A stretch of DNA of 64,000 nucleotides from Candidatus Cloacimonadales bacterium. GTDB taxonomy: Bacteria > Cloacimonadota > Cloacimonadia > Cloacimonadales > JAIOQZ01. The translations under genes and the position numbers were made by a program. Numbering within the stretch: the first letter of the stretch is position 1; each line of letters starts with the position of its first letter. This document shows positions 1 to 64,000 of this stretch, one piece after another. The stretch is taken from contig OY762463.1 in NCBI GenBank assembly GCA_963665815.1, positions 3,744,001-3,808,000 on the forward strand, written 5' to 3'. The notes below the pieces were generated by a model. The model was not told the origin of the DNA, ran no database searches, and saw nothing but the letters and a program-made list of their open reading frames with translations.

Positions 1-1179
1 CCTGCAACTGACAGTGTTCTTATTACTGCTTATGGTGGTGGTGAAAGTGCATCCAAAGCTATGGCATACGGGGCTTACGAATATATAACTAAACCTGTAG
101 CTCTTGAAGAACTGGAAATGATTGTAAAACATATTTTTGAGCGTCAGGAGCTTATTGCAAAGAACAAAAAGCTCAGTAAACAGATTCAGGATCAGACCGG
201 TTTCCCGAAGATTATCGGGAAAAGCAAAGCTATTTCCGATATTATGGATGTTGTGAAGATGGTTGCCAGGACTAATTCTACTGTTCTTATTACAGGGGAA
301 AGTGGTACCGGTAAAGAGCTCATTGCAGAAGCAATTCATGGTCTCAGTAGTAGAAATGAGAATAACTTTGTTAAAATAAACTGTGCAGCACTCCCGGAAA
401 ACCTGATAGAAAGTGAACTTTTTGGTTTTGAGAAAGGAGCTTTTACCGGAGCTATTAAGAGAACTCGTGGTAAGTTTGAGATGGCTGACAAGGGATCAAT
501 CCTTCTTGATGAGATCAGTGAAATGAATCTTGATCTACAGGCAAAACTTCTCAGGGTTATTCAGGAAAAGGAAATTGTAAGGATAGGGAGCGAAACTCCT
601 CAGAAAATAGATGTAAGAATTGTTGCAACTTCAAACAGAGAGCTTTCAAGGTACGTAGAAGAAGGAAAATTCAGAGAAGACTTGTTCTTCAGGTTGAATA
701 TTATTCCGGTTCATTTACCTCCGCTAAGAAAGCGTAAAGATGATATTCCTCTTATTGCTGAAAGCTTCGTTAAAAAAATCTGTTTCAATCTGGGAACTCC
801 AAAGAAAGTAATCTCAGACTCTGCTATGCAGCTGCTTGTAGAGTATGATTGGCCTGGAAATATAAGAGAACTGCAGAATGCTGTAGAACGAGCTGTGATA
901 ACAAATCCTCAGGATGTTTTGACAACAGAATCTTTTCAGTTTCTTGGATATTTATTCAAGAACAGAACTGTGGATTCCGGATCAGAAAAAGAAGAGATTA
1001 TTCAAAAACCTGTTAGAACAGAAAGCAGTGTAATGACTATTGCTGAAATGGAAAAACAGATGATTTTTGATACTCTCGAAAAAACAGGAAACAACAGGAC
1101 TGAAGCTGCAAAAATTCTCGGTATTACTACACGGACACTCAGAAATAAACTGCATCAATACGAGAGTGAGGAAGAGTAG
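1..1179 (+). CDS. Sigma54-dependent NtrC-family response regulator (5' partial)
   Basis: Frame open from base 1 (PATDSVLITAYG, receiver domain). GESGTGKE Walker A, GAFTGA loop, WPGNIRELQN and a C-terminal Fis-type HTH. Confidence 0.93.
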   Translation, partial: PATDSVLITAYGGGESASKAMAYGAYEYITKPVALEELEMIVKHIFERQELIAKNKKLSKQIQDQTGFPKIIGKSKAISDIMDVVKMVARTNSTVLITGESGTGKELIAEAIHGLSSRNENNFVKINCAALPENLIESELFGFEKGAFTGAIKRTRGKFEMADKGSILLDEISEMNLDLQAKLLRVIQEKEIVRIGSETPQKIDVRIVATSNRELSRYVEEGKFREDLFFRLNIIPVHLPPLRKRKDDIPLIAESFVKKICFNLGTPKKVISDSAMQLLVEYDWPGNIRELQNAVERAVITNPQDVLTTESFQFLGYLFKNRTVDSGSEKEEIIQKPVRTESSVMTIAEMEKQMIFDTLEKTGNNRTEAAKILGITTRTLRNKLHQYESEEE

Positions 1180-1186
1180 AGTTTGA

Positions 1187-2125
1187 ATGACAGATATTGA
1201 ATTAACTGATTTATCAGATTTAGCCAATAGTAATAGTGTGTTTACCGATACAGAATGGTTGAAATCAATTCGGGAGAATTTCGGTTATAATATATGTGTA
1301 CTCAGTATAAATGAAAAAGACAAAAGCTTTATAATACCCCTTTTCAGTAGAAAGAAATTCTCACTTAAACAGATAATTATGCCATTGTATCTTCCGTATA
1401 CAGCCTATGTATCCCCCGACTCAAGTTTATCAAAAGATGGAATCGACAGGTTGTGCTTGTTTCTAAAAAAAAGGTTCTTCTCCGGTAAATTTGCTTTTAT
1501 TGTATCACAATCTGATAAAGAATGGGGAACATCTAAGTATACGATAGAAAGGAATACATTTTTACTTGATCTTGAGAGCAATACTTTTGACAACTACAGT
1601 AAATCCAAACGTAAAAAATGCAGAAAGCTCATCAGGGAATATGATATACAGACAGTGAAAGAGAAAAATCTGGAATTGTTCTATAAGCTTGAAGATAAAA
1701 CTTTTGGACGAAAGAACAGCAGTCCTTTGGGTAATAGAGAACAGGAACGCGGATTTATTGAGGATCAGTTGGAGAATGGTAATATGACTCAATGGGTCTT
1801 CTACGATGGCTCGAATGTAACGGGCACAAAGATTGTGATTAATGATTACAAACAGGAAACAGTATATGCGTGGAAAGGCTATACAGATCCTGAGTATCTG
1901 GAAAAGGGTTTTTCTATACTTCTGACTCATCTTATGATTGAAGAATCAAAAAAGGCTTTCAGGTTCTACAATTTTCATGGGGCTAATATTGAGAGTTTTG
2001 CATCATTTAAAAAAGGATTTGGAGGTGTACTCAAATCTTATTATGAGTTTAATTGGACAAAATTACCAGAACTTGTAGCCTTTGTACAGAGGATCAAAAA
2101 TGATAGCAATATTTTTAGATTATAA
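1187..2125 (+). CDS. GNAT/FemAB-like acetyltransferase-fold protein
   Basis: C-terminal FYNFHGANIESFASFKKGFGG resembles FemAB/GNAT_6 proteins of polysaccharide loci. Confidence 0.65.
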   Translation: MTDIELTDLSDLANSNSVFTDTEWLKSIRENFGYNICVLSINEKDKSFIIPLFSRKKFSLKQIIMPLYLPYTAYVSPDSSLSKDGIDRLCLFLKKRFFSGKFAFIVSQSDKEWGTSKYTIERNTFLLDLESNTFDNYSKSKRKKCRKLIREYDIQTVKEKNLELFYKLEDKTFGRKNSSPLGNREQERGFIEDQLENGNMTQWVFYDGSNVTGTKIVINDYKQETVYAWKGYTDPEYLEKGFSILLTHLMIEESKKAFRFYNFHGANIESFASFKKGFGGVLKSYYEFNWTKLPELVAFVQRIKNDSNIFRL

Positions 2126-3830
2126 ACTGGAGCGTTTCAGCAATAAGATTAAGTATGTCTGTGATTTTGTATTCAGTACTCTTGGTTATAATTACAGATT
2201 CATACGCAAGATGAGTGAACTTGATGACGGTGATATACTTTTTCTATACAGTTTAATAGAACCTACACAGGAAGAAATTCAATATGTCTCACGAGATAGA
2301 ATAACTTTCTATTCTCCATTTTATGAGTACCTGTATCAATCACAGTTGATTCCTGCAAGAAAGTTCTCAGATTACATTAAAGAAGTAAAATTCAATAAAA
2401 ACATACCAATTATATCTGAAAAGGATATAAAAAATCCTATTTCATTCAGAAAAGATGAGAGGACTTATCTCGGGTATTTTCATTTTGATATATTAGGAAA
2501 CATCTTTTATCACATGCTTGATCATAAGGATTATTATAAAGACAGAAATAATGTTCAGCATTTTAAAGATACAGATAACCCATTCCATAATTATACAGGA
2601 ATTCCATACATTAACGAGCTGTTAAATGTAATTGATCTTTTCTTCTCGGAATCAGCAGAAAATTCAGGAAAGTATCTTGTGAAGAAATCATATTGGCCTA
2701 ATGCAGAGAAATATGCTGTTTCAGTATCTCATAATGTCCTCCGATTACAGAAGTGGTCGTATCTTCAGTTATTCAATTCGTTTTTTACAGATTTCTTTCT
2801 GTTTTTTACATTTAAATGGAAAATACTGGCAAAGAACTTTGTAGAGAAGATTAAGTATATTGTAACTAATTTTGAGCCATACTGGAATTTTGATTTTATT
2901 CTGAAACTTGAAGAAACATACAAAATAAAAAGTACATTTTTCTTCTGTACTGAAACAAAAGCAAGGGAAGATGCTGATTATAGTCTGGATGATCCGGATA
3001 TCCTGAAAACAGCAGATATTCTGAAGAAGAGTAATAAGGAGATTTCACTTCTTGGATCTTATCTTTCTTACAAGAATGATATTCTCGACAACCAGAAGTA
3101 TAAGCTAATGGAATCATTCAATCTTATGGAGACTGGAGTGAGGCAGAACAACTACAGGTTTTCCGCAGACCATACTCCGGAGTTTCATCAGAAACTGAAA
3201 GTTGTATATGATTCATCAATATCTAATCGGGAAACAAGTGGTTTTTCAAATGGTATAGCATTCCCATATAAACATTTTTCACCGAGTTCAAGACTCAGTA
3301 AACATTATAATTATCTGGAAATGCCGGTAATGTTTAATGATGAGGTTCTGAAGATTTCTCCTTATAAATGTGTTTCATTTGAAAGGGCAAAGGAAATTGT
3401 GAAAAGATTGTTCAGCAATGTGGAAAAAACAAACGGTATGCTGAATCTTGCATTTAATATTTCAAATTTTACAGACATTCCATATGGTAAGAAATTATAT
3501 ACATATATAATAGAATATATTTCACAGCAAAATGCTTTTCAGTATACACTTATGGGATTGGCGAAATGGTGGAAAAAAAGGGCAGGTGTTGAGATAATTG
3601 AATATCCGGAAGAAGTGATTGTACATTTTACTGAGAGTATTTCTCAATTCTCCCTCCAGATTTTTGGAAATGTGGAGATTATAGAAGTAAGAGATGTCGA
3701 ATCAAAAGTTCGAGATAGAGTCATTACATTACTCAATCTTAAGAAAGACAGCACAGCGAGAATTATTCTTAAAAGATCACTTCAGGATGTATACAGAGAA
3801 TTGAAGGAACAGGATCAGACGGGAGAATAA
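2100..3830 (+). CDS. Polysaccharide deacetylase-family protein
   Basis: PYWNFDFILKLEE..KSTFFF, GVRQNNYRF, YDSS and GFSNGIAFPY motifs. ATG at 2100 preferred over the track start at 2082. Confidence 0.65.
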   Translation: MIAIFLDYKLERFSNKIKYVCDFVFSTLGYNYRFIRKMSELDDGDILFLYSLIEPTQEEIQYVSRDRITFYSPFYEYLYQSQLIPARKFSDYIKEVKFNKNIPIISEKDIKNPISFRKDERTYLGYFHFDILGNIFYHMLDHKDYYKDRNNVQHFKDTDNPFHNYTGIPYINELLNVIDLFFSESAENSGKYLVKKSYWPNAEKYAVSVSHNVLRLQKWSYLQLFNSFFTDFFLFFTFKWKILAKNFVEKIKYIVTNFEPYWNFDFILKLEETYKIKSTFFFCTETKAREDADYSLDDPDILKTADILKKSNKEISLLGSYLSYKNDILDNQKYKLMESFNLMETGVRQNNYRFSADHTPEFHQKLKVVYDSSISNRETSGFSNGIAFPYKHFSPSSRLSKHYNYLEMPVMFNDEVLKISPYKCVSFERAKEIVKRLFSNVEKTNGMLNLAFNISNFTDIPYGKKLYTYIIEYISQQNAFQYTLMGLAKWWKKRAGVEIIEYPEEVIVHFTESISQFSLQIFGNVEIIEVRDVESKVRDRVITLLNLKKDSTARIILKRSLQDVYRELKEQDQTGE

Positions 3831-6203
3831 GTGAAAATTGCGATCATTACAAACAGTCATATCCCGCTTGATACACGAGTTTATCATAAAATAGCTCTTT
3901 CTTTGTCCGAAAAACATCAGGTAAGAATTTTTAATACATTTCCGTCACCTCAGACAATAATGAGTAATCCATCTTTTGAGCAGATTAAGGACAAACGAAA
4001 GTGTGTTCAGCTACGTTCATTTTATTATAAAGTGAAGGATTATAACCCTGAAGTAGTTATTTGCGTTGAGCCTATAACTCTTATTGTTGGGATTAAACTA
4101 AAACGTAAACTCAATTGCAGGCTTGTTTATGATTGCCATGAATTTTTCGCAATGGCTTTTTCAGAACGTTTTAAGAATCCTATCATCAGAAATCTGGCAT
4201 ATCGGTTTTACTATACTCTGGAAAATTTTCTTCTGAGATATACAGATGCAAGCATTACAGTAAATGAGTATCTCGGGGCAAGACTGGCTGAAGCCGGGGA
4301 TAATGTACATATATGTGCAAATAATCCTGTTGCAGGAATAAAAGAACGAAAAACGGGTATCGTAAAAAAGAAATACGATTTCATATATGCAGGTGGAATA
4401 TCTTATGACAGAGGACTGAAACTCATACTTGAAGCTTGCAGGAAGCTCAAAAAACAGAACATAGATTTTAAATTTCTTTTTATGGGTAAATTTATCAATG
4501 AGGATGTGAAGAAATATTTCCATGAATTTTTAGAGGAAAACGGATTAACGAAAAATTTGCTTTATTTTGGAATCATTCCGCATGAACGGGTATTTCATTA
4601 TCTGGAGCAATCAAAATTTGGCGTAATGATGACGAATCCGGATATCAGACGGTACAGGCTGACTCTGAGCTTGAAAGTGCTTGAATATATGGAAGCAGGA
4701 ATTCCTGTTCTTGTTAATGAATATCCTATTATGAAACGCAGAATTATTAAGACCGGAACAGGAATTTCTTCGGAATATTCTGCTGATGCATTTGCAGATG
4801 TTATGCTTCGATGTATGGGAATCGCAGATAAAGAATCAGAATATAAAGTTCTTTGTGAGAAAGCTGCTGAGCTCTACAAAAAGAAATACACCTGGGAATC
4901 ACAGATTGAAGAATTGCATGAAGCTGTAAAACTGAGAGATAGAAAAAAAATGCTTCTTTTTGCTTATTTCTTCCCTCCATTGGGAGGTCCCGGAGTGCAG
5001 CGTCCATGTAAAATGGTAAAATATCTGAAAAGATCAAACATTGATACTGATGTTGTATCTGTCAGGAATATCCAGTTTCATTCATACGACGAGAACATGA
5101 CAAAAGAGTGCAGGGCAGAATCTGTTATAAGAACTTTTACCGCTGATCCAATGGGGATACTTTATATCTTGAAGAAGTTCAGTAAGCAGAAGACTGATGA
5201 AATTTACTTCAAGACCAGTGAAACTAAAAAGAAACTGATCAGGGCAATATTTCCTGTCGATGAGAAGATACTCTGGCTTCCATTTGCTCTGGTTTCTGCG
5301 TTCAAAGCTGTTCTTGCAAAAAAGTATGATTACGTAATGGCTACAATTGGTCCATATACAAGTGGAGTGGCAGCATATATTGTCAGTATAATTTCCGGGA
5401 AACCTTTAGTTATTGATTATAGAGACCACTGGACTTTAAACAGATATCTTTTCTATGCCACAAAGTTACACCAGAGAATATCTGAAAATTTCGAACAAAA
5501 AATACTCAGTAGAGCGAAAATAGTAACTACCGTTTCTGAAACAATGAAAGAAGAATTGATTGGGAAATTCGGGGAACATCTCAGAAAAAAAATGCTTGTA
5601 ATGTATAATGGATGGGATGACGAGGATTTCTCAGAACTAAAAGAGAAAGAAGAAGGTAAACTCGTTTTCAGTTATGTAGGCAATTTTTATGGTAACAGAA
5701 GTCCTGAGTTTCTGGTTAATGTATTAAAGGAACTGAAAACAGAGAACATGCTGCCGGATAATGTGCTTTTCCGGTTTGTTGGTAATTATCATATTGAATG
5801 GCAAAAAATGCTTGATTGTCCTGAGCTGGAAGGATTTGTCGATATTGTTCCTCAGGTAACTCATGAAAAGGCAGTTGATATTATGCAGAACTCTGATGTC
5901 TTACTGCTGTTTATTGCAACAGCAAGTGGAAAGAATGTACTTACAGGTAAGATATTCGAGTATTTAAGAACAGGAAATGAAATATTTGCAATGGTTCCCG
6001 AAAAAGGAGACGCTGAAATACTTTTGAAATCAGAGAATTACGATCATATATGTCCGATGGAGGATGTGCAATCAATAAGAAATCACCTTATTATGTTGTT
6101 TAAGAACAATAGCAGAGCAGTGAAAACACGTAAGGTTAATTCAGAATATTCCAGAGAGAATCAGGTTAAAAAATTGGTAGAGCATTTAAGAGACGGTGGA
6201 TGA
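3831..6203 (+). CDS. Two-domain (fused) GT4 glycosyltransferase
   Basis: First GT-B unit (DTRVYHK, VYDCHE, KVLEYMEAGIPV) and second unit (YFFPPLGGPGVQR, DYRDHW, GKIFEYL) in one ORF. GTG start. Confidence 0.85.
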   Translation: MKIAIITNSHIPLDTRVYHKIALSLSEKHQVRIFNTFPSPQTIMSNPSFEQIKDKRKCVQLRSFYYKVKDYNPEVVICVEPITLIVGIKLKRKLNCRLVYDCHEFFAMAFSERFKNPIIRNLAYRFYYTLENFLLRYTDASITVNEYLGARLAEAGDNVHICANNPVAGIKERKTGIVKKKYDFIYAGGISYDRGLKLILEACRKLKKQNIDFKFLFMGKFINEDVKKYFHEFLEENGLTKNLLYFGIIPHERVFHYLEQSKFGVMMTNPDIRRYRLTLSLKVLEYMEAGIPVLVNEYPIMKRRIIKTGTGISSEYSADAFADVMLRCMGIADKESEYKVLCEKAAELYKKKYTWESQIEELHEAVKLRDRKKMLLFAYFFPPLGGPGVQRPCKMVKYLKRSNIDTDVVSVRNIQFHSYDENMTKECRAESVIRTFTADPMGILYILKKFSKQKTDEIYFKTSETKKKLIRAIFPVDEKILWLPFALVSAFKAVLAKKYDYVMATIGPYTSGVAAYIVSIISGKPLVIDYRDHWTLNRYLFYATKLHQRISENFEQKILSRAKIVTTVSETMKEELIGKFGEHLRKKMLVMYNGWDDEDFSELKEKEEGKLVFSYVGNFYGNRSPEFLVNVLKELKTENMLPDNVLFRFVGNYHIEWQKMLDCPELEGFVDIVPQVTHEKAVDIMQNSDVLLLFIATASGKNVLTGKIFEYLRTGNEIFAMVPEKGDAEILLKSENYDHICPMEDVQSIRNHLIMLFKNNSRAVKTRKVNSEYSRENQVKKLVEHLRDGG

Positions 6204-7306
6204 AAAAGAAGGTACTTCATATACAATTACTCCCAATTCTTTCCGGAGTACAGAAAATAAGTCTACAGATTTTTGAAAATCTCAGAGATGATTTCGAGAT
6301 GTGGCTGCTGTGTGCGCCCCAACCTGATGGAAGAAGCGATTCGTTGATTACCGAAGCAAAGAAACTGGGAGTAAATGTGCATGTTGAAGGGCTTCTTAAA
6401 AGGAATCTTAATCTGGGTGATTTCAGAGTGTTTTACAGAATTTACCGATTTATAAAAGAAAATAACTTTGATATTGTTCATACTCATTCATCAAAGACAG
6501 GATTTTTAGGCAGAATTGCTGCAAAACTTGCAGGTGTACCAGAAGTAATTCATACGATTCATGGTTATCCTTTTCATCCTTATCAGTCTCCAGAGACAAG
6601 AATGTTTTACAAGATGTTGGAGAAGATAGCAGCAGGATTTGCCGATATGAATGTGTTTGTGAATAAGTATGAACGTCAATTGGCTTTGACTGAACATCTT
6701 GTAGGTGAAAGAAATTCTAAAACAATATTCAATGGAATAGATGTCCCAGGTGAGAAAGCTGCTGGCAGCAAAGGGGAAAAGATCATTGTTGTAAGTGTCT
6801 GCAGGTTTTCTGCACAGAAAAACATAAGATCAACAATTAGAACTGCAGTGAGAGTATGCCGGAAATCAGAAGATCTGGATTTTTATTTTATAGGTAATGG
6901 TGAATTTTTCGAATCATGTAGAAGAGTGGTTTCAGAGGCAGGCTTAACAGACAGAATCCATCTTCCGGGATGGTCAAAGAATGTCAGTGAGTATTACAGA
7001 AAAGCAGATGTATTTCTGCTTAATTCAAAATGGGAAGGATTACCTGTTTCAATATTGGAAGCTATGTCTTACGGATTGCCTGTTATTGCATCGAATATCA
7101 AGGGTAATAATGAGCTTGTAACAAGCGAAAACGGGTATCTTGTGGATGTCATGAATCCGAGAGAGTTGGAACATATATTGCTTCAAATTCCCGGGAAGAA
7201 AAAAACACTGCATTTTCTTGGTGACAAATCATTGGAAAGAATTAGAAATGACTTCAATCTGAATGATTTTGTTACAGCTTATAAGGAGCTTTATATTAAT
7301 GGATAA
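6200..7306 (+). CDS. GT4 glycosyltransferase
   Basis: HTHSSKTG, HTIHG and EGLPVSILEAMSYGLPVIAS motifs. Confidence 0.92.
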   Translation: MKKKVLHIQLLPILSGVQKISLQIFENLRDDFEMWLLCAPQPDGRSDSLITEAKKLGVNVHVEGLLKRNLNLGDFRVFYRIYRFIKENNFDIVHTHSSKTGFLGRIAAKLAGVPEVIHTIHGYPFHPYQSPETRMFYKMLEKIAAGFADMNVFVNKYERQLALTEHLVGERNSKTIFNGIDVPGEKAAGSKGEKIIVVSVCRFSAQKNIRSTIRTAVRVCRKSEDLDFYFIGNGEFFESCRRVVSEAGLTDRIHLPGWSKNVSEYYRKADVFLLNSKWEGLPVSILEAMSYGLPVIASNIKGNNELVTSENGYLVDVMNPRELEHILLQIPGKKKTLHFLGDKSLERIRNDFNLNDFVTAYKELYING

Positions 7307-8390
7307 ATTTCTTGTTGACTTGATTTACTCTTTTGTATGGGGATTTCTCAGTACATATTTGTTTATATCCTTTTATATTAAGTTTGCTGGTAAACTTGGA
7401 ATGGTTGCAATTCCTAATGAACGCACAATTCATTTGAAACCAATCCCAACATCAGGTGGAATATGTTTTGGAATGAGTTTTTTATTAGGATTATTCTTTT
7501 TAACACTAAGATACAAAAATATTTATAATGGTTTTGTTGTACCTATAATTATTGGTGGTACATTTACTTTATTAATTGGGGTGATAGATGATAGATTTGA
7601 TCTGAAAGCAACAATTAAGCTTTGTTTGCAGATTATTGTTGTAAGTTTTGTTTATTGGAAAGGAATAAGAATTGATCAACTGACAAATCCTTTTGGACCT
7701 GAATTCCAACTGCATTATTTCGCTTATCCTGTTACATTGATCTGGTATCTGTTTCTGATGAATGCAGTGAATCTTGTTGATGGAATGGATGGACTGGCAT
7801 CCGGGATTGTTTCAATAGCATCATTTGTATTACTGATTGTCGGATTAATGTATGACAACTTTCTAATGGTTGTCTTAACGTCATTGCTTTTATCATCGAA
7901 TCTGGCATTTCTGATATTTAATTTTAATCCTGCAAAAATCTTTATGGGAGATTCCGGTGCATTATTTCTTGGTTTTGTTATGGCGTCGTTGTCTATTGCA
8001 GGAAATGGTCAGTTCAAGGGTATTACGGCAATGACTCTGCTTATCCCCCTGCTGACACTATTTGTGCCTATATTTGATACTCTTAGTTCAGTGATCAGGC
8101 GAGTAATGAATAATAAGCACATTTTCAAAGCAGATGATGATCATTTGCATCATAGACTGCTTCAGCTTGGTTTCAGTCAGAAAACTGTTGTACTGATCGT
8201 TTATTTCATTACATTTCTGTTTGGACTGATTGCTCTTGGATTTTCCTTTACAACAAAGAAAATAGTAATGATTCTATTCCTTTTTATGGCTATAGCATTG
8301 ACCGTGATGCTATATTATATTTTAAGACAAATAAAAAAAGTTCTGATTATTAATGATAAAAATGGTGAAAAATCAAACAATGGAGAATAA
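7299..8390 (+). CDS. wecA: Undecaprenyl-phosphate alpha-GlcNAc-1-phosphate transferase (WecA/TagO, MraY family)
   Basis: Multi-TM protein with GVIDD, NAVNLVDGMDGL, FNFNPAKIFMGDSG and HLHHRL motifs. ATG at 7299 is the likely start. Confidence 0.88.
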   Translation: MDKFLVDLIYSFVWGFLSTYLFISFYIKFAGKLGMVAIPNERTIHLKPIPTSGGICFGMSFLLGLFFLTLRYKNIYNGFVVPIIIGGTFTLLIGVIDDRFDLKATIKLCLQIIVVSFVYWKGIRIDQLTNPFGPEFQLHYFAYPVTLIWYLFLMNAVNLVDGMDGLASGIVSIASFVLLIVGLMYDNFLMVVLTSLLLSSNLAFLIFNFNPAKIFMGDSGALFLGFVMASLSIAGNGQFKGITAMTLLIPLLTLFVPIFDTLSSVIRRVMNNKHIFKADDDHLHHRLLQLGFSQKTVVLIVYFITFLFGLIALGFSFTTKKIVMILFLFMAIALTVMLYYILRQIKKVLIINDKNGEKSNNGE

Positions 8391-10811
8391 ATGAAAGTCA
8401 AAACAGCAGTATTGATAATATTAAGCATTATTTCTTCTCTAACAGCTGTGAGAAGTTGGAATTTATATACAAACACAACTCATATATATGATTTTGAGAA
8501 AATTGGTGATGAAATATATATTGCAACATGGGGTGGTGTTGAAGTTTATAATCTTAAGACAGGAGAACTTACAAACAAATTTGTAAGAGAATCCGGTTTT
8601 GAATCTATGAAAATACATACAATCGAATATTCTGAAACAACCGGAGATATTCTTTTTGGCTCTGACGAAGATGGAGTATTCAGATATAATGACGGGAAAT
8701 TCCTTATCAGTTTAAAGAACGAGAATGGACTCCCTGATAATAACGTAAATGATATGATTATGACAGAAGACCTTATATATGTAGCAACAGACTTAGGGCT
8801 TGCAGTATATGAGAACAAATCAGAATATCCTTTTCCTCTCGTTGAAAACATATTTAACAGTTCAAACGGTATGACTGAAGATATTGTTGAATCAATTGTA
8901 TTGACTGAAGATAACTATCTATTATGCATAAGATCAAGCAGCATAGATTATGTTCATGCTGATTCAATGCTGATTAAAAACAGTTGGCATACTTTAAGAT
9001 CTGAAGATCTTGGTGAGGATGTTACAGATTTGATCTGCTGTAGCGAAAATAATAATCTTGTTGCGTTAAGTGTTAACAATGGACTTCTTATCTGGCCGGA
9101 TTTCCCTGTTGGAATGCCTTATGCCTCAACCGTACCGGATATTGAAAATGGAGCTTATCCCTTATATATTGATGAGGAAAACAACATCTGGACCAGTCTG
9201 GCATATTGGGACATAAATGAAGAAGTCTTTCTGAATGCGGGAACAACTGAGCTTGTTAAAATCAAAAATGACGGTACATATGAAATAACAGATATCCAGA
9301 ACGTAACAGATAAAGCAATAAGTAAGATCACATTAATGGATGACAGATTATATCTTGGTTCCTGGGGGGACGGGATAATTTTTGAAGATACCGATAATGA
9401 ATGGGTGTCAATTAAAACGGAAACAATCTGTACAAATCCTGTAACTGAAATTGAAGCAGATGATAATGGTAGAATATGGGTTTGCAACGGGTTTATTGGG
9501 GTTGATGAAACAAAAAGTGGTGCAAAAGGTGTTTCTGTATTTGATTACTCAACCGATTCCTGGGAAACCTACTCTTATAATAACTCGGATTTAGTCGGCA
9601 ATAACATATTTACATTATGTGCTGCTGATAATCAAATCTGGATGGGAGCGTTTGGATATTACCTCGATGTCGGCTGGTTAAATGGAGTTACTGTTATTCA
9701 GGACGTCTATACTGAGGATGAAGCTTGGTTTAATTTGACTCGCAGCAATGGACTTGCAGGGAATACAATTGGTCATATTTCGGTTAAGAGTGAGGATGAA
9801 ATATGGGTAAGCAGCTACGGAAGTGGTGTGGTTTCGTATAATATATCTTCTGGAGAGACAACAGTTTATTCTGTTCCCGGAAGAAATCAGACTGTTGAAA
9901 TAATGATTCTTGGTGAAGATACAAATGATACGAATGATGATCAGATCTGGTTTGGATCCAAACATGACGGCTTGAAAGTATTGAATGGTTATGGAGTTCC
10001 GGAAAGTTCCACAGATTATCATTGGGAACTGGTTGATGCTCCTGAGCTGAGAGCCAGTTGTGAAATAAACGGATTTGCTCATTACAACAGAGATGGGAAA
10101 GATGACTACTGGATTACATCCAATAAAGGCGTTTTTTTCTACGATAATGTAGATAAAGAATGGCATAAACTTGGTGTTATCTATAAAAGAGAAACCCTGA
10201 TAAATGGAAGATGGCAGATAAAAAGTGATTATGACAAATACTATGTTGACGAAACAAAACTCTATGGTGCTGAGAATGCAACACCTACGTGTATAGAAAT
10301 TGATGCTGATGGAGATGTCTGGATAGGTACTGCTGATTATGGAATTTCTGTCTATAACTATGAAAATGATTCCTATACTCTTTTTGATAAAGATAATACA
10401 CCTCTAATGACAAATTTTATTACAGATCTTGAGTTTGAAGGCCATTCCGGAAGAATGTATATTGGAACTACCGATGGATTGGTTTCTGTTGAAGTTGGTA
10501 AAGATAAGAGGACAGTTGATGATACATCCGATATGATTGTGTATCCAAATCCTTTCTATCCGGATAAAGGTGATGTAGTAAAGATAAGAAACAGCATAGG
10601 TAACGGTTCTATGCCTTCAGATTCGTACATGTGCAGAATTTTTGATGTTTCAGGAAAACTCGTGATTGAAATGGAACAAAATTCACACTATGATTTTGAT
10701 TGGAACGGGAAGAACCTTGCAGGAAAAGACTGCAGTTCAGGAATTTATTACTATGTAGTTTATGATAATGATGGAGATGTGCAAAAAGGTAAAATTGCTC
10801 TCATTCGCTGA
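8391..10811 (+). CDS. PorZ-like beta-propeller protein with C-terminal FlgD/T9SS-type domain
   Basis: Signal peptide, two-component-propeller-type repeats (IWVCN, VWIGT, MYIGT) and C-terminal VYPNPF...FDWNGKN...SSGIYYY. Confidence 0.7.
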   Translation: MKVKTAVLIILSIISSLTAVRSWNLYTNTTHIYDFEKIGDEIYIATWGGVEVYNLKTGELTNKFVRESGFESMKIHTIEYSETTGDILFGSDEDGVFRYNDGKFLISLKNENGLPDNNVNDMIMTEDLIYVATDLGLAVYENKSEYPFPLVENIFNSSNGMTEDIVESIVLTEDNYLLCIRSSSIDYVHADSMLIKNSWHTLRSEDLGEDVTDLICCSENNNLVALSVNNGLLIWPDFPVGMPYASTVPDIENGAYPLYIDEENNIWTSLAYWDINEEVFLNAGTTELVKIKNDGTYEITDIQNVTDKAISKITLMDDRLYLGSWGDGIIFEDTDNEWVSIKTETICTNPVTEIEADDNGRIWVCNGFIGVDETKSGAKGVSVFDYSTDSWETYSYNNSDLVGNNIFTLCAADNQIWMGAFGYYLDVGWLNGVTVIQDVYTEDEAWFNLTRSNGLAGNTIGHISVKSEDEIWVSSYGSGVVSYNISSGETTVYSVPGRNQTVEIMILGEDTNDTNDDQIWFGSKHDGLKVLNGYGVPESSTDYHWELVDAPELRASCEINGFAHYNRDGKDDYWITSNKGVFFYDNVDKEWHKLGVIYKRETLINGRWQIKSDYDKYYVDETKLYGAENATPTCIEIDADGDVWIGTADYGISVYNYENDSYTLFDKDNTPLMTNFITDLEFEGHSGRMYIGTTDGLVSVEVGKDKRTVDDTSDMIVYPNPFYPDKGDVVKIRNSIGNGSMPSDSYMCRIFDVSGKLVIEMEQNSHYDFDWNGKNLAGKDCSSGIYYYVVYDNDGDVQKGKIALIR

Positions 10812-10812
10812 T

Positions 10813-11826
10813 ATGGAAAAAAAAATAAAAACAAAAATAGAGTTTATCTCATTAGATGATCTGAAATCGGTTCTGATGAACCAGATTGTGGTTCTTGATA
10901 AAAAAGTATACATACATTACAGAAGTTTGTTCAGTAAAACTGAGAGATTTCTGTTTACTCCCAATGAGGATAACAAGAACTTATATACTGTCAGGAAGAT
11001 ATATTCTTTCCTTGATAAGATAAATGCAGTTAGAACAGATACAGTGTATTCTACAGGTGGTGGAATTACAACAGATATTGGTGGATTTGCAGCTGCCACT
11101 TTTAAAAGAGGAATGAAGTCTGTTCTTATTCCAACTACTCTACTAAGTATGGTCGATGCCGCGGTAGGAGGAAAAACCGGAGTTAATTTCAGGGGATCCA
11201 AAAATCTCGTAGGAGTTTTTAATCAACCTGAAAAAGTATATATTTGCATGGATTTCCTGAAAAGTCTATCTGAAAAACAGATAGGGGAGGGTTTAGCAGA
11301 GATTCTGAAGATTGGTATTGTTGCAGGCAAACATATTCTTAAGGATCTTTCAGGAGAAAACATATCCGAGGATATCATCAGAAAGGCAATTGAGCTGAAA
11401 ATAAGCGTTTGCGAACAAGATGTGTATGACCACTCTGCGAGAATGATGCTTAACTTCGGGCATACTTTTGCTCATGCAGTGGAGAAAGCCTCCGGTTATT
11501 CTGTATCTCATGGCAATGCCGTAAGTTATGGAATGATCACAGCAATAGAAATAAGTGAGAAGTTGGGACTCCTGAAATCCTATACATCAGAGGAAATGAA
11601 GTCTTTAATGAAAGGATTGAATTTAGACTACCAGTTAAGTGATGAAATTGCTGCAAGATTGCTTAAGAAATGTGATCACTATTTCCTCAAGGATAAGAAG
11701 AAATCCAATTATATAAGATTTGTGTTGTTGGAAGATCTTGAGAAACCTTTAATCTCGAATAATAATCAGGAATCTGAGATTATAGAGCTATTTAAAGCTA
11801 AACTGGGAAAGCAATTACGTAAATAA
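10813..11826 (+). CDS. aroB: 3-dehydroquinate synthase
   Basis: GGGITTDIGGF, PTTLLSMVDAAVGGKTGVN, LNFGHTFAHAVE and HGNAV motifs. ATG at 10813 just after the upstream stop. Confidence 0.93.
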   Translation: MEKKIKTKIEFISLDDLKSVLMNQIVVLDKKVYIHYRSLFSKTERFLFTPNEDNKNLYTVRKIYSFLDKINAVRTDTVYSTGGGITTDIGGFAAATFKRGMKSVLIPTTLLSMVDAAVGGKTGVNFRGSKNLVGVFNQPEKVYICMDFLKSLSEKQIGEGLAEILKIGIVAGKHILKDLSGENISEDIIRKAIELKISVCEQDVYDHSARMMLNFGHTFAHAVEKASGYSVSHGNAVSYGMITAIEISEKLGLLKSYTSEEMKSLMKGLNLDYQLSDEIAARLLKKCDHYFLKDKKKSNYIRFVLLEDLEKPLISNNNQESEIIELFKAKLGKQLRK

Positions 11827-11867
11827 AAAAAACAGCCTGTCTTTAGTGTTACAGGCTGCTTCTTTTC
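11825..11867. terminator. Probable bidirectional intrinsic terminator between convergent aroB and degP
   Basis: CAGCCTGT/ACAGGCTG stem (11833-11858) with an A-run on the left and a T-rich tract on the right. Confidence 0.75.
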
Positions 11868-11879
11868 TATACAGGTGTA

Positions 11880-13319
11880 CTATTTGATATTGACTGTCAG
11901 GAATTTGTAAATCCCATTTTTTGATACTACATGAAAGAGCACTAATGAACCTGAGTAATCCTTATCGATTTTATCAAGAATCTTATCAAAATCTTTTACA
12001 TTTTTAATTCTGCTATTGTTGATCTCCAGTATAGTATCTCCTACCGATAAACTGGATGATGCCGCGAAGGATTCCGGTTCGATGTTTGTTATTACAACAC
12101 CTTCTAAATCCTTAAGTCCCATTCTTCTGGCAATATCCGAGTCGCTGTCTACAACATCAAGGCCTAAACCTGAGTTATTATCCTTACTTTCGCTTCTTGA
12201 CGCAACACTTCTATCAGGGAATTCTTCTAACTTAGCATAGATATTTTTGTGTTTACCATCTCTGATGATACCAAGGTTTACTTTCTTATTGATTTCTTTA
12301 TTAGCAATCTGAATTCTGAATTTAGCAAGATTTTCAACTGTTTTTCCGTCGATTTCAATTATTACATCACCTTTTTTAAGTCCGGCTTTATCAGCAGGAG
12401 TATCATCTTCAACTTTAGCTATAAGAACTCCATTCAGATCTTCAAGGTTCATCATTTTACCTAAATCTTCTGTCAGTTCCTGTGGTAACACTCCAAGATA
12501 AGCTCTGACAACTTTTCCCTTATCCATGATATCGTTAACTACTTTCTTTACCAGATTAACAGGGATTGCAAAACCGATACCCACATTTCCACCGGCAGGT
12601 GAAGTTATAGCAGCATTGACTCCTATAACTTTGCCATGAATATCTACCAACGGACCTCCACTGTTCCCCGGATTAATTGCTGCATCTGTTTGAATGTAGT
12701 CCTGATAAACAGGAGAATCTGAACCGAAATTAAGATTTGATCTACCTTTAGCAGAAATAACACCTACAGTAACTGTTCTGTCCAGACCAAGCTGACCAAA
12801 CGGATTACCGATGGCAATTGCCCAGTCACCTATTTCGAGAGACTCCGAATCTCCCAACGGGATTTTTGAAAGAGGAAAGTCTTTATTTTTCTCAATTTTG
12901 ATTACAGCAAGATCTGTTGATGGATCTCGACCAACGATTTCGCCTTTATACTTGTGCTTTTCTCCAATAGAAACCGTTATATCCCCTTCAGTCTGCACAA
13001 CGTGATTATTCGTGATTATATAAGCGTGTTTAGAATCTGTTTTGTATATGAATCCTGATCCCATTTGAGTAGATTTTCTTGAATTGGGCATTCTGGGAGC
13101 AAAAAATTTGAAAAAATCATCATCAAATGGTGAACTGTATGTTCTGCCCCTGAGTTTTATTTCAGACTCAACTTTGATATTTACTACGGCATCTCTGGTA
13201 TTTTTTACTACCTCTACAAAAGGAGATTTTCCATCACTGTTTACAGGTGGATAAGCTGAAAGCATGGTTGTAAATAATGATATTGCAACCAGTAAGATTA
13301 CTAATTTCATGTTTCTCAT
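11880..13319 (-). CDS. degP: DegP/DegQ (Do-family) periplasmic serine protease with two PDZ domains
   Basis: Signal peptide, TNNHVV, DLAVIK, QTDAAINPGNSGGPL. GGAGG RBS before ATG at 13319. Confidence 0.93.
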   Translation of the reverse strand: MRNMKLVILLVAISLFTTMLSAYPPVNSDGKSPFVEVVKNTRDAVVNIKVESEIKLRGRTYSSPFDDDFFKFFAPRMPNSRKSTQMGSGFIYKTDSKHAYIITNNHVVQTEGDITVSIGEKHKYKGEIVGRDPSTDLAVIKIEKNKDFPLSKIPLGDSESLEIGDWAIAIGNPFGQLGLDRTVTVGVISAKGRSNLNFGSDSPVYQDYIQTDAAINPGNSGGPLVDIHGKVIGVNAAITSPAGGNVGIGFAIPVNLVKKVVNDIMDKGKVVRAYLGVLPQELTEDLGKMMNLEDLNGVLIAKVEDDTPADKAGLKKGDVIIEIDGKTVENLAKFRIQIANKEINKKVNLGIIRDGKHKNIYAKLEEFPDRSVASRSESKDNNSGLGLDVVDSDSDIARRMGLKDLEGVVITNIEPESFAASSSLSVGDTILEINNSRIKNVKDFDKILDKIDKDYSGSLVLFHVVSKNGIYKFLTVNIK

Positions 13320-13466
13320 TTTGGTTCCTCCAATTATTGATTTTTCATTTATTATAACTTTCATGAGATTTCTTTGTTACATCAATTATGATTTATTTTG
13401 ATGAATATTGTAAAAAATATTAGTTTACACAAGCTCTATGAATGATATTATTGTATCGGTAAAAAT

Positions 13467-13934
13467 ATGAAAAAAACAGAATTCAGAAAAAGTTTTAAAC
13501 TTGATGAAACTATCAGGGAAATAGTAAATCCTCGAAATGAGATTAAAATAAGCAGACCCTTGCTGGGGCATAAACTTCCGGCAGGTTTTCCTTCTCCGGC
13601 AGATGATTATATTGAGAAAAGTCTGGATTTGAATGAGTATCTTATTGCTCATCCTGCAGCTACATTCTTTATTAGAGTAGAAGGTGATTCCATGATAGGT
13701 GCCGGTATTCATGATAATGATATCCTTATTGTAGACAGAGCACTTGATGCCGGAGATAATTCAATTATTATTGCAGCCCTTGATGGATATCTGACAGTTA
13801 AAAGATTGATAAAGACAGATAAACTTTGGTACCTGCATCCCGAGAATTCTGATTATGAAGATATCAACCTGGAAGAGGGAAGTGACTTTACTATCTGGGG
13901 TGTTGTGACTTACGTTATCCATAAAGCTGAGTAA
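13467..13934 (+). CDS. umuD: UmuD, S24 peptidase subunit of Pol V
   Basis: PAGFPSPADDYIE autocleavage region, GDSM (Ser) and TVKRL (Lys). Confidence 0.93.
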   Translation: MKKTEFRKSFKLDETIREIVNPRNEIKISRPLLGHKLPAGFPSPADDYIEKSLDLNEYLIAHPAATFFIRVEGDSMIGAGIHDNDILIVDRALDAGDNSIIIAALDGYLTVKRLIKTDKLWYLHPENSDYEDINLEEGSDFTIWGVVTYVIHKAE

Positions 13935-13937
13935 TCA

Positions 13938-15218
13938 ATGGATGTTTTTGCCTTAGTAGACTGCAATAGCTTTTATGCTTCTTGTGAAAAGGTTTTTAAC
14001 CCTTCTTTGAGGGATAAGCCTGTTGCTGTTCTTTCCAATAATGATGGAATAATTGTTGCCCGATCAAAGGAAGTAAAAGAACTTGGAATCCCAATGGGGC
14101 AGCCTGTTTTCAAGATAGAACATCTTATCAGGAAACATGATGTTAAACTTTTTTCATCAAACTATACATTATATGCAGATTTATCCAGAAGAGTAATGGA
14201 GACGCTTAAAACATTCAGTCCTCAAGTGGAAGTTTATTCAATTGATGAAGCATTTGTGATTTTTCCTCTTAATACAGTACAAAGCTGTTCTCTTCGAGAA
14301 TACGGACTAAAGATTAAGAGAACTGTTGAGAAATGGACAGGAATTCCTGTTTCTGTAGGGATTGGTCCCAGTAAGACTCTGGCAAAGCTGGCAAACAGAC
14401 TGGCAAAGAAACGTCCTGAACTGGAAGGCATATACAGTCTTGTAAATTATAAAAATATAGATAGAATTCTGGATAGTGTGGATGTCAGTGAATTATGGGG
14501 GATAGGACGTCAATATGCAAAACTGCTCAAGAATGCAGGTATCAGAACAGCAAGACAGTTAAAGGAAGCTCCTGATCAATGGGTAAGAGAATATATGACG
14601 GTTGTGGGACTAAGGCTTGTTCATGAATTGAGGGGGATTCCTTGTTATGACGTTGAGCTGGAAGTAGACCCCAAAAAGGGAATTGTCAGTTCCAAATCTT
14701 TCGGGAGGTTAACATCTGATTTCGATGAGATCAGAGAATCGGTTGCAAGTTACACAGCCAGAGCTGCCGAAAAACTCAGGGCTCAAAAATCTGTCACAAG
14801 TTTTATTACCGTGTTTATAACAACAAATCCTTATAAAAAGGAAATGCCACAGTATGGGAATGTATTGACACGTGCATTCAAAGCTCCCACAGCAGATTCA
14901 TCCGTAATGATTAAGATGGCTTGCAGTATTTTTGAAAAGATTTACAAACCGGGTTTTCTTTACAAGAAATCCGGCGTTATGCTTACCGGAATAACTCATC
15001 AGGATGATGTTCAATACGATGCATTTACTAAGGCATATGTTGAGACAGAAGGAAAGACCGTAATGGAGATTATTGATAAGATTAACAAAGAACATGGTAG
15101 AGGCACAATTCAGATTGCCTCTATGGGAACAGAAAAAAAATGGAATATGAAAAGAAGTAAATTGTCTCCCCGATATACAACATCCTGGGATGAGCTGCCT
15201 AAAACACGAAACAAATAA
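13938..15218 (+). CDS. umuC: UmuC, Y-family DNA polymerase V
   Basis: LVDCNSFYASCE, VLSNNDG, YSIDEAF and C-terminal LSPRYTTSWDELP. Confidence 0.95.
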   Translation: MDVFALVDCNSFYASCEKVFNPSLRDKPVAVLSNNDGIIVARSKEVKELGIPMGQPVFKIEHLIRKHDVKLFSSNYTLYADLSRRVMETLKTFSPQVEVYSIDEAFVIFPLNTVQSCSLREYGLKIKRTVEKWTGIPVSVGIGPSKTLAKLANRLAKKRPELEGIYSLVNYKNIDRILDSVDVSELWGIGRQYAKLLKNAGIRTARQLKEAPDQWVREYMTVVGLRLVHELRGIPCYDVELEVDPKKGIVSSKSFGRLTSDFDEIRESVASYTARAAEKLRAQKSVTSFITVFITTNPYKKEMPQYGNVLTRAFKAPTADSSVMIKMACSIFEKIYKPGFLYKKSGVMLTGITHQDDVQYDAFTKAYVETEGKTVMEIIDKINKEHGRGTIQIASMGTEKKWNMKRSKLSPRYTTSWDELPKTRNK

Positions 15219-15292
15219 TACAGTACATTTTTCAGTATTTTAATTTATTACTTGTCATATTTTATATAAATCAAATACTAAGTATATAATAC

Positions 15293-15319
15293 TTAAGTTT
15301 AATGAGTTAAGTCCGATAT
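15293..15319 (+). promoter_or_regulatory. Sigma28 (FliA)-type promoter
   Basis: TTAA-N15-TCCGATAT versus consensus TAAA-N15-GCCGATAA, directly upstream of the flagellin cluster. Confidence 0.6.
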
Positions 15320-15335
15320 AGAATCAGGAGATACG

Positions 15336-16145
15336 ATGGATTTATATGGAGATGCTTTTGAAAGAATTAATGCCGCTTCTGAGATAAAGGTAGTGGACAG
15401 GCAGGATTCAGGGAATCAGAATCCTCCTTCATACCCTAATCATGATAAGAAGAAGCATAAAGAAGAAGCAGGCTCTGACAACTCAGATAGACTTCCGGAA
15501 TATGATGATTCGCAATGGATTCAGTATAATCTTGAACTTGGCAGACTTATAATTGAGAAGAAGAATCTGGAAATATCCCTTTACTCAGAAGAGAGAAAAT
15601 CCGGATCACGAGATTATGTTGCCAGTAAGATTGAATTGATTAAAAAGAATATATCTGAACTGGAAAATAAGATCGTAGCATTGGATTTTTCTTCTTTAAA
15701 GTTACCCGAATCACCTGTAGATGATGTCAATACTCAAATAAAATACCTGTCAAAATTACACAGGCTTTATAATGTATATCTTGAAATAACATCCAATGAA
15801 ACTTCAGCGATAGAGGAGGAGGATTTAGATACTCTTCAGCTGCTGATGGAACAGAAATCTACAGTTCTGGATTCAATACATACAACTCAAAATAATATCC
15901 TCTTTGATGTCTTTAAAAAAATGCCTGAAAAAACTGAAAAAAGAACTAAGGCAGATGCAATTCTTACCGATATTAATGTGAAGATTAAACAGATCATTGA
16001 CTCGGAAAACAAAAATAGTGTGGAGCTTGAGAACCAGAAAGAAGAGCTCAGACTTAGACTCGGTAAGAAAAGTATAGGTACAAGAGCGATCTCAAAATAT
16101 GCATCAGCACATATGAGATCACACTTTATCGATACAACCAAATAA
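15336..16145 (+). CDS. Hypothetical coiled-coil protein; C-terminal half FlgN/FliT-like flagellar chaperone
   Basis: AGGAG RBS. Helical C-terminal region (LEIT..AIEEEDLDTLQLLMEQK...Y...FID) resembles FlgN/FliT-type proteins. Flagellin context. Confidence 0.45.
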   Translation: MDLYGDAFERINAASEIKVVDRQDSGNQNPPSYPNHDKKKHKEEAGSDNSDRLPEYDDSQWIQYNLELGRLIIEKKNLEISLYSEERKSGSRDYVASKIELIKKNISELENKIVALDFSSLKLPESPVDDVNTQIKYLSKLHRLYNVYLEITSNETSAIEEEDLDTLQLLMEQKSTVLDSIHTTQNNILFDVFKKMPEKTEKRTKADAILTDINVKIKQIIDSENKNSVELENQKEELRLRLGKKSIGTRAISKYASAHMRSHFIDTTK

Positions 16146-16166
16146 AGAAAAAAGACACAGAACAAA

Positions 16167-16204
16167 GGGCAAGGAAGCCCGGAAAAAACAATCATCAAGG
16201 AGGA
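16167..16204 (+). promoter_or_regulatory. Putative CsrA-binding leader of flagellin 1
   Basis: GGGC-AAGGAA-GCCC hairpin with GGA in the loop, plus a second GGA in the SD sequence. Confidence 0.6.
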
Positions 16205-16209
16205 TGAAC

Positions 16210-17172
16210 ATGTCACTCTTTATTAACAACAACCAGTATGCATTAAATGCATCAAACAACTTAAGATCTCATTACGCTAACATGGGTAAGTCAATTGAAA
16301 GACTTACAACAGGTTTGAGAATTAACTCAGCAAGAGACGATGCTGCCGGAATGGCTGTCAGAGAAGAAATGAGATCTGACATTGCAACTTACAATCAAGG
16401 CATCAGAAATGCAGAAATGGCAATTAACATGCTTCAGACTGCAGAAAGCTCAATGGCAATCATCGATGAAAAGCTCATGAGAATGAAACAACTTGCAGAA
16501 CAAGCTGCAACCGGAACTTACACACATGAGCAAAGACAGATTATTCACTCAGAATTTGCTGCAATGGCTGCCGAAATTGACCGTATCGCTGAATCAACCG
16601 AGTTTGGCGGAAGAAAACTTCTCAACGGTGACTTATCTACAGATGCTCACAACAACATAACTGTTGGTGGATGGCTTCAATCAGGTCCTGCTACATTAAC
16701 AGCAGACAATTATGACAGTGATGGCGAATATCGTCACAATGTTGGTGTAAAAGTTCACTTTGGTCTCACAAACAATCGTCTTGAAGACTATTACTTCATT
16801 AACATTGGAGATATGACAACAAACGGACTGTTTGAGAAGGTTGGAAACGAAACAGATACAGCAGCAAGCAAAATTTCTGTATCAACTCAGCACGTAGCTC
16901 AGATTGCACTTGAGCAACTTGATTCAGCTATTCTTGAGAAAGAACACCAGAGAGCTCACCTTGGTTCAATGATGGTAAGGCTTGAAAACACAATAGCTCA
17001 CCTTCAGTCACAATCAGAAAACCTTCAGGCTGCGGAATCACAGATTTCAGATGTTGATGTAGCATCAGAAATGACAGAATTCGTAAAAAGTCAGGTTTTA
17101 ACACAGGCTGCAGTTGGAATGCTTGCTCAAGCTAATTCTCTTCCACAAATGGCTCTCCAGTTACTTGGATAA
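16210..17172 (+). CDS. fliC: Flagellin (divergent paralogue 1)
   Basis: RLTTGLRINSARDDAAG N-terminal motif and ISDVDVASEM...MLAQANSLPQMALQLLG C-terminal motif. AAGGAGG RBS. Confidence 0.95.
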   Translation: MSLFINNNQYALNASNNLRSHYANMGKSIERLTTGLRINSARDDAAGMAVREEMRSDIATYNQGIRNAEMAINMLQTAESSMAIIDEKLMRMKQLAEQAATGTYTHEQRQIIHSEFAAMAAEIDRIAESTEFGGRKLLNGDLSTDAHNNITVGGWLQSGPATLTADNYDSDGEYRHNVGVKVHFGLTNNRLEDYYFINIGDMTTNGLFEKVGNETDTAASKISVSTQHVAQIALEQLDSAILEKEHQRAHLGSMMVRLENTIAHLQSQSENLQAAESQISDVDVASEMTEFVKSQVLTQAAVGMLAQANSLPQMALQLLG

Positions 17173-17375
17173 TAAAAGAAAGATATAATCTCAAAAACAA
17201 GCTTCAGATAAAAAGAAATAATTACGAATAGAAAACAGATTTTTGACAAGAAAATAGATGTGATGTGATAGATGTGTTACCTGGCACAAATATCAAAACG
17301 CACTCATAGCAGAAGCTAAATTATGAGTAACTCGTTCCCAACACAAGGATGATTCACTCATCAAGGAGGAAAAAG

Positions 17376-18335
17376 ATGTCACTCGTAATTAACCATAATC
17401 TGATGGCTATGAACACAGCAAGAAACCTGACTTCGGCATATGGAAGATTAGGTAATTCAGTAGAAAGACTTTCAACAGGATTGAGAGTAAATTCAGCTGC
17501 AGACGATGCAGCCGGACTCGCAATTCGTGAGAGCATGAGAGCAGAAATTGCTTCTCTTAATCAAGGTGTCCGTAATGCACAGGATGGTATCTCAATGATC
17601 CAGACAGCAGAAGGTGCAATGGCGGTAATTGATGAAAAACTGATTCGTATGAAAGAGCTTGCAGAACAGGCTGCTACAGGAACATATACTAACGATCAAA
17701 GAATGATTATTCATTCTGAGTTCGCAGCAATGGCTTCTGAAATCGATAGAATCGCAACAGCGACAGATTTCAATGGAGTTCATCTGCTTGACGGTAATGT
17801 GTCAATGGCAGGAACAAATGGTCAATGGACCTCAACAAACAACTGGACTGCAACAGAAGGTCTCTGGACAAATAGTTCCGGATGGCAGGAAGTTAATGGT
17901 ACTGCTGCTGCAAACGGAGATGTTACCGGTGGTGTAAAAATCCACTTTGGCTCCGGAAACAGCAGAGCAGAAGACTATTACTTCTTCAGAATCGGTGATA
18001 TGAGAACTTCATCTCTCGGAGTAGGTTCCGAAGATGTTGCTGTAAGTACACAGCACTCTGCACAGCTCGCACTTGAAAGAATAAACACAGCTATCATCAG
18101 GAAAGAAAATGCGCGTGCTCAACTTGGAGCTATTCAAAACAGACTTGAAAACACGATAACTAATATCTCAATTCAGGCTGAGAATATCCAGGCATCTGAG
18201 TCACGTATTTCCGACGTTGATGTAGCTCAAGAAATGACTGAATTTACCCGTAATCAAATCCTTACACAGTCCGCAGTAGGTATGCTTGCACAAGCAAATT
18301 CATTACCTCAGATGGCACTAAGATTGATCGGTTAA
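17376..18335 (+). CDS. fliC: Flagellin 2
   Basis: MSLVINHNLMA...RLSTGLRVNSAADDAAG and conserved C-terminus. Start fixed by the AAGGAGG RBS. Confidence 0.96.
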   Translation: MSLVINHNLMAMNTARNLTSAYGRLGNSVERLSTGLRVNSAADDAAGLAIRESMRAEIASLNQGVRNAQDGISMIQTAEGAMAVIDEKLIRMKELAEQAATGTYTNDQRMIIHSEFAAMASEIDRIATATDFNGVHLLDGNVSMAGTNGQWTSTNNWTATEGLWTNSSGWQEVNGTAAANGDVTGGVKIHFGSGNSRAEDYYFFRIGDMRTSSLGVGSEDVAVSTQHSAQLALERINTAIIRKENARAQLGAIQNRLENTITNISIQAENIQASESRISDVDVAQEMTEFTRNQILTQSAVGMLAQANSLPQMALRLIG

Positions 18336-18467
18336 CTATTGAGTGGATTATTTTCTCATAGATTGGTTTGGTTAAGCCTAGAAATGTCAGCAGATATGCC
18401 ATAATCGTATGAGACATTTGTCTTATACAGTATCATGGAAGTACATTCAACCAATCAAGGAGGAAAG

Positions 18468-19427
18468 ATGTCACTCGTAATAAATCATAACCTGATGGCG
18501 ATGAATACAGCCAGAAATCTTACAACATCCTACGGTAACTTGAGTACATCCGTTCAAAGACTTTCAACAGGACTGCGTATTAATTCAGCAGCAGATGATG
18601 CTGCAGGATTGGCAATCCGTGAAGGTATGAGAGCTGAAATAGCTGCTATTAATCAAGGAGTTAGAAATGCTCAGGATGGTATCTCAATGATCCAGACAGC
18701 TGAAGGTGGTATGGCGGTAATTGACGAAAAGTTAATTCGTATGAAAGAATTGGCAGAACAGGCAGCTACCGGTACATATACAAACGAACAAAGAATGATT
18801 ATTCATTCTGAATTCTCAGCAATGGCCGCAGAAATCGATAGAATCGCAACAGCGACCGATTTCAATGGAATTCACTTATTAAACGGTAACGTTTCAATAG
18901 CTGGATCTAACGGTCAATGGACATCTTCAAATACATGGACAGCAACTGAAGGCTTGCATACAAACAGTAGTGGATGGCAAGAAACTAATGGAACAGCAGC
19001 AGCAAATGGAGACATCACAGGTGGAGCTAAGATTCACTTTGGACCTGCCAATGACAGGGCTGAAGATTATTACTTCATCAGAATCGGTGATGTTCGAACA
19101 AGCGCATTAGGTATCGGAGCATCTGAGGTAGCTGTAAGTACTCAGCACTCAGCTCAGCTTGCTCTCGAAAAACTAAACACAGCAATGGTCCGTAAGGAAA
19201 ATGCTCGTGCTGCACTTGGTGCTGTCCAGAATCGTCTGGAAAACACCATTACAAACTTATCCATCCAAGCTGAAAATGTTCAGGCTGCAGAATCGAGAAT
19301 TTCTGATGTTGACGTAGCACAAGAAATGACCGAGTTCACAAGAAATCAGATACTGACACAATCCGCAGTAGGTATGTTAGCGCAAGCTAATTCATTACCA
19401 CAAATGGCACTCAGACTTATAGGTTAG
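18468..19427 (+). CDS. fliC: Flagellin 3
   Basis: Same motifs as flagellin 2. AAGGAGGAAAG-ATG. Confidence 0.96.
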   Translation: MSLVINHNLMAMNTARNLTTSYGNLSTSVQRLSTGLRINSAADDAAGLAIREGMRAEIAAINQGVRNAQDGISMIQTAEGGMAVIDEKLIRMKELAEQAATGTYTNEQRMIIHSEFSAMAAEIDRIATATDFNGIHLLNGNVSIAGSNGQWTSSNTWTATEGLHTNSSGWQETNGTAAANGDITGGAKIHFGPANDRAEDYYFIRIGDVRTSALGIGASEVAVSTQHSAQLALEKLNTAMVRKENARAALGAVQNRLENTITNLSIQAENVQAAESRISDVDVAQEMTEFTRNQILTQSAVGMLAQANSLPQMALRLIG

Positions 19428-19510
19428 ATTGAGAGGCTTCTTTCCATAATTCGAGATTGGTTTGGTTCCCCGGCAAACAGCAGAATGTCGGCTGTATAAG
19501 ACTAATGTCT

Positions 19511-19548
19511 TATATTAGCAAGGATGACTAATATACCAATCAAGGAGG
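19511..19548 (+). promoter_or_regulatory. Putative CsrA-binding leader of flagellin 4
   Basis: TATATTAG-CAAGGATGA-CTAATATA hairpin with ANGGA in the loop, upstream of the SD. Equivalent CAAGGATG (17344) and CATGGAAG (18434) precede flagellins 2 and 3. Confidence 0.6.
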
Positions 19549-19552
19549 AAAG

Positions 19553-20512
19553 ATGTCACTCGTAATAAACCATAATTTGATGGCGTCGAATACTGCAAGA
19601 AATCTTACTGATTCTTACGGTCGTCTCGGCACGTCAGTGATGAGATTGTCTACAGGGCTACGTATCAATTCAGCAGCGGACGACGCTGCAGGTCTCGCAA
19701 TACGTGAAGGAATGAGAGCTGAAGTTGCATCATTGAATCAGGGAGTTAGAAATGCCCACGATGGTATTTCCATGATTCAAACAGCAGAAGGTGCAATGGC
19801 AGTTATCGATGAAAAACTTATACGTATGAAAGAGTTAGCAGAGCAAGCCGCTACCGGAACGTATACTAACGAGCAACGCTTGATTATACATTCCGAGTTT
19901 TCAGCAATGGCAGCTGAAATTGATAGAATAGCCACAGCCACAGATTTCAACGGGGTTAAGCTTCTGAATGGAAATGTCTCTATAGCCGGATCCGGTGGTT
20001 CCTGGTCTTCAACGAATACCTGGAGCGCTACAGAAGGCTTATGGACAAACAGTAGTGGTTGGCAGGAAGTTTCTGGTTCTGCCGATGCAAACGGTAATGT
20101 TACCGGTGGTGCAAAAATTCACTTCGGACCTGCTAATGACAGGGCTGAAGATTACTACTTTGTACGTATAGGTGATGTGCGAACAAGTGCTTTGGGAATT
20201 GGCTCAGCTGATGTTGCAGTCAGTACTCAGGATGCTGCACAGGCTGCTCTCGAGAAAATCAATACGGCTATGATTCGTAAAGAGAACGCTCGGGCTGCAC
20301 TCGGTGCTGTTCAAAACCGATTGGAGAACACAATAACTAACTTGTCAATTCAAGCTGAGAATATTCAGTCAGCAGAATCTCGTGTCTCAGATGTGGACGT
20401 AGCTCTGGAAATGACAGAATTTGTGAGAAATCAAATTCTAACACAGGCTGCAGTCGGAATGCTTGCACAAGCTAATTCGTTGCCTCAAATGGCTTTGCGT
20501 CTGATAGGATAA
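19553..20512 (+). CDS. fliC: Flagellin 4
   Basis: Same motifs as flagellin 2. AAGGAGGAAAG-ATG. Confidence 0.96.
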   Translation: MSLVINHNLMASNTARNLTDSYGRLGTSVMRLSTGLRINSAADDAAGLAIREGMRAEVASLNQGVRNAHDGISMIQTAEGAMAVIDEKLIRMKELAEQAATGTYTNEQRLIIHSEFSAMAAEIDRIATATDFNGVKLLNGNVSIAGSGGSWSSTNTWSATEGLWTNSSGWQEVSGSADANGNVTGGAKIHFGPANDRAEDYYFVRIGDVRTSALGIGSADVAVSTQDAAQAALEKINTAMIRKENARAALGAVQNRLENTITNLSIQAENIQSAESRVSDVDVALEMTEFVRNQILTQAAVGMLAQANSLPQMALRLIG

Positions 20513-20519
20513 CGTTAAG

Positions 20520-20928
20520 CATAGGATGGATGATCTGGAAGTATATCGTCCAGAATTTGCGTAAGCTAAGTTAAGCAAATTCTCCCAACTATAATTCATT
20601 GTTTCGCAAGAAACACAGCCAAGTATATATAAAAACCTGCTTATATTGGCTATATGGTTTATAAGACCATATGTAATATACTCTCGTAATAAACAAACAC
20701 TTAATCAAATATAGAATTATGGATTGCGGAGACACAATAAGAGAATAAGTTACAAATAGTTTTGGCAAAATCTGCTGTGGCAATGTCATCTAATAATCTG
20801 TCAGATGGCATTGGGAGTGCTAGGCTAACCGAACCAGATGGGTGGGGGACGCTCCGCCCATCAAATTATAAATCTATCACAAAGATCATCACTTACTTGG
20901 CTGCAGGATTATTGCAGCCTTTTTTTTT
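20520..20928 (+). ncRNA. Candidate structured non-coding RNA or long 3' trailer downstream of flagellin 4
   Basis: Seven hairpins plus a terminator in about 400 nt. G-U pairs favour the + strand. No credible ORF. Confidence 0.45.
20899..20928 (+). terminator. Intrinsic terminator of the flagellin transcript or ncRNA
   Basis: GGCTGCA-GGATTAT-TGCAGCC followed by 9 T. Confidence 0.85.
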
Positions 20929-21817
20929 CTTCGATCTCTTTGATTTCTTTATATGAAAAGCTGCCTTTTGGAGCATTACGTATTGTTCTTATCAGTGATT
21001 TGTTTTTAGATTTAAAAAAATTAGGTTTTCTAATATTGAATATTTTTAATCTGTTCAATTTATTTATTTTGAAACCTATGCATAGAAAAAAAACATCTTT
21101 GTTCTCGTCAACACAGAATAAGGTCATTAAATATCCGGATTCATTGATTCTGATTCCCCAGTCTCTTATTGAATGTATACTGAATTCAGGCATATTCTCC
21201 AATTTGAAATCCTGAAAATAACTTTTTAATGATATAAGATTATTTTCTCCGGTTTTCTTTATGAGAAGCTTAATAAAGTTACCCACATTTTCATATTGCT
21301 GATAAGTAAGAATATTCTTTGTCCAGGTTAAACCTTGTTCTTTCAGTATTGCAGCTTTCAAATTTCTCCTCATCCTTTGAACATATTTCTGAGCAGTTTT
21401 CAGCTTTATATCATTTTTTTTTGCAATTTCAGCAGAACTAAGTTGTTTAACGAAATAGTATTTATATATTTTTAAATCCAGTTTACTAAGGTGTTGCCTA
21501 AGTACTTCAAAAGGAATATCATCCTTATGTTTTTCAATTTCCTCATCATATGAAGGAATCTCATAGTTCACTTGTTCCTTAAGTGCTTCAAGTGATCTTA
21601 CTCTTTCACGTTTTTTTAATACATTTAGAGACATGTTATAGGCTACTTTGTACAACCAGCTCTTAGGGTGTTTTATCTCCTGTTCCTGAATGTAAAACTT
21701 ATAAAAGGCGTTCTGAACAATATCTTCTGCATCATCCGTATTTGAAGTTATACTGTATGCATAGTTAAAAATCTGGTATCTCAACTGAGCAAACAGTTGA
21801 TCAGTTATTTTTGTCAT
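20909..21817 (-). CDS. ECF-type sigma70 factor with about 140-aa C-terminal extension
   Basis: Region 2 (YAYSIT..DDAEDIVQNAF..KSWLYKVAYN) and region 4 HTH (LSSAEIAK..LKTAQKYVQRMRRNLK). Start overlaps the selA stop. Confidence 0.85.
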   Translation of the reverse strand: MTKITDQLFAQLRYQIFNYAYSITSNTDDAEDIVQNAFYKFYIQEQEIKHPKSWLYKVAYNMSLNVLKKRERVRSLEALKEQVNYEIPSYDEEIEKHKDDIPFEVLRQHLSKLDLKIYKYYFVKQLSSAEIAKKNDIKLKTAQKYVQRMRRNLKAAILKEQGLTWTKNILTYQQYENVGNFIKLLIKKTGENNLISLKSYFQDFKLENMPEFSIHSIRDWGIRINESGYLMTLFCVDENKDVFFLCIGFKINKLNRLKIFNIRKPNFFKSKNKSLIRTIRNAPKGSFSYKEIKEIEEKKRLQ

Positions 21818-23192
21818 ACAGGGAAACCTTCAGGATCCGGGCAACAGAATCAGCAATGTACTGAAAATCTTTTGTATCTATACACAGAACATCAATAAGA
21901 ATAGTTCCTTCTCTTAACACACTCAGAATCGGCTTTTGTAGTTTCAGAAGGTCAAAAAAAAGTGAGTCTGTCTGTCTTGTATTTATATTGAGTTTCACAG
22001 CATAGCTGTTTCTCTTAAAATCAGGTAATGTACCACCACCACATCGTCCGTAGCTTTCTGTTACATCAGAATTTACATTCTCTCCCCTAAGAGTATTTTT
22101 CAAGTTTTCAGCTTTTAACTTCACATCATCATCAGCAAGATTGAGGAGTTTGAATAAGGGCGTATTTTCCATAAGCCTTTCTTCAGAGAAATAATTGGAT
22201 ATAACAGAAATTAACGAGCTGATTGTCAGCTTACCAATTCTATAAGTACGCATAAGCTGGGAGGAGTGAATTTTTTTAACACACTCTGATTTACCTGAGA
22301 TTATGCCAGCCTGTGGTCCACCAAGCAGCTTATCACAACTGAATGTAACAATATCTGCTCCGGCATCAATACAACTTTTTACGTCAGGTTCCTCCAGAGG
22401 AAGAGATTCCGGTTTTCTGAGTAATCCTGAACCAATATCATAGATGACAGGAATGTTGTGTTTTTTGCCAAGCTTAATCAGTTCTTTAAGCTCAACATCA
22501 CTTGTAAAACCGGTTATATGGTAATTAGACTGATGCACTTTAATTATTGCTCCGGTATTCTCGTTGATTGCATTTTCGTAATCCTTGAGATGAGTTCTAT
22601 TAGTAGTGCCTATTTCAACCATTTCAGCACCACTGAGTTTCATTATCTCCGGAATACGGAAAGAACCGCCTATTTCCACGAGTTCACCACGAGACACAAT
22701 CACTTCTTTGTCTTTTGCCAGAGTGTTAAGAGTAAGGAATACAGCTGCAGCATTGTTGTTGACTGCTATGGAATCTTCTGCACCGGTAACATATTTCAGT
22801 ATAGCTTTCAAATGATAGTTACGGTTACCGCGACGACCTTTATCCAGATCAAATTCCAGATTTGAGTAACCGGATACTCTTTCTGCCAGATCATTAATCA
22901 CATTAGGTCCTAAAGGTGATCTGCCAAGATTTGTATGAATGATGATTCCTGATCCGTTAATAACAGGTTTTAATCCGGGTTCGGACAGCTTCTTGATGAA
23001 ATCATAAACGGAATCGATCCAGAACTGTTCGTTAGCATCAGGAATATTGTCTTTCAGCAGCTTATTTTTTTCCAGCTTTATTGCTTCTCTGGCACAATAG
23101 ACTAAAAAGGAATGATCGAAAGTGGATTTGAATTCTGCAAACATGTCATCTTGCAGGAGTTTTTCTATACTTGGAATATTAAGTGCATTCAT
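21801..23192 (-). CDS. selA: L-seryl-tRNA(Sec) selenium transferase
   Basis: VINGSGIIIHTNLGRS, YSNLEFDL, VNNNAAA, SRGELVEIGGSFRIP, EIGTTNRT and DKLLGGPQAG (PLP Lys). ATG at 23192 with GAGGA RBS; the track start at 23285 runs through the tRNA. Confidence 0.96.
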   Translation of the reverse strand: MNALNIPSIEKLLQDDMFAEFKSTFDHSFLVYCAREAIKLEKNKLLKDNIPDANEQFWIDSVYDFIKKLSEPGLKPVINGSGIIIHTNLGRSPLGPNVINDLAERVSGYSNLEFDLDKGRRGNRNYHLKAILKYVTGAEDSIAVNNNAAAVFLTLNTLAKDKEVIVSRGELVEIGGSFRIPEIMKLSGAEMVEIGTTNRTHLKDYENAINENTGAIIKVHQSNYHITGFTSDVELKELIKLGKKHNIPVIYDIGSGLLRKPESLPLEEPDVKSCIDAGADIVTFSCDKLLGGPQAGIISGKSECVKKIHSSQLMRTYRIGKLTISSLISVISNYFSEERLMENTPLFKLLNLADDDVKLKAENLKNTLRGENVNSDVTESYGRCGGGTLPDFKRNSYAVKLNINTRQTDSLFFDLLKLQKPILSVLREGTILIDVLCIDTKDFQYIADSVARILKVSLYDKNN

Positions 23193-23206
23193 ATTTTCCT
23201 CATTAT

Positions 23207-23301
23207 TGGCCGCGAGGGCAGGAATCGAACCTGCCACAGACGGTGTTATCCGCCTGCTACTGATTTTGCAGACCAGTTGGACCACCAGATCCGTCCTCGC
23301 T
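23207..23301 (-). tRNA. selC: tRNA-Sec-type (selC-like) tRNA with GCA (Cys) anticodon
   Basis: Minus strand: (A)GCGAGG AC GGATC-TGGT-GGTCC AA CTGGT-CTGCAAA-ATCAG TA GCAGGCGG-ATAACA-CCGTCTGT G GCAGG-TTCGATT-CCTGC CCTCGCG G CCA. 4-nt YGGU D-loop, long variable arm, G73, encoded CCA, immediately upstream of selA. Confidence 0.88.
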
Positions 23302-23340
23302 ATTAAGAAAGATTGAATATCTTATTCAATTTATTTACTA

Positions 23341-26040
23341 CTAATAATTATTGGCAATCAATTTTTTAACTTGTACGGCTGTAACTTTGTATTCAGGGAT
23401 TTTTGCGACTGGATCAATTTCTTTGTGGGTAAGTCGGTTCGCAGGACTTTCATGGAAATGAAAAGAAATGAAAACCACACCTTTTTTTATTCTATCAGTA
23501 ACTTCAGCTGCAATTGTAATTTCGCCTCTTGCTGATGAAACGGAAACGAATTCGCCATTATCAATACTTCTTTGAGCTGCGTCAAATGGAGATATTTTTA
23601 TTGTTGGAGGTGATAACCGATCGAACTCTTCACTTTTCCTTATCATTGTCCCTGTATGGAATTGATGCGCCAGACGTCCGGTAGTAAGAATCAGTGGGTA
23701 TTCACGGCTGCAAATTTCATAAGGTGGAACATAGTCCACGATTTTAAACTTTGGAAGTCCAATTGGAAAGCTATTTTCGTGAAGAATACTTGTACCAGGG
23801 TGTTCAATATCCGGGCATGGCCACTGAATTCCGTCTTCTTCGGTTCTATCAGATGTAATACCTCTATAGAATGGGATAGTCTCGTTGATTTCTCTGGTAA
23901 TATCCTCAGAATTCGAGTATTCCCAGTTATAACCCATTGCATTAGCGAGGTCAGTAACAATCTTCCAGTCATTTTCAACTAATCCAGGAGCATCAGTTGC
24001 TTTTCTCAGCTTCTGCACTCTACGCTCTGTGTTTGTGAAATGTCCTGTCTTTTCAGAGAAACAGGCTGCCGGTAGAACAATGTCAGCCATTTCAGCAGTT
24101 TCGGTCATGAATATATCCTGAACAATCAGCAAATCAAGGTTTTTAAGAGCTTTAATAGTGTGGGTCTGGTCCGGATCACTCAATACAGGATTTTCTCCCA
24201 TAACGTATATAGCTTTAATATCTCCAGATATGGCACTGTCCAGCATTTCTGTGATCGTTAATCCCGACTTATTGCTAATGTCAGATTTCCAGTAATCTGC
24301 GAATCTTTCTATAGCTTCAGGATTGGATACTTTTGCATAGCCCGGAAGAGTATCCGGAAGACAACCAACATCACAAGCACCCTGTACATTGGATTGTCCC
24401 CTGAGTGGATTGACTCCAGCTCCGGGAATACCAATGTTCCCACACATTAACTGTAGATTTGCCAGAGCGAGTACATTCTGGTATCCAGATGTGTGCTGCG
24501 TTATGCCCATTGCAAAATAAACAGCAGCGGTTTTTGCTTTTCCGAACAGTTCTCCAATCTCGTAAAGTGTTGAAGCTTTAATACCTGCTATCTCTTCAAT
24601 CGTTTCAGGTGCATACTTTGTCATAAGCATCTCATTTTTAAAGAGAGTCCATGAGTCCAAGTCAGTACGAGACTTAATATACTCTGGATCGAACAGGTTC
24701 TTTTTAATAATGACATGTATGATTGAGTTAATCAAAGCAGTATCTGATCCCGGTTTCTGGGATGCATAGATTGAAGCAAATTTTGCCAATTCAATTTTTT
24801 TGGGATCAATTACAATAAGCTTGGTGTTATGAAACTTAACAGCCTGCTTGATTTTGTTTCCAATTATTGGATGAGCGGCTGTTGTGTCAGAACCAATTAC
24901 AAGGATTGCATCAGCTTTATGGATATCCTGTAAATTGTTCGTCATTGCACCACTTCCAAGAGATTCTGCAAGACCTGCAACTGTTGACGCATGACATAAT
25001 CTTGCACAATGATCAACATTATTATTACCTATGCAAGTCCGAAAAAATTTCTGGAAAAGATAATTATCTTCGTTTGAACACTTTGCTGAAGAAAAACCTC
25101 CGATAGCATTACTGCCGTTTTCATTAATAATCTTTTGGAATTTATCAGCAATGATTTCGATTACAGTATTCCAGTCTGTCGGAACATGTTTTCCATTTTG
25201 TTTTATAAGTGGAGTTGTCAAACGTCTGTCAGAATGAACAAATCTGAATCCGAATCTGCCTTTACTGCATAGCATACCGTTATTGACTTCAGAATCCTCA
25301 ACTCCCCTAATGCGAATGATCTCACCGGTTTTCTTGAGTGTATGAATTTCAATGTTGCATCCCACTCCACAATATGTGCAGATGGATCTGATTTTATCAA
25401 TCTCTCTGTCTCGATATGCTCTTTTAGAGTTTTTGTCGTAAATTGCTCCTACAGGACAAAGCTGAGAGCATTCTCCACATTGAACACAACTTGATTCACC
25501 GAGTTTTTTATTGTAGTCTATGGTAATTCTTGTATTTCCACCTCTGTCAGCGAAGTTGATTACTTCGTTAACAACAGTATTGTTACAACCGCTTACACAA
25601 TTCCCACAACTGATGCATTTATCAATGTCTTTTACGATGAACTCAGATGATGTGTCAGGTTTATTAAGTCTTTCACCAATAACATAATCATCCATCTCTG
25701 AATAGAATACTGCATCCTGTAATGCACAATGAAGGTTTGCCGGACAGTTTAGACAGCTATGATTACCTGATTCAAGAATAAGTTTAAGGATCATGGTAAC
25801 TGTATGTCTAACCATTTTGGACTTGGTTCTTACTTCCATGTTCGGTGAGACTGGAGTGGAACATGCAGGTACGAGCCTATTGGCAACTTCAACAAGACAG
25901 ACGCGGCAGTTACCGCAAATTCCTGTTTTAGGGTGATAACACAAGTGAGGAATATACATATTGTTCCTCATGGCGCATTGCAGAATTGTCTCGTTTTCTT
26001 TTGCCTGCAGAACCTGATTGTTAATTTTTATGGAAAACAT
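23341..26040 (-). CDS. fdhF: Formate dehydrogenase alpha subunit (Mo/W-bisPGD) with N-terminal NuoG-like Fe-S domains
   Basis: IPHLCY..CRVC [2Fe-2S], two CxxCxxC ferredoxin motifs, CTYCGVGC, DHCARLCHAST active-site motif, PLRGQSNVQGACD and C-terminal AKIPEYKVTAV. Confidence 0.95.
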   Translation of the reverse strand: MFSIKINNQVLQAKENETILQCAMRNNMYIPHLCYHPKTGICGNCRVCLVEVANRLVPACSTPVSPNMEVRTKSKMVRHTVTMILKLILESGNHSCLNCPANLHCALQDAVFYSEMDDYVIGERLNKPDTSSEFIVKDIDKCISCGNCVSGCNNTVVNEVINFADRGGNTRITIDYNKKLGESSCVQCGECSQLCPVGAIYDKNSKRAYRDREIDKIRSICTYCGVGCNIEIHTLKKTGEIIRIRGVEDSEVNNGMLCSKGRFGFRFVHSDRRLTTPLIKQNGKHVPTDWNTVIEIIADKFQKIINENGSNAIGGFSSAKCSNEDNYLFQKFFRTCIGNNNVDHCARLCHASTVAGLAESLGSGAMTNNLQDIHKADAILVIGSDTTAAHPIIGNKIKQAVKFHNTKLIVIDPKKIELAKFASIYASQKPGSDTALINSIIHVIIKKNLFDPEYIKSRTDLDSWTLFKNEMLMTKYAPETIEEIAGIKASTLYEIGELFGKAKTAAVYFAMGITQHTSGYQNVLALANLQLMCGNIGIPGAGVNPLRGQSNVQGACDVGCLPDTLPGYAKVSNPEAIERFADYWKSDISNKSGLTITEMLDSAISGDIKAIYVMGENPVLSDPDQTHTIKALKNLDLLIVQDIFMTETAEMADIVLPAACFSEKTGHFTNTERRVQKLRKATDAPGLVENDWKIVTDLANAMGYNWEYSNSEDITREINETIPFYRGITSDRTEEDGIQWPCPDIEHPGTSILHENSFPIGLPKFKIVDYVPPYEICSREYPLILTTGRLAHQFHTGTMIRKSEEFDRLSPPTIKISPFDAAQRSIDNGEFVSVSSARGEITIAAEVTDRIKKGVVFISFHFHESPANRLTHKEIDPVAKIPEYKVTAVQVKKLIANNY
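24965..24996 (-). promoter_or_regulatory. SECIS-like hairpin downstream of the FDH active-site UGU codon
   Basis: TGT CAT GCG TCA ACA GTT GCA GGT CTT GCA: TGCA-GGTCT-TGCA stem-loop at the same offset as E. coli fdhF UGA..GUUGCAGGUCUGCA. Confidence 0.5.
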
Positions 26041-26053
26041 AATGTGTCCGGAT

Positions 26054-26088
26054 AAAAAAAAAGAGAGGTATGGGTTTGACCATACCTC
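26054..26088 (-). terminator. Intrinsic terminator between hydB/nuoF and fdh
   Basis: Minus strand GAGGTATGG-TCAAAC-CCATACCTC then TC and 9 T. Confidence 0.85.
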
Positions 26089-26100
26089 AAAATGTATTTA

Positions 26101-27954
26101 TTAATCTTGCTCTGCAGCTTCAGCTTGAGCTTTTCTGAATTGAATGATTTCTTCTCGCATTCCGGCGTTCTTATTAACAGCATTAACTGGACATACATCC
26201 ACGCAGTTTCCACATTTAACACAATCAATTTGTTTGATAGTGTATTTTTCTTCTCTGGAACCGGAGATACAGTTTGTCGGGCAGTTTTTAGCACAAAGTG
26301 AACAGCCGATACATTTATCTTTGTCTATATCAAAGTTGATGAGATCAAGACAAACAAGTGTTGAACATTTATTTTCTTTGATATGTTCTTCGTATTCATG
26401 TCTGAAGTATCTTATTGTACTTAAAACAGGATTTGGTGCAGTTTGACCAAGACCACAGAGTGATGTTTGTTTTATAACATTACCAAGCTCAATAAGTCTT
26501 TCGATGTCACCTTCTTTACCTCTACCTGATGTAATGTTATTCAAGATTTCGTGCATATGTTTAAGACCTATTCTACATGGTGTACATTTACCGCATGATT
26601 CTTCAACTGAGAATTCCAGGAAGAATTTGGCAACGTTAACCATACAGTTACTGTCGTCCATAACAATAACACCACCGGAACCCATCATCGCACCTTTTTC
26701 AAGGAGTGACTGATAGTCTATCTGAACGTCAAGGTGATCGTTTGTGAGGCATCCGCCTGAAGGTCCGCCAAGTTGAACAGCTTTAAATGCTTTTCCATTA
26801 GGAATTCCACCACCAACTTCAAAAATAAGTTCTTTAAGACTGATTCCCATTGGAACTTCAACAAGACCGGTATTTTTAACATCACCTGTAAGAGCGAATA
26901 CTTTTGTACCTTTACTTGTTTCAGTACCCATTTGAGAGAACCATTCAGCACCTTTTGTGAATATTGTAGGAAGATTAGCATATGTTTCAACATTGTTAAC
27001 TGCTGTTGGTTTTCCCCAGAGTCCTTCTACTGATGGATATGGTGGTTTTACGGATGGTTGACCTCTTTTACCTTCGATAGAAGCGATAAGAGCTGTTTCT
27101 TCTCCACAGACGAAAGCACCGGCACCGGTTCGTACTTCAGCTTTGAAAGAGAAGTCTGAACCGAAGATGTTATCACCGAGGATACCGAGTTCAAGTGCCT
27201 GACTTATAGCTTGTCTGATACGTTTTATTGCAAGCGGGTATTCAGCTCTGATGTAGAAATATCCTTCGGAAGCTCCGATACAGTATGCAGCAATTGCCAT
27301 ACCTTCAAGTACTCGATGAGGATCTCCTTCAAGGAGTGATCTGTCCATGAATGCTCCAGGGTCACCTTCGTCACCATTACAGATAACGTATTTCTGATCT
27401 GCAACAGGTTTTCTTGTGAGTTCCCATTTCAACGCAGTAGGGAAGCCACCGCCACCACGACCACGTAGTCCTGATTCTTTCACAACACTGATACCATCTT
27501 CTGGTGACAGTTGTGTAACGAGCTTACCAAGAGCTTCGTAACCTCCGAGAGCGATATATTCTTCAATACTTTCAGGATCAAGGTGTCCGCAGTTTTCCAG
27601 AGCAACTTTAACCTGTTTCTTATAGAAAGGAATTTCTTTCTGGTCTACAATAACTTTATTTTCATCTTCTTTAAGCATAAGACGTTGAACCGGACGACCT
27701 TTTATAAAGTGTTCCATTACCATTTCTTCAACATCTTCTACGGTAACTTTCTGATAAAATGTGCCATCAGGATAAATCTTGATAACAGGACCGTAGTCAC
27801 AAGGTCCCATACAGCCTGTTTCAATAATGTTTATTTCATTAAGAATATCATTGGCTTCAAGAACCTGAATCATTTTTTCTTTAATCTTAAGTGCTCCTGC
27901 GGAAACACAACCTGAACCGCAGCATATTAGAACATCAATTCTTTTAACTGGCAT
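26101..27954 (-). CDS. nuoF: NADH-binding flavoprotein subunit HydB/NuoF-like (bifurcating-type, extra Fe-S domains)
   Basis: N-terminal thioredoxin-like 2Fe-2S, SGLRGRGGGGFP, CNGDEGDPGAFMDR, GAFVCGEETAL, ESCGKCTPCR and C-terminal 2x[4Fe-4S]. Confidence 0.93.
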   Translation of the reverse strand: MPVKRIDVLICCGSGCVSAGALKIKEKMIQVLEANDILNEINIIETGCMGPCDYGPVIKIYPDGTFYQKVTVEDVEEMVMEHFIKGRPVQRLMLKEDENKVIVDQKEIPFYKKQVKVALENCGHLDPESIEEYIALGGYEALGKLVTQLSPEDGISVVKESGLRGRGGGGFPTALKWELTRKPVADQKYVICNGDEGDPGAFMDRSLLEGDPHRVLEGMAIAAYCIGASEGYFYIRAEYPLAIKRIRQAISQALELGILGDNIFGSDFSFKAEVRTGAGAFVCGEETALIASIEGKRGQPSVKPPYPSVEGLWGKPTAVNNVETYANLPTIFTKGAEWFSQMGTETSKGTKVFALTGDVKNTGLVEVPMGISLKELIFEVGGGIPNGKAFKAVQLGGPSGGCLTNDHLDVQIDYQSLLEKGAMMGSGGVIVMDDSNCMVNVAKFFLEFSVEESCGKCTPCRIGLKHMHEILNNITSGRGKEGDIERLIELGNVIKQTSLCGLGQTAPNPVLSTIRYFRHEYEEHIKENKCSTLVCLDLINFDIDKDKCIGCSLCAKNCPTNCISGSREEKYTIKQIDCVKCGNCVDVCPVNAVNKNAGMREEIIQFRKAQAEAAEQD

Positions 27955-27969
27955 TTTTCCTCCGTAGGA

Positions 27970-28338
27970 TTACTTGCTCTCGGTTGAGATTACATAGTCT
28001 TCACAAACAAAACCGTTAATAATATGACTTTCAACAACTTTGACAGCTTTTTCAGAATCCATTTTTCCATAAGTTATTGTTGGCTTTCCTTCTTCAATAA
28101 TATCAACAACAGGCTCCATGGAAGATAAGCCTTTTTCACCTGTTTGAGTAACAAGTACATCAGTGAGATTATGTCTTGTAATTTCGTTGAGGAAAGTTTT
28201 CATAACATCTCTGGCTCCCATAGCAATTCCGGATGTTCCCATTCCAACAACAATTTTGATTCTATGATCTGAACTTCGGAGCTTCATTTCATTCTGTGCT
28301 TTTTCTCTGATTTTTCTCAATTCTTCCAAAGTTTTCAT
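27970..28338 (-). CDS. HydD/HndB-like thioredoxin-fold ferredoxin subunit (Cys ligands absent)
   Basis: MKTLEELRKIRE..IVVGMGTSGIA..TGEKGLSSMEPVV aligns by eye with HydD-type proteins. Confidence 0.8.
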   Translation of the reverse strand: MKTLEELRKIREKAQNEMKLRSSDHRIKIVVGMGTSGIAMGARDVMKTFLNEITRHNLTDVLVTQTGEKGLSSMEPVVDIIEEGKPTITYGKMDSEKAVKVVESHIINGFVCEDYVISTESK

Positions 28339-28907
28339 TAGATTTCCTCCAGTTTTGTCATTTTCAATCCTTCAAGTAATGTCTCTTCAATAAAAGATAT
28401 CACATCAGGATATGTAATCGGTATACCACCGAGTTCTTCCTTTATCTCTTTTGTTTTCAATTCAAATACTTTTTTACCTGAAAATCCGATTCTCTCATAA
28501 TAAATATCAAAGTCTGCTTCAGAATGACCGATTATTGCCCCAAGCAAAGTATCTGTTATGTTTCCGAGAGGCATACGATCAATACTATCAAGTTGGAAAA
28601 CAGCTTTAAGTTTAGTGCCTTCACCCGGTTTGCTGTAAACATCAAAACTGCCATTGCAGTTTTCAGCATTCTGCTTGAGTAAAGGTACGCCTAAGCCAAT
28701 CTTCTTTTGTCTTTCGACTTTGGTTGTGTAAAACGGATTTACAACATGTTCCAGAACTTCTTCGTCCATTCCGGTTCCATCATCTTCAACTCCGATCGTA
28801 ATAGTGTTGCGTCTAATGTCAGCTTTAATGGACACCTTGACACAAGTTGCTTTTGCTCGTACAGAGTTTTCTATCAGATCGAGAATATGAAGTGATAAAT
28901 CCTGCAT
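28338..28907 (-). CDS. HATPase_c (histidine-kinase-like) protein of hydrogenase operons
   Basis: LSLHILDLIENSVRA, EDDGTGM, NPFYTTK, GLGVP and IDRMPLG motifs. Confidence 0.88.
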   Translation of the reverse strand: MQDLSLHILDLIENSVRAKATCVKVSIKADIRRNTITIGVEDDGTGMDEEVLEHVVNPFYTTKVERQKKIGLGVPLLKQNAENCNGSFDVYSKPGEGTKLKAVFQLDSIDRMPLGNITDTLLGAIIGHSEADFDIYYERIGFSGKKVFELKTKEIKEELGGIPITYPDVISFIEETLLEGLKMTKLEEI

Positions 28908-29401
28908 TAAACAGAAGTCTCTTTAATTTTACTGATTATTTCTTTGATCTGTTTTTTAGTTTCAATTCTTCCAAAAGTATCTTCACCAATTACAAATACA
29001 GGTGCAAGAGAGCATGCTCCAACACAACGTACTGATGTAAGTGTGAACATATTGTCTTCGGTAGTTTCTCCGAGTTTTACATTAAGTTCATCGCTAAGCA
29101 TCTGGATAAGGCGTTCTGCACCTTTAACATAGCAGGCTGTACCTGTACATACATTAATGATGTGTTTTCCTCTTGGTTTCATTGAAAAGAAGTTATAGAA
29201 TGTGACAACACCATAAATTTGATTTATTGGTATACCTGTTTTATCTGCGATAAATTCCTGAACTTCCATTGGTAAATAACCAAATATCTCCTGAGCTTTA
29301 TGAAGAATTTCAATAAGCGGATTTCTGATCTTCATTTTTTCTTCGATTACTGCTTCAAGTTTCTTATAAAGCAAGTTATCTGTTGATTGACTATGTGTCA
29401 T
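28907..29401 (-). CDS. nuoE: HydC/NuoE-like [2Fe-2S] subunit
   Basis: LHKAQEIFGYLP, GVVTFYNFF, CTGTAC and CVGAC motifs. Confidence 0.93.
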   Translation of the reverse strand: MTHSQSTDNLLYKKLEAVIEEKMKIRNPLIEILHKAQEIFGYLPMEVQEFIADKTGIPINQIYGVVTFYNFFSMKPRGKHIINVCTGTACYVKGAERLIQMLSDELNVKLGETTEDNMFTLTSVRCVGACSLAPVFVIGEDTFGRIETKKQIKEIISKIKETSV

Positions 29402-29637
29402 TCATCCTCCTTCAACAGGTTTTTATACTTCCCTTAACTTTTAATATTATAACAAACTGTCAACAGAATTCTAACAGAAATCAAATATTTCTAATTCGCT
29501 ATTTGATTGTTGAATAGATTGATATTAAAGGATTAAGGGAATTTCAATGTTAAGCATTGTCTTATTATAAGTGAAACTGTTTATGATTAGAAATTTTAGT
29601 GTTGATGCTTGATAGTACTTGTTTAATAATTTATTTA

Positions 29638-30378
29638 TCAGGACTTATATCTGATGTTATCAGCAGGATCCGAACAGGCTTTGACAAGATTGACTACGGA
29701 TGGTTCTTCCATAAAAATATATGTATGACTTTTTCCTATATCTTTAAGATAATGAGCATCGGAATTTCTCAGAATTGCCAGGTTCTGGACAGGAGGGAAC
29801 ATTTCAACTGCTGCGTTATTGCTTGTGTTGGCAGTAAGCTCAACAGCGATAAGATTTTCAAGCTCAGGGAAAAAACCAAGCTGTGATGAAATGCTGAATG
29901 ATGGAGCATCAATATGTGAAAGGAAGGGAAAACCATTACATGAAAGAATGTTTTCCAGCGTTTCTTCAAGATTCCATAATACAGAGTTCAGAAGAAGTTT
30001 TTCTTCGAAACAGACGATATTTTCGTCATTATCAATTACTACTTGATCACCAAAAAAATCAGGATCGTTCAACAGAGGGGGGAGAGCTGTATCAAGCAGC
30101 TCCTGAAAAGCATCTGCATCATCTTTAGTATCGAACAGAGCAACAACGTGAATTTCTTCAGAAGTTTGAACCTCTGACCCGAAGAAGCAGTATATTCCCT
30201 GCTTTTCCCCAACTGAACGATATGCCTCTGAGTTTTTCAGAGTATTATGGTCAGTGATCGCAATTATATCCAGCCCTGCTTCTCCCGCTTTCTGTATGAC
30301 GCTTGTAGGTGACATCTCAAGAGAGCCACATGGAGACAGAACGGAGTGAATATGCAGATCTGACTTATACCACGGCAA
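29638..30378 (-). CDS. PHP-domain phosphoesterase
   Basis: DLHIHSVLSPC, AITDHN and NSDAH motifs. Confidence 0.9.
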   Translation of the reverse strand: MPWYKSDLHIHSVLSPCGSLEMSPTSVIQKAGEAGLDIIAITDHNTLKNSEAYRSVGEKQGIYCFFGSEVQTSEEIHVVALFDTKDDADAFQELLDTALPPLLNDPDFFGDQVVIDNDENIVCFEEKLLLNSVLWNLEETLENILSCNGFPFLSHIDAPSFSISSQLGFFPELENLIAVELTANTSNNAAVEMFPPVQNLAILRNSDAHYLKDIGKSHTYIFMEEPSVVNLVKACSDPADNIRYKS

Positions 30379-30389
30379 ATTACACCTTG

Positions 30390-30734
30390 TTACTGGTTAG
30401 TTAAGGAGTAAATAATCCCGGCAGTATTGAAGGATGGAAGCTTTGTAGTAATAAGACAAATTCCTTCTTCTTCTGCTTTAGTTATTACTTTATTGTCCGG
30501 GATGATATCGTTTGTGAACACAACAGCTTTTACTCCAGTAAGAGAAGCTACAGCAATAACATTCATATGTCTCATGATTGTAACCCAGATCATATTATCT
30601 CTGGCGTTTCCCATTACATCGCTGAGAAGATCGGATACATATCCATCTGAGACAGTTGCTTCATCAATATTAACATTTTCAGTAACAACTTTTCCTTCAA
30701 TTTTCTCAATGATTTCTGATACTTTAATATTCAT
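30390..30734 (-). CDS. DRTGG-domain protein
   Basis: GYVSDLLSDVM..IWVT..NVIAVASL, typical of hydrogenase-operon DRTGG proteins. Confidence 0.85.
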   Translation of the reverse strand: MNIKVSEIIEKIEGKVVTENVNIDEATVSDGYVSDLLSDVMGNARDNMIWVTIMRHMNVIAVASLTGVKAVVFTNDIIPDNKVITKAEEEGICLITTKLPSFNTAGIIYSLTNQ

Positions 30735-30744
30735 TTTAACTCCA

Positions 30745-31068
30745 TCAGCTTTTTTTCTTGAATGGCACTTTTAGTAAGAACAGTATTTTATTACTGTTCA
30801 TATCGTATGTTTCATGTATTTCGATTAAACCTTCATTATCCGGCTCACAGTCATTGTTTTCCTGAGCCAGTTTTTCGAGAGCATCTGAAATCAGCTGCTC
30901 CACCTTGACAGTCGAAGATTCGTGATTCTCATATTCTTCTTTTGTAATCGAAAATGTTGTTCCATAATATACTCTGGAAGTTTCTCCATGTGGATTTGTC
31001 AAACCTTTAACTGTCTCAAAATATATTATTTGTCTTGGTAGATTAGGGTATTTACTCAGTATTTTCAT
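30745..31068 (-). CDS. Hypothetical protein
   Basis: 107-aa ORF tightly packed in the operon (overlaps the upstream stop). Confidence 0.6.
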   Translation of the reverse strand: MKILSKYPNLPRQIIYFETVKGLTNPHGETSRVYYGTTFSITKEEYENHESSTVKVEQLISDALEKLAQENNDCEPDNEGLIEIHETYDMNSNKILFLLKVPFKKKS

Positions 31069-32341
31069 TTTGGTCTTTCTTTTTATTAATTTTTTTCATT
31101 CTTACAAGGCAGTCGTCTATTGATGCTTTCCCCTGAACTATATCTTCGGCGAGTGACTGACAACTTGGACTACCACAGGCTGAACAATCAAATCCCGGTA
31201 GTATTGATTCGATTTCCTGAAGCTTTTTCATTTTTGTTATTGCAGATTTGATATCCATGTCAAGCTGCATGATAGAACGAGGTTCAAGAGGAAGTATATC
31301 GAAAAGACCTTCGTTGTTAAGTTTTCTGAAATATTCACCATCAGGATTATCTAAGAAATCATTATCAATTCGTCTCTTAATTCTTGCTTTGGCTACAAAC
31401 AGGTTTTCAACATTGAGTATTCCGCCTACACAGCCATTAACACAGCTTGATAGAACAATATAATCAAAGTTCTCTATCTGGTGATTCTCTATATCTGCAA
31501 GAATTTTTATTACATTTCTTGTTCCGCTGACAGCAAGAGTTCTGATCTTGTCATTTGCTATCTCATCTGCTCTGTAGCTTGCAATAGCCCAGTTATGCCC
31601 TTTGGAAAGAATGTTTGCTTCTTTTGGGTATTTATCTGGCAGATTGCTCATAATCAGATTATATATCTGGTTTGTTCCAAATGCCCCATCCTGCATTCTC
31701 TTGTAAGCACCTTCAGGCTGGTAAACAGCAGTAACTTGAGATATACAGGGAACTATAAGAAAAATACCAATATCTTCAGGATTAAGGTTTTGCTCTTTAG
31801 ATATTTTGTCCCTGTAGTACTTTGTTAATATACTTATTGGGGCTTCTAACTGTATTACATGTGGCAGTAACGATGGAAAACGTACCTGAATCAATCTGAT
31901 TATAGATGGGCAGCTGCTGGAAATTATTGGTCTGATGTTTTTATGGTTTTCCACAAAATCACGAATCATTTCTCTAACTGCTTCAGTTGCTTCAGATTCG
32001 TCGGCAACCTGATTAAATCCAATTTTCAGCAGTGTTTCTCTTATCGTTGAATATGGAATATCATCAGGGAACTGTCCCGCAAAAGAAGATGAAAGTATAA
32101 CAAGGCTGTGTTTGAAGTTTTTTATTAAACTTAACTCGTCAGTCCTTGGTTTAAACACACCGTATTTGCAGGTAACAATACATTTACCGCAATCAATACA
32201 TCTGTTTTTATTGATTTCAACTTTTCCATGATGAATCCTGATAGCTTCTGTCGGGCAAACTCTAACACAATGCGTACATCCGACACATTTCTCAAGATTA
32301 ATATCAAAAGCATGGAAGTATTCTTTGTTATTCATATGCAA
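31052..32341 (-). CDS. [FeFe]-hydrogenase-like Fe-S protein (putative sensory or non-catalytic)
   Basis: N-terminal 2x[4Fe-4S], degenerate H-cluster motifs SSSCP, VPCISQ and SCVNGCVGG, and C-terminal LPGFDCSACGSPSC. Confidence 0.82.
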   Translation of the reverse strand: MHMNNKEYFHAFDINLEKCVGCTHCVRVCPTEAIRIHHGKVEINKNRCIDCGKCIVTCKYGVFKPRTDELSLIKNFKHSLVILSSSFAGQFPDDIPYSTIRETLLKIGFNQVADESEATEAVREMIRDFVENHKNIRPIISSSCPSIIRLIQVRFPSLLPHVIQLEAPISILTKYYRDKISKEQNLNPEDIGIFLIVPCISQVTAVYQPEGAYKRMQDGAFGTNQIYNLIMSNLPDKYPKEANILSKGHNWAIASYRADEIANDKIRTLAVSGTRNVIKILADIENHQIENFDYIVLSSCVNGCVGGILNVENLFVAKARIKRRIDNDFLDNPDGEYFRKLNNEGLFDILPLEPRSIMQLDMDIKSAITKMKKLQEIESILPGFDCSACGSPSCQSLAEDIVQGKASIDDCLVRMKKINKKKDQNENTE

Positions 32342-32359
32342 TCCGATACTTCATTAAAA

Positions 32360-32848
32360 TTAGTACATAATTATTATTTCTAAAAGAGTAGGACTATTCT
32401 CCTCTGATTCAATATGCATCATATCCGAATTCTTTTTAATGTTTGGCAGTCCAAGACCTGCTCCAAATCCCATTTCCCTTACAAGATCATCTGCTGTTGA
32501 CCAACCCGGAACCATTGCCTGTTCAATATCTTTAAGACCCGGACCTTCATCTTTACATTTTAGATGAATCAGTTCATTATGAATGAAGGCATATAATTTT
32601 CCTCCATTTGAATGAGCAACAATGTTGATCTCAGCCTCATAGCAGGCTATTGCCAGTCTTCTGAGAATCTGAGGATCTACTCCAAGTTTCTTCAATGTCA
32701 ACTTGATAGATGACGATGCAGTTCCGGCATTTATGAAGTCTTTAACTTTTATATCAAACTCCAGAGTCATTTCCGGTTCTGCGGATTTGTTCAGGAACTC
32801 TTTGATAGCAAGTTCTTTATCCTCTTTGAATGTCCAGTACTCAGCCAT
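32360..32848 (-). CDS. Anti-sigma regulatory factor, Ser/Thr kinase (RsbT/RsbW-like)
   Basis: IACYEAEINIVAH, DEGPG and REMGFGAGLGLPNIKK motifs. Confidence 0.88.
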   Translation of the reverse strand: MAEYWTFKEDKELAIKEFLNKSAEPEMTLEFDIKVKDFINAGTASSSIKLTLKKLGVDPQILRRLAIACYEAEINIVAHSNGGKLYAFIHNELIHLKCKDEGPGLKDIEQAMVPGWSTADDLVREMGFGAGLGLPNIKKNSDMMHIESEENSPTLLEIIIMY

Positions 32849-33195
32849 CAGATTTTACAGCTCCTGAGTCCTGCACTGTAGAGCTTTCCACTTGTTGAAT
32901 ACATAGTATTTTTCGTTGATATAAGAGGAAGTTCTCTTTCTTTAGCCATATTGATTATTTCTTCAGTAGGCTTTTTACCTCTGACAAAAACAATACCGAA
33001 TATCTCGATCATATCAGCAAGTCTGATGATTTGTGGATTCGTTAAACCGGTGAGTAACAGTGTTTTCTCCTTTGTACACATCAGTATGTCACTAATTAAA
33101 TCAGAACCGAATGCACATGAGATTTCAATATCAGGATTGATATCAGGAGTTAGGAGCTCTCCTTCAATGGCTTCAATTAATTCTTTCAATTTCAT
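32848..33195 (-). CDS. DRTGG-domain protein
   Basis: AFGSDLISDIL..LLLTGLTNPQIIR..IVFVRGK. Confidence 0.85.
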   Translation of the reverse strand: MKLKELIEAIEGELLTPDINPDIEISCAFGSDLISDILMCTKEKTLLLTGLTNPQIIRLADMIEIFGIVFVRGKKPTEEIINMAKERELPLISTKNTMYSTSGKLYSAGLRSCKI

Positions 33196-33261
33196 TGGAA
33201 ATCCTTTTTTTTGAGTTCACGTCATAAATTTCATATAACGTTGTTTATGCAAGTGATTTTA

Positions 33262-33825
33262 TCAGATTTTATTAATTGAGTAATAATATTCATCAATCTT
33301 TTTTATCAGGTCTAAAATTATAATGTTCAAGTTTTCTTTCAGTATTGGTTTAAGTTTGTTATGATCATGGATCTTGATGTTTTTCTTTTTATTAAAATAT
33401 CTTATTTTTTTAGTTCCGGCTGAAAAGTATTCGACTTTAAGCTGAATACCGAATTTCAACTCATATGCTTTGTAAGATGCACTGTAAACATTTTTGTCAA
33501 TCTCAATTTCAGGAATGGAAATCCTTAAAGTATCGTTTATTATTGAGTTTTTTTCTTTGAATCTTACTTGCTTCCATTTTGCCAGAGCACTGCTCATTGT
33601 TTTGTTGATGTCAATCTCAACAAAACCTCCGTTAGATGACTGAAAGATAATATCTTCTTTGTTTTCGGTTCCTCTGAAATCAATGAATGGCTGGGGATGA
33701 TCAGATAGGTTGAAATCAACAAAATCTGATCTGTTTTTGTAGTCCAGGCTGATAGACTCAGTATCAATTGCATTGAACATACAACCGGATAGTGTTAGTA
33801 AAGTCAGTATTAGAATATTTCTCAT
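33262..33825 (-). CDS. Putative lipoprotein
   Basis: Lipobox LSGC after a hydrophobic stretch. Confidence 0.6.
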   Translation of the reverse strand: MRNILILTLLTLSGCMFNAIDTESISLDYKNRSDFVDFNLSDHPQPFIDFRGTENKEDIIFQSSNGGFVEIDINKTMSSALAKWKQVRFKEKNSIINDTLRISIPEIEIDKNVYSASYKAYELKFGIQLKVEYFSAGTKKIRYFNKKKNIKIHDHNKLKPILKENLNIIILDLIKKIDEYYYSINKI

Positions 33826-34460
33826 TTTTCCTGATAAAAAGGTAGTGCATTTCTATCATTTATGCAATTAATATAAGATTTTAATTCATAATAATTTTCA
33901 CGAAGTGTTTCGATAGAGGCATTGTTTTCAATGACATAATCACTGTTATCTATTTTGTAAGAATCATCTTTCTGGGATTCGATCCTGTTTGAAGCTGCTT
34001 TCTCAGAGATCTTATCTCTATGTGTTATTCTGTTGATTCTTGTAGCTTTGTCAGACCAGATCAGGATTATTGAATCGAAGTGTTTCTCAAGTTTACTTTC
34101 AAACAATAGAGGTATTTCAACAATTATTCTGTCATTTCTGCATTTTTCTATTCGTTCCTGAATAATATGACGTATATGTGGGTGAGTTATTTCATTGAGT
34201 AACTCCAGTTTGCTTTTATCCTTAAATACAAGTTCTCCCAATTTTTTCCTGTCAATCTGCCCATTGATAATATATTCGTCTCCCAGGGACTTTTTTAAAT
34301 CATTAATTGTTGCTTCGGATGTAAGAACTTCATGGCCTAATTTATCTGCATAAACAACTTCGTAACCATCCTGTTCAAGCCACTTGGCAATTATCGATTT
34401 ACCAGAAGCAATTCCACCTGTAAGTCCAATTGAGACAATCGTTTTAGCTTTTAGTTTCAT
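33822..34460 (-). CDS. coaE: Dephospho-CoA kinase
   Basis: IGLTGGIASGKS, DRKKLGELVF, ITHP and EIPLLFE motifs. Confidence 0.95.
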   Translation of the reverse strand: MKLKAKTIVSIGLTGGIASGKSIIAKWLEQDGYEVVYADKLGHEVLTSEATINDLKKSLGDEYIINGQIDRKKLGELVFKDKSKLELLNEITHPHIRHIIQERIEKCRNDRIIVEIPLLFESKLEKHFDSIILIWSDKATRINRITHRDKISEKAASNRIESQKDDSYKIDNSDYVIENNASIETLRENYYELKSYINCINDRNALPFYQEK

Positions 34461-35190
34461 CAGCTATTCTTTGAGCGAGCTCTTCCTGAGTTACATTGTG
34501 ATTGATTTCACCATTCTTAGCAGTCGAAACTTGACCGGATTCCTCAGAAACAATAATGACAAATGCATCTGTTTCTTCTGATATACCTATTGCTGCCAGA
34601 TGTCTGGTTCCGTGTCTCTGGACGTGCTCAATATTTCTTGAAAGAGGAAGTAATACTTTCACAGCATGGATTCTGTTGTTACGTACAACTACTGCACCAT
34701 CATGCAAGATAGTATATTTGTTAAATATTGTTATAAGAAGCTTGGAAGTTAGTCGAGCATCAATAATTTCACCGGTTTCAACATATTTATCCAGTTTTTG
34801 TGAGTTTTCAATTACTATCAAAGCACCGGTTTTTCTGAAGGCCATTGACTTTACTGATTCCAGAATAGGTGAATATATGTATTTTTTTCTGCGTTGAAAT
34901 AATGATTTAAAGCTCTTATCAAAGCCTGCTTTCAGTATAAAATTCCTGATTTCCGGTTGGAATAGAATAATAAATGCAATGAACCAGTAGTTTTTCAGTA
35001 TTTCAAAGCCGGATGTCAGCATTCTCAGTTCAAGAAAAACTGAAGCAAGGTATAGCACCAGAACAAGAGCAAAACCGATTAAAATCTGAAAGCTTCCTGT
35101 CTTTCTTACAATAAGAAGAACTCTGTATACTATGAAAGCTATAATGATGATATCTATCAGGTCTGCTAATCCGGGTCTCAGAAAATCCAT
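34444..35190 (-). CDS. cdaA: Diadenylate cyclase CdaA/DacA
   Basis: Three N-terminal TM helices, FQPEIR, LHDGA, GTRHLAA and VSEESG. Confidence 0.93.
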   Translation of the reverse strand: MDFLRPGLADLIDIIIIAFIVYRVLLIVRKTGSFQILIGFALVLVLYLASVFLELRMLTSGFEILKNYWFIAFIILFQPEIRNFILKAGFDKSFKSLFQRRKKYIYSPILESVKSMAFRKTGALIVIENSQKLDKYVETGEIIDARLTSKLLITIFNKYTILHDGAVVVRNNRIHAVKVLLPLSRNIEHVQRHGTRHLAAIGISEETDAFVIIVSEESGQVSTAKNGEINHNVTQEELAQRIADETKS

Positions 35191-35198
35191 AGTACTGA

Positions 35199-36413
35199 TT
35201 ATCCTTTGTTTACAATCGCATTAACAGTTTTAACAGCCTGAACATTTTCTTCCACGTCGTGAACCCTGATAATGTGCACTCCCTGCAATGCCGCATGAAT
35301 AGAAGTGCCTATTGTACCAAACAGTCTATCTGTAGGTTTAGAGTCATATATTGCGTTGATATATCTCTTTCTTGAAGCTCCGAGTACAACAGGATAACCA
35401 AGAGATTTGAATTCTGACAGTTTTTTCAGGATTGTCATATTGTGTTCAAATGTTTTACCAAAACCAACTCCGGGATCAATCATTATTCGGCTTTTATCTA
35501 TGTCGTTTTCCAGACAATAGTCAATTCGTTTCTTAAGGAAGGTCATTATATCATCAATGACATCCTTATATACAGGACTCTCCTGCATTGTTCGAGGGTG
35601 TCCCTTCATGTGCATCAAAACAATCGGAACATGGGGATATCTCTTTAACACATCAATCATCTGGCTGTCCCATTGCATAGCCGAAATATCATTTATGATA
35701 TCTGCTCCGTTCTTAAGGGCTTCTTCTGCAACTATAGCTTTTGTTGTATCTATAGAAACCGGGATATCCGTTTTTTCTCTAATCCTTTTCAGAACAGGTA
35801 TAACACGGTTTATTTCTTCTTCATAACTGATGCTGTCTGATCCGGGACGAGTAGATTCACCACCTATATCGATGATTCCGGCACCGTCAGCAATCATTCT
35901 CATTGCCTGGGCTACCGCTTCGTCAATGTCCTTATAATTGTTACCGTCGGAAAAGGAGTCTGGTGTGACATTCAGAATACCCATTATAACAGGTTCATCC
36001 AGATTGAGAGTTCTGGTTTTCAACTTGAGCTGAAATTTCTTTCTGCTCAAAAGAATATCAATAGTTTCTTTAAGAAAATTCTGGATATCAGGTAAACCGA
36101 AGATAGTCTGATAATCAAGTTTTCGTATCAGTTTTCTCAGTTTATCGGGGTCACCAAGCAGAATAACATCACTAAAGTCTGCTTTACCATCAACAACTCC
36201 GCGTGCAACTGCAGCATCTGCACCGATAGACAGCATTTCCTGTTTAAGGATATTTGCCGCTCCGAGTTTTACTCCAGTCAGTTTTACTGCTCCGGCAAGA
36301 GCTTTGGGAGCCATAACTTCTACGCCCTGGCTTGAGACTTTTATCTTGTTCAGTTCGTTGACAGCATCGTTAATATTATCTATTTTCAGGATTCTGTGCA
36401 TCAGATTCTCCAT
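35199..36413 (-). CDS. folP: Dihydropteroate synthase with N-terminal extension
   Basis: MGILNVTPDSFSDG, IDIGGESTRPG, DPGVGFGK, SRK and IRVHDV motifs. Confidence 0.95.
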   Translation of the reverse strand: MENLMHRILKIDNINDAVNELNKIKVSSQGVEVMAPKALAGAVKLTGVKLGAANILKQEMLSIGADAAVARGVVDGKADFSDVILLGDPDKLRKLIRKLDYQTIFGLPDIQNFLKETIDILLSRKKFQLKLKTRTLNLDEPVIMGILNVTPDSFSDGNNYKDIDEAVAQAMRMIADGAGIIDIGGESTRPGSDSISYEEEINRVIPVLKRIREKTDIPVSIDTTKAIVAEEALKNGADIINDISAMQWDSQMIDVLKRYPHVPIVLMHMKGHPRTMQESPVYKDVIDDIMTFLKKRIDYCLENDIDKSRIMIDPGVGFGKTFEHNMTILKKLSEFKSLGYPVVLGASRKRYINAIYDSKPTDRLFGTIGTSIHAALQGVHIIRVHDVEENVQAVKTVNAIVNKG

Positions 36414-37269
36414 TTATTTTTATCAGAAAATCACCGGCAGGAAGATCTTTATAGTAAATATCCTCCTTTTCGAATGATCTTACTGGTGCAATTACAGCAA
36501 TCCTTGAATTGTTAGTCAATATTTTCACCCTGTTTGCTGTACCAAGACCGTATCGTGAATGAAAATCTCCATTATAGTGCATAACAGTTTTATTCTTTCG
36601 AGTTTTCTTATAATTATATATAGATTCAGCCATAGCATCATCTTTAAGGCACTGTGCTTCGTAGAACCCTCGAGGGATTCCGGACATTGCGGGATGAGTA
36701 CTTATGGACATTTTCATCATTTCTGTGAACAGTTCCTTATATTCATTCTCAAAAAAAAACTGATTTTTGGGAACATAAACCGTATCGGATGGATTCAGGA
36801 ATGACTTGAACTCATATCCGTGTTTTCTTCTTGCAGATGCAATTCTTCTTGGGATATTAGCTGCAATAAAGTCCAGATTGTTGACCTTTACGATATCAAC
36901 AATTGGCTTATAATCTGATAGATAGTTTGGCCAGGCTCTGGTTTTGGTGATCATTTCTTCTTCAGATAATCTACCGTCGAGATAGGCATCCATAATATCA
37001 GCTATATCAGTCTCAAACATTTCCATTGAAACTGTTATTTTGCCCGGTTTAAGTTTTACGAGTTTTTTAAGCAGTTCGGCTTCCAGTTTGTGGTGTATCT
37101 GATTGTCGTGATACTCTCCGAAGAAAATTATATCATAGCTTACAAGCTCTGACGCAAGCTCATCCAATGTTATTGTTCTATTCATCTTAAATGAAAAAAT
37201 ACTGTATTCTTCTTTTGCACACAGACAGAGAGACAGCATCGTTATTATAAGTACTAAAATTATTCTCAT
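36376..37269 (-). CDS. ChaN-family (iron-regulated, haem-binding-like) exported protein
   Basis: FFGEYHD, SMEMFE, WPNY..DYKP, AANIPR, AQCLKDDAMA and NGDFHS motifs. Confidence 0.82.
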   Translation of the reverse strand: MRIILVLIITMLSLCLCAKEEYSIFSFKMNRTITLDELASELVSYDIIFFGEYHDNQIHHKLEAELLKKLVKLKPGKITVSMEMFETDIADIMDAYLDGRLSEEEMITKTRAWPNYLSDYKPIVDIVKVNNLDFIAANIPRRIASARRKHGYEFKSFLNPSDTVYVPKNQFFFENEYKELFTEMMKMSISTHPAMSGIPRGFYEAQCLKDDAMAESIYNYKKTRKNKTVMHYNGDFHSRYGLGTANRVKILTNNSRIAVIAPVRSFEKEDIYYKDLPAGDFLIKINGESDAQNPENR

Positions 37270-37448
37270 GAAAACTCCGTAAATTATTTGAATTCTATGA
37301 TTGTTTGAACTGTTTTTTATGCAAGTTTTATTTGCTGAGAATATCGTATATTAGCTAAATCAAGCTGTTTTGGAAATGTTGTTTGCAATTTCTGATATGC
37401 CAAATACTTTTTCTACATATGAGCGTTCATATTGTGTTAATAAACTTT

Positions 37449-38444
37449 TTACTCTACCAATATTGAATTACGCATATTTGCTTTAACATCTTTAGATAAC
37501 TGCTTTGTAAATACTGTTGCACCTTCAGTATTCAAGTGTTGAGAATTGTAGAAATACTTTCTGTTGAATGCCAGAAGTGAGTCCTGGGAGTAGTTGAGGA
37601 AAAGACAATCATGTTTCTTTGCTATTTTTTTATAATAGTCCACATATTTAATTGTGCAGAACGACTCATAGTAAATAGGAGGATAAACTAAAAAAACAAG
37701 GATGCTGTCTGATCTGCATTCGTCTAAGTACTCTTCAAACAGTTTACAAGAAGTGCTATCCAGGGAAGTGAACTCATTAATTCTCAGAGAATCAACTGAG
37801 AACTCTTTATTAATGGGATCATACCCAATCTTAGAAGTGTTTGGATATTCTTCAGTCCATTGCTTATTGTTCGGTGAGTATCCTCTATCATCTTCATGAT
37901 TGAACACGTTGATGTTAAAAAGTGATAGTACTCCTGTTATTACTTCAAAAGGCGAGCTTGAATACCTTAACAGAGGTACTTTGTAATCTAAACTGCTGAA
38001 TGCTCCAGTAAGCTTCATGTACTTTTTTACAACCGGAATATTAAGATACGGAGCGAATTTTACAGGATTCCTGAATCCAATACTCAGGCTTCTTAGGGTA
38101 CCATTACTTACGATTTGAACGATTACTTTCGGTTTTTTATTATGCAGCTTATATAGCTCAAAAAGTGCCATCTGAGGAATAAATGGGGAACCATCTAATC
38201 CTAAATTGTATGTTTTTAAACTTGTTATGGAATCTAATATTGCAGGATCAACCTGTACAAATGCTTTTGAACTCCCATTAATTATAAGCTCAGCATTAAT
38301 TTCACCTTTATATGCTTTGGTTAATTTGGAGAACAATTTTGACCTGTCTTTTCTGAGACCCTTTGATACTGCAACATCTAAACATAAAGCAGATGTAATT
38401 AATATTACAGTAAATATAATAATGTTAATTGTGAATTTTTTCAT
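37449..38444 (-). CDS. SGNH/DltD-like partner of MBOAT acyltransferase
   Basis: N-terminal TM, NGSSKA, YNLGLDG and FYNSQHLN..GA motifs. Confidence 0.7.
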   Translation of the reverse strand: MKKFTINIIIFTVILITSALCLDVAVSKGLRKDRSKLFSKLTKAYKGEINAELIINGSSKAFVQVDPAILDSITSLKTYNLGLDGSPFIPQMALFELYKLHNKKPKVIVQIVSNGTLRSLSIGFRNPVKFAPYLNIPVVKKYMKLTGAFSSLDYKVPLLRYSSSPFEVITGVLSLFNINVFNHEDDRGYSPNNKQWTEEYPNTSKIGYDPINKEFSVDSLRINEFTSLDSTSCKLFEEYLDECRSDSILVFLVYPPIYYESFCTIKYVDYYKKIAKKHDCLFLNYSQDSLLAFNRKYFYNSQHLNTEGATVFTKQLSKDVKANMRNSILVE

Positions 38445-38453
38445 ATCTTACCC

Positions 38454-39917
38454 TTAAAACTGGAAGTAAATAAAATCTTGAGAACTGCCTTCAAAGATTA
38501 CAAGAAAAAATACAATAAGTATATATATACTCCATCTTGCAAATTTGAACTCAAGTTTAGATAATCCATTTATTCCATATTGCTCTTCTCTACCAAACCA
38601 TTCTATAGTAATCATCAGAGCAATTGCTATAATCGTAAATCCAAAATCTGTTAAAAGTCGTCCTCCCCAAGATTCGGGAAAAACATTAGAGAACTCCCTA
38701 CCGGAGAAGATTCCTGAAATATATCTGAAAGCGTGTTTTATATTTTCTGCCCTGAAAAAAATCCAGGCGAAAACGGTCATTGTAAAAGTAGCTAGAATTT
38801 GAAACAGTTCTTTTAATGAAGGTAACAGCTTGTTCTTTGCAACTATTTCTACATTGTTTCTGTTACTGTTACTTAATAGAAGCGGTAAGAAATAAAGCGC
38901 ATTTAACGCACCCCAGAATATGAAAGTCCAGTTTGCACCATGCCAGAAACCGCTTACGATAAAAATTATAAAAGTGTTTCTGATTTTAGATAGAGTTCCA
39001 CCTCTACTACCTCCTAATGGAATATAAAGATAATCTCTGAACCAGGTGGAGAGTGAAATATGCCATCGTCGCCAGAATTCTGCTATATCTCTGGAAAAGT
39101 ATGGGAAAGCAAAGTTTCTCATCAAGTTAAAACCAAATAATCGAGAAGTACCTATTGCAATATCTGAATAACCTGAAAAGTCGCCATATATCTGAAAAGT
39201 AAAAAACAATGCACCTAAAACAAGTGTGCTGCTGCTCATATCATTCGAGTTGTTAAAAATCATATTTGCAAACTCAGCACAATTGTCTGCTACAACTACT
39301 TTTTTGAATAATCCCCAAAGTATTTGACGCATTCCGTCAGAGGCTTCTGAATAATTGAAAGTGCGTTTTTTATAAAATTGTGGAAGTAAATTCTTTGCTC
39401 TTTCAATTGGTCCGGCAACCAATTGAGGGAAAAAACTTACAAATGCTGAGAAAGCAATAAAGTCTTCTGTTGGTTCCAGCTTTTTTTTGTAAACATCTAT
39501 TGTATAGCTCATAGTCTGAAAAGTATAGAAACTGATACCAACCGGGAGAATTATATTCAGAGTGTCTGCTTTAATTTGAGCACCAAACAGAGAAAAGACG
39601 GCTATGAAGTTACCAAGGAAGAAGTTATAATATTTAAAGAAACCTAAGAATCCAAGATTTGCAAAAATGCTAATACATAGAAGCACTTTACGTTTCAGTA
39701 TTTTGTCTTCCTTTTTAAGTTTTATTCCAATTGTATAGTCAATAAATGTGCTAAAGGCAATTAATGATAAAAATCGCCAATCCCACCAGCCATAAAAAAC
39801 ATAGCTGGCGATAACAATAAGTAAATTCTGAAGTTTTAGATTCCTGTTTGTCACAAACCAATATAGTATAAATACTACCGGTAAGAATATAGCAAAATCA
39901 ATTGAGTTAAAAAACAT
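38454..39917 (-). CDS. MBOAT family O-acyltransferase (AlgI/DltB-like)
   Basis: LPVGISFYTFQ, FFPQLVAGPIER, FSGYSDIA, FWRRWHISLSTW and SGFWHGA motifs. Confidence 0.95.
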   Translation of the reverse strand: MFFNSIDFAIFLPVVFILYWFVTNRNLKLQNLLIVIASYVFYGWWDWRFLSLIAFSTFIDYTIGIKLKKEDKILKRKVLLCISIFANLGFLGFFKYYNFFLGNFIAVFSLFGAQIKADTLNIILPVGISFYTFQTMSYTIDVYKKKLEPTEDFIAFSAFVSFFPQLVAGPIERAKNLLPQFYKKRTFNYSEASDGMRQILWGLFKKVVVADNCAEFANMIFNNSNDMSSSTLVLGALFFTFQIYGDFSGYSDIAIGTSRLFGFNLMRNFAFPYFSRDIAEFWRRWHISLSTWFRDYLYIPLGGSRGGTLSKIRNTFIIFIVSGFWHGANWTFIFWGALNALYFLPLLLSNSNRNNVEIVAKNKLLPSLKELFQILATFTMTVFAWIFFRAENIKHAFRYISGIFSGREFSNVFPESWGGRLLTDFGFTIIAIALMITIEWFGREEQYGINGLSKLEFKFARWSIYILIVFFLVIFEGSSQDFIYFQF

Positions 39918-39923
39918 AAGTGT

Positions 39924-40136
39924 CTATCTCCTATGACCTATAAACAATTGATTTGCAGTTTTAGATAAAGCCCATAAGCTTGCAGACATCAATATAGAAA
40001 TTGTATTCTTTAAAACTGAATCTGTTTTGCCTGTACTTCGCTCTCTCCATAGGATTCCTGAAGTACTATAGCTTAGATTATTGAAGTATATAGACGCAAT
40101 TGTAAATACGAAAAGCCCTAAAAGCAGCTTTATCAT
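39924..40136 (-). pseudogene. Truncated remnant of a fourth array gene (N-terminus only)
   Basis: MIKLLLGLFVFTIASIYFNNL resembles MKKLLFLLITITIASMCFGEL and is preceded by the same intergenic repeat unit. Confidence 0.6.
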
Positions 40137-40195
40137 TTTTTCCCCTTTCTATGAGCTGGCACATACACCTATATGACATCTCTAACATTTATAAT

Positions 40196-42997
40196 CTATT
40201 TCAGCATTACACATTTTTTAACAGCCTGTGTTTTGCCGTTGTAATCCACTTTATAGAAATATACTCCTGAACTAACAGTTTTGTTTGCAGAGTCTGTTCC
40301 ATTCCACTCAATTTTATGTCGTCCCTGCTTCAATTTTCTGTCAACCAATGTTTTTACCTTTTGTCCTTTCATATTGTATATGGTGATTTCTACATCCGAA
40401 TCATCTTTAATGTTGAAGGATATATTGGTGGATGGGTTGAACGGATTCGGGTAGTTGGTGATGTTGGCTGAGAAAGACGGGGCAGAGGTGTCTGAGTTTG
40501 GGACTTGAGTATAGTTTTCCCGCCAGTAAATCTCTCCTCTCGCAGCATTGAAGTACAGAAAATCTGAATCACCGTCTAAATCAACATCAACAATTCTGTA
40601 AATGTTTGCAATGTTGTTTTGTAAATCTATTGTTGTAAAGTTAGCGTTACCGTCGTTTTCAAGAAGGATTCGGTGGTTCCCTGTTCCATATTCATAATAG
40701 GCAATTATTACATCCTTATCGTTGTCATTATCAAAATCTTGTATTTCGAAAGAAATATCTTCAGAAGTATTACTGTATATGTTAACTAAATCAGAATAAT
40801 TCTGAGAATTAATCATGGTTGATAAATTGAGTGTATGATTGTCACTTGATACAAAAATAACATCCGGTTGATCATCATTGTTAAAGTCGGCTACTCCATA
40901 ACTGTAAATTTCAGAATTATTGCTTGTGTTAAACAATAAAGTCGCTTGAGAATTCAGATTATTTCCCGGTGTGTTCTCTATCCAGAAAAGACTGTCACAA
41001 AATAGATTGTAATTATAATTGCTATAAACAAAATCCTTATCCCCATCATTATCAATGTCGAAGAATAGACCATTCTGCAGATCTTTCCCTGAAATATTGG
41101 TTTCTATTCCGGTATCCGAAATATTGACAGTGTTTCCGTATACCTCAATCTCATGCCAATAGGTATCAAGCTGCATGTTCTCACTAACCACCTGAAAAAT
41201 TTCCTGATCTCCATCAAAATCGTAGTCCATTAAACCGCACGTTTCTAATGTGGGGCGTGTTACCTCTGCAAAATGCATTGTATAGCAGGTTGAATATCTG
41301 TTAAAGAGAATTTCGGTGTTTGGATTCGCAATGCCTATAAACTGAGAAATATCACACACTTCAACTCCTGACTCAACATTCCAGGATCGCTCATCGCGAT
41401 AAAATGATATGTCGGAATAAGAATCATTATTTATGTCTGAGAAAGAAAAATAACCCTGATTCAGACTGTTTGACATTGGATGATCATTGTGGACTTCGTG
41501 GATAGCAATGCAATCGGAAATCTGTTGGTAATTATTGTAGGACGCTTCATTTAGAATATCAGGTATTGAGTACAGACATCCTGTATTAGAAGCATAAACA
41601 ATATCAGGGATTTGATTCGAATTTAAATCTACACACATGATACTTGATGCAGGGAAAGGGAAGTTATTGCTAAGTGTTACTTTTGAATAAGTTGTATCCG
41701 GGCTGCTAGTCCAGAAACAATATTCATTATTCGTGGTGGAATTTTGAATAACATCCAGTATGTTATCATTATTGATATCATTGATATGATAAGTTTGCCC
41801 AGAGCTATTCAATATTGCGCTGTTAGCAACATTTACTTCATCAAATGAAATGATGTTTGTCGAGTTATTAATATTAATCTCGATGTAATAATCTGTATTT
41901 ATTATATCCGGAAGATTATCATCATTAAGATCAACAAGTTTCCCTAATGGAATATCGTATGAATTAGAGAAAGCAAAACCAGGGTTAGAGTTTAACACAA
42001 CCCTGTCTTCATCATAGAATCCGTCTTCATTCTCATAAAAAAACTTGAATATGCAATCTACCATTCCGTCGTTATTCATATCTTGCAAACTATTAATATA
42101 GCAAAAATCATTTAAATAAATCATACTTGAATAATTATAATTATATTCAGTGTAATTACTGTAGTTACCGGCATTATTTAAGAAACATCTCAATGATCCC
42201 TGACTGTTATTATCACGAATAGCAAGGAAAATATCTGTATCCATATCCGAATCATAATCGGCGAAATGAACTCTGTCCCATGGGAAATTGTTACCATTAT
42301 TTACGAGCAATAGTTCTTCAGAGAAATTGAAGTTTCCATTATTCGTAAGCAACACAACTTCTGTTTCATGGACGAGAAATATATCTGGTAAATCGTCCTG
42401 ATTAATCTTGCCCACACTGAAGTTAGTTGTATTAACCGGATTAGGGTAGGAAAAAACCTCGAAAAGACCATTATTAAAGCTGAATACTTTTAAGCTGTCA
42501 TCGGTATTAATAATATACTCTTCTTCTCCGTCATTGTTCAAATCTACGGGTTTAATCTGTATCTCATTGTTGACCAAAACGTTATTGCAAACTTGCATCT
42601 CTGGTGAAATTGTATGTGCCTGCAGGTTAACATCCTGATAGGAAATACTACTCACAAGATGTATTCCCCAGTATGTGCCTAACCATAATCTCATAATGTT
42701 TTCTTGGGGAAAGGAGCATTTTAAAACTGGTCCTGAGATTGAGTTTTCCGGAAGAATATCTGTTATGTTGACTTCACTATTATTTTCTGTCATGTTTGTA
42801 ATAGCATAGAGACTACCATCTATTTCCGAGTACATTATGCCATCTTTGACTCCATCATCATTAATGTCTTCGACTGCAATGATCTCACCATCAGGGCATT
42901 GTATTTTATAAATCATCTTCTTTTCACTGAGATTAAGCTCTCCAAAACACATGGACGCAATTGTAATAGTAATTAGTAGAAATAGTAACTTTTTCAT
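40196..42997 (-). CDS. Secreted FG-GAP/VCBS-repeat protein with FlgD/T9SS-type C-terminal domain (copy 1)
   Basis: Signal peptide, many DxDxDGxxD repeats and C-terminal NYPNPFNPST..WNGTD..SGVYFYK. Confidence 0.88.
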   Translation of the reverse strand: MKKLLFLLITITIASMCFGELNLSEKKMIYKIQCPDGEIIAVEDINDDGVKDGIMYSEIDGSLYAITNMTENNSEVNITDILPENSISGPVLKCSFPQENIMRLWLGTYWGIHLVSSISYQDVNLQAHTISPEMQVCNNVLVNNEIQIKPVDLNNDGEEEYIINTDDSLKVFSFNNGLFEVFSYPNPVNTTNFSVGKINQDDLPDIFLVHETEVVLLTNNGNFNFSEELLLVNNGNNFPWDRVHFADYDSDMDTDIFLAIRDNNSQGSLRCFLNNAGNYSNYTEYNYNYSSMIYLNDFCYINSLQDMNNDGMVDCIFKFFYENEDGFYDEDRVVLNSNPGFAFSNSYDIPLGKLVDLNDDNLPDIINTDYYIEININNSTNIISFDEVNVANSAILNSSGQTYHINDINNDNILDVIQNSTTNNEYCFWTSSPDTTYSKVTLSNNFPFPASSIMCVDLNSNQIPDIVYASNTGCLYSIPDILNEASYNNYQQISDCIAIHEVHNDHPMSNSLNQGYFSFSDINNDSYSDISFYRDERSWNVESGVEVCDISQFIGIANPNTEILFNRYSTCYTMHFAEVTRPTLETCGLMDYDFDGDQEIFQVVSENMQLDTYWHEIEVYGNTVNISDTGIETNISGKDLQNGLFFDIDNDGDKDFVYSNYNYNLFCDSLFWIENTPGNNLNSQATLLFNTSNNSEIYSYGVADFNNDDQPDVIFVSSDNHTLNLSTMINSQNYSDLVNIYSNTSEDISFEIQDFDNDNDKDVIIAYYEYGTGNHRILLENDGNANFTTIDLQNNIANIYRIVDVDLDGDSDFLYFNAARGEIYWRENYTQVPNSDTSAPSFSANITNYPNPFNPSTNISFNIKDDSDVEITIYNMKGQKVKTLVDRKLKQGRHKIEWNGTDSANKTVSSGVYFYKVDYNGKTQAVKKCVMLK

Positions 42998-43055
42998 TGT
43001 TTATCCCCTTCTTAGCCGGCATATACCCCTATATGACAGCTCTAATATTTATAAT
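42998..43055 (-). repeat. Intergenic repeat unit of the array (other copies about 40137-40195, 45855-45912, diverged 49027-49085)
   Basis: ATTATAAAT.TTAGAG..GTCATATAGG.GTAT.TGCC.GCT..AAGGGGA shared between copies. Confidence 0.85.
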
Positions 43056-45854
43056 CTATTTCAGCATTACACACTTTTTGACAGCTTGTGTTTTGCCATT
43101 GTAATTTACTTTATAGAAATATACTCCTGAACCCACTGTTTGATTTGCAGAATTCGTTCCATTCCACTCAACTTTATGCTGTCCCTGCTGGAATTTCTTA
43201 TCAACCAGTGTTTTTACCTTTTGTCCCTTCATATTGTATATGGTGATTTCTACGTCTGTATCTTCTTTTATGTTGAAAGATATGTTTGTGGACGGGTTGA
43301 ACGGGTTAGGGTAGTTGGTGATGTTGGCTGAGAAAGACGGGGCAGAGGTGTCGGAGTTGGGGACCTGGGTATAGTTTTCCCGCCAGTAAATCTCTCCTCT
43401 CGCTGCATCAAAGTACAAGAAGTCAAGGTCACCATCGAAGTCCAGATCAACCAAATCTGCAACATGGTTACAATAATCATCTATCTGCATGTTCTGGAAA
43501 AGCATATAGCCCCTATTCTCTAATATATCTACATAACTGTTTCCGGAATATATAATAATATCAGTGTAACCGTCATCATCAACATCTGAAACTGAGATTT
43601 TGTTGATTTGTGTGTTACCATTAGCATATAGCAATATAACATCATTAAAATCCCCACTTATTCTTCTTGTTGCAGCAAAAACTTTATGTCGATAATCATC
43701 AACAAAAAGTATATCTGTCAGACCATCATTGTTTAAATCACTTACCTCAAAAAATCTGATAAGCTCTGAGTATTGGCTACCTGTATAAAGCAGCTGGGAA
43801 GCTGAATTAAGGTTATTACCGTGAGTATTTTCTATCCAGAGCAGGCTGTCAGTTCTTTTGAAAACAAAATCATCATCTCCATCAATATCAATATCTCTGA
43901 ATATTCCGGAGGCAAGCTCTCTATGTGTAAGTAAGCTCATTGCAAATGAATCAGAAATTGTACAGCCATTGTTATCAAAGCTTAAATCATACCAATAAGT
44001 TCTGAGTTTATACGCGTTGTAATAGTCCTGTTCAGTACAGTAAAGGTTAGGATTACCATCAAAATCATAATCCATAATTCTCATAGCTTGTTGGTTCAAT
44101 AAACTGTTACAATTGCCATATGAAACTGTACTTAGAGGCATAACTTGATCAAATATCGGTACAGTTGAATGTCCACCAAGAGAATAGGACATTGATATGT
44201 CAGTACCATATGTTCCTGTACTGATTGAACTCCATTTATAAACTCCATAATATATAAAATCTAAATAGCTGTCATTATTTATATCGTCAAAATAGAAGTC
44301 TGAGCTCAAGTATGACCAGTTGTATTCATAACCATTACCGCTTTCATGTTGCTTAATACAGTTTGTGATTCTCTCAATTTCAATGTCTTCAGCTTCTTCA
44401 AAATTTACAATTTTGTAGAAACAACCAGAAGATGATGAGAAAACAATAGCGTTACCCTCAGACATCACAGGAGCTATCAGTATATTATCTTTCGGTACAG
44501 GAATCTCCCTTTGAAAGGAGGAACATATGTATGTGTGTCCTGATTCACTTAAGCATTTCAGTATTTTATTATCAACTAGCATGATTTGAATAATATCTAG
44601 CATAGAATCATTATTAATATCTGTAATAGTATAATTGTTTGCATTAATTGTGCTGTCAAAATTGATAGTCATTCGGCTAAATGTAATTGGAGACACAGGA
44701 ATATTGACGTATAGCAATCCAGTTTGGCTATTATTAATGCTGAAAATATCAGGATAACCATCAGAATTGAAATCTACAAAATCTCCATTAGGAAGGTCTA
44801 TTTGGTAGCTAACATCAAAGTTGCAATTAATATTTAGAATCAGTTTTCTGTCGGTTACAAAGTCATAGTCTGCTCTTTGAAAGATAAGATCAGCACAATT
44901 ATCTCCATTTAAGTCAATAAATTGAGCATTTATGAAATCAAAATATCCATAGTTCTCCTGTAGATCGCTTCTGTCAAAGCTATGCATATCTATAGAAGAG
45001 TAAGATCCTGAATTGTTTATATAGCATTTGATATAAATACTGTTGTCATCCATATCTCCTCTCTCTATAATATCAGTATCCCCATCGCCATCGTAATCAA
45101 CAATATCAATGTTATAGTGTTCCGTATTATATGTGTAAAAAATAGAGTTAACTTGAATGCTGCTGAGGGAAAAACCTAGATTCCCTGTATTTATCATTAT
45201 AATTGCTTCGGTTGCTGTAAGTAGAATGAGATCAGAGAAAACATCATCATTTACATTTGCGACAACACATCTCTGAACATATGATTGTGAACTTATGGAG
45301 TACATTTCAACCAGATTATTAGCCTCATCGATTTTGAAAACAGTTAAACCATCGATATTTAAAGAAATTAACTCGTTTATATTGTCATTATCAAAGTCTG
45401 CAACTAAAGTGTTAAATGTATTTGATTCTATTAGATGCTCATTTGAAATTGAATGATGTTCAATGTCGATTATCTGGGCAAAATCATTTAGATTCTGGTC
45501 TTGATCATAGGGATGATCATAATTACAAAGTAAAACTCTCGAATTGTCAATAATATGAAATGCTTTATCTGCATATTGTGTTTCAATCCCTTGAATTGAT
45601 CCCGGAGCCAATATTTGCTCAAATGTCATTATTGTATCTCTTGAGCCGATATTCGTTACTAAATAGAGGCTTTGATCATGATCGGAATACATTAATCCAT
45701 CCTTTATCCCATCTCCAGTATAATCATGAAACAACTTGAACTCTCCATCAGGACAAGGTGTATCAATAATCATCTTCTTTTCGCTGAGATTGAGCTCTCC
45801 AAAACACATAGACACAATTGTTATAGTAATTAGTAGAAATAGCAGCTTTTTCAT
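43056..45854 (-). CDS. Secreted FG-GAP/VCBS-repeat protein with FlgD/T9SS-type C-terminal domain (copy 2)
   Basis: Same architecture as copy 1. Confidence 0.88.
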   Translation of the reverse strand: MKKLLFLLITITIVSMCFGELNLSEKKMIIDTPCPDGEFKLFHDYTGDGIKDGLMYSDHDQSLYLVTNIGSRDTIMTFEQILAPGSIQGIETQYADKAFHIIDNSRVLLCNYDHPYDQDQNLNDFAQIIDIEHHSISNEHLIESNTFNTLVADFDNDNINELISLNIDGLTVFKIDEANNLVEMYSISSQSYVQRCVVANVNDDVFSDLILLTATEAIIMINTGNLGFSLSSIQVNSIFYTYNTEHYNIDIVDYDGDGDTDIIERGDMDDNSIYIKCYINNSGSYSSIDMHSFDRSDLQENYGYFDFINAQFIDLNGDNCADLIFQRADYDFVTDRKLILNINCNFDVSYQIDLPNGDFVDFNSDGYPDIFSINNSQTGLLYVNIPVSPITFSRMTINFDSTINANNYTITDINNDSMLDIIQIMLVDNKILKCLSESGHTYICSSFQREIPVPKDNILIAPVMSEGNAIVFSSSSGCFYKIVNFEEAEDIEIERITNCIKQHESGNGYEYNWSYLSSDFYFDDINNDSYLDFIYYGVYKWSSISTGTYGTDISMSYSLGGHSTVPIFDQVMPLSTVSYGNCNSLLNQQAMRIMDYDFDGNPNLYCTEQDYYNAYKLRTYWYDLSFDNNGCTISDSFAMSLLTHRELASGIFRDIDIDGDDDFVFKRTDSLLWIENTHGNNLNSASQLLYTGSQYSELIRFFEVSDLNNDGLTDILFVDDYRHKVFAATRRISGDFNDVILLYANGNTQINKISVSDVDDDGYTDIIIYSGNSYVDILENRGYMLFQNMQIDDYCNHVADLVDLDFDGDLDFLYFDAARGEIYWRENYTQVPNSDTSAPSFSANITNYPNPFNPSTNISFNIKEDTDVEITIYNMKGQKVKTLVDKKFQQGQHKVEWNGTNSANQTVGSGVYFYKVNYNGKTQAVKKCVMLK

Positions 45855-45912
45855 TTTTTATCCCCTTTTTAGCCGGCATATACCCCTATATGACTGCTCT
45901 AATATTTATAAT

Positions 45913-46035
45913 CTATTTCAGCATCACACATTTTTTAACAGCCTGTGTTTTGCCATTGTAATCCACTTTATAGAAATATACACCTGAGCTTACAGATTTA
46001 GATACAGAATCTGTTCCATTTACCTGAACTTTCAT
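45913..46035 (-). pseudogene. Orphan duplicate of the last ~35 codons of the array genes
   Basis: Translates MKVQVNGTDSVSKSVSSGVYFYKVDYNGKTQAVKKCVMLK*, nearly identical in DNA to 46249-46355. Confidence 0.8.
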
Positions 46036-46180
46036 TTTTTGTATGCAACAAAAAACGAAACAAAAAAATGCACCAACGGAGAATTAATTAACTCAAGATT
46101 TTGAACAGCTATTGAAAGTTAGGCTCACTTCGTTCAGACACGAAACTTCCAATGACGCTGTTCATGCATCTTTCGGTGCA
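46035..46180. repeat. Imperfect palindromic element (REP/MITE-like)
   Basis: TTTTTTGT/ACAAAAAA hairpin, then nested arms TGCACC/GGTGCA, TGAACAGC/GCTGTTCA and ATTG-AAGTT/AACTT-CAAT around GGCTCACTTCGTTCAGACA. Confidence 0.5.
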
Positions 46181-46248
46181 AAGCACACATAATAAATTCT
46201 CAAGTTGGACAAGAGAACAACTACATTGTTCAATGAGTCGTCTTGAAT

Positions 46249-49026
46249 CTATTTCAGCATCACACATTTTTTAACAGCCTGTGTTTTGCCATTGTAATCC
46301 ACTTTATAGAAATATACACCTGATCCTACAGATTTATTTGCAGAATCTGTTCCATTCCACTCAACTTTATGCTGTCCCTGTCCGAATTTTCTGTCAACCA
46401 GTGTTTTTACCTTTTGTCCTTTAATGTTGTATATGGTGATTTCCACGTCTGTATCTTCCTTTATGTTGAAAGATATGTTTGTGGAAGGATTGAACGGATT
46501 CGGGTAGTTGGTGATGCTAGCTGAGAAAGACGGGGCAGAGGTGTCGGAAGTAGGATTGTAAACCAGATTTTTTTTCCAGTAAACTTGACCTTTGTTAGTA
46601 TCAAAATATAGAAAATCTATGTCACCATCAAAATCAATATCTGTAACATTCCATAAGTTATCTTCATTGTCTGCTGTATAAACAATACTGAAGTTTTGCG
46701 ATCCGTTGTTTTGTAGTAATGAAATCGAATTATGTAAATTATAGTTTATTATTATATCCTTATCATAGTCTCTGTCAATGTCTTGAAGTTTGAGTTTAGA
46801 TATGGATGATTCACTTTGAAAAATCTGGTTAAGATCATTAAAACTTGATTCTGTTGCTTCAGCACAATAGAGAGTGGTTCTGTCTTCAGTTAACAAAATA
46901 ATATCAGCCAGATTATCGCCGGTAATATCTTCGATTGAAAAGCTTGCAAAACTATGCAATGAATCCGTAGTAAACAGTAAACTTGGCGTGGAATTGAGAT
47001 CATTGCCAGGAGCGTTCTCAATCCAGAATATACTATCGCAGTAACTGTCATATCCATAATTATAATTTCCAAAGACGAAATCCTCATCTCCGTCATCATC
47101 TATATCAAATCGTTTTCCTTTATTAAGTTTCGCAGTTGAAATATTTCCGGGTAAAGTTGATGCGATACTTCCGGGAATACGGATATGCCAGATTGTACTA
47201 TAGTTATTGTCAGAAATCTCTTCTGCCTGATAAATATCCGGTAGACCATCGAAATCAAAGTCCAAAAAATCAAGATCTTTATCGGAAAGCTGTCCTGATA
47301 CATCTATTGTTATGTTCCAATTGTGGATGCTCTCCAAGTGAGTCTCAGAAGACATATACATAATACTGGAGCACATTGTAAGATATGAATAAATAGATCT
47401 ACAAATACCCATGGAATAATTATACTTGTAATAAACAAGATCAAGTATACTGTCATTATTAATGTCCATCAGGGTGAATTTAGAATATCCTGTACCGGAT
47501 GAATCTCCATGGCCTGATGAACTACTTGTATAGGGGAAAGGAGCTGATAATCTTTGCAATACTTGAGGAGTATTTGACTGAAGTACGTCAAAAGACCCAT
47601 AGAAGCGGTTATCAGTACTTTTAAAGAGTAACTCAGGATTATTATTCTGATCTATATCAGAAAAAAAAATAAAGTTACCAATTGCTTTGTCAGCTCTCCC
47701 TTTTGATGTTTTTCTAAAAGTATTGTCGTTGTTGGAGATATAAAAATGCAGATTATCTTTATAGCATGAAGACTGAATCAGATCAAGGATATTGTCGTTA
47801 TTAAGATCTGTTATTAAGGAGAGTGGATATCCCCAACCGGTTGGATTTTCTTCAATCGTAAGTTCTGTGAAGCTACCTGAACTGTCTGAGTTGTTGTAAT
47901 AATATTTAAATTCATCATAAATCGATACTAAATCCGGTAAAGAGTCATTATTAACGTCAAGTGTCTTAACATAAGGAAAATCATCATCAAATGTAATATT
48001 ATAGTTTCCATTTTCATTAAAAACGATTTCACTCTCCATCCAAGAATCGTAAGAATCAAAACCGTCCCAATCTCTGTAGTGCTCTGAAAACAGTAAATCT
48101 GCCTTATTGTCATTATTCAAATCAATTATTTCCTCCAGGATAAAATAATCCATGTCTAATGGTGGATTTAGAATTGAGTATGAGTTGGAAACAGAACTGC
48201 TGAAATCTCCATTATTATTGATATAACATGTAATAGTTCCCTGAACGTAATTTCCATAAAAATTAAAAATATCTGTGTCTGAGTCAGCATCATAATCGGC
48301 GAAGAAAATATCATTAAAACTGAAATTAACACTGTCCTGAATGCTAATGGGAGAGAATAGAAAATTACCCTCATTTCTAAGAATTATTATCTCATCTGGA
48401 CATGTTACAAAAATATCATCGAGAGAATCATTGTCATAGTTCCCAATAACTACTGCTTCTACATCATTGTAGACAAAACTGTAGCAAAGTGTATAGTTAT
48501 AATCATTGCTGAATACATCAAAACCACTAGGCTTTTGTATGATGAATTCATTTACATTGTCATTATTCAAATCAATTTCATCAAATTTATCGTCTGAAAT
48601 ATATCTGGGATTAACATTATCACAAAAAGTATGGGTTGGTGATATCTGATTATTTCCAAAGTTAACATCCTGGTACTTCAGTGGTCCCGTTGATTCATGA
48701 AAATCATCTATCCATAATCTTAAAGTATTGCTGTTTCTAAAATTGCATTTTAAAATCTTGCCTTCAATTGAACCCTCAGGTAGAATCTCAACAAAATTGA
48801 TTGCGGCATCACCTTCATTCATATTTGTAATAGCATAGAGACTACCATCTAATTCCGAGTATATAATGCCATCTTTGACTCCATCTCTATTAATGTCCTC
48901 GACTGCAATGATTTTACCATCAGGGCATTGTATTTTATAAATCATCTTCTTTTCACTGAGATTAAGCTCTCCAAAACACATGGACACAATTGTAATAGTA
49001 AATAGTACAAATAGTAATTTTTTCAT
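46249..49026 (-). CDS. Secreted FG-GAP/VCBS-repeat protein with FlgD/T9SS-type C-terminal domain (copy 3)
   Basis: Same architecture. Start set at MKKLLF (49026) by homology and the GGGGG RBS. Confidence 0.88.
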   Translation of the reverse strand: MKKLLFVLFTITIVSMCFGELNLSEKKMIYKIQCPDGKIIAVEDINRDGVKDGIIYSELDGSLYAITNMNEGDAAINFVEILPEGSIEGKILKCNFRNSNTLRLWIDDFHESTGPLKYQDVNFGNNQISPTHTFCDNVNPRYISDDKFDEIDLNNDNVNEFIIQKPSGFDVFSNDYNYTLCYSFVYNDVEAVVIGNYDNDSLDDIFVTCPDEIIILRNEGNFLFSPISIQDSVNFSFNDIFFADYDADSDTDIFNFYGNYVQGTITCYINNNGDFSSSVSNSYSILNPPLDMDYFILEEIIDLNNDNKADLLFSEHYRDWDGFDSYDSWMESEIVFNENGNYNITFDDDFPYVKTLDVNNDSLPDLVSIYDEFKYYYNNSDSSGSFTELTIEENPTGWGYPLSLITDLNNDNILDLIQSSCYKDNLHFYISNNDNTFRKTSKGRADKAIGNFIFFSDIDQNNNPELLFKSTDNRFYGSFDVLQSNTPQVLQRLSAPFPYTSSSSGHGDSSGTGYSKFTLMDINNDSILDLVYYKYNYSMGICRSIYSYLTMCSSIMYMSSETHLESIHNWNITIDVSGQLSDKDLDFLDFDFDGLPDIYQAEEISDNNYSTIWHIRIPGSIASTLPGNISTAKLNKGKRFDIDDDGDEDFVFGNYNYGYDSYCDSIFWIENAPGNDLNSTPSLLFTTDSLHSFASFSIEDITGDNLADIILLTEDRTTLYCAEATESSFNDLNQIFQSESSISKLKLQDIDRDYDKDIIINYNLHNSISLLQNNGSQNFSIVYTADNEDNLWNVTDIDFDGDIDFLYFDTNKGQVYWKKNLVYNPTSDTSAPSFSASITNYPNPFNPSTNISFNIKEDTDVEITIYNIKGQKVKTLVDRKFGQGQHKVEWNGTDSANKSVGSGVYFYKVDYNGKTQAVKKCVMLK

Positions 49027-49375
49027 TTTTCCCCCTGTAGTCCCAAACAGCTTCATACCCCTATAAAGCAGTTCCAGACTTTTTATAGAATAAATTTTTA
49101 ACAAAATTACATTTCTTTATCATGAATAGTCAAGGATTATATGATGTATTTGTGAAATTATGGTGATTGGGGGAGTTAACGAAAGTAAAAAAGTAAGATC
49201 TCACAGAATTTTTATATTTTGTTAACACGAAATTGCTATATATTATAAAAACATGCTATTTATGAATTTTCAGATATGAAATCAGGTGAAATTTTGATTG
49301 ACTAAAAAACGTTATTTCTAAATTTTGAACATGAAAGAAAGTGGATATTTAAAACTATTATAAAGGAAGGATACT

Positions 49376-52300
49376 ATGGGAAAAGTTACAAAAGCTACAC
49401 TGGACGGAAATCAAGCGGCAACACACGTTGCATACGCATTCAGCGATGTCGCTGCGATTTACCCGATTACTCCCTCTTCAGACATGGGGCAGTATGCTGA
49501 TGCCTGGGCTGCAAATGGTAGGAAAAACTTGTTCGGTCAGATTCTCGACGTGGCTGAACTGCAATCAGAAGCCGGCGCGGCAGGAGCTGTTCACGGAGCC
49601 CTCTCAGCAGGTGCACTGACAACAACTTTCACTGCTTCTCAAGGACTCATGCTTATGCTTCCTAACATGCACAAAATCGCAGGGGAAATGCTTCCTGCTG
49701 TTTTCCATGTTTCAGCAAGATCATTAGCATGTCAATCACTCTCAATCTTTGGAGATCATTCAGACGTTATGTCAGCTCGTAATACTGGCTGGGCAATAAT
49801 GGCTGCATCTTCAATCCAGGAAATCATGGACTTAGGTCTTGTATCCCATCTCGCTACATTAAAAGCAAAAATCCCTTTCATGAACTTCTTTGATGGATTC
49901 AGAAACTCACATGAAATTCAGAAAATCGATATGATTGATTATGAAGTGTTCGAAGAAATGCTTGATATGAAATACGTTGAAGATTTCAGAAGTAGAGCAA
50001 TGAATCCGGAAGTACCACGTGTTAAAGTTGGTGCTCAGAATCCTGATGTTTATTTCCAGGGTAGAGAAACTGTTAATAAATATTATGATGCAACACCTGA
50101 AATCGTTAAAGAATATATGGAAGAAGTCTACAAAAAAGTCGGTAGAAAATACAACCTTTTCGATTATGTAGGTGCTCCTGATGCAGATAGAATGATTATT
50201 GCAATGGGATCAGGCTGCGAAACAATCGAACAGACTATTAACTATCTTAACGAGAAAAAAGGAACTAAACTCGGACTTCTCAAAGTTCGTCTTTACCGTC
50301 CATTCTCAGTAAAAGATTTTGTAGAAGCAATTCCGCAATCAGTTAAGAAAATCGCTTGTCTCGACAGAACAAAAGAACCGGGTTCAATTGGCGAACCACT
50401 TTATCTTGACACTGTTGCTGCTCTTAAAGATCGCAAAGATATGCTTATTATCGGTGGTAGATATGGTCTTTCTTCAAAAGAATTCACACCTTCAATGGTA
50501 AAAGCAATTTACGATCACCTTAACGGAGAAGCTTTCCACGGTTTTACAGTAGGTATCGAAGATGACGTTACTTTCAAGTCACTGAAAATAGTTGATCATA
50601 TTGATGCTGCTCCTGAAGGAATGGTAAACTGTAAATTCTGGGGACTCGGATCAGACGGTACAGTAGGAGCTAACAAAAACTCTATCAAAATTATCGGTGA
50701 CAATACTGATATGTATGCTCAGGGTTACTTCCAGTATGATTCAAAGAAATCAGGCGGGATTACAAGATCACACCTCAGATTCGGTAAAAGCAAGATTCAA
50801 TCAGAATATCTTGTACAGAACGCAGATTTCATCGCTGTACACAATCAGGCATTCCTCACACGTTTCGACGTTCTTGAAGGAATCAAAGAAGGTGGAGTAT
50901 TCCTTCTTAACTCTAACTTCCCTAAAGAAGAAGTATTCGAAAACCTTACAGCAGAACAACAGAAAACAATAATTGAAAAGAAAATCAAACTTTATAATAT
51001 AAACGCACTTGAAATTGCCGGAGAAGTTGGTCTCGGACAAAGAATCAACACAGTTATGCAGACAGCATTCTTCCTTATTTCCGGTGTACTTGAACGTGAA
51101 GCGGCAATCGAAATGATTAAGAAAGCAATTCACAAATCATTCATCAAAAAAGGTCAGGAAGTTGTTGATATGAACTGGTCAGCAGTTGATAAAACAAATG
51201 CTGCACTCGTTGAAGTTCCTGTTCCTGCTGCTGTAGCTGAAAAATCAGCTCCAAACGACGTTCTTATTCCAGAAAATTCAGATGATTTCACCAAGAATAT
51301 TATTGAACCTATTATGAGAGAAAAAGGCGATGATATTCCTGTTTCTCAAATGCCGTTTGACGGGTATATTCCATCAGGAACAACAAGACTGGAGAAACGC
51401 GGTGTTGCTCCATTCGTACCTCACTGGATTCCTGAAAGCTGTATTCAGTGTAATCAATGTTCCGTTGTATGTCCTCACGCTGCTATCAGACCAAAACTGA
51501 TAGACAGAGATCTTCTTAAAGATGCTCCTGAAACCTTCACAACCCTTAAAGCAATGGGTAAAGATGGTGAAAAGTATGATTACAAAATTCAGGTTTACAC
51601 AGAAGACTGTCAGTCTTGCGGAAGCTGTGCAAATGTATGCCCTAAGGGTGCACTTGTAATGACTGACGTACAGACAGAAAGAGATAATGGTGAAATTGAT
51701 AACCAGAAGTTCTTCGAAAACCTTCCTGAAGATATCCTCAGTGAAGTTGTTTCCGTAGAATCTGTTAAAGGTTCTCAGTTCAAGCAGCCTCTTATGGAAT
51801 TCTCCGGTGCATGTGCAGGTTGTGGTGAAACTCCATACGTTAAACTTATTACTCAATGGTTTGGCGATAGAATGATCATTGCTAACGCAACAGGTTGTTC
51901 ATCGATCTGGGGTGGTACATTCCCTGCAATTCCTTATTGCAAGAACAAGCACGGACAGGGACCAACCTGGGCGAACTCATTATTCGAAGATAACGCTGAG
52001 TACGGTTTCGGTATGAAACTCGCAGTTGATTCTCACAGAAGACAGCTGATGTATAACATGAAGCTTTACATTGAACTCGGTCTTAATGACGAGATCACAG
52101 CTCTGTTTAACAAAGCTATTGAATTATGGCAGCAGACTTCAGAAGAAGCAAAAGAAAACTCAAGAAAGATTCAGGAGCTTCTTCCAACAATTAAAGCAGA
52201 AGGTGATGCTGCTAAATACCTCAGAAGAGTTATTGAACTCCAGCACAACTTTGTACCTAAGAGTGTCTGGGCGTTCGGTGGTGACGGCTGGGCTTATGAT

Positions 52301-52897
52301 ATTGGCTTTGGCGGTCTTGATCACGTACTTGCTTCAGGCAAAAACATTAATATTCTTGTAATGGATACAGAGGTTTACTCAAATACCGGTGGACAGGCTT
52401 CAAAAGCAACTCCTATCGGATCTGTAGCAAAATTTGCTGAATCAGGAAAACCAACAACCAAGAAAGATCTTGGTATGATGATGATGAGTTACGGCTATGT
52501 TTACGTAGCTTCAGTATCAATGGGCGCAAACAAAGCTCAGATGACTAAAGCTATTCAGGAAGCTGAAGCATATGACGGACCATCAATCATTCTTGCTTAT
52601 GCTCCATGTATCAACCACGGAATTGATATGTCTAACACACAAGCTGAAGAAAAACTTGTTGTGGACACTGGTTACTGGCTGCTTTACAGATACAATCCTG
52701 CTCTTAAGGCTGAAGGTAAAAATCCGTTTACTCTGGATTCAAAAGCTCCAACAAAACCGGTAATAGATGTACTTCAAAATGAAAAACGTTATACTTCTTT
52801 AAGAATGTCATTCCCTGATAAAATTGATGGTTACTGGGCAGCAGCAGATAAGTTTGTAAAAGCTCGTTACGAGCAATACAAGAAAATGTCTGAATAA
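49376..52897 (+). CDS. nifJ: Pyruvate:ferredoxin (flavodoxin) oxidoreductase
   Basis: AIYPITPS, QSEAGAAG, GLGSDGTVGANK, CIQCNQC, EFSGACAGCGETPY and GGDGWAYDIG motifs. Confidence 0.97.
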   Translation: MGKVTKATLDGNQAATHVAYAFSDVAAIYPITPSSDMGQYADAWAANGRKNLFGQILDVAELQSEAGAAGAVHGALSAGALTTTFTASQGLMLMLPNMHKIAGEMLPAVFHVSARSLACQSLSIFGDHSDVMSARNTGWAIMAASSIQEIMDLGLVSHLATLKAKIPFMNFFDGFRNSHEIQKIDMIDYEVFEEMLDMKYVEDFRSRAMNPEVPRVKVGAQNPDVYFQGRETVNKYYDATPEIVKEYMEEVYKKVGRKYNLFDYVGAPDADRMIIAMGSGCETIEQTINYLNEKKGTKLGLLKVRLYRPFSVKDFVEAIPQSVKKIACLDRTKEPGSIGEPLYLDTVAALKDRKDMLIIGGRYGLSSKEFTPSMVKAIYDHLNGEAFHGFTVGIEDDVTFKSLKIVDHIDAAPEGMVNCKFWGLGSDGTVGANKNSIKIIGDNTDMYAQGYFQYDSKKSGGITRSHLRFGKSKIQSEYLVQNADFIAVHNQAFLTRFDVLEGIKEGGVFLLNSNFPKEEVFENLTAEQQKTIIEKKIKLYNINALEIAGEVGLGQRINTVMQTAFFLISGVLEREAAIEMIKKAIHKSFIKKGQEVVDMNWSAVDKTNAALVEVPVPAAVAEKSAPNDVLIPENSDDFTKNIIEPIMREKGDDIPVSQMPFDGYIPSGTTRLEKRGVAPFVPHWIPESCIQCNQCSVVCPHAAIRPKLIDRDLLKDAPETFTTLKAMGKDGEKYDYKIQVYTEDCQSCGSCANVCPKGALVMTDVQTERDNGEIDNQKFFENLPEDILSEVVSVESVKGSQFKQPLMEFSGACAGCGETPYVKLITQWFGDRMIIANATGCSSIWGGTFPAIPYCKNKHGQGPTWANSLFEDNAEYGFGMKLAVDSHRRQLMYNMKLYIELGLNDEITALFNKAIELWQQTSEEAKENSRKIQELLPTIKAEGDAAKYLRRVIELQHNFVPKSVWAFGGDGWAYDIGFGGLDHVLASGKNINILVMDTEVYSNTGGQASKATPIGSVAKFAESGKPTTKKDLGMMMMSYGYVYVASVSMGANKAQMTKAIQEAEAYDGPSIILAYAPCINHGIDMSNTQAEEKLVVDTGYWLLYRYNPALKAEGKNPFTLDSKAPTKPVIDVLQNEKRYTSLRMSFPDKIDGYWAAADKFVKARYEQYKKMSE

Positions 52898-52973
52898 TAA
52901 ACAGTTAGAAAAAGCTTTACAAAGAATGTCATAGATAAATTTTAAGACTTCATTAAAATACGGAGGTAACAAT

Positions 52974-53243
52974 ATGGCTTTAAGTCTTGAGGCTAAGAAA
53001 GCGATTATGGCAGCGTATGGTCTCCATGATTCCGATACCGGCTCACCTGAAGTTCAGGTTGCTTTGATTTCAGAAAGAATCAAGCAGATTACTGAGCATC
53101 TGAAAATTCATAAGAAAGATTTTCACACGAGACGCGGTTTATTAAAACTGATCGGACAAAGAAGACGTTTACTTGATTATCTGACCAGAAAAGATATTGA
53201 GCGTTATCGTACAGTTATAAAATCGTTAGGACTTAGACGTTAG
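52974..53243 (+). CDS. rpsO: 30S ribosomal protein S15
   Basis: [29 protein letters not shown]. Confidence 0.98.
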
Positions 53244-53252
53244 TTACGTAAC

Positions 53253-53277
53253 AAGGGGGAAGTTATTCCCCCTTTTA
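53253..53277 (+). terminator. rpsO intrinsic terminator
   Basis: AAGGGGGAA-GTTA-TTCCCCCTT followed by T residues. Confidence 0.8.
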
Positions 53278-53289
53278 TCTCATTAATAC

Positions 53290-53358
53290 AAGCAGAGAAT
53301 TTGAGCAATACGCTAAAGACATTAACTTGTTTTCAGCCTATTGCTTACATCTCTGCTT
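53290..53358 (+). promoter_or_regulatory. Long hairpin in the pnp leader (candidate RNase III site)
   Basis: AAGCAGAGA..TGAGCAATA..loop..TATTGCTTA..TCTCTGCTT, in the same position as the E. coli pnp leader stem. Confidence 0.6.
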
Positions 53359-53392
53359 ATAATACAAAAACACTAAAAAAAAAAGAGGGAAA

Positions 53393-57098
<3,706 letters not shown>

Positions 57099-57190
57099 TG
57101 TTAATATGCTGTAAAAAAAAACTTGCCATATTTAAGGTAGATTTTAGGTTTCCGTTTGGAAAAATAAATAATCGATATTTGGAGGAATAA

Positions 57191-58486
57191 ATGTCATTAA
57201 TTGACAAAATTAAGGATAAAACTTCGTTTGTTGCCATTATTGGTTTAGGTTACGTTGGATTACCAATGGCAGTAACTGTTGCCAGAAAGGGATTCAATGT
57301 ACTTGGAATTGATGTTAGTAAAAGATGTGTAGACGCTGTTAATGCAGGACAAAACTATATTGGTGATGTTGATGATGCCGAACTGAAAGAACTTGTAGAA
57401 AAAGAAATGATAAAAGCAACAACAGATTACTCTGAAATTAAAGACGCTGATGTTGTAATGATTGCAGTTCCTACTCCACTTGATAAATTCCAGCAACCGG
57501 ATTCTTCATATATTGAAAAATCAATTGAATCAATGAAGGATTATATTAAAGAAGGTGCTCTTATTGTTCTTGAAAGTACAACATATCCTGGCACAACAAG
57601 GGAGATAATCGCTCCTGCTTTCAAAGAAAAATTTGAAATTGGGAAAAGCATTTTTATAGCGTTTTCTCCTGAGAGAGTTGATCCGGGTAATCTTCAGTAT
57701 AAAACTCATAATACACCTAAAGTTGTTGGTGGAATGACTGAGAAATGTAATGAAATCTCCAAGGTTTTTTACGAAAATGTACTTGATGCAGAAGTATATC
57801 TTGTATCATCACCAGATATTGCTGAGATGGAAAAGATTTACGAAAATACATTCAGAAATATTAACATTGCTCTTGCTAATGAAATGACAATACTGTGTGA
57901 TAGAATGGGAATTAATATCTGGGAAGTTATTAATGCAGCAAAGACAAAACCTTATGGTTTTATGGCATTCTACCCGGGACCTGGCGTTGGTGGACACTGT
58001 ATTCCTATTGACCCGTTCTACCTTACATGGAAAGCAAGAGAGTTTAATTATCATACAAGACTTATTGAACTCGCAGGTGAGATAAACGTTGCAATGCCTG
58101 AATTTGTTGTAAACAAAGCACTCAAGCTTCTGAACAAGAAAGGAAAAGCATTATCACAATCTAAAGTTCTTCTTCTTGGAGCAGCTTATAAAAAAGATAT
58201 TGAGGATATGAGAGAATCTCCAATTATGGAAGTCATTCTTGAGCTTGAAGAAATGAATGCTGATTTTGATTATCATGATCCTTTCGTTCCTGAATTCCAC
58301 AATGAACTTAATGATAAGAAGTATAAATCTGTTGGACTTGAAAATATCAGTGAATATGATATTGTAATCATAATTACTGATCATACTACTGTGAATTATC
58401 AGGAAATAGCTGATAAAGCTCAGCTTATTCTTGATACAAGAAATGCAACAAAAGAAATTTCAGCAGATAATATAGTATTATTATAA
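57191..58486 (+). CDS. UDP-N-acetyl-hexosamine 6-dehydrogenase (WbpA/WecC family)
   Basis: GLGYVGLP, VPTP, ESTTYPGTT, FSPERVDPG and PGPGVGGHCIPIDP motifs. Confidence 0.9.
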   Translation: MSLIDKIKDKTSFVAIIGLGYVGLPMAVTVARKGFNVLGIDVSKRCVDAVNAGQNYIGDVDDAELKELVEKEMIKATTDYSEIKDADVVMIAVPTPLDKFQQPDSSYIEKSIESMKDYIKEGALIVLESTTYPGTTREIIAPAFKEKFEIGKSIFIAFSPERVDPGNLQYKTHNTPKVVGGMTEKCNEISKVFYENVLDAEVYLVSSPDIAEMEKIYENTFRNINIALANEMTILCDRMGINIWEVINAAKTKPYGFMAFYPGPGVGGHCIPIDPFYLTWKAREFNYHTRLIELAGEINVAMPEFVVNKALKLLNKKGKALSQSKVLLLGAAYKKDIEDMRESPIMEVILELEEMNADFDYHDPFVPEFHNELNDKKYKSVGLENISEYDIVIIITDHTTVNYQEIADKAQLILDTRNATKEISADNIVLL

Positions 58487-58509
58487 TAAATAATATGCAT
58501 TTTAACACG

Positions 58510-58553
58510 AAAAGAGTTCCTGATGTCATCCAGAATGTCGGGAACTTTTTTTT
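58510..58553 (+). terminator. Intrinsic terminator
   Basis: AGAGTTCCTGAT..GTCGGGAACTTT stem followed by a T-tract. Confidence 0.75.
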
Positions 58554-58565
58554 ACAAGACACAGG

Positions 58566-59552
58566 ATGGGAATCATGAATGAAACTCCAAACTCCGGACC
58601 TGTTCCGGTTAAATTGAAGATTAGTGGAAAGAAAATTTTACTGATTTTAGTTGCAGTAGTTGTTTTAATATTGTTTTCTACAGGATTATATGTTATTAAT
58701 CCAGAAGAGGTTGGTGTGATTCAAAGATTTGGAAAATATTTGAAGACTTCCCAACCGGGATTGAACTTCAAGATACCTTTTGGTGTGGATAAACTTACAA
58801 AAGTTGAAGTAAGAAGAGTTTTAAAAGAAGAATTTGGTTTCCGCACAATTGCAGCGGGAGTTAAATCAAAGTTTTCCCAAAAAGAATATGATAATGAATC
58901 AATTATGCTTACCGGGGACTTGAACATTGCTGATGTTGAGTGGATTATTCAATATAGAATAAAAGATCCACAGAAATACTTATTTAATGTCAGAAATGTT
59001 CGCGAAACACTGCGGGATGTTACAGAGTCAACTGCAAGACAGATTGTAGGTGACAGAAGTGTTGATGAAGTTATTGTACTAAGCAGAAAAGACATAGCTT
59101 ATGAAATAGAGACTTTAATTCAGGATATATTACAGAAATATAATACCGGTATTGAAGTAGTTAAAATTAATCTTCAAAATGTTAATCCTCCCCAACCTGT
59201 ACAGAAAGCATTTAACGATGTGAACTCTGCTAAGCAGGAAGAAGAGAAAATTGTGAATCAAGCTCTTCAAAAGTATAATCAGATTATTCCTGAAGCTCGT
59301 GGTAAAGCAAAGAGAACTATTGAAGAAGCAGAAGGTTATGCTGTCAATAGAATCAACAGAGCAGAAGGTGATGCAAATCGTTTCAACTCCGTATGGAAAG
59401 AATACAATAAAGCGAAAACCGTTACCAAGAGCAGGCTCTATATCGAATCTATGGAAAAAGTGTTAAATAAAACCGATAAGGTTTATATAATTGATGAAAA
59501 GGTTAAGAGCTTCCTTCCACTTCTGAATATTAATCAGGGAGGTGAAAAATGA
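58566..59552 (+). CDS. hflK: FtsH modulator HflK
   Basis: TM helix plus SPFH domain: GVIQRFGK, MLTGDLNI, NPPQPVQKAFNDV and RLYIESME. Confidence 0.93.
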   Translation: MGIMNETPNSGPVPVKLKISGKKILLILVAVVVLILFSTGLYVINPEEVGVIQRFGKYLKTSQPGLNFKIPFGVDKLTKVEVRRVLKEEFGFRTIAAGVKSKFSQKEYDNESIMLTGDLNIADVEWIIQYRIKDPQKYLFNVRNVRETLRDVTESTARQIVGDRSVDEVIVLSRKDIAYEIETLIQDILQKYNTGIEVVKINLQNVNPPQPVQKAFNDVNSAKQEEEKIVNQALQKYNQIIPEARGKAKRTIEEAEGYAVNRINRAEGDANRFNSVWKEYNKAKTVTKSRLYIESMEKVLNKTDKVYIIDEKVKSFLPLLNINQGGEK

Positions 59553-60478
59553 GAAGATCTCCAGTAGCTATTCTAATAATTGTAGCCATTATCATTATTG
59601 CAAATGGACTTTACATTGTTGATGAAACCAAGCAAGTTATCATTACTCAATTTGGTAAACCGGTTGGTGAAGCTATTACAAGTGCCGGTCTCAAGTTTAA
59701 ACTCCCATTTATACAAAAAGCAAATTTCTTTGAAAAACGCGTTCTTGAGTGGGATGGAGAACCTAAACAGATTCCAACATCTGATAAAAAATATCTCTGG
59801 GTAGACACATTCGCTAGATGGAGAATAGATGATCCTTTACTTTTCTTCCAGACAATGAGGGATGAAAATTCTGCACATGGTCGACTTGATGATATTATTT
59901 CAGGAACAACCAGAGATATTATTTCATTAAATCTTCTTATTGAAGTGGTTCGAAACTCAAACAGAACCATGGAATTCACAGAGGATTATGATCCTTCACT
60001 TGATGAAGTCATTAGAGCAGAAATCATGCATGGAAGATCAGGAATTGCAGATAATATTCTGGAACAATCTAAACCGGCAGTTGCAAAATATGGAATTGAG
60101 CTGATTGATGTAAGGATTAAAAGAGTAAATTACATTGATGATGTAAGAAGAAAAGTATTTGAAAGAATGATATCCGAAAGACAGAAAATTGCTGCAAAAT
60201 ACAGGTCTGCCGGACAGGGAAAAGCTGCCGAAGTTCTTGGTAAGATGCAGCGTGAGCTGGATCAGATTCAATCCGAAGCATATAGAACAGCTCAGGAAGT
60301 TAAAGGTAGGGCAGATGCCAAAGCTACAGCTCTGTACGCTAAATCATATAGTAAAGATCCTGAGTTTTACAGATTTATGAAAACTCTTGAAACCTATGAA
60401 AAAACAATAAAAAAAGATGACACATTAATCCTTTCTACAGATGGTGACTACTTCAAGTATCTGAAGAAAGGTAAATAA
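59549..60478 (+). CDS. hflC: FtsH modulator HflC
   Basis: ITQFGKPV, GLKFKLPF, RMISERQ and YSKDPEFYRF motifs. Confidence 0.93.
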   Translation: MRRSPVAILIIVAIIIIANGLYIVDETKQVIITQFGKPVGEAITSAGLKFKLPFIQKANFFEKRVLEWDGEPKQIPTSDKKYLWVDTFARWRIDDPLLFFQTMRDENSAHGRLDDIISGTTRDIISLNLLIEVVRNSNRTMEFTEDYDPSLDEVIRAEIMHGRSGIADNILEQSKPAVAKYGIELIDVRIKRVNYIDDVRRKVFERMISERQKIAAKYRSAGQGKAAEVLGKMQRELDQIQSEAYRTAQEVKGRADAKATALYAKSYSKDPEFYRFMKTLETYEKTIKKDDTLILSTDGDYFKYLKKGK

Positions 60479-60505
60479 AATCGAAAAAATTCCAAAGGGG
60501 GAATC

Positions 60506-61834
60506 ATGAATATTGTCGTTATTGGATCAGGCTACGTTGGACTTGTTACAGGAACTTGCTTTGCAGAAGTTGGTAATAATGTAATCTGCGTTGACAATAA
60601 TAAAGAAAAGATTGATAAACTCAATAACGGTATAATACCAATATACGAGCCAGGTTTGGAAAGACTCGTTGAAAGAAATGTTAAAGAAGGAAGATTGACT
60701 TTCACAACAGATATTAAAGATGCTGTTGAGAAATCTTTAATATGCTTCATTGCAGTTGGAACTCCTCCTGATGAAGATGGCTCTGCTGATCTTCAATATG
60801 TTGTTGCAGTAGCAGAAGATATCGCTAAGTATATGAATGAATATAAGATTGTAATTGATAAGTCTACAGTACCAATTGGAACTGCAGATATGGTATCAGA
60901 TAAGATTAAAGCTGTTCTTGCCGAAAGAAATGCAAACTTTGAATTTGATGTTGTTTCAAATCCAGAATTCCTTAAAGAAGGTGCTGCAATTGATGATTTC
61001 ATGAAACCGGACAGAGTTGTTATCGGAACAGATAACGTAAGAGTCGGTGAAATTATGAGACTGCTCTATGCTCCTTTCAACAGATCGTCTGACAGGGTTA
61101 TTATCATGTCTATCAGATCTGCTGAGATGACAAAGTATGCTGCTAATTCCATGCTTGCAACAAAGATTTCATTCATGAATGAAATTGCAAAACTTTGTGA
61201 AAAAATGGGTGCAGATGTATCAGATGTACGACATGGTATTGGTTCTGATACCAGAATCGGATACAAATTTATATATCCCGGAGTAGGTTATGGCGGAAGC
61301 TGTTTCCCAAAAGATGTAAAAGCTCTTATCAAAATGGCTACCAAAGCAGGCGTTGAACCAACACTTCTTAATGCTGTTGAAAGTGTTAATGATATCCAGA
61401 AAAAACTCTTAGCTGAAAAAGTTGTAAAACATTTCGGTGAGGATCTCAGTGGGCTTGTATTTGGTCTCTGGGGATTATCATTTAAACCTGAAACAGATGA
61501 TATGAGAGAAGCTCCGGCAATAGTTATTATTAATGAACTTATCAAACGCGGAGCAAAAATTCAGGCATTCGATCCTGAAGCAATGACAGAATCAAAACGG
61601 ATTTTCGGTGAAAACGAATCAATAGTATATTGTGAAAGCGAGTATAAAGCAATTGAAAACGCTGATGCTCTTCTTCTTGTTACTGAGTGGTTCCAGTTCA
61701 GGCATCCTGATTTTGATAAAATCAAGTCTCTGCTTCGTCAGCCTGTTGTGTTTGACGGTAGAAATCAGTATTCACCTGAAAAACTCACTGAAATGGGCTT
61801 TGAATACTATGCAATCGGAAGAGGCAAAGTATAA
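60506..61834 (+). CDS. ugd: UDP-glucose 6-dehydrogenase
   Basis: [36 protein letters not shown] and [10 protein letters not shown] motifs. Confidence 0.93.
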
Positions 61835-61842
61835 AATACAAA

Positions 61843-62340
61843 ATGAGTAATTCAGATCAAGATATTTACTGGATGAAGAAAGCCCTTGCTATTGCGGAAA
61901 AGGGTTTCCAATCAGGGAATATTCCTGTTGGAGCTGTTCTTGTTAAGGACAACCAACTGATCGCACAAGCTCATAATCTAAAAGAAAATGTTCTGCAGCA
62001 TGCAGAAAAAATAGTTGTTGAGAGTGTAATTGCTGAAGGAGAGAAATACCTTTACGATTACACTCTCTATGTTACTGTTGAACCATGCAGTATGTGTGCC
62101 GGTATAATTGTCTGGAGTCGTGTTGGCAGGCTTGTTATTGGGGCTCAAGATACTAAAGCCGGAGCATGTGGTTCTGTATATAACATTCCGGAAGACAGAC
62201 AACTTAATCATAATCCGGAAGTAGTAAGAGGTGTTTTAAAAGAAGAATGCTCTCATTTGATGAGTGAATTTTTCAGGGAAAAGAGAAAAGAACGGAGAGA
62301 TGCCGGAGCGGTTGAACGGGGTGGTCTCGAAAACCATTGA
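61843..62340 (+). CDS. tadA: tRNA adenosine(34) deaminase
   Basis: PVGAVLV, HAE, YVTVEPCSMCAG and KAGACGS motifs. Confidence 0.88.
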   Translation: MSNSDQDIYWMKKALAIAEKGFQSGNIPVGAVLVKDNQLIAQAHNLKENVLQHAEKIVVESVIAEGEKYLYDYTLYVTVEPCSMCAGIIVWSRVGRLVIGAQDTKAGACGSVYNIPEDRQLNHNPEVVRGVLKEECSHLMSEFFREKRKERRDAGAVERGGLENH

Positions 62341-62383
62341 TCCAGCGATGGGTCCCAGGGTTCGAATCCCTGTCTCTCCGCCA
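62294..62383 (+). tRNA. tRNA-Ser(CGA)
   Basis: GGAGAGA..GTGGT-CTCGAAA-ACCAT, long variable arm, CAGGG-TTCGAAT-CCCTG, TCTCTCC-G-CCA. Confidence 0.95.
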
Positions 62384-62638
62384 TATATTTTAAAATCATT
62401 TTTTTTGCAATTTATAGATTAGCAGGTGAAGAATATTTTTATGTGTACCGATGAGATTCTTGATTTCACCAGAAAACTTCCTATAGATGCATATTTTAGT
62501 CAGAATTCGATGAATACTAAAATCGAGTCAATAACCCTATTTTGCAAAGGTATCTTTACTTTGAACTTAATCACCCATAAACACTTGACAAAATACGAGC
62601 TGATGAGAAGTTGAATCGAAACAAATTTTGGAGTACTC

Positions 62639-64000
62639 ATGAAAAAGGAATTTAAAAAAGGTTATACATTCGATGATCTCCTGCTTGTTCCACAGGAATC
62701 TGAAGTTTTACCTGCTTCGGTTAAACTTCACACCAATCTGACTAAGAATGTCAGACTAAATATACCTATTGTCAGTGCAGCCATGGACACTGTTACAGAG
62801 CATGATATGGCAATAGCTCTTGCTAAAGAGGGTGGTATTGGAATAGTACATAAGAATTTATCCATTGAAAATCAAGCAGCAGAAGTTAAAAGAGTAAAAC
62901 GCTACGAAAGTGGTGTTATCGGTAATCCGGTAACTCTTCCACCAAAAGCTACAATTGCAGAAGCTTTACACATGAAAAGTCAGTATGACATTGGCGGATT
63001 TCCAGTTGTAAAGGACAATAAGCTTATAGGAATTCTTACAAACAGAGATATACGATTTGCTACTGACAAAACAGTAACAGTTGAAACTCTGATGACTCCA
63101 AAAGAAAAGCTGGTTACTGCAAAGCAGAATACTTCACTTGAGGAAGCGAAAAAGATTCTTCATAAGCATAGAATTGAGAAACTTCCAATTGTAAATGACA
63201 ATGATGAGCTTGTTGGACTAATTACTGTAAAAGATATGGAAAAAGATATTTCCTTTCCGAATGCAGCGAAGGATTCAAAAGGCAGACTTCTTGTAGGTGC
63301 AGCTATTGGTGTTACTGGAGATTTCCTTGAAAGAGCTCAGGAACTTGCTGCAGCAAAAGCTGACGTAATTGTCATTGATACGGCCCATGGACATCACATG
63401 CATATTTTCAATGCTATAGCAAAGATCAAGGCTAATCTGGATATTGATATTATTGCCGGAAATATTGCTACTGGAGCTGCAGCTCAGAAACTTGCTGATG
63501 CAGGAGTTGACGGTATAAAAGTAGGTATTGGTCCGGGGTCAATCTGTACAACAAGAGTAGTTGCAGGTGTAGGTGTTCCTCAGCTTACAGCAATTATGGA
63601 TGCTTATGAAATTGCTGCCAGATATGGGATTCCGGTTATTGCTGATGGCGGTATTAAATTTTCAGGTGATATCGTTAAGGCTATTGCAGCCGGAGCACAA
63701 AGCGTAATGCTTGGTTCCATGCTTGCCGGAACAGAAGAATCTCCAGGGGAATCAGTGATCTACAATGGTAGAAGATTCAAAGTATACAGAGGTATGGGAT
63801 CAATCGGTGCTATGAAGCGCGGAAGTAAGGATCGATATTTCCAATACGATGATGATGAAAAGAAACTCGTTGCGGAAGGTATAGAAGGAATGACTCCTTA
63901 TAAAGGGCATCTCAAAGATTTTGTTTATCAGATTCTTGGTGGACTGAGAGCAGGAATGGGATATTGCGGTGCAGATACAATCGTTCAGTTAAGAGAAAAT
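62639..64000 (+). CDS. guaB: IMP dehydrogenase (3' partial, absent from the ORF track)
   Basis: [29 protein letters not shown] pair, [28 protein letters not shown] and YRGMGS motifs. Open to the window end. Confidence 0.96.

What the first reader, a model, noticed from the sequence alone, without database searches (positions are those of the whole stretch)
21801..26040. fdh-selC(GCA)-selA: selenocysteine machinery apparently retargeted to a cysteine codon
Seen: a tRNA with tRNA-Sec hallmarks (4-nt TGGT D-loop on an extended D-stem, 8-bp variable arm, G73) sits between fdh and selA. Its anticodon loop is CT-GCA-AA (reads UGC/UGU), not UCA. The FDH codon at the position where FdhF carries Sec (DHCARL-X-H, residue 349, 24994-24996) is UGU, and selA looks intact. 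Known: G73 plus a long variable arm are SerRS determinants, whereas CysRS needs U73, so this differs from selC* tRNA-Cys. Sec at Cys codons has been reported only rarely (e.g. Aeromonas salmonicida). Inference: the paired changes UCA->GCA and UGA->UGU suggest FDH is a hidden selenoprotein that annotation would call Cys, with ordinary Cys-tRNA as fallback when selenium is scarce. Alternatives are SelA-dependent Ser->Cys conversion on tRNA, or a decaying Sec system.
Basis: partly seen in the sequence, partly recalled or inferred. Interest (0 to 1): 0.92.

Follow-up and report, generated by a model that had tools for sequence, protein, structure and literature searches.

The report
Selenocysteine tRNA that reads cysteine codons
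A Cloacimonadales bacterium carries a selenocysteine-type tRNA whose anticodon reads cysteine codons, so its formate dehydrogenase is probably a selenoprotein that ordinary annotation cannot see; the principle is already in print.

Summary
A 95-nt tRNA-Sec (Rfam 52.8 bits, gathering score 47) with anticodon GCA and discriminator G73 lies between fdh and selA. FDH residue 349 is TGT at 24994-24996. The one-contig genome has selA, selB, selD, a normal U73 tRNA-Cys and one cysS, and no UCA tRNA-Sec.

Among 41 Cloacimonadales genomes, 18 have only the GCA tRNA, 10 only UCA and 4 both. Three gene families switch with the anticodon: FDH, SelD and a secreted thioredoxin-like family. They carry in-frame TGA only where a UCA tRNA exists, and TGT/TGC elsewhere. 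In GCA genomes a hairpin with compensatory changes follows the codon in FDH, the thioredoxin-like genes and one SelD subfamily.

Most likely mechanism (0.8): SerRS charges the tRNA, SelA makes Sec, and SelB delivers it to UGY plus SECIS. Ordinary Cys-tRNA is the fallback.

It is not selC* tRNA-Cys. Passages in two later papers say that Mukai 2016 (not held here) described a "Cloacimonetes type" 7/5 tRNA-Sec and UGC/UGU recoding, so this is a new member of a known kind. Possibly new: the extra targets, and a second selB in the four genomes with both tRNAs.

The parts
23207..23301 (-). selC-like tRNA-Sec of the Cloacimonetes type (7/5 branch, 95 nt), anticodon GCA
   Evidence: Cloverleaf tested on 35 distinct Cloacimonadota copies: 94.2% of cells paired, 10 pairs with compensatory changes.
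23267..23269 (-). Anticodon GCA, which reads UGC and UGU
   Evidence: Column 33 is the only anticodon column that differs between the GCA and UCA copies.
23210..23210 (-). Discriminator G73, followed by encoded CCA at 23207-23209
   Evidence: G in 35 of 35 copies; CCA encoded in 34 of 35.
23341..26040 (-). Formate dehydrogenase alpha subunit with an N-terminal NuoG-like Fe-S domain, 899 aa
   Evidence: TIGR01591 793.6 bits against a cut-off of 666.25.
24994..24996 (-). Codon 349, TGT, at the position that is TGA in the G011 and G035 orthologues. Proposed Sec/Cys dual-use codon.
24964..24982 (-). SECIS-like hairpin. The stem starts 12 nt after the codon; the GGUCU loop is at 24971-24975.
   Evidence: Alignment A1 of 16 orthologues: 96.4% paired, 3 pairs with compensatory changes, covariation 0.304 against 0.090 in shuffles. 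Lowest codon entropy of 63 conserved degenerate columns. In G000 alone it is weak: -3.3 kcal/mol, z -0.34.
21801..23192 (-). selA, L-seryl-tRNA(Sec) selenium transferase, 463 aa from the ATG at 23192
   Evidence: TIGR00474 522 bits, profile positions 3-453 of 455.
26101..27954 (-). NuoF/HydB-like flavoprotein subunit upstream of fdh
   Evidence: TIGR01959 494 bits.
27970..28338 (-). Small 2Fe-2S ferredoxin-like subunit
   Evidence: NF041612, E 1.3e-07.
28338..28907 (-). Histidine-kinase-like ATPase domain protein inside the operon
   Evidence: Hits to HK catalytic domains only. The same gene order is seen in G025.
28907..29401 (-). NuoE/HoxE-like subunit
   Evidence: NF005747 173 bits.

Best explanation
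The locus is a working selenocysteine-insertion module whose target codon has moved from UGA to the cysteine codons UGU/UGC.

Proposed steps:
- The tRNA has G73 and a long variable arm, so SerRS charges it with serine (inferred from identity rules).
- SelA, encoded 14 nt downstream, converts Ser to Sec using selenophosphate from SelD (inferred).
- SelB binds Sec-tRNA and the hairpin 12 nt after FDH codon 349, and delivers Sec to that UGU (inferred).
- When Sec-tRNA is lacking, ordinary Cys-tRNA(GCA) with EF-Tu reads the same codon. The result is a full-length Cys enzyme rather than a truncated one (inferred).
- The near-universal 1:72 mismatch in these 12-bp tRNAs probably keeps them off EF-Tu, as it does for initiator tRNA (speculative; the analogy is recalled).

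Shown here: the tRNA's architecture, the complete machinery, the linked switching of anticodon and codon in three gene families, and selection on the downstream hairpins.

In this genome the same logic points to at least three more sites outside the window. These are selD Cys15 and two T9SS-secreted thioredoxin-like proteins.
For: Machinery in G000:
- G000 is one contig, 98.66% complete. It has selB (650 aa with a SelB-wing_3 domain), selD, selA, one tRNA-Sec-like gene with GCA and none with UCA. It also has a normal tRNA-Cys with U73 and G1:C72, and a single cysS.
- selU, yqeB and yqeC were not found, so SelD has no other known use there.

tRNA types among 41 Cloacimonadales genomes:
- 18 have only the GCA tRNA, 10 only UCA, 4 both, and 9 have none above the cut-off.

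Linked switching in three gene families:
- FDH: TGA in 2 of 2 genes of UCA-only genomes; TGT/TGC in 15 of 15 genes of genomes that have a GCA tRNA.
- selD: 1 TGA in 11 of 11 hits in UCA-only genomes or G015; none in the other 25 hits.
- Secreted thioredoxin-like family: 1 TGA in all 20 N-terminus-covering rows from UCA-only genomes or G015; none in 47 rows from GCA-only or genus-g3 genomes (my count). The TGA position in the CxxC motif was checked in 7 of those 20 genes.

Hairpins after the UGY codon carry compensatory changes:
- FDH: 96.4% paired, 0 of 500 shuffles reach the covariation score.
- selD subfamily: 100% paired.
- Thioredoxin-like family: 94.1% paired, covariation 0.46 against 0.18.
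- In FDH, the four lowest-entropy columns among 63 conserved degenerate codon columns are +6 to +9.
- Orthologues in Sec-less genomes (G009, G020, G032) lack the hairpin.
- The recoded Cys codon of the thioredoxin-like family is TGC in 17 of 17 genes. The neighbouring Cys codon is TGC in 6 of 17.

Retention of the machinery:
- GCA-only genomes keep selA in 15 of 18, selB in 14 of 18 and selD in 17 of 18. All 3 selA misses and 3 of the 4 selB misses are in assemblies 68-88% complete; the fourth selB miss (G016) and the selD miss (G038) are 98% complete but fragmented.
- G003, G005, G016 and G025 keep the GCA tRNA and selA with no FDH. This fits the existence of other targets.
Against: - There is no protein or selenium data for this or any Cloacimonadales organism.
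- The G000 FDH hairpin is weak on its own: 5 bp, -3.3 kcal/mol, and 68 of 200 shuffles fold as well. The MFE fold of the 63 nt does not use it. Its support is comparative only.
- G022 has a GCA tRNA, but its divergent FDH (50% identity) has no hairpin.
- Two selD subfamilies in GCA genomes (GCACKI and GGCSAKLSP) have no hairpin. Not every former Sec site stays recoded.
- The genomes are related, so the shuffle controls overstate significance.
- Serylation, conversion by SelA and exclusion from EF-Tu and CysRS are inferred from E. coli-type identity rules. They were not tested.
- No RNA run was available.
Confidence: 0.8

Rival explanations
1. The tRNA delivers cysteine, not selenocysteine. Either CysRS charges it through the GCA anticodon, as in selC* tRNA-Cys, or SelA converts Ser to Cys with a sulfur donor. 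SelB then brings Cys-tRNA to the SECIS-marked codon.
For: GCA is a major CysRS identity element (passages in PMC5389517 and PMC8762117). The reference lists seen cite a 2018 paper whose title reports SelB delivering Cys with a non-canonical tRNA-Cys; I could not read it.
Against: G73 is present in 35 of 35 copies, whereas selC* tRNAs and this genome's own tRNA-Cys have U73. There is only one cysS and no CysRS paralogue. Delivering Cys to a codon that Cys-tRNA already reads would give no benefit. It would not explain retention of selD (17 of 18 GCA-only genomes) when selU, yqeB and yqeC are absent.
Confidence: 0.07
2. This is a decaying Sec system. After FDH changed from Sec to Cys, the tRNA drifted to GCA, and the machinery and hairpins are relics on their way out.
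For: Sec has been lost in whole families of the order: f2 and f3 have no tRNA-Sec, selA, selB or selD. Some former Sec sites in GCA genomes have lost their hairpins. The G000 FDH hairpin is weak.
Against: The GCA tRNA occurs in 25 genomes, 17 genera and 7 families, with intact cloverleaf covariation. selA, selB and selD have intact reading frames. The hairpins show compensatory changes at synonymous sites. Only anticodon position 34 differs between the two types, and it always reads G or U. This is not what drift would produce.
Confidence: 0.04
3. The tRNA and SelB act on these mRNAs for a purpose other than insertion, for example selenium-responsive pausing or regulation of translation at UGY-hairpin sites. 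The residue inserted would always be Cys from the normal tRNA.
For: Nothing direct. It would be compatible with conserved hairpins and retained SelB.
Against: It gives no reason for the anticodon to match the codon exactly. It does not explain why the recoded codon is TGC in 17 of 17 thioredoxin-like genes. It does not explain why selA sits next to the tRNA.
Confidence: 0.04

Closest known systems
Cloacimonetes-type tRNA-Sec and Sec recoding of UGC/UGU (Mukai et al. 2016, Angew Chem; known here only through passages in PMC5330540 and PMC8124441)
   Same: A 7+5 (12-bp) acceptor/T branch, a single-nucleotide linker before the D-stem and G73. Those passages state that anticodon variants of tRNA-Sec pair with UGC/UGU codons in selenoprotein genes. 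The phylum is the same.
   Different: I could not read the paper. I therefore cannot say whether it reports the GCA anticodon in this phylum, the selD and thioredoxin-like targets, or the second selB in genomes with both tRNAs.
Aeromonas salmonicida subsp. pectinolytica UGU-Sec system
   Same: Sec is inserted at a Cys codon of FDH by a tRNA-Sec with a 12-bp branch and its own SelA. This was confirmed experimentally according to the review passages seen.
   Different: The anticodon is ACA and the codon UGU only (PMC10573291 passage). It is confined to a small group of Aeromonas. Here the anticodon is GCA, both UGU and UGC are used, and the trait spans 17 genera.
selC* tRNA-Cys (Mukai et al. 2017, PMC5389517)
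   Same: A tRNA-Sec-like body, a GCA (or UCA) anticodon and a long variable arm. The same pattern scan finds both kinds.
   Different: selC* has U73, a modified 8/4 branch with bulge A51a and a dedicated CysRS. Here there is G73 in 35 of 35 copies, a 7/5 branch with a 5-bp T-stem in 35 of 35, and a single cysS.
E. coli fdhF UGA-SECIS-SelB recoding
   Same: The same enzyme position, the same spacing of four codons before the V-A-G-L hairpin, and a GGUC-type apical loop (the E. coli sequence is recalled, not fetched). The apical loop lies within the 16-37 nt range given in PMC10778597.
   Different: The codon is a sense codon. The competitor is therefore Cys-tRNA with EF-Tu rather than RF2, and failure gives a Cys enzyme rather than a truncated protein.

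Membership tests
Bacterial tRNA-Sec (selC) | Scores above Rfam RF01852's gathering threshold | tested here: met
   52.8 bits against 47. It is the only such hit in the genome.
Bacterial tRNA-Sec (selC) | 6-bp D-stem with a 4-nt D-loop, and a long variable arm | tested here: met
   The D-loop is UGGU. The D-stem is 94.3% paired over 35 copies, and in G000 the sixth pair is C.A. The variable arm has 8 bp and is 93.6% paired.
Bacterial tRNA-Sec (selC) | G73 discriminator | tested here: met
   35 of 35 copies.
Bacterial tRNA-Sec (selC) | 13-bp acceptor/T branch (8/5) | tested here: not met
   The branch is 7/5 = 12 bp, with 1:72 unpaired in 32 of 35 copies. This matches the 'Cloacimonetes type' variant described in a PMC5330540 passage.
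Bacterial tRNA-Sec (selC) | UCA anticodon | tested here: not met
   The anticodon is GCA. Close paralogues with UCA occur in 84 of 232 genomes of the phylum.
Bacterial tRNA-Sec (selC) | Serylated by SerRS, converted by SelA, bound by SelB and not by EF-Tu | not testable with these tools
   Inferred from the identity elements and from adjacency to selA.
selC* tRNA-Cys | U73 discriminator | tested here: not met
   G73 here. Most of the Nitrospirota, Bacillota and other non-Cloacimonadota hits from the same scan end in U73, usually followed by CCA; one Dehalococcoidia hit (L093) has G73.
selC* tRNA-Cys | Modified 8/4 branch with bulge A51a | tested here: not met
   The 5-bp T-stem is invariant in 35 of 35 copies and there is no bulge.
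selC* tRNA-Cys | Accompanied by a dedicated second CysRS | tested here: not met
   A single cysS hit in G000 and in all but one of the 40 genomes with a hit; G016 gives two partial hits on different contigs.
Bacterial SECIS element | Hairpin inside the ORF just after the recoded codon, with the apical loop 16-37 nt downstream | tested here: met
   The loop lies at +20 to +24 in FDH and +17 to +21 in selD.
Bacterial SECIS element | Structure conserved through compensatory changes | tested here: met
   Synonymous-site constraint is shown.
Bacterial SECIS element | Follows an in-frame UGA | tested here: not met
   UGU in G000. The same hairpin follows UGA in the G011 and G035 orthologues.
Bacterial SECIS element | Bound by the SelB C-terminal winged helix | not testable with these tools
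   G000 SelB has SelB-wing_3 at residues 593-636. Binding was not tested.
Sec-decoding trait | selA, selB and selD are all present and have intact reading frames | tested here: met
Formate dehydrogenase alpha (TIGR01591) | Scores above the curated cut-off and has the active-site motif | tested here: met
   793.6 bits against 666.25. The motif is DHCARL-C-H.

The most novel reading that the evidence does not exclude
A large part of the order Cloacimonadales (17 of 66 sampled genera of the phylum) may run a hidden selenoproteome written entirely in cysteine codons. It would include FDH, some SelD genes and a multi-copy family of T9SS-secreted thioredoxin-like proteins. Four sampled genomes would run two Sec channels side by side in one cell, UGA with tRNA(UCA) and UGY with tRNA(GCA). 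They share one SelA but have two SelB paralogues. That would be a natural pair of parallel Sec-insertion systems, with the UGY sites being facultative Sec/Cys positions tuned by selenium supply.
Probability: 0.5. Interest if true: 0.75.

Novelty: new member of a known kind. Interest (0 to 1): 0.55.

Why it matters
Sec written as a Cys codon cannot be seen by gene callers or by selenoproteome surveys, which look for in-frame UGA. 'Cloacimon', 'sense codon' and (in the 2026 review) 'non-UGA' gave no hit in two reviews of prokaryotic selenoproteins, from 2022 and 2026.

If the reading holds, formate and hydrogen metabolism in Cloacimonadota depends on selenium in a way that annotation hides. These bacteria are common in anaerobic digesters according to my own recollection.

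The sites are also natural examples of a codon with two meanings and a safe fallback. The 12-bp tRNA, its SelA and the paired SelBs would interest people who engineer selenoprotein production, as the Aeromonas parts already do.

Tried and rejected
- The Mukai 2016 paper (DOI and PMC4833512), PMC5772603 and PMC6103700 are not held. Prior claims for Cloacimonetes were therefore taken only from passages in PMC5330540, PMC8124441, PMC10778597 and PMC10573291.
- Searches for 'Cloacimonetes' together with the Mukai title found only PMC5330540.
- Earlier scan notes returned nothing in three look-ups.
- Sequencing runs: no RNA holder was listed. The three DNA holders are one sample and are contigs only.
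- A mechanical scan of G000 looked for in-frame TGY followed by a hairpin of at least 6 bp with an NGUNN loop. It gave 33 rows. Only the selD site and the site at G000:C1:781683 were followed up and found conserved. The rest look like chance (short ORFs, AT-only stems) and were not examined further. The scan missed FDH and the second thioredoxin-like gene because their stems have 5 bp.
- I first placed the recoded codon of the WCxxC subfamily at the second Cys. Spacing, and the TGA position in UCA genomes, moved it to the first Cys.
- SelB phylogeny (quick tree, SH-aLRT only). SelBs do not split cleanly by anticodon. One clade is all UCA, but G018/G036 (UCA) nest among GCA SelBs and G026/G031 (UCA) are basal. 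I therefore dropped the idea of one SelB clade per anticodon.
- One fold (L050) used wrong coordinates and is ignored.
- A systematic search of G000 for in-frame UGA selenoprotein genes was not done.
Full report
**What is in the window**

ARAGORN finds a 95-nt tRNA at 23207-23301 on the minus strand and calls it tRNA-Cys(gca). Rfam's tRNA-Sec model scores it 52.8 bits against a gathering score of 47.
- The anticodon loop reads CUGCAAA.
- The D-arm is a UGGU tetraloop on a 5-bp stem plus a C.A sixth position.
- The variable arm has 8 bp.
- The 3' end is ...CCUCGC-G-G-CCA.

The tRNA sits 39 nt after the stop of an 899-aa formate dehydrogenase alpha subunit (23341-26040). That gene scores 793.6 bits on TIGR01591 against a cut-off of 666.25. 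The tRNA also lies 14 nt before the ATG of selA (21801-23192), which scores 522 bits on TIGR00474.

Upstream are NuoF-like, ferredoxin-like, HK-like ATPase and NuoE-like genes.

**The rest of the genome**

The window lies in a one-contig genome of 3.96 Mb, 36% G+C, 98.66% complete.
- It has selB (650 aa, with GTPase, beta-barrel and SelB-wing_3 domains).
- It has selD (345 aa).
- It has a normal 74-nt tRNA-Cys(GCA) with G1:C72 and U73.
- It has one cysS.
- The tRNA in the window is the only tRNA-Sec-like gene, so there is no UCA copy.
- selU, yqeB and yqeC were not found. Sec synthesis is therefore the only known use left for SelD.
- Contigs of three runs from one sample, possibly the source sample, match 23150-25100 without a single difference.

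**Taxon and tRNA architecture**

Record titles of matching public contigs place the relatives in Candidatus Cloacimonadales.

I collected 35 distinct tRNA-Sec-like sequences from the group. All are exactly 95 nt. A 7/5 cloverleaf fits them: 94.2% of cells are paired, against 35-46% when partners are slid, and 10 pairs show compensatory changes.
- G73 is invariant and CCA is encoded in 34 of 35.
- The 1:72 position is unpaired in 32 of 35 (C.A, A.G or A.A).
- The copies differ in the anticodon only at position 34, which is G or U.

This matches the 'Cloacimonetes type tRNA-Sec' (7+5, one linker nucleotide fewer) that a passage of PMC5330540 attributes to Mukai et al. 2016.

The same pattern scan also found about 50 tRNAs from Nitrospirota, Bacillota, Thermodesulfobacteriota and other phyla. 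Most of these end in U73, usually followed by CCA. They are the selC* tRNA-Cys of PMC5389517. The Cloacimonadales tRNA is not one of them. It has G73, no T-stem bulge and no second CysRS.

**The anticodon and the codons change together**

Among 41 genomes of the order, 18 have only the GCA tRNA, 10 only the UCA tRNA, 4 both, and 9 none above the cut-off.

*FDH.* The search gave 17 hits.
- The two hits in UCA-only genomes (G011, G035) have TGA at the active site.
- The other 15 have TGT or TGC. Fourteen of these are in GCA-only genomes and one is in G015, which has both tRNAs.

*selD.* The search gave 36 hits.
- All 11 hits in UCA-only genomes or G015 carry one TGA.
- The other 25 carry none.

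*A third family.* A mechanical scan of G000 for in-frame TGY followed by a strong hairpin with an NGUNN loop put a 744-aa T9SS-secreted protein at the top, at G000:C1:781683. It has a C-S-S-C motif followed by an 8-bp stem with a GGUCU loop, the same loop as in FDH.
- In this family all 20 rows that cover the N-terminus in UCA-only genomes or G015 carry one TGA.
- None of the 47 such rows in GCA-only or genus-g3 genomes does (my count).
- The TGA sits in the CxxC motif. It is the second Cys in the subfamily of the G000 gene (G011, G035). It is the first Cys in the W-C-x-x-C subfamily (G015, G018, G019, G030, G040). I checked the position in these 7 of the 20 genes.
- G000 has a second member at G000:C1:3944912.

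This third family explains why G003, G005, G016 and G025 keep the GCA tRNA and selA although they have no FDH at all; selB was also found in three of them but not in G016.

**The hairpins are under selection in the UGY genes**

*FDH (16 orthologues).* A 7-bp stem with a GGUCU loop starts 12 nt after the codon.
- 96.4% of cells are paired and three pairs show compensatory changes.
- The covariation score is 0.304 against 0.090 in shuffles, with 0 of 500 shuffles as high.
- Over 301 codons there are 63 conserved four- or six-fold degenerate columns. The four lowest codon entropies are at +6 to +9.
- The only variants there are the G000/G001 codons. They swap C:G for A:U and G.U for U:A at synonymous sites.

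*selD.* One subfamily of 10 genes, G000 included, has a 7-bp stem with a CGUGY loop. It is 100% paired, and one pair reads A:U in six genes and G:C in four.

*W-C-x-x-C genes (17 genes).* The hairpin is 94.1% paired, with a covariation score of 0.46 against 0.18.
- The recoded codon is TGC in 17 of 17.
- The second Cys codon is TGC in only 6 of 17.
- Genome-wide use of TGC in G000 is 36%.

*Control.* Orthologues in genomes that lack the whole Sec machinery (G009, G020, G032) have the CxxC motif but no hairpin.

The genomes are related, so the shuffle figures overstate significance. The slid-partner controls and the repeated independent double changes are the stronger argument.

**Results that cut the other way**

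- The G000 FDH hairpin is weak alone: -3.3 kcal/mol, and 68 of 200 shuffles fold as well. Relatives reach -10 to -11.5 kcal/mol. The 63-nt MFE fold does not use it.
- G022 has a GCA tRNA, but its divergent FDH has no hairpin.
- Two selD subfamilies in GCA genomes have no hairpin. Some former Sec sites have simply become Cys.
- No RNA or protein data exist.

**Mechanism**

The best reading (0.8) is Sec insertion at UGY plus SECIS. SerRS charges the tRNA through G73 and the long variable arm (identity rules as in the PMC5389517 passage). SelA and SelD make Sec-tRNA. SelB docks on the hairpin and delivers it.

The codon is a sense codon, so a shortage of Sec-tRNA gives a Cys enzyme rather than a truncated one. 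The 1:72 mismatch may replace the 13-bp branch as the feature that keeps the tRNA off EF-Tu. This would matter for a tRNA that could otherwise put Ser or Sec at every Cys codon. That last point is my inference by analogy with initiator tRNA, which I recall rather than tested.

**Evolution and extent**

In 232 species genomes of the phylum, 25 have the GCA type, spread over 17 of 66 genera and 7 families. 84 have the UCA type.

The GCA tRNAs share their variable arm with UCA tRNAs of family f12 and of family f17, which lies outside the order. The GCA form therefore looks derived from that body by a change from U34 to G.

selA is single-copy everywhere. The four genomes with both tRNAs (G003, G006, G007, G015) have two selB genes. 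In G003 one selB lies in a tRNA(GCA)-selA-selB operon and the other lies next to tRNA(UCA).

The SelB tree does not split cleanly by anticodon.

**Novelty**

Two things are in print according to passages in PMC8124441, PMC10778597, PMC5330540 and PMC10573291. One is Sec at UGC/UGU through anticodon variants of tRNA-Sec. The other is a Cloacimonetes-type tRNA-Sec. The experimentally confirmed case, in Aeromonas, uses ACA and UGU.

I could not read the 2016 paper or any supplements. I therefore cannot say whether the GCA anticodon in this phylum, the selD and thioredoxin-like targets, or the two SelBs are new.

'Cloacimon' and 'sense codon' gave no hit in either of two selenoproteome reviews (2022, 2026), nor did 'non-UGA' in the 2026 one.

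I file the finding as a new member of a known kind, real and well supported by comparison, with moderate interest.

Noticed in passing
G000:C1:781683 (+) and G000:C1:3944912 (-), outside the window (L229:1284; L230): Two T9SS-secreted proteins of about 745-795 aa have an N-terminal CxxC motif followed by a SECIS-like hairpin with a GGUCU or GGUCG loop. Their relatives in UCA-tRNA genomes carry an in-frame TGA in the motif. This looks like a multi-copy family of secreted thioredoxin-like selenoproteins. Pfam matches only the C-terminal PKD and sorting domains.
   Followed up: yes
G000:C1:3915889 (L009:1531-1533), outside the window: The selD Cys15 codon TGC is followed 9 nt later by a 7-bp hairpin (UUAGGGC-CGUGC-GCCUUAA). 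The hairpin is conserved with compensatory changes in 10 selD genes of genomes that carry a GCA tRNA. Relatives in genomes with a UCA tRNA have TGA at this position.
   Followed up: yes
L066 and L075 (G003); also G006, G007, G015: Four genomes carry both a GCA and a UCA tRNA-Sec. They have two selB genes but one selA. In G003 one selB lies in a tRNA(GCA)-selA-selB operon and the other lies next to tRNA(UCA). The second SelB of genus g3 sits on a very long branch.
   Followed up: partly
window 23301 and 23211 (tRNA positions 1 and 72): The first acceptor pair is mismatched (A.G here; C.A, A.G or A.A in 32 of 35 relatives). This resembles the C1.A72 mismatch of bacterial initiator tRNA. It may be an EF-Tu antideterminant.
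   Followed up: partly
L093 (a Dehalococcoidia record): A tRNA-Sec-like gene outside Cloacimonadota also combines a GCA anticodon with G73, and has an 8-bp acceptor stem. It may be an independent case of the same recoding.
   Followed up: no
L073 (G025): G025 has the same NuoE/HK-like/ferredoxin/NuoF gene order as the window. Where fdh should be there are only about 730 nt before the GCA tRNA, and no FDH is found anywhere in that genome.
   Followed up: partly
window 16204-20512 (+): Four tandem flagellin genes of 319-330 aa each lie just beside the ECF sigma factor gene and the selA-selC-fdh operon.
   Followed up: no
L001:102-689 (-), next to selB in G000: A 195-aa ORF that looks MobA-like to me (not scanned against any family library) overlaps the end of selB. 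That would fit selB serving a molybdopterin enzyme.
   Followed up: no
window 62294-62383 (+): An ordinary tRNA-Ser(CGA), the only other tRNA in the window.
   Followed up: no
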